20,000 nucleotides of DNA, taken from assembly GCA_029210695.1 (NCBI GenBank), contig JARGFH010000013.1, forward strand, positions 44,213 to 64,212. The letters are read 5' to 3'. Each line of letters opens with the position of its first letter. Within the stretch, counting starts at the first letter, position 1. This document shows, one piece after another, positions 1-20,000 of the stretch. Position numbers and translations under genes: made by a program. The notes below the pieces were generated by a model. The model saw only the letters and a program-made list of their open reading frames with translations. It was not told the DNA's origin and ran no database searches. The DNA is from Acidimicrobiia bacterium. GTDB lineage: Bacteria > Actinomycetota > Acidimicrobiia > Spongiisociales > JAHEDJ01.

Positions 1-67
1 GTTGCCCAAGGTTACACGCCCGTAATTACCCCAGGGTCACTCAACCTACTCGTGCGAGCGCGCGCCG

Positions 68-1078
68 TCAACGATCATCGGAAGACTGGACGGCCAGCAT
101 GTGAATCAGGGCATCGATGTGCTCCCGCGTTCCGATCGCTACCAGCAAGTCGCCGGGCGCGAAAGAGCGGTCGGGATTCGGGTTGAGTTGAATGCCTTCC
201 TGGTCTGCCTCGATGGCGAGAATCGTGGCGCCGGACAACTCCCTGATACGTGACGTTCGCAGTGTGGCTCCTGCGAGAGGGCTTCCTTCGGGTACTGCCA
301 GTTGTTCGATCCGGAGTTCCACCAGGTCCCCTTCAACAACCAGATCAACGAATCGGGCCAGGTTGGGGTCGAGTGCCATCGCAGCAATGCGCCTGGCTCC
401 CACCGTTTGCGGAGAGACGATCCGGTCGGCCCCCGCCAGGCGCAGCTTCCCAATCGATTCAGGTTCGGTGGCTCTCGAGATCACCAGCAGATCGGGTTGA
501 ATGGATTTCGCCGACAGCACGATGACCAGATTGTCTGAGTCGTCCCTGACGCAGGCAATCAACGAGTGGGCGCGTTTGATGCCGGCACTCTCCAATACAT
601 CGTTGTGAGTGGCGTCTCCTTCAACGACCAGCGCCCCTGCGGATCTGGCCGCTTCCGCCAGGGTGGGGTTCGTTTCGATCACCACCACCTTCTCGGTCCG
701 ACGGTGAATGTGCTCCCAGGTAGCGGCACCGACCTTGCCGAATCCGCACACGATGTAGTGGTCGGTGAGATTGTCGATCTGTCTGCTCATCCGTGCCGTC
801 CCTCGTCCACCCAGGTTCTCGAGCGCCATTTCCAGGGCTGCGCCGAAAGTGTAGACCGCCGTCCCAACCCCGACGATCATGAGAAGGATGGTGACGGCCC
901 GACCAATTCTCGAGAGGTCGATCACCTCTGCGAAACCAACCGTCGTGATGGTGACGACGACCATGTAAAAGGAGTCGAACACTGTTACGTCTTCGATGAT
1001 GACGTAAGCGATCGTCCCGCTGAAGACGATCAGGGCGAGGAAGGCGGCGCCGATCCTGACTCGGGCGACGGCACTCAC
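68..1078 (-). CDS. Potassium channel protein (2-TM pore + TrkA-N/RCK + TrkA-C)
   Basis: Two TM helices around pore motif TITTVGFAE; Rossmann motif IVCGFGKVG; GDAT and GAD RCK motifs; C-terminal TrkA-C-like region (SPLAGATL...GDLLVAIG). The start overlaps the upstream stop (GTGA). Confidence 0.9.
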   Translation of the reverse strand: MSAVARVRIGAAFLALIVFSGTIAYVIIEDVTVFDSFYMVVVTITTVGFAEVIDLSRIGRAVTILLMIVGVGTAVYTFGAALEMALENLGGRGTARMSRQIDNLTDHYIVCGFGKVGAATWEHIHRRTEKVVVIETNPTLAEAARSAGALVVEGDATHNDVLESAGIKRAHSLIACVRDDSDNLVIVLSAKSIQPDLLVISRATEPESIGKLRLAGADRIVSPQTVGARRIAAMALDPNLARFVDLVVEGDLVELRIEQLAVPEGSPLAGATLRTSRIRELSGATILAIEADQEGIQLNPNPDRSFAPGDLLVAIGTREHIDALIHMLAVQSSDDR

Positions 1079-1572
1079 GGGGTGGGCGGGGCTCCGAAAT
1101 CCGTTGGAGATACGTCGTCGAGGAACTCCCTAAAGGCCTCTATCTCGTCCTCCTCGGATTCCTCCTCAATCTCAATGCCGGCATCCTCGAGCACCTGTGC
1201 GTCGGCGAAGAGCGGCGCCTCGGTCCGAGCGGCAAGCGCGATGGCGTCGGACGGGCGGGCAGACACGTGGATCTCATCCGTCTCCGTCCGGAAGACGAGA
1301 TCGGCGAAGAAGACGTTGTCCCGAAGTTCCGTAACCACTACGCGGTCAACTGCACTTCCAAGCGCGATGACGCTGTCCCGGAAGAGATCGTGGGTGAGCG
1401 GGCGCTGGTGCTCGACTCCCTCGAGCGCATAAGCGATCGCCGTTGCCTCGATCGCTCCGATCCAGATCGGGAGGTACCGGGTTCCTCCTCGTTCGCGCAG
1501 GAGCACAATCGGCTGATTGGACGGCAATTCGATCCGAACGCCGACCAGGTCCATCGGAACTCCGTTGCTCAT
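1075..1572 (-). CDS. Bifunctional nuclease family protein (DUF151, Rv1829-like)
   Basis: Family motifs LPIWIGAIEA, RPLTHDL and ARPSDAIALA; acidic C-terminus EFLDDVSPTDF. Confidence 0.92.
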   Translation of the reverse strand: MSNGVPMDLVGVRIELPSNQPIVLLRERGGTRYLPIWIGAIEATAIAYALEGVEHQRPLTHDLFRDSVIALGSAVDRVVVTELRDNVFFADLVFRTETDEIHVSARPSDAIALAARTEAPLFADAQVLEDAGIEIEEESEEDEIEAFREFLDDVSPTDFGAPPTP

Positions 1573-2153
1573 GCGCTCAGACTATCACCGGGATCGGCCA
1601 ACGCCATGCGGCTCAAAACGTCCGGGTCTTCCGAGAAGGCGGGGAGATCGAGCACGGCCCAGATCGATGCGAGGTTGCGGAACCGACCGTCCCAGTCCAT
1701 TCCATAACCAAGGAGAAACTCGTCCCCGACCTCGAACCCCCGGTACTCGAGCGGAGTCTCTACGAGGCGACGCGAGGCCTTGTCGATCAATGTGGCGGTC
1801 GAGAGGCTCGCCACGTCGCGCATTTCGATCATCCGACGAAGCACGTTCAATGTGAGCCCGGTATCAACGATGTCCTCGACGATGACCACATGGCGCCCTT
1901 CCAAAGACGTCAGGGTGTCCATCGCGATTCGTACCCGCCCGCCTTCACCGAACCGGCTCAGGGCGAGAAAATCAACGTCGAGATCGGCAGGGATTGCACG
2001 GACCAGATCCGCCAGGAACGGAAGTGCACCGTGCAGCACGGCCACAAAGATCGGGAAACGACCCTCGAAGTCGACGCTGATCTGATTCCCCAGCTCACGT
2101 ATGCGCGACTCGATGGCGGACTGGGTGATGACCTCGACGACCGGCTCAGTCAT
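1569..2153 (-). CDS. hpt: Hypoxanthine phosphoribosyltransferase-like protein
   Basis: PRPP-binding motif VVIVEDIVDTGLTL; also VLHGALPFLADL and EFLLGYGMD...RNL. Start placed at ATG 2153, overlapping the end of dac, not at the ORF-track start 2309. Confidence 0.85.
   Translation of the reverse strand: MTEPVVEVITQSAIESRIRELGNQISVDFEGRFPIFVAVLHGALPFLADLVRAIPADLDVDFLALSRFGEGGRVRIAMDTLTSLEGRHVVIVEDIVDTGLTLNVLRRMIEMRDVASLSTATLIDKASRRLVETPLEYRGFEVGDEFLLGYGMDWDGRFRNLASIWAVLDLPAFSEDPDVLSRMALADPGDSLSA
1579..1584 (-). promoter_or_regulatory. Putative -10 box (TAGTCT) for a leaderless DUF151 transcript
   Basis: TANNNT hexamer 6 nt upstream of the ATG at 1572, inside the 3' end of hpt. This spacing is typical of leaderless actinobacterial promoters. 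Confidence 0.45.
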
Positions 2154-3294
2154 TACCCCACAACCAATCCCAATACGCGCTCGCCCAAGAGAACGCCTCA
2201 CCGAGGCCGGGCAGCGAGTCCGGTTCGGTGAGTTCGAGACCGACGCGACCGATCTCTTCCATGCCCACTTCCGCGACGACCAGCGGATCGCCACCGTCTG
2301 AGTATTCAATCACGAGGTCAACCTCTCCGGCGTCTTCCGCACTGGCGAAGTACTCGAGTCCTGCGTTGGCGATCGCGTCGGTGGTACCTCCCGGCCCGCG
2401 CTGCGAGGCGACGACCTGACCAACTGCAACAACATTCAGCAGGCCGAAGGCGCTGTAGCCGTACCGGAGCAAAGCGGCGGCATCTGCGAAGTGGTCGTTG
2501 GAACCCATGACCACCGCATAGAGGCGCCGACCGTCTCGTTCCGCCGCCGCCACCATCGTCAGTTTGGCCTCGTTTGTGAACCCGGTCTTGACGCCGATGG
2601 CGCCTTCGAATGTTCCAAGAAGTGCGTTGGTGGTGGATGCCACCCGCTCCTGGCCGTCCGGCGCGTTCGGAAACGTTGAGGATCGAGTGCCGACGATGTC
2701 GGCGAAGGTGGGGTATTCCATCCCGGTCAGCGCAATCGTCAGTAGATCACGGGCAGACGAGTAGTGACCCTCCTCGTCGAGACCGTGGGGATTCATGAAG
2801 TGGGTGTTCTCCAGCCCAAGCCGGTCCGCCGTCTCGTTCATCATTCGCACGAATCCGCGCTCGGTGCCCCCGACGAATTCGGCGATGGCGATCGCGGCGT
2901 CGTTGGCAGAACGCATGAGCAGTGCCCTGAGCAGGTCTTCCATCTTCCACACCTCACCGGGCACGAGGTCGATCTCCGACTCGCCGATCTCGGTGGCGGC
3001 TTCGCTGATCACGACTCGATCGTCCAGATCGCTCTTCTCGAGGGCAACGAGTGCCGTCATCATTTTCGTGGTCGATGCCATGGCCCGCGCCTCGTCCGGG
3101 AGTAGCGCACCCAGTTCACGGTCGAACGTGTCGTCCCACAGAAGCCAGGTCTCCGAGCTGATCTCAGGCGGCGAAAGGGGGGCCAACCCCTCCAGCGGCT
3201 GAGTCGGAATGGAGAGGGGCCCGGCATCTGCGCGGGCCGCGGGTGTGAGGACCACGGTGAGGGTGGTGAGGAGGACTATGAGGCGCTGTATCAC
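2146..3294 (-). CDS. D-alanyl-D-alanine carboxypeptidase (peptidase S11, LMW PBP)
   Basis: Signal peptide; catalytic motifs SxxK (ASTTK), SxN (SAN) and KTG (GVKTGFT); NPHGLD; Trp-rich amphipathic C-terminus. Confidence 0.93.
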   Translation of the reverse strand: MIQRLIVLLTTLTVVLTPAARADAGPLSIPTQPLEGLAPLSPPEISSETWLLWDDTFDRELGALLPDEARAMASTTKMMTALVALEKSDLDDRVVISEAATEIGESEIDLVPGEVWKMEDLLRALLMRSANDAAIAIAEFVGGTERGFVRMMNETADRLGLENTHFMNPHGLDEEGHYSSARDLLTIALTGMEYPTFADIVGTRSSTFPNAPDGQERVASTTNALLGTFEGAIGVKTGFTNEAKLTMVAAAERDGRRLYAVVMGSNDHFADAAALLRYGYSAFGLLNVVAVGQVVASQRGPGGTTDAIANAGLEYFASAEDAGEVDLVIEYSDGGDPLVVAEVGMEEIGRVGLELTEPDSLPGLGEAFSWASAYWDWLWGND

Positions 3295-3971
3295 TGCGGG
3301 AGGGCTTCCCGTAACTCGTCGGATAGGAACAGCTCATAGAGGTGCTCAAACGATTCGGAACCGGTCGACAATGCATCATGCGCACGCCGCTGCGCTTCCG
3401 GCGAGCGGTGACGGCGGAGGGGTTCTGTCAGCGTAATGAGCAAATCGGATGTTCGTTCTGCCGCCAGCATGACGGTTCGGAGGTGCCGGGCTTCGAGGCC
3501 GAGTCCGATGAGCCGGCCGGCCTCGAGACTGATGGCAACGTGCCCATCGTGATACGGTCCCCGTCCGGGCAACAGCCCATGTTCGATCAGAGCTCGCATC
3601 TGCGTGTCGTTGAGTCCCGACCGCGCCAGGACCGCCTCGGCGTTGTACTCACCGTCGGGTTGACCGAGATCCCTGGTCGGGCGAGGTGCACCGTCCGGCG
3701 TCTCTACCGTCGGCTCCTCTCCCCGATCCCACATAGTGAGCTTCGACTTGATCACCTTGAGTGGGAGGAAGTGATCGCGCTGCAGGCGCAGGATATAGCG
3801 CAGGCGCTTCAGGTCGCTCTCGTGGAACTGCCGGTATCCGGATCGACTCCGCCCCGGATGTATCAGGCCCTGGTCCTCGAGAAACCGGACCTTTGAAACG
3901 GAAACGTCGGGGAACTCCTCCTTGACGAGGTTGATGACCTCACCAATGGTGAGGGCCGGTGAATCAGACAT
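3291..3971 (-). CDS. MerR-family transcriptional regulator (Rv1828/FtsR-like)
   Basis: LTIGEV...EFPDVSVSKVRFLEDQGLIHPGRSRSGYRQF...LQRDHFLPLKVIK matches the Rv1828-type MerR HTH. It follows the FHA gene, as in the conserved cluster. ATG at 3971. Confidence 0.88.
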   Translation of the reverse strand: MSDSPALTIGEVINLVKEEFPDVSVSKVRFLEDQGLIHPGRSRSGYRQFHESDLKRLRYILRLQRDHFLPLKVIKSKLTMWDRGEEPTVETPDGAPRPTRDLGQPDGEYNAEAVLARSGLNDTQMRALIEHGLLPGRGPYHDGHVAISLEAGRLIGLGLEARHLRTVMLAAERTSDLLITLTEPLRRHRSPEAQRRAHDALSTGSESFEHLYELFLSDELREALPQ

Positions 3972-4422
3972 CACCCTTAGCCACAAGGAGATGGAACTTG
4001 CCGATTAGGACCTCGTCACCCGGTTTCAGCCATGCGTCGTCTACTCGCACTTCGTTCGCGTAGGTGCCGTTCGTCGAGCCTGAGTCCTCGAGCCTGAGCC
4101 CTCGATTGTCGAGCACGAACCGGCAGTGCTGGCGCGAAACGGTTATGTCGTCGAGGAAAATATCACTCTCCGGGTGCCGCCCAACGGTCGTGACCCCGGG
4201 TTGAAGCAAGAACGTGAGACCGGCCCGTGGACCTCGCTCGATGACGAGGCCGATACCGTGAACGCCGGGAACCTTTGACGCCTCCGTAGGGCTCAGCGCG
4301 GGGTGTGTCTCTGCGGACACTGGAACAAACACCACCGTCGGTTCATGCTCAATCGCCAACCCACATGAGTCACAGATGGTCGCGTCGTTGGCAAGGGTTT
4401 GCTGGCAGGACGGGCATTCCAT
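3964..4422 (-). CDS. Zinc-ribbon + FHA domain protein (GarA/OdhI-like)
   Basis: CPSC...CDSC ribbon; FHA motifs GRHPESDIFLDDITVSRQH and GSTNGT; located between gcvH and the MerR gene. The start at 4422 is supported by a -10 box 7 nt upstream. Confidence 0.88.
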   Translation of the reverse strand: MECPSCQQTLANDATICDSCGLAIEHEPTVVFVPVSAETHPALSPTEASKVPGVHGIGLVIERGPRAGLTFLLQPGVTTVGRHPESDIFLDDITVSRQHCRFVLDNRGLRLEDSGSTNGTYANEVRVDDAWLKPGDEVLIGKFHLLVAKGDV

Positions 4423-4429
4423 ACGGGCA

Positions 4430-4435
4430 ATGGTA
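4430..4435 (-). promoter_or_regulatory. Putative -10 box (TACCAT) for a leaderless FHA transcript
   Basis: TACCAT lies 7 nt upstream of ATG 4422, with no Shine-Dalgarno in between. Confidence 0.55.
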
Positions 4436-4509
4436 GCCGGGCCCGACGGGCCTAGTTTTGGTTCGGGTTCTGAGTCCTTGTGCCCCAACCGGGCCGATTA
4501 TCCATGACC

Positions 4510-4893
4510 TCAGTCCGCGATCAGCGCCCCGTAGGCAGTCGCCTCCAACATGGCGTCGAGGCCCGCAGGGTCCTGGAGCCGCAGCTCGACAAACCAGCCA
4601 TCGCCGTATGGATCAGAGTTGACGAGTTCCGGCTGATCGTTGAGCGCCTCGTTTACGGCCGTGACGACACCAGCCAGTGGTGCATAGACATCGGCGACCG
4701 ACTTCGTCGACTCGACCTCGGCGAGTGTCGCTCCCTTGGCGAATTCGGAACCGACCTGTGGTAACTCGACGTATACGATGTCGCCGAGCGCTTCCTGCGC
4801 GTAGTCGGTGATGCCAAGACGAACTACGCCGTCTGCTCTCGCGACGGCCCACTCATGCTCTTCCGTATATCGCCGATCGCCGGGGACGTTCAT
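4510..4893 (-). CDS. gcvH: Glycine cleavage system H protein
   Basis: YTEEHEW, GITDYAQEALGDIVYVELP, lipoyl-Lys motif VESTKSVADVYAP and NSDPYGDGW; AGGAGG RBS upstream. Confidence 0.97.
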   Translation of the reverse strand: MNVPGDRRYTEEHEWAVARADGVVRLGITDYAQEALGDIVYVELPQVGSEFAKGATLAEVESTKSVADVYAPLAGVVTAVNEALNDQPELVNSDPYGDGWFVELRLQDPAGLDAMLEATAYGALIAD

Positions 4894-4932
4894 CGGATCG
4901 CTTCCTCCTGTGTCAAATCACCGGTTCTGAGC

Positions 4933-5517
4933 TTAGCCCGGGCTGGATGTAGCCAGCGCACGTCGAATATCGATTGCGTACAAACCACCCACCCAGTAGT
5001 ACAGGATCAGTCCGACGATGCCGGCGCCCCAGGCCAGAGGTTCGAATAGGCCGGGTAGAACATCTCCGGCTGCTACGTAGAACGCAGGGATGGCACCGTA
5101 CAGAAGGAATGTGGCCAGTTTTCCGAGATACCGGACCTCGAGTTTGGTCCTGGTCCGGAGGGCCAGCACCAATGCACCGACCGCGATAACGGATTCCCGG
5201 ATAATCAGCAATGCCGCGAACGACGAAGGTAGAACCCCTGTAGCCCACCCTGCAATCACGGCGGTCGCTACGGCGATCCGATCGGCGAGGGGATCGAGAA
5301 ACTTCCCTAGCTCGCTCACCTGGCTCAGCCGTCTGGCCAGATAGCCATCGATCCAATCGGTCCAGCCGATCGCCAGGAGGAGCCAACCGGCTGCAGCCGG
5401 GTTGTCTCGCCCGATGAGCAGCCACAGGAAAACCGGGATCATCAACAGCCTGATGATCGACACCACGTTCGGTATCGTCAGCAGGTTCCTGTGCCGGCCG
5501 TCGGCCCGGTCGTCCAG
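4933..5517 (-). CDS. CDP-alcohol phosphatidyltransferase (PgsA2-like)
   Basis: LTIPNVVSIIRL; signature TDWIDGYLARR...SELGKFLDPLAD; GKLAT; multiple TM helices. The start is uncertain; the best candidate is CTG at 5517 behind AGGAG. Confidence 0.88.
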   Translation of the reverse strand: MDDRADGRHRNLLTIPNVVSIIRLLMIPVFLWLLIGRDNPAAAGWLLLAIGWTDWIDGYLARRLSQVSELGKFLDPLADRIAVATAVIAGWATGVLPSSFAALLIIRESVIAVGALVLALRTRTKLEVRYLGKLATFLLYGAIPAFYVAAGDVLPGLFEPLAWGAGIVGLILYYWVGGLYAIDIRRALATSSPG

Positions 5518-5525
5518 TTCGGCTC

Positions 5526-6542
5526 CTAGAGGTTGTAGCAGGCGACGAAGTGGCCGTTGCCGAGGTCGTCGAACCCTGGATGATCGCTGGTTCGGCACTG
5601 ATCGGTCGCTCGCGGACAGCGTTCGATGAACCGGCACACGGGTGGCGGATTCAGGGCCTTCGAGATTCCACCCTTGATGTCCACCCGCTCCCTTTTGTAG
5701 GCAGGATCCGGCACAGGGACTGCCGAGAGCAGCGCCCGGGTATAGGGATGTTTCGGGTTAGAAAGGAGTTCCTCTGTCGGTGCGATCTCCACGATCTTGC
5801 CCAGGTACATCACCGCGATGCGGTCGCACATATAGCGGGCTACCGCCAGGTCGTGTGTGATGTAGAGGTACGACACGTTGAACTCGTCTGCCAGCTTCAG
5901 CATCAAGTCCATGATCGAGATACGAATGCTCACGTCGAGCATCGAGGTGGGCTCGTCGGCCACAACGAAGGTTGGATCGATCACCAACGCCCTGGCAATG
6001 GCGACCCGCTGCCGCTGACCGCCGGACAACTCGTGCGGGTAGCGGAAGAGGAACGACTCCGGCGGAGTGAGCCCCACCCGATGGAGTAGCTCCGCGACTC
6101 GCTCTTCTCGCTCCTGGACGCGGCCGATGCGCTGGACGGTGAGTGATTCCGCCACCGTGTCGTACACCGTGCGGCGGGGATTCAGCGATTCGAACGGATC
6201 CTGGAAGATCATTTGAACTCGCCGACGAAAGCGTCGCATGTCAGAGCGCTGAATGTGGGCGATGTCGATGAGTTCGCCCTTGTCGTCGAGAAGGATCTGC
6301 CCCGACGTGGCCTCGGTGAGCTTCGTCAGCATCCGCCCCGTGGTGCTTTTGCCGCAACCGGACTCACCGACGAGCCCGAGCGATTCGCCGGGCGCGATCT
6401 CGAAGCTGATGTCGTCGACTGCATGAACGAAGTCGTGAGCTTCCCGGAAAATGCTCTTTGAAACGGGGAACAACTTCCGGAGGTTCTCGACCTTCACCAG
6501 GGGGCTCGTTTGGGTTGTGACGTCGCTCATCGGCTCACTCAC
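5526..6542 (-). CDS. oppF: Oligopeptide/dipeptide ABC transporter ATPase (OppF/DppF-like)
   Basis: Walker A GESGCGKS; signature LSGGQRQR; Walker B VVADEP; HPYT and a Cys-containing C-terminal oligo_HPY domain. The GTG start at 6542 overlaps the oppD stop and has GGAGG upstream (alternative ATG at 6530). Confidence 0.93.
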   Translation of the reverse strand: MSEPMSDVTTQTSPLVKVENLRKLFPVSKSIFREAHDFVHAVDDISFEIAPGESLGLVGESGCGKSTTGRMLTKLTEATSGQILLDDKGELIDIAHIQRSDMRRFRRRVQMIFQDPFESLNPRRTVYDTVAESLTVQRIGRVQEREERVAELLHRVGLTPPESFLFRYPHELSGGQRQRVAIARALVIDPTFVVADEPTSMLDVSIRISIMDLMLKLADEFNVSYLYITHDLAVARYMCDRIAVMYLGKIVEIAPTEELLSNPKHPYTRALLSAVPVPDPAYKRERVDIKGGISKALNPPPVCRFIERCPRATDQCRTSDHPGFDDLGNGHFVACYNL

Positions 6543-7573
6543 TTCTGCAGACCTCCGATTTCGGGCACCTCTTGCCAGTGCCAGCAGGCGACCGAGTGCC
6601 CGTCGGCGACGGTGGTGAGCTGCGGGTCTTCGTCGATGCACTGCTGGGTCGCGAACGGGCACCTGGGGTGGAACCGGCAACCGCTCGGCGGATCGATCAG
6701 GTTGGGAGGTTCCCCTTCGAGGGGCGCCAGCTTTCTGCGCGGCCCGGTGATCGACGGCGTGGACTTGAGGAGGAGATAGGAGTACGGATGCTTCGGCCGG
6801 TGAAACACTTCGATGGTAGAACCCAACTCGACGAGTTTTCCTGCATACATGACGCCCATGCGCTCGGTCACCTCAGCGATGACTGCTATGTCATGGGAGA
6901 TGTAGATGATGCTCATCCCGAGTTCCTTTTGGATCTTCTTGAGCTCGCGCAGAATCTGATCCTGAACGATCACATCGAGGGCCGTCGTCGGCTCATCCGC
7001 GATGATCACCTTCGGGTTACACGACAGGGCCATGGCGATGACGGCCCGCTGTCGCATCCCACCCGAGAACTCGTGCGGATAGCGCTCCATAGTGGCGGGG
7101 TTGAGCCCGACCAACTCGAATAGAGCTGCAATGCGATCGGTTTCTTCGAGGTAGGTCAGGGTCTCCGGCCAGTGCAGACGCAGGGCTTCCCTGATCTGAT
7201 CACCTATGCGGTAGACGGGATTCCATGAGTTCATCGCTCCCTGGAACACCATGGAGATGTCGCGCCAACGGCGCCGCCGCATCTGCTCCTCGTCCAGTCC
7301 GATGAGGCTCTCACCGTCCAGACGAACATCACCGGACTTGATGACCGAGTTGTCCGGCAAGAGACGAAGCAAGGTCAGAGCGATCGAGGTCTTGCCACAA
7401 CCCGACTCACCAACTAGTCCAATCGCCTCGCCGTTGTTGAGAGTGAAGGTGACGTCTTCAACCGCTGAGACGTCGCCCTCTTTGGTGCCGTAGTGCATCA
7501 CGAGGTTCTGGACTTCGAGGAGCGGCGTACCCGCCTTGCCTCCTCTTGATTCGATTTCGAGGGTCTGTGCCAT
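6539..7573 (-). CDS. oppD: Oligopeptide/dipeptide ABC transporter ATPase (OppD/DppD-like)
   Basis: GESGCGKT, FSGGMRQR, IIADEPTTALD, HPY and GCRFHPRC. Confidence 0.94.
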   Translation of the reverse strand: MAQTLEIESRGGKAGTPLLEVQNLVMHYGTKEGDVSAVEDVTFTLNNGEAIGLVGESGCGKTSIALTLLRLLPDNSVIKSGDVRLDGESLIGLDEEQMRRRRWRDISMVFQGAMNSWNPVYRIGDQIREALRLHWPETLTYLEETDRIAALFELVGLNPATMERYPHEFSGGMRQRAVIAMALSCNPKVIIADEPTTALDVIVQDQILRELKKIQKELGMSIIYISHDIAVIAEVTERMGVMYAGKLVELGSTIEVFHRPKHPYSYLLLKSTPSITGPRRKLAPLEGEPPNLIDPPSGCRFHPRCPFATQQCIDEDPQLTTVADGHSVACWHWQEVPEIGGLQK

Positions 7574-7582
7574 GAACTTCCT

Positions 7583-8719
7583 TTAGCGCTTCCGGAGGCG
7601 GGGGTTGACGACTTCGTCCATTGCTCGTCCGACCAGGAAGAACCCGGCCGAGAACAAGGTGATGGCGAGACCTGCCGGGAACATCAGCCACCACACATCG
7701 AACCCTGCGAGGGTGTAACCCTGGGTGTAGGCGATATTGATCATGATGCCCCACGACTGCTGGATGTTCAGCAGGCCGAGGAACGAAAGCGCCGCCTCGG
7801 TGAAGATTGCCCCCGTGACCGCAAACATCATGTAGAGGAAACTCAACGGCAACACATTTGGGATGATGTGCCGGGTGATGATGCGCCAGTGGCCGCCCCC
7901 GGCGATCCGGGCGGCGTCGATGAACGGTTTCACCTTCACGCTCAACGCCTGCGACTTGAGGATGATCGCCGTCCCGCCGAGGCCCGAGAGGATCCCGATG
8001 AGGATTCCCAGCATGGTCAACTCGACATTCCAGAAACCACTTACCACGATCAGGAGAGGGAGCAGCGGAATGAGAATGACGAGGTCGGCCAGTCGCATCA
8101 ACAGCGTGTCGATCACGCCGCCGAAATACGCCGAGATCGTCCCGACGAGCGTTGCAAGTGCCACCGAAGAAATCGCGGCGATGGCTCCAAGCAGGAATGC
8201 CGCTCGTGCTCCAAAGAGCAACTGGGAGAAGACGTCACCGCCGAACGGGTCGGTGCCGAGAATGTGTGGATGCTTCACGCCGGAGAACACCGGCGGAGCA
8301 GGATTCGCCAGAGGCGATTCCACAGTGTCTCCGATCTCGGGAATACTCACCCCTGTTCCCAGGAACATTGCTTCGATCTGGCTGATCTCAGTCAACGGGT
8401 CGGTCACTTCCTCGACGATCGTCTTCGTGACGATGATCGAATCGGCGCCGGCCCGGATGTCGTAAACGCTCTTCCCGCCTTCGAGGTGATTCGCCCAGAC
8501 AGTTGCCGTCAGAATCGGATGGGCAAGCGCCATGACACCGAAGAGGGCGATGATGGCCAGCCCTACGATGCCCATCTTGTTGTCGTTGAAGAGCGCCCAG
8601 TTCTTTCTGAATGATCTCCAACCGAGGCGCAGCCGAACGCGCCACAGCGGCTCCTCGATCACACGTTTGGGGTCGAAGCTCTCGAGTTCGCCGGTCGGCG
8701 GTGTGAGAGTGTTTGCCAT
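7583..8719 (-). CDS. oppC: Peptide ABC transporter permease (OppC/DppC-like)
   Basis: HILGTDPFGGDVFSQLLFGAR; EAA-type loop FIDAARIAG...RHIIPN; EAALSFLG; WWLMFPAG. Confidence 0.92.
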   Translation of the reverse strand: MANTLTPPTGELESFDPKRVIEEPLWRVRLRLGWRSFRKNWALFNDNKMGIVGLAIIALFGVMALAHPILTATVWANHLEGGKSVYDIRAGADSIIVTKTIVEEVTDPLTEISQIEAMFLGTGVSIPEIGDTVESPLANPAPPVFSGVKHPHILGTDPFGGDVFSQLLFGARAAFLLGAIAAISSVALATLVGTISAYFGGVIDTLLMRLADLVILIPLLPLLIVVSGFWNVELTMLGILIGILSGLGGTAIILKSQALSVKVKPFIDAARIAGGGHWRIITRHIIPNVLPLSFLYMMFAVTGAIFTEAALSFLGLLNIQQSWGIMINIAYTQGYTLAGFDVWWLMFPAGLAITLFSAGFFLVGRAMDEVVNPRLRKR

Positions 8720-8728
8720 GGTCCCCTC

Positions 8729-9892
8729 CTATCCCTGCACCCGGATGCGCGGATCCAGAAACGCGTAGGCGATGTCGGCAACCAGGTGGGCGAGGAGAGA
8801 CAGCACTCCGATGAGCGCCAGTGCTCCCATCGCCACAGGAATGTCCTCGGCCGTGATCGCGCCCAGCAAGGCGCGCCCGAGACCCGGCCACGAGAAGATC
8901 TGCTCGGTGATGACGCCGCCTGCGATTACGACTGCAAGCTGAAGCACCAACGACGTCGTCACAGGAAGCATTGCGTTGCGGGCTGCGTGTCGATCCCGGA
9001 TCGTCCGTTCCGGAACGCCTTTGGCCCGGGCGGTGAGGATGTAGTCCTCTCGCAGTGTCTCCAGCATCGAACTGCGCGTGAGCAGCGTTGTGCCGGCGAA
9101 GTTGACGAGGGTGAGCGTCAGAACCGGCACAACGGTGTGCCAGACGATGTCCATCGCATAGGTCCGACGACTGTTGAATGCCCAGAATACGGCTGCCATG
9201 GCGATCAGCGACCACAGAGCAATCCGATGGAGGCTCCGTCGCGACCGCGGGTCGTCGGTACTCCGATCAATCACCAGTCTCAGGATCCCGTAAACGAGAG
9301 TGACGGCTGCGATCGAGCTGAGCATCAACAAGAACACACTGTCGGCGCTGAATGGGCTGCCTATCCACGTCTCCACCGTTATGAACTTCCCAATGGGGAA
9401 CCACCCCAGCTGAGATGCGAAAAACCACAACATCAAGATGGCAAACCACGGGTAGAAGACCGTCCAGAAGAATATCGACGTGACCATCACGGACTTCTCG
9501 ACCACGGTTCCGCGCCGCCATGCGACTTGCTTGCCGGTGTAGAAACCGAGCCAGAACGACAGCACGGTTGCGGTCAGAAACAAGAAGACCGTTCGAGGGA
9601 GCGCAGTGAAGAGGATGTCGGCGACTTCCCGCGGATAACTCGACCAGCTGACGCCCATGTCCATGCCGAACGAGTAGTTCCAGAGGTGGTGGCCGAGTTG
9701 CACGATCTTGGGCTGATCGAGCCCCAGTTGCCGGATCATGATCTCTTTGGCTTCCGGCGGGATATTGGGGTTGCCAATGAATTGGTTGCTGATATCGCCC
9801 GGCTGAAGATCCAGCAGGAGAAAGAGCAGAGCCAGAAACACGTAGAACAGGATGAATATCTGGCCGAAACGCTTGGCTATGTATTTCACCAT
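8729..9892 (-). CDS. oppB: Peptide ABC transporter permease (OppB/DppB-like)
   Basis: LGLDQP; RSSMLETLREDYILTARAKG; HAARNAMLP; TEQIFSWPGLG; DPRIR. Confidence 0.93.
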   Translation of the reverse strand: MVKYIAKRFGQIFILFYVFLALLFLLLDLQPGDISNQFIGNPNIPPEAKEIMIRQLGLDQPKIVQLGHHLWNYSFGMDMGVSWSSYPREVADILFTALPRTVFLFLTATVLSFWLGFYTGKQVAWRRGTVVEKSVMVTSIFFWTVFYPWFAILMLWFFASQLGWFPIGKFITVETWIGSPFSADSVFLLMLSSIAAVTLVYGILRLVIDRSTDDPRSRRSLHRIALWSLIAMAAVFWAFNSRRTYAMDIVWHTVVPVLTLTLVNFAGTTLLTRSSMLETLREDYILTARAKGVPERTIRDRHAARNAMLPVTTSLVLQLAVVIAGGVITEQIFSWPGLGRALLGAITAEDIPVAMGALALIGVLSLLAHLVADIAYAFLDPRIRVQG

Positions 9893-9966
9893 CGCGGTCG
9901 AGTCGCTCCCTTCCGGCCGGCCCGCGAACTATGAAATGCCAAGGGCGAGATCCGGAGATTACTGGT

Positions 9967-9998
9967 GTTGGGAGGGGGCCCGGTGGCCCCCTCCCAAC
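9967..9998. terminator. Perfect 14-bp hairpin between oppA and oppB (partial terminator or mRNA stabiliser)
   Basis: GTTGGGAGGGGGCC-cggt-GGCCCCCTCCCAAC, about 20 nt after the oppA stop. There is no clear poly-U tail. Confidence 0.7.
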
Positions 9999-10017
9999 TG
10001 CGTTCTACGAAGTGGTA

Positions 10018-12015
10018 CTACTTCTGAACGATGCTGGTGAACCCATTCCCAAACTGCAGACCGGAAAGGGTCTGGATGAACGGGTATTTCAGGTCGCTGC
10101 TGAAGAACTCCGTGATCGGCGTATCGAAGAGCACGATATACGGGAGTTCGTCGGCAAGGATTGCCTCAGCCTCCCACATCTTCGTGTACGCATCTTCGAT
10201 AGTTTCTGCCGCCAGGATGGCGTCGGAAGCAGCATCGAACTCGGCATTGACGAAGCCGGTCGAGTTGTTTCCGTCGTTGTCCTCGGCGAGATAACGGCTG
10301 TGCCAGAACGACTCGTGGAACGTCGGCAAGGCCGGGTTCCCGAGGCTCCAGCCCAGGATGTACATGTCGAACGTGATCTCCTCACCAACGCCCGGCCAGA
10401 TCTTCGCCACGATTGTGTTGAAGTCGGTGGGGTTGGCCCTGGCAGGCACACCGAGTTGCTCGAGCCAGCCCTCGATCCACAGCGAAGCCGTGGCGCGGAG
10501 CGGATCGTAGCTTGCCGGGGGTGCGAGGATTTCCTGCTCAGGAACCTTCACGCCGGCCGGATCGATGAGGCCCGTACCCGGGATGATCTCCCCTTGGTCG
10601 GCATCGAACGTGGGCTCAACCTCCCACGAGAATCCGTCGGCCTTCAGGAGTTCCATCGCAGCGTTGAGACGCTCCTCGGAGGAAAGGCCCACATACTTGG
10701 CCGTCACCTCGTCGGCGACCTCCGTGTTGAACCACAGGGTGTTGCCCTCAGGAACCATCACGTACATCGGGAACGCCACACCCTGCAGAACGTTCTGCGT
10801 GAGGAATTCCTTGTCGATCATGTAGGCGACGGCTTGACGGTAGCTCTTGTAAGAACCAGGAGACTTCCGCAAGTTGAAGGCGAGGTACCGCATACCGTTG
10901 GTCGGGTTGACCGCGACCGACAGGTTTCCGGCCTCGAGACCCTGACCACGCAGACCCGGCGAAACGCCGAGCGGGTTGATCCAGTAGTCGATTTCACCGT
11001 TGATCAGCGCCAGCATGGCGGCAGACTGGTCGGTGTACACCGAGTACGTGACCTGTGTCGCATACGGTCCGTCCGAGTAGGACGTCACAATGTTGCCGGT
11101 ACCTTCTCCGTAGAACTTCTCGCCGTCGATCTCGATCGTTCCGTCGTCATAGACGGTGATCTGCTGACCCTTGAACGAGTAGTCCGGGTTCGCTGCGTTG
11201 ACGACGAAGGCGCCCTCTTCCCAGCTGTCGAACATGACACCACCGATGGATGGGTCACCGGAGCCGTCTGCCCCGTAGATCACCGCGGCGGGATCCTCGG
11301 TGCCGAGTGCTTCGGTAACAACATCGCTCCAGAAGGCCATCGACATCACAGTGTTGACGCCGACGTTGTGCGGCCAGGTACCGAGACCGGGCTTCGTGTC
11401 GAACGTCAGCTTGATCGTGTAGTCGTCGAGTGCCTCGAGCGCGGTCAGACGCGGCGAGGATTCCTCGCTATATGGGTAGGCCGACAGCCACGTGCCACCC
11501 AATGCGGCGTCACGCGCGGTTTCGTACGTGAAGACGACATCGGCTGCTGTGAACTCGTTGCCATCGGACCACATGACACCTTGCTGGAGGGGTTGCGTGA
11601 CCGTCCAGAGATCGCCTTCGGCGACCGGCTCGACCGGCAGTCCTTCTGCAAGGGCTGGTACGACCGCCAGCGACGGCAAGTCGATCGCGAACAAACCGTT
11701 CTTTGCAGGACCGAGGACGTAGGCGTTGTAGACCGTAGAGTCTCCGCCGCCGTAGTACGTCCAGTAGTTGGTCGTCGTTAGGTCAGACGTCATACCGAGG
11801 CGATATGTGAACGCTTCGCCCGTCGGCGGGGTCGTTGTTTCGGTCGGGGTTGTCGCGGCTGTTGTATCCGTAGACCCCGTGCCATCAACCGTCGTATCGG
11901 TTGTTCCGGCACTGGTGGTCTCGGTGGTGTCGCTTCCGCAGGCGGCCGCGATCATCGCAAAAATTGCGAGGATTGCGATCAAACGCCAGAGGCGACTATT
12001 CGATGAGTTACTCAC
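10018..12015 (-). CDS. oppA: Family-5 solute-binding lipoprotein of peptide ABC transporter (OppA/DppA-like)
   Basis: Lipobox IAAA-C; Thr-rich linker; WSDGNEFTAADVVFT, YLAFNL and RQAVAYMID motifs; first gene of the BCDF operon; GGAG RBS. Confidence 0.9.
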   Translation of the reverse strand: MSNSSNSRLWRLIAILAIFAMIAAACGSDTTETTSAGTTDTTVDGTGSTDTTAATTPTETTTPPTGEAFTYRLGMTSDLTTTNYWTYYGGGDSTVYNAYVLGPAKNGLFAIDLPSLAVVPALAEGLPVEPVAEGDLWTVTQPLQQGVMWSDGNEFTAADVVFTYETARDAALGGTWLSAYPYSEESSPRLTALEALDDYTIKLTFDTKPGLGTWPHNVGVNTVMSMAFWSDVVTEALGTEDPAAVIYGADGSGDPSIGGVMFDSWEEGAFVVNAANPDYSFKGQQITVYDDGTIEIDGEKFYGEGTGNIVTSYSDGPYATQVTYSVYTDQSAAMLALINGEIDYWINPLGVSPGLRGQGLEAGNLSVAVNPTNGMRYLAFNLRKSPGSYKSYRQAVAYMIDKEFLTQNVLQGVAFPMYVMVPEGNTLWFNTEVADEVTAKYVGLSSEERLNAAMELLKADGFSWEVEPTFDADQGEIIPGTGLIDPAGVKVPEQEILAPPASYDPLRATASLWIEGWLEQLGVPARANPTDFNTIVAKIWPGVGEEITFDMYILGWSLGNPALPTFHESFWHSRYLAEDNDGNNSTGFVNAEFDAASDAILAAETIEDAYTKMWEAEAILADELPYIVLFDTPITEFFSSDLKYPFIQTLSGLQFGNGFTSIVQK

Positions 12016-12085
12016 CGGTTTTCTCCTCCACTGTTGACTTGAACGAAACGCGCAACCTCGAGCGGTTCCCGCGCAACGCGGGTGA

Positions 12086-12115
12086 ACTCTATACGTTGGC
12101 CGAACGGAATCGCAA
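12086..12115 (-). promoter_or_regulatory. Putative housekeeping promoter of the opp operon
   Basis: TTGCGA (12115-12110), 18-bp spacer, TAGAGT (12091-12086), about 70 nt upstream of oppA. Confidence 0.45.
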
Positions 12116-12382
12116 CCACCGATGGCAGGGTCTGGAAGCCCGCAAACTTCGAACGCTTGGCAGAATCCCTGTTTGCGGAGGAAAACCCCCCAGACGCCGC
12201 TCTCTCGGGAGCCGCCGGCCCGTCTTGGCCGTCCACGTGCGACTCGGTTGATCGTTCCCGATGCTGATGGCCGTGCGACTCGATCGTGACTCGCCGCATT
12301 GGTGGATTGTGCGCTCCGCGGACCCCGGGGTGTCTTTCACCTCCGGTACCATCCCCTCTATGGGTATGCGCGGTTGGATCCT

Positions 12383-13321
12383 GTGAAGCGCTGGCGATCA
12401 GCTCTCATTGCGGGCGTGGTCGGCGCGCTCGTCTTGCTGGCGGGTTATCTGATCGATAGACCGCCGGGAGAGGGCGGGTCATCGTCCGCAGTCCAAGCGG
12501 CAGCAGGCGATGCAGTACTCGCTTGCACAGAGGCCCTCAGGCCGGCTTGTGATGCGCTGGCCGTTGAACTCGGCACGACCGCCGGGACCTACCGGTCTGG
12601 AACCGATCCGGGCCGGGGAACCGTCGTGATCGCTCCCGCCGCCGATCTCTTCTCCGGTCTGGAGGTCGGTGACCTCGTGGCCCGCTCCCCTATTGCCATC
12701 GCAGTGTGGCAGGACCGGGCCGGCGTTTTGGGTGCTCACTGCGGCGGAGCGATCAACCTCGCCTGCCTCTCGGCGGCTTTCGGCGAGGAGTGGGAGGATC
12801 TCGGGGGCTTGCCGAGCTGGGGTGGGTTCAAGCTGGGGCTGGCAGATCCGACCCTATCCGAGGCCGGCCTGACAGCCTGGCGGGCCGTTGCCGGCGCCGG
12901 CGTGCCGCCGGGACTCGAAGCGGCGCTCCGCCTCCAGGCGGACGGTGACGCAGGCCTCATGGCGGATGTGCTCCTCTTCGGCACGGCTCGAGCCGATGTG
13001 GTCGTTACGACCGAAGTGGCGATCAGCGGCCAGTTGGCCAACGCCCCGGGTCGCGGTGGCCGACTCGTGGTGTCGTATCCCGACCCGGCTCCCTGGGTGG
13101 AGTATGTGGTCGGAACTAGCGGCGGCCGTGGCACGGACGACTTGATTGCCGGCCTCCTCAGTGACGATCTGCAGTCCCGGCTGGGCGCGTTCGGTCTCCG
13201 GCCTGCCCGAGTGGAGACCAGCGGTTTGGCAGACGGACTCGGCACACCGGGAGTGGCGCTCCCGGCCATGGACGAGACGGATAGGACCGCCCTGCTCGAT
13301 TCGTGGAAGGCCCTACGATGA
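12383..13321 (+). CDS. Membrane-anchored solute-binding-fold protein, paralogue of the N-terminal domain of the next gene
   Basis: N-terminal TM helix. Segments ARSPIAIAV...WGGFKLGLADP...S and LGAFGLRP align by eye with LTPLVLAM...WGPFRLGKTNP...S and LEFGFRP of the downstream protein. GTG start at 12383. Confidence 0.7.
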   Translation: MKRWRSALIAGVVGALVLLAGYLIDRPPGEGGSSSAVQAAAGDAVLACTEALRPACDALAVELGTTAGTYRSGTDPGRGTVVIAPAADLFSGLEVGDLVARSPIAIAVWQDRAGVLGAHCGGAINLACLSAAFGEEWEDLGGLPSWGGFKLGLADPTLSEAGLTAWRAVAGAGVPPGLEAALRLQADGDAGLMADVLLFGTARADVVVTTEVAISGQLANAPGRGGRLVVSYPDPAPWVEYVVGTSGGRGTDDLIAGLLSDDLQSRLGAFGLRPARVETSGLADGLGTPGVALPAMDETDRTALLDSWKALR

Positions 13322-13341
13322 GACCAATAAAGGGAGTACCC

Positions 13342-15120
13342 ATGAAACGTATGAGCGTCGTCCTCGTGTGGTGTTTGCTCGCAACAGGATGTGTGGGAGG
13401 GTCTGAGACCGACACATCCGGCGATGGTGAAACTCTCTCGGTACCAGAGGGTTGCCGCGAGGTGCCGGCCGCCGTTTCGTCCGAGAAGGTGACGCTCCTG
13501 ACTGATCTGGCGGCAGCCTTCAACAACACCGAACCGAGTTTCGATGGACAGTGTGTTGCCATCACCATCCACCGTGTGGCGTCCGGCCGGGCAGCCAAGT
13601 TGCTCGCAGAGGGGTGGCCGACCGATGGCTCGGCCAGTCCCCCACTCGTGTTGTGGAGCCCGGCGTCGGCCGCCTGGGGAGCATTGGTCAACTACCGCCT
13701 GGAGTTGGCAGGTCAACAACCCATCGCCAACGACTACCAGAGAATCATGCTCACGCCCCTCGTGCTGGCGATGCCCAAACCGATGGCGGAAGCACTGGGT
13801 TGGCCTGAAGCCGACATCGGTTGGTCCGACATCCTGGAACTGGCTCAGAGCCCGGAGGGCTGGGGCGCGTTCGGTCATCCTGAGTGGGGACCATTCCGGC
13901 TGGGCAAGACCAATCCGAACTTTTCTACCTCAGGTCTGTCCGCGACGATCGCCATCTACTACGCGGCGACCGGGAAGACTTCGGCACTTACGCTCGACGA
14001 TGTTGGAAGTACATCGGTGGGGGCATTCGTACGGGGCGTCGAGTCCGCCACTGTTCACTACGGCGACACCACCCTCACGTTCCTCGAGAACATGTTGAAG
14101 GAGGACCTGGCCGGTCGTCCGCTGTCGTACGCCTCCGCGGCGGCGGTGGAGGAGGTCAGCATCATCGCCTACAACCGGGGTGATCCCGCCGACACCGGTG
14201 CCGACGATCTCACCCCGCCCAACGTTCCGCTGGTGGCCATATATCCGAAGGAAGGCACCGTCTTCTCGGACAACCCGGCCTTCGTACTCGATGCCGCCTG
14301 GGTGGATGACATCTCCCGTCAGGCTGCAGAGGCGTTCCGATCGTTCGTCATCGACGATCCGGAGATCCAGGCCCGGGTCCTTGAGTTCGGATTCCGCCCT
14401 GGTAATCCTGCGGTCGCAGTCGCCGATCCGATCTCTCCGGCCAACGGCCTCAACCCGTCACAACCCGAGACCGAGTTGCAGGTCCCGGAGCCGGAGGTAC
14501 TGGCCGCCCTGGTCGACGGGTGGGAAACCTATCGCAAGACCGCCCGGGTCATCATGGTCATCGATGTGAGCGGCTCGATGGGCGACCTCGCCGGAGAGGG
14601 CTTCTCGAAGCTGGACCTGGTCAAACAGGCGGTGGCGGCCAGCCTCGACCAGTTCAAGTCCGAAGACGAAGTTGGGTTGTGGATCTTCTCGACAAACCTC
14701 GACGGAGTCCGTGACTATCTGGAAATGGTTCCGCCTGCTCCCCTTGCGCAAACGGAGGCGCAGATTCGCGGGTCGGTCGAGGGTTTGATCGCCGACGGTG
14801 GCACCGGCCTCTACGACAGCACCCGGGCTGCGGTGCAGGCGGTACGAGAGGGATTCGATCAGACCAAGATCAACGCGGTCATCCTGCTCACGGACGGGAG
14901 GTGCGATGACAACCCACCCGGCTGTGAGCTCGAACCCCTGCTCGAGTATCTGGGGTCTTCGGAGCGCGACGTGGTGCGGGTGTTCCCCGTGGCCTACGGC
15001 GCCGATGCCAACCTGGGCGAGCTGCAGGCAATCGCCGATGCCACCTCCGCCCGGCTCTACAAGGCGACCGACCCGCTCACGATCGAGGAAGTGTTCGAAC
15101 AGGTCGTGTCGAACTTCTGA
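13342..15120 (+). CDS. Substrate-binding domain + VWA domain lipoprotein (family often labelled 'Ca-activated chloride channel homologue')
   Basis: Lipobox LATG-C; SSEK, TPLVLAMP, KTNPNFSTSGL and YPKEGT SBP-like motifs; VWA MIDAS DVSGS, GGTGLYD and LLTDG; GGGAG RBS before ATG 13342. Confidence 0.85.
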   Translation: MKRMSVVLVWCLLATGCVGGSETDTSGDGETLSVPEGCREVPAAVSSEKVTLLTDLAAAFNNTEPSFDGQCVAITIHRVASGRAAKLLAEGWPTDGSASPPLVLWSPASAAWGALVNYRLELAGQQPIANDYQRIMLTPLVLAMPKPMAEALGWPEADIGWSDILELAQSPEGWGAFGHPEWGPFRLGKTNPNFSTSGLSATIAIYYAATGKTSALTLDDVGSTSVGAFVRGVESATVHYGDTTLTFLENMLKEDLAGRPLSYASAAAVEEVSIIAYNRGDPADTGADDLTPPNVPLVAIYPKEGTVFSDNPAFVLDAAWVDDISRQAAEAFRSFVIDDPEIQARVLEFGFRPGNPAVAVADPISPANGLNPSQPETELQVPEPEVLAALVDGWETYRKTARVIMVIDVSGSMGDLAGEGFSKLDLVKQAVAASLDQFKSEDEVGLWIFSTNLDGVRDYLEMVPPAPLAQTEAQIRGSVEGLIADGGTGLYDSTRAAVQAVREGFDQTKINAVILLTDGRCDDNPPGCELEPLLEYLGSSERDVVRVFPVAYGADANLGELQAIADATSARLYKATDPLTIEEVFEQVVSNF

Positions 15121-15887
15121 TGGTGAGAAGGGCCATCCTCCGTTGGGATCCACGGGTTCGCCGCGGTCGGCGGTTGCTCAAGGCGACGACTTCACCGACG
15201 GGCCTGATCACCGGGTGCGCCGTATCCGTCGCCGGTCTGGCACTGGGGATCGGGGCACCCTGGCTGGTGGGCGCAGGGGTGGCCGCCTGGCTCACATCGG
15301 TGGTACTGCACCTACGCGACCCGAAACTGCTTGGCGCCATGCTGGCCCCGGAATTCGACCGTGACCTCTCCGCACTCGATGATCAGCACCTTCCGGCCAT
15401 GGTCGCCGCGCTCAGCGCCCGGGACCGGTTTGAAGCGGCCGTCGCCGACATGCCCGACCGCCAGGACTTCGCAGGCATGAAGGCTCGGGTGACCGAAGTG
15501 TTGCACCGGCTGTACGACTCGGTGGTGTGGACCCAGCGGGCCGACGGCTTCCTCACCTCGGTCGATGAACCGTCGCTCGCCCGACGGCTGCACGACCTTC
15601 CTCCATCCTCGCCTCTCGCTGCCGAGCTCGCCGAGCAGGCCGCCGAGATCGAGGGAGTCCGGCAACGCCGCAAGGAAACCGCGGCGCGTATCACTGCCGG
15701 AATCACGGGAATCGAAACGCTCGCTCTCAAGATGGGCAGCCTTGCCCTCGGGGCAGCCGACAGCCCGATCGAGACGATGCCGGCCGCCGAAGTACGCGCT
15801 CTCCGGGAAGAGCTGGATGCCTATGCAGACGGCCTAGAAGAGATCGAGCAGGATTTGCGGCGGGCCCTCCCTCCGACTCCGGCCTGA
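15120..15887 (+). CDS. Hypothetical membrane protein: two N-terminal TM helices and a helical/coiled-coil domain
   Basis: TGATG coupling to the VWA gene; hydrophobic hairpin at about aa 27-65; heptad-like stretches (AELAEQAAEIEGVRQRR, EVRALREELDAYADGLEEIEQDL). Confidence 0.75.
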   Translation: MVRRAILRWDPRVRRGRRLLKATTSPTGLITGCAVSVAGLALGIGAPWLVGAGVAAWLTSVVLHLRDPKLLGAMLAPEFDRDLSALDDQHLPAMVAALSARDRFEAAVADMPDRQDFAGMKARVTEVLHRLYDSVVWTQRADGFLTSVDEPSLARRLHDLPPSSPLAAELAEQAAEIEGVRQRRKETAARITAGITGIETLALKMGSLALGAADSPIETMPAAEVRALREELDAYADGLEEIEQDLRRALPPTPA

Positions 15888-15914
15888 CGCGCAGAACTGA
15901 TCCTGTGCGGCCGC

Positions 15915-16529
15915 CTAGTCCCAGAGGGTGGGATGCAGAGTCACGGACCGGGCGACCAGGGGCTCACCCGGCTCGGCCGCGCCGACGAGGCGCTCGACGA
16001 GAGCGGCCCAGTCGAAACCCTCCGTTACCTCGGATGCCCGGATGGTCATCAGGCGGTCGTCGGGGACGTATTGCGGGAGTATGGCGTTGAGGATCACTTC
16101 GATCTCATCACGGAACTTGTCGTTGGTGCTCCGAACCCCGTCGACCCTGAGTGGAACGTCCGGCTTCAATCTGACAAACAGGTCGTACGTCTCGCACCAC
16201 TTCCTCACCAGTGGTTTGACCTCGAATGGGTCCTCTCCCCTCGTCGCCCGCAGGAAGTAGGCGAAGTTGTCGATCACGGCCCGGTCGGTGACCAGAACCT
16301 CGGCTCGTGTACGCAGTTCGAGTTCTTGTTGGATCTGCGCCATGATCACCCACAGCTGCGCTTCGGGAGTTGCACCCTCATTGAGGCCGAGCGGATTGAA
16401 TCTGATGACTTCGCGACCGACCTCGACGCTGCGCCCGCTGCGGCCGACTGCGCCGGCGAAGGAGTGCACTGCATTGGTCTTGCGGACCGAATGGGATCCG
16501 ATGAAGGCGATCTTCAAAGATGGTGTCAT
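15915..16529 (-). CDS. P-loop NTPase / nucleotide-kinase-like protein (AAA_28/NadR-like)
   Basis: KIAFIGSHSVRKT Walker-A-like loop; VLVTDRAVIDNFAY; YDLFV; DGVRS lid motif. Confidence 0.75.
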   Translation of the reverse strand: MTPSLKIAFIGSHSVRKTNAVHSFAGAVGRSGRSVEVGREVIRFNPLGLNEGATPEAQLWVIMAQIQQELELRTRAEVLVTDRAVIDNFAYFLRATRGEDPFEVKPLVRKWCETYDLFVRLKPDVPLRVDGVRSTNDKFRDEIEVILNAILPQYVPDDRLMTIRASEVTEGFDWAALVERLVGAAEPGEPLVARSVTLHPTLWD

Positions 16530-16643
16530 GCTGGCGGGATCCTTGTCGATTGCCGCAACGCTACCGGTTCGAAACCCGCAACATTCGCATTGAGTCGCGA
16601 ATCCGCACGATCGTTGCGATCGGCGTTGCCCTGGATGCGCGAT

Positions 16644-17156
16644 TCAGGGCAGGCGTTCGATTATGCCTCTGAGGTAGCGAGCCTGGCCGGCGTGCTGGAG
16701 ATTGTCGCTGATGACGCTGACCAGGCGGACACCGACCGACACGGGCGGATCGTAGGAGTGGTCGATGATGCGATCGAGTTCTGATTCGTCGGCGCCTGCC
16801 AGGTATTCCATAGTGCGATCCATCACGGCTGAGTGATAGGCGACAAGCGCCTCCACCGAGATCGGAACCACCGCGGCCACATCGTCAGGGCCGTCACCGT
16901 ATCCCGTCTCCGTGACCCCCCGGTTGATGCCGGTCCGTTCGGTCCAGCCCGGATCAGCCCACACCTGATCCGTGCCGGCGATCTCGGAGAGGTGATCGTC
17001 CTGGACACGGCTCAAGTGCCACACCAGCCAGGCAATTGAGTTGGAGCCCGACTCGGGCCTATAGATCAGGCCGGTCGGATCAAGGCCCTCGCTCGCGACT
17101 CCAACCAACTCCCGGATGCGCCGGTACGCCTCGATCAGCAGTGCACTCGTGTCCAT
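16644..17156 (-). CDS. DinB-superfamily protein, mycothiol S-transferase (Rv0443)-like
   Basis: NSIAWLVWHLSRVQDDH and LDRIIDHSYDPPVSVGVRLVSVISDNLQHAGQARYLRG (His/Asp/His metal site); AGGAGG RBS before ATG 17156. Confidence 0.88.
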   Translation of the reverse strand: MDTSALLIEAYRRIRELVGVASEGLDPTGLIYRPESGSNSIAWLVWHLSRVQDDHLSEIAGTDQVWADPGWTERTGINRGVTETGYGDGPDDVAAVVPISVEALVAYHSAVMDRTMEYLAGADESELDRIIDHSYDPPVSVGVRLVSVISDNLQHAGQARYLRGIIERLP

Positions 17157-17270
17157 GTTTCTGCCTCCTGTGGAATCTCCGATCAGTCCAGTCAACCATG
17201 CGTCGGTCGCGGGCGGCGCACGCCCGGATCGTTTCGCCTCCAACCCTGCTCGGCCGAGCTCACCCGTCCT

Positions 17271-17304
17271 AGAGCGGGCAGGCCCGAGAAATCCTGCCCG
17301 CTCT
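17271..17304. repeat. Perfect 12-bp inverted repeat
   Basis: AGAGCGGGCAGG-N10-CCTGCCCGCTCT in the divergent intergenic region. Confidence 0.75.
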
Positions 17305-17345
17305 CTATCTTGAAGTCATGCTGATCAGCAGTTGCGCCCCCTGCA

Positions 17346-18134
17346 ATGCACGACGGATTCCTGCAGTGGGACGAGTCGTGTTTGACCCCAGGAATGCTCC
17401 TCGCAGGCTTCCGGGGAAGGACGTCTCTGTCTGGCAGGCTGACACTCACGTATGCCCCTCAGAGCTCTCCAGAGGAGATCCAAGCCTCCACGAGATCACC
17501 TCTCAAGGTAACGTGTGGCGATGCGCGGGCGGTTGCAGTGGGGATTCTCTTGGGAGTCTTCTGCGGGATCGCAAACGGTTGGCCGGTCGCGTCGACCCTC
17601 GCCCAAATGGCGACACCGTGGATCGGGGTTGCCGCATTCGTTGCCTATCGAGCGGCAGGAAGCAGCAAGCAGGCGGCGATGCTGGGAGCGGTCGCGTTGC
17701 TGGCTGCCAATGTCGCCTACTTCGCGGTTGGAGTAGCCGCTCGGGGCTCTTCAGGTCTTCCCTTTCTGGGCGGGATCGGTTTCTTCGCATTGTGGACGAC
17801 CGTCGGATTGCTCATAGGGCCGGTAACCGGGGTATTTGGATGGCGGCTGGCCGAGCATCGCACGGCGTTCACTGCGGTCGTGACTGTGGCCACCGTCTTG
17901 ATGGCTGAGCCCTTGGCATTGTGGGTTCACGTCGACCACTTCGATTCCCACTTGGCGTGCCTCAGTGTTGCAGCCGCCGGCCTGGCGCTTCCGTTGATCT
18001 GGTTCCGTCGACAGTGGCGTCAGGCTGCGAAAGGGGTGGCCCTGGTGCTCGTCCTGGCTTACCCGGCGGCGGTGATTCTCGAGGCGGCCCTGATTGCACT
18101 CCGTCAGATCTCTGCCCCGATGAGACTCATTTGA
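17346..18134 (+). CDS. Multi-pass membrane protein (DUF6518-like); start uncertain
   Basis: About 7 hydrophobic helices. The pattern ATPWIGVAAF...AAMLGAVALL..VAYF...FALW...IGPVTG is recalled as DUF6518-like. The first ~55 codons look non-coding. Confidence 0.6.
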   Translation: MHDGFLQWDESCLTPGMLLAGFRGRTSLSGRLTLTYAPQSSPEEIQASTRSPLKVTCGDARAVAVGILLGVFCGIANGWPVASTLAQMATPWIGVAAFVAYRAAGSSKQAAMLGAVALLAANVAYFAVGVAARGSSGLPFLGGIGFFALWTTVGLLIGPVTGVFGWRLAEHRTAFTAVVTVATVLMAEPLALWVHVDHFDSHLACLSVAAAGLALPLIWFRRQWRQAAKGVALVLVLAYPAAVILEAALIALRQISAPMRLI

Positions 18135-18275
18135 GCCAACGCATATCGACGCCGATCGAATCATCACCGACTCCTCGAACCGGGAGTATGTCGTCGATCC
18201 CGGATATTGGGTTGGCACTTTCCGTGATGGCGGCCAACAGCGATGGTGAGGCCGCCGCCCCCGCCGAAAGGCTGC

Positions 18276-18297
18276 AGCCCCTGCAAATACAGGGACT
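18276..18297 (-). terminator. Hairpin just downstream of the tRNA 3' end
   Basis: Minus strand AGTCCCTG-tatttg-CAGGGGCT, 5 nt after the CCA. Confidence 0.45.
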
Positions 18298-18302
18298 TCC
18301 GG

Positions 18303-18347
18303 TGGTCGGACTGGGGAGGTTTGAACTCCCGACCTCTTGACCCCCAG
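18303..18347 (-). repeat. 3' half of tRNA-Pro(GGG), interpreted as the att site of an integrated element
   Basis: Minus strand CTGGGGG-TCAAG-AGGTC-GGGAG-TTCAAAC-CTCCC-CAGTCCG-ACCA gives the anticodon loop, 3' anticodon stem, T arm, 3' acceptor strand and CCA. Upstream sequence offers no D arm or 5' acceptor strand. Confidence 0.88.
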
Positions 18348-18455
18348 ACGGGATCAGGGGGTGTCGGCGACCTGGCGATTCGGCGTTTTCTGCCTTCTGA
18401 CCTGGGCTTTGACTGCTCATTGACTTTCATCGTTTTGCAGCGTTATTCATTCTCC

Positions 18456-18474
18456 CGCGGACTTTTCGCGGACT
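18456..18474 (+). repeat. Direct repeat CGCGGACT x2, putative tyrosine-integrase arm-type sites
   Basis: CGCGGACT-ttt-CGCGGACT with an 11-bp period, about 110 bp inside the att core; a partial CGGACT at 18494-18499. Confidence 0.6.
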
Positions 18475-18550
18475 CTTGACACTTGAGCGGTATCGGACTC
18501 CGACCGAATGGCGATTCCCGGTCTCTCGTATTCGTCATGTAGGCCTGGTA

Positions 18551-18576
18551 TCCTTACGTCGCCTGATTAGTAAGGA
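18551..18576 (+). promoter_or_regulatory. Inverted repeat overlapping the vapB RBS (putative operator)
   Basis: TCCTTAC-N12-GTAAGGA; the right arm overlaps the AAGGAG RBS. Confidence 0.55.
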
Positions 18577-18585
18577 GCTACCCGA

Positions 18586-18834
18586 GTGGATCTCGCAGCC
18601 AAAGTCACATCGAAGGGCCAGATCACCATCCCCAAAGAAGTCCGGGAAGCGCTCGGTATAACCGAAGGCGACCAGATCGTATTCAGGGTGGAACAGCACC
18701 GCGCCATGCTCGCGAAGACCCCCAACCTCCTGGACCTCGCCGGCGCAGTAGACGTACCGACTGCCAAACGAGGAGTGGCCTGGGACGAGGTGCGACGCAG
18801 CACCCGGCAGGCCCGCGCTGAGGCGCGTCAGTGA
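18586..18834 (+). CDS. vapB: AbrB/MazE/SpoVT-family antitoxin
   Basis: AKVTSKGQITIPKEVREALGITEGDQIVF; GTGA overlap with the PIN gene. Confidence 0.92.
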   Translation: MDLAAKVTSKGQITIPKEVREALGITEGDQIVFRVEQHRAMLAKTPNLLDLAGAVDVPTAKRGVAWDEVRRSTRQARAEARQ

Positions 18835-19223
18835 CGGCCTTCGTCGACACCAACGTCCTGATTAGACATCTGACCGGCGACCCTCCCGAGATGGCAGCAC
18901 GCGCCACCGCCTTCCTAGCGGGAGCGGACGAGTTGCTCCTCCCCGACCTCATCGTTGCTGAGGTCGTCTACGTGCTCGAGTCCTACTACGAGGTACCCAC
19001 CGACGAGGTAGCCCGGTTGGTGCGCTCCGTGATCGCGTTCCCTCCCATCCGGACAATGGATCCCGCTCTGCTGCTACGGTCGCTCGAGGTGTACGAGACC
19101 CATCGGATCGACTTCGCCGAGGCGTACCTCGTCGCATCAGCCGAGGCCGCCGGAATAACCGACATCATCTCCTTCGACCGCAGCATCGACCGCGTGACAA
19201 CCGCCAACCGGATCGAACCCTGA
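18831..19223 (+). CDS. vapC: PIN-domain toxin
   Basis: FVDTNVLIR, IVAEVVYVL, IDFAEAYL and ISFDR acidic PIN residues; 130 aa. Confidence 0.92.
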   Translation: MTAFVDTNVLIRHLTGDPPEMAARATAFLAGADELLLPDLIVAEVVYVLESYYEVPTDEVARLVRSVIAFPPIRTMDPALLLRSLEVYETHRIDFAEAYLVASAEAAGITDIISFDRSIDRVTTANRIEP

Positions 19224-19241
19224 CCGAGCGCCGAAGTGCCT

Positions 19242-19881
19242 GATAGGTCTGTAGGTACGTTGCGGGAGTTTGTTCCGTAGCGTTGCAGGGGTCCCGGCGG
19301 GTGTGGCTCTCGAGGTGCCTGCCACCCGTTGGGTTGGCTTTCGAACGAGCTGACCTGCCTGCCGGGATCTTTGCTGGCGGTGTGGCTCGAAACAGGCGTA
19401 GCACCCAATCCGTATCGGGAGTGCCCACCGTCAGGTCCACCGACCCCGAGACACGAGGAGGTGTGTGATGTCGGTGATTATTGGAGTGGACCCCCACAAA
19501 GGATCGCATGCGGCTGCGGCTGTGGATGCGGGTGAGGTAGCGGTGGCTGAAATCGAGGTGCGTGCCACTCGGAGCCAGACCAACGAGCTGCTGGGATGGG
19601 CAGAGCGGTTCCCTGCTCGGCGGTGGGCGATCGAGTCCGCCAACGGGCATGGCTATCTGCTGGCCCAACAGCTGATTGCCGCTGGGGAGCACGTGGTCGA
19701 TGTGCCCTCCACCCTGTCTGCCCGAGTCCGGGTACTGGACTCGACCCGGTCGCAGAAGAACGACCCGAATGACGCTCGGGCGGTGGCGATTGTGGCGTTG
19801 CGTCAACCCAACCTTCGGGTGGTGACTGTCGAGGATCATGTGGCGGTTCTGCGGATGTTGCCGAAGCGTCACAAGCAGCTA
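19242..19881 (+). mobile_element. IS110-family element, left part (interrupted by IS630)
   Basis: Long structured non-coding left end followed by a DEDD recombinase N-terminus. The left boundary is inferred just after a CT core at 19240-19241. Confidence 0.85.
19257..19434 (+). ncRNA. Putative IS110 bridge RNA
   Basis: Hand-folded: 5' hairpin (19257-19283), target-binding domain (19290-19369) and donor-binding domain (19374-19434). Loop segment GAGGTGCCT matches the flank GAAGTGCCT. Confidence 0.75.
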
Positions 19882-19896
19882 GTGGTCTGTCGCTGA
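19468..19896 (+). pseudogene. IS110 transposase/recombinase, N-terminal DEDD domain only
   Basis: IIGVDPHK, WAIES and KNDPNDA provide D-E-D-D; GAGGAGG RBS. The frame runs into foreign sequence after KRHKQL and stops; no C-terminal Tnp20 domain lies in the window. Confidence 0.88.
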
Positions 19897-20000
19897 AATG
19901 GCGAACCGGTGTAGTGTTGGGGAATGGTTGCTACTGCTGAAGCGTTGCGGATGTCGCCCGAGCAGCGCAGTGAACTTGAGTCGATGGCGAAGTCTCAGAC
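19882..20000 (+). mobile_element. IS630-family element, left end
   Basis: Begins at CTAG (TA at 19880-19881), exactly where IS110 similarity breaks; a new ORF follows at 19924. Confidence 0.72.
19924..20000 (+). CDS. IS630-family transposase N-terminus (partial, not in ORF track)
   Basis: MVATAEALRMSPEQRSELESMAKSQ resembles the L-x-L-S-x-E-x-R-x-E-L-E start of IS630 transposases. TAGTGT -10 box at 19912-19917, 6 nt upstream of the ATG. Confidence 0.68.
   Translation, partial: MVATAEALRMSPEQRSELESMAKSQ

Follow-up and report, generated by a model that had tools for sequence, protein, structure and literature searches.

The window, by which we mean the whole 20,000-nt stretch of DNA analysed here, carries near its end a vapB/vapC-type toxin-antitoxin gene pair (18586-19223), located immediately upstream of the insertion site of an IS110-family element (Table 1). 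The element is present as a fragment of 639 bp, which blastn comparison with complete elements from 11 loci places at element positions 1-641 of about 1,435. It consists of a non-coding left end of 223 nt (19242-19464) and the 5' part of the recombinase gene. Close relatives, about 1.42-1.44 kb in length, align by blastn over 19242-19880, and the last 120 bases of the window match none of them; the window thus holds only a 5' fragment made up of the left end and the first recombinase domain. Complete elements at related loci measure about 1.42-1.48 kb. Neither a further copy nor the missing 3' part of the element was found in the window, where the sole blastn matches were those to 19242-19880 itself. 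The DNA at 19881-20000, which may conceivably be an IS630-type element, showed similarity to none of the 80 loci described below nor to the remaining window, and the 24-residue ORF start that it contains gave no match in Pfam. No tRNA gene was reported by ARAGORN in the window; a stretch near 18285-18335 has a tRNA-like look by eye only, and ARAGORN gave no tRNA there. A scan of 18400-19600, which takes in the left end of the integrated window copy, found no sigma-70-like promoter.

Table 1. Features at the end of the window and the evidence on which each assignment is based
Feature	Position	Strand	Evidence
vapB-like antitoxin gene	18586-18834	+	Pfam MazE_antitoxin, E = 4.4e-13
PIN/VapC toxin gene	18831-19223	+	Pfam PIN, E = 1.3e-15
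Left flank GAAGTGCCT, predicted left target read by the guide	19233-19241	+	8/9 identical to 19312-20
IS110-family element fragment (left end and 5' part of recombinase gene)	19242-19880	+	blastn with complete elements from 11 loci
5' stem-loop of the putative bridge RNA (helix 1)	19257-19283	+	11 pairs, 92.7% paired in 67 sequences, 4 pairs changed on both sides
Putative target-binding domain	19290-19369	+	Outer stem 19290-19302/19357-19369, closing stem 19305-07/19352-54, inner hairpin 19321-27/19331-38
Predicted left target guide (LTG) GAGGTGCCT	19312-19320	+	Covariation with own flank in 72 copies
Predicted right target guide (RTG) CGAACGAG	19342-19349	+	Complementarity to right-junction positions 1-8, 58 loci
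Putative donor-binding domain (helix 4)	19374-19434	+	Stem 19374-86/19423-34 around an internal loop; 12 pairs, 97.5% paired, 8 changed on both sides
Predicted left donor guide (LDG) AAACAGGC	19390-19397	+	Same as the terminal 8 nt of the right end of complete relatives
Predicted right donor guide (RDG) TATCGG	19413-19418	+	Family consensus WATCAG; complementary to left-end CT + GATA
Recombinase gene, N-terminal DEDD (RuvC-like) domain only	19468-19880	+	PF01548, E = 7.6e-18
Unrelated DNA terminating the IS110 homology	19881-20000	+	ORF start at 19927, running off the window

The recombinase ORF opens with a GTG at 19465, and the ATG at 19468 is the start used by the relatives; a ribosome-binding site, GAGGAGG, lies ahead of the gene at 19455-61. 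The 139 codons of the fragment match the NCBIfam model NF033542, 'IS110 family RNA-guided transposase' (E = 4.4e-17, model positions 1-133 of 343), and residues D8, E56, D99, and D102 (P0002 numbering) are invariant across 17 aligned sequences, that of the window included. This copy breaks off at 19880, behind codon 139, and so lacks the C-terminal Tnp domain that carries the catalytic serine; the corresponding model, PF02371, was found in most of the listed full-length relatives. One full-length relative, 88% identical to the window fragment, matched NF033542 at 177.9 bits against a cut-off of 140, and in comparison with PDB chains it matched the transposases of ISCro4 (E = 8e-13) and IS621 (E = 1e-10).

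When the 139 residues were compared with longer proteins, 3,821 of the 8,000 that were scored reached E <= 0.001. The best 120 of these are 73-88% identical to the fragment and mostly 340-341 residues long, and those that bear a source name are mostly annotated as 'IS110 family transposase' from Acidimicrobiia, Actinomycetota, or unclassified bacterial metagenome-assembled genomes. Sixteen relatives were aligned with the window fragment and the alignment was used for a profile search of genome contigs, in which 605 stretches matched and 528 encoded a relative. The best 80 loci were retained, about a dozen of them 78-100% identical to the reference protein and the others 54-60%. DNA homologous to the left end of the window copy is found upstream of the gene in 66 of the 80.

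The earlier note, prepared from the sequence of the window, had described the non-coding left end as a fold of three domains: a hairpin of 19257-67 with 19273-83, a stem of 19290-301 with 19358-69 enclosing a loop capped by 19321-38, and a stem of 19374-82 with 19426-34. The strings are present where the note had placed them, and the three domains were recovered in the minimum free energy fold of 19242-19467 (-105.4 kcal/mol, z = -2.61, with 2 of 200 shuffled sequences as stable) and are kept in homologous left ends. For the latter comparison 67 distinct left ends were aligned with MAFFT; four exact duplicates and the degenerate left end of locus L026 were left out, and loci lacking a full left end, together with L011, in which the gene start is absent, had been dropped beforehand. 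The RNAalifold consensus recovers the outer and inner stems of the second domain and the stem of the third, and the structure that was scored, of 42 base pairs, combined these stems with the 5' hairpin of the earlier note. Over the 67 left ends 94.2% of cells in the 42 pairs are paired, compared with 35-46% when the partners are slid by 1-3 columns; compensatory changes on both sides are seen in 27 of the 42 pairs, and none of 500 shuffles equalled any of the five measures used. Helices 2 and 3, which make up the target-binding domain, are 91.0% and 96.4% paired, with compensatory change in 10 and 5 pairs, respectively. The guide strands discussed below remain unpaired while the stems covary.

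One element of the proposed fold did not hold up. A GGCTC/GAGCT stem (19305-09/19347-51) is 74% paired, two of its five pairs being broken in 35 and 36 of the 67 sequences, and it scores no better than shuffles (21 of 500 reach its fraction of paired cells and 40 of 500 its covariation); its GAG forms part of the RTG. Loop 1 is closed by GGC at 19305-07 with GAC at 19352-54. A scan of 18000-20000 against Rfam at E <= 1 gave no match.

The 5' strand of loop 1 resembles the DNA just outside the left end, and the motif that covers both, GARGTGCCT, occurs in the 20 kb at exactly two sites (19233-41 and 19312-20) when both strands are searched; shuffled windows contain 0.23 matches on average, and 6 of 200 reach two. 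The LTG runs in the sense of the left flank, and its pairing partner would therefore be the bottom strand. That this strand reads the insertion site of its own element, as had been suggested for the window copy, is borne out by covariation across the family. We compared the nine bases before the left end with the nine aligned to 19312-20 in 72 copies, eight others being skipped because they had too little flank. Guide and own flank agree at 7.69 of 9 positions on average, as against 6.39 +/- 0.10 with the flanks shuffled, and 0 of 10,000 shuffles, which ignore shared ancestry, reach the observed value; the flanks of other copies are not unrelated to the guide. All nine positions match in 17 copies, eight in 34, seven in 11, six in 7, and four or fewer in 3, so that at least eight match in 51 of the 72. 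Nor is the flank motif a fixed part of the element, since sister copies with identical RNA regions (L014, L016, and L017; L033 and L034; L042 and L043) differ in their flanks.

Covariation of guide and flank is seen at positions -9 to -5 and at -3. It is absent at -10 to -12, which sets the length of the LTG at 9 nt. Positions -6 and -5 are strict, matching in 67 and 69 of the 72 copies, respectively, and variant dinucleotides at these positions covary with the guide: both carry CC in 4 copies, CT in 7, GG in 8, and GT in 45, with disagreement in 8. The loosest position is -7, where 32 of the 72 copies match. The single A/G difference between guide and flank in the window falls at this position (guide G, flank A), and although the difference itself is real, the explanation once offered for it, an rG:dT wobble, is superfluous, since -7 is the least constrained position of the guide; the commonest visible mismatch there, guide A against flank G, is not a wobble. 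Three of the 72 copies are misfits, namely L001 (4/9), L004 (3/9), and L026, with its degenerate left end. The low score of L004 is due to an extra CT following a perfect guide match.

The three guides that had been left unnamed, the RTG, LDG, and RDG, are predicted from the sequence comparison to lie where the IS621 layout would place them. A scan of all columns of the 3' strand of loop 1 in 58 loci gave one clean antidiagonal, running from 19349 to 19342 against right-junction positions 1 to 8, and it is this single antidiagonal that defines the RTG. Right junctions predicted from the guide agree with those observed at 5.81 of 8 positions in the 58 loci, compared with 4.78 +/- 0.11 after shuffling (0 of 10,000, the shuffle again ignoring shared ancestry). 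For the window copy the RTG predicts the right junction CTCGTTCG; the guide was scored on the relatives, as the window holds no right flank. G19349 may be a handshake position instead of a base of the RTG.

For the donor side, the sequence downstream of the gene was searched in 73 loci for each locus's own LDG 8-mer: 52 have an exact copy, 12 a copy with a single mismatch, and 9 none; the right ends were located by means of the same LDG, which leans toward agreement, and an exact 8-mer is expected by chance in less than 1% of 450-nt stretches. In several of the nine loci lacking a match the contig apparently stops short of the right end. Of the 59 loci with both an LDG match and a mapped left end, 58 have a conserved TTGAC motif 1-3 nt ahead of the match, and in the variants of the guide, AAACAGGC, AAAGAGGC, AAAGAGGA, and AGAGAGGA, RNA and right end change together. 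The RDG emerged from the 3' strand of loop 2, where 70 loci gave an antidiagonal of 19418 to 19413 with CT followed by bases 1-4 of the left end, and the left-end variants CTGATA, CTGATT, CTGCT, CTGGT, CTACT, and CTAAT are each matched by the RDG. The RDG of the window pairs with CT + GATA except at G19417. This position is A in all 70 other copies, and it is the sole deviation of the window copy at the 54 columns that are at least 95% conserved. All four guides fall within the 223-nt left end; the 3' strands of the loops are antisense to their DNA partners and the 5' strands have the same sense.

We consider it about 90% probable that 19242-19464 is the left end of an insertion sequence of the IS110 family (IS110 group) that encodes a bridge RNA of approximately 190 nt. 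The earlier note had reached this reading, for an actinobacterial element, from the window; it is carried here by the family-wide covariation, by a conserved fold with four predicted guides that covary with their DNA partners over about 60-70 copies, and by the positions of the other three guides. In complete relatives the bridge RNA would keep the recombinase bound to two DNAs simultaneously, with loop 1 binding the target and loop 2 binding the donor, that is, the joined ends of the excised element. There the LDG matches the terminal 8 nt of the right end, and the RDG would pair with the first bases of the left end. By analogy with IS621, the RNA would be transcribed from a promoter rebuilt at the circle junction and would drive recombination. 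Being only a 639-bp 5' fragment, the window copy does not form a working system; cut at 19880, devoid of the serine domain and the right end, and with one unique substitution in the RDG, it is an inactive remnant.

Until 2024, where IS110 left ends resembled their targets, the resemblance was interpreted as a repeat or as a site read by protein. In that spirit the structured left end could be a mere leader that controls translation or stability of the recombinase, and the flank motif a fixed terminal or sub-terminal repeat or a DNA site read by protein. The target repeat is indeed conserved beyond the guide match, for example in a GAGCGC at about -18 to -12, so protein recognition could contribute. 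We nevertheless hold this explanation to be very improbable. Flanks differ between copies in which the RNA region is identical, and the match ends exactly at 9 nt. Antisense 3' strands combined with sense 5' strands form the pattern of a bridge RNA and not that of a DNA repeat, and the stems covary around guide strands that stay unpaired. RNA guidance has moreover been shown experimentally for this protein family in the published accounts of IS621 (PMC11208160, PMC11208158). Against the bridge-RNA reading stand the absence of an Rfam match, the three misfit copies, and the loose guide position -7. The dinucleotides at the two junctions are also unlike each other, and a T is absent from 12 of 13 empty target repeats; neither is predicted by the simple IS621 picture.

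The published description of IS621 from E. coli (Durrant et al. 2024, PMC11208160) assigns target binding to loop 1 and donor binding to loop 2; in each loop the 5' side forms 8-9 nt of pairing with the bottom strand, and the 3' side 4-7 nt with the top strand. Several features given for IS621 (PMC11208160; Hiraizumi et al. 2024, PMC11208158) recur in the present family: an RNA located in the left end with the order 5' stem-loop, target loop, and donor loop; a 9-nt LTG in the sense of the left flank with CT at its end; an RTG and an RDG antisense to the top strand; a TTGACA in the right end close to the junction; and a recombinase composed of DEDD and Tnp (serine) domains, here in the full-length relatives. 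The two systems differ in other respects. The proteins are distant, the full-length relative aligning with the IS621 transposase over the C-terminal domain only; the RTG signal extends over 8 positions here, in contrast to the 4-7 given for IS621; and pairing of the LDG with the core is not visible. The junction dinucleotides differ between the two ends (CT compared with TT, AT, or CT) and most empty sites lack the T. The right end, unlike that of IS621, is not short but about 180 nt long.

The best match of the full-length relative to a solved structure is the ISCro4 transposase (PDB 9t56, E = 8.1e-13), a member of the same family; the similarity is low, lies mainly in residues 185-335, and concerns the protein alone. 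Some elements of the IS1111 group are reported to target integron attC sites. This group shares the recombinase family and is likewise site-specific for repeats, and according to the IS621 report its long non-coding end is the right end (PMC11208160). The RNA considered here is instead in the left end: in place of a long right end with the guide RNA and a short left end, we find all guides in the left end.

The element's natural target is a short, recurrent intergenic repeat. In the window it stands directly after vapC, where 19225-19240 matches the left half of the repeat that serves other genomes as target. Among different loci the right flanks have just 34-65 nt in common, which are part of a repeat of about 85 nt. 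The possibility that the flanks belong to a longer shared mobile element was rejected for this reason; long stretches of left flank are shared only by L008, L037, and L056, where another element lies upstream. The repeats all point the same way and are separated by single ORFs. IS110 elements that target intergenic repeats have been described before; one example is ISPpu10 of Pseudomonas putida, which is reported to insert into REP sequences (bioRxiv 10.64898/2026.03.19.712850). The two cases have in common the insertion into many copies of one conserved intergenic repeat at a site that base pairing of the bridge RNA defines. They differ in that ISPpu10 is described as having a conserved stem-loop 5' of its left target, whereas RNAalifold gave an empty consensus fold for the repeat of about 85 nt, for which reason we do not call it a hairpin element.

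Unoccupied copies of the repeat bear on the exact position of the junction. A first repeat HMM, which starts at the CG after the junction and is thus blind to the preceding bases, found no copy in the window and further copies in the loci, 13 of which are unoccupied. In twelve of the 13 the sequence is ..A.GTGC|CG.T.., the two halves being directly adjacent; the other, at L011 4976-5052, has GAAGTGCCT|CGTTCTCG. About eight more unoccupied copies lacking CT came from a second HMM, which was seeded on CT-less repeats and is therefore biased in their favour. Counts of the patterns GTGCCG.T and GTGCCTCG.T (180 and 4) are uninformative, because so short a pattern is common by chance. At occupied sites the left junction has CT in 69 of 72 copies (..GTGC-CT|GAT..; the exceptions are L023, L026, and L004), and the right junction, which reads NT|CG.. 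after the 8-nt left donor (LD), has TT in 34, AT in 20, and CT in 4 of 58 loci. With CT on the left, NT on the right, and GTGC|CG in the usual empty site, both junctions share only one C with the latter. The core CT and the left end at 19242 that had been proposed for the window copy therefore carry an uncertainty of one base, and T19241 may belong to the element and not to the target, as 12 of the 13 unoccupied repeats have no T there.

Two registers have to be weighed. In that of IS621 the core is CT and the element uses rare CT-bearing variants of the repeat; in its favour, the T at the second core position is nearly invariant among the relatives of IS621 and is reported to be read by the protein (PMC11208158). 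The same bridge-RNA system could also have its crossover one base away, with CC (19239-40) as target core and TC as donor core, a proposal to which we give somewhat less than an even chance. T19241 would then be the first base of the element, and at the circle junction between right and left ends the 8-nt LD would be separated from GAT by 4 nt (N-T-C-T). The target core would be retained at the left junction and the donor core at the right junction, as is expected if only the top strands exchange and replication resolves the rest. Such a shift needs no rare repeat variants and would agree with the empty sites found by the junction-blind HMM, and also with the biased second HMM, as well as with right junctions that are always NT + CG and left junctions that nearly always read ..C + CT. 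By contrast, it demands a C at the second core position, where IS621 and its relatives have the almost invariant, protein-read T (PMC11208158), and it divides the LTG into 6 + 2 + 1 instead of 7 + 2. The unoccupied repeat of L011 would, moreover, be an ideal target in the IS621 style.

The spacing of promoter-like motifs and the behaviour of 19349 also touch on the choice of register. The TTGAC motif lies 9-11 nt from the end of the LD in 58 of 59 loci, and a -10-like hexamer is found in the left end. With a 4-nt junction TTGACA would stand 17 nt from a -10-like GAKAMT/GATGAT in 41 of 58 scorable loci (59 were examined; L053 has no TTGAC), and with a 2-nt junction the distance would be 15 nt. 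This would favour the shift by one base, but the -10 assignment is weak, and when the 80 loci were searched for a circle junction or tandem dimer, the only two hits were matches by chance at right junctions of the ordinary sort. The RNA base at 19349 covaries with N, the donor nucleotide that precedes the core; the two are complementary in 30 of 59 loci, where 18.9 are expected. This resembles the published handshake of the TBL-HSG with donor position 7 (PMC11208158) and speaks for the shift as well; at 19350-52 no signal of a handshake with the last LD bases was seen. IS621 is reported to cut the top strand 3' of the core (PMC11208158), which the shifted crossover can draw upon, yet under both registers the left junction would carry a target-type core and the right junction a donor-type core, and both fit such cleavage.

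A more specific proposal, which we offer tentatively and regard as rather unlikely, is that a subfamily in the Acidimicrobiia recombines non-identical cores (target CC and donor TC, with C as second base) through a 4-nt circle junction, its targets being the boundary repeats of a cassette-like gene array. Each insertion would then show the target core at its left junction and the donor core at its right one, as the footprint of an exchange of top strands only followed by replication.

In summary, the system is of an already described kind, encountered here in an uncultured lineage of Acidimicrobiia type, and as such the reading is correct but ordinary. Its use is that a bridge RNA and all four of its predicted guides can be read straight from sequence in an uncultured actinobacterial lineage, and that the family supplies about 70 naturally occurring guide/target pairs for which the tolerance of mismatches is known. 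Only the asymmetry of the junctions and the empty sites lacking the T go beyond the textbook. If the asymmetry is real, it bears on how closely the cores of donor and target have to agree and on whether exchange involves both strands, questions that are relevant to those who engineer these recombinases.

Copies of the target repeat, the intergenic unit of about 85 nt that serves as the insertion site, lie in a single orientation and 0.4–1.9 kb apart in several of the related loci carrying a recombinase relative (L066 and L008, with the spans tabulated below, and also L006, L009 and L057). In the two arrays that were inspected, L066 and L008, adjacent copies are separated by one or two substantial ORFs, which lie on either strand. 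In layout, this arrangement of repeats and ORFs resembles a cassette array. The insertion site in the window lies downstream of a vapBC pair.

Several junctions and flanks are unusual. Only one unoccupied repeat, in L011, carries the extra CT (GAAGTGCCT|CGTTCTCG), and this could be either a natural variant that is also an ideal target or the footprint of an excision. The left flank of L004 matches the left target guide of the bridge RNA at 9/9 positions (GACGTGCCT) and is followed by an extra CT and then by the left end, an arrangement that gives the appearance of a duplicated junction dinucleotide. In the left flank of L006, two or three tandem 15-nt units (CAGGAGGTGCCGGAC), each of which contains the GAGGTGCC motif of the guide, are found 60 nt upstream of the left end. 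Within the window, GTGCCTCG occurs only once outside the element (context GTCGTCGAGTGCCTCGAGCG), at a site whose left part fits the guide poorly.

Homology to IS110 in the window breaks off sharply after codon 139, at 19880, and the DNA from 19881 to 20000 had no match in the 80 related loci (the best 80 of 528). An ORF begins within this stretch, and its product may resemble the N-terminus of IS630-type transposases; if it is of this type, a second element would have inserted into the IS110 element. The right ends of L001–L012 have a conserved GC-rich segment, GGGCCCGGGGGGCAC ... CCACCCCGGGCC, in the first ~110 nt past the stop codon, which could form a long-range stem. The window has no such segment, as the element there lacks its right end. 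Elsewhere in the window, a minus-strand stretch resembles by eye the 3' portion of a tRNA. ARAGORN predicted no tRNA in the whole window, and nothing was found by Rfam in 18000–20000. Possibly the stretch is a tRNA remnant such as those left at integration sites.

Locations of features in the window and in related loci (L-numbers)
Feature	Locus	Position
Target-repeat array	L066	1467-3221
Target-repeat array	L008	350-5790
Unoccupied repeat with extra CT	L011	4976-5052
Left flank with extra CT	L004	131-150
ORF start (MVATAEALRMSPEQRSELESMAKSQ..)	window	19927 to past window end
tRNA-like stretch, minus strand	window	~18285-18335
GTGCCTCG	window	11430-11437
Further IS110-like right end	L008, L037, L056, L051	left flank
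Further IS110-like right end	L057	~833
Further IS110-like right end	L011	~3548

Right ends of other IS110-like elements (TTGAC.. and then the junction) adjoin the upstream side of the studied copies or are located near them, and the upstream homology common to L008, L037 and L056 extends over 1.2–1.45 kb. IS110-like elements seem to accumulate side by side within the repeat arrays.
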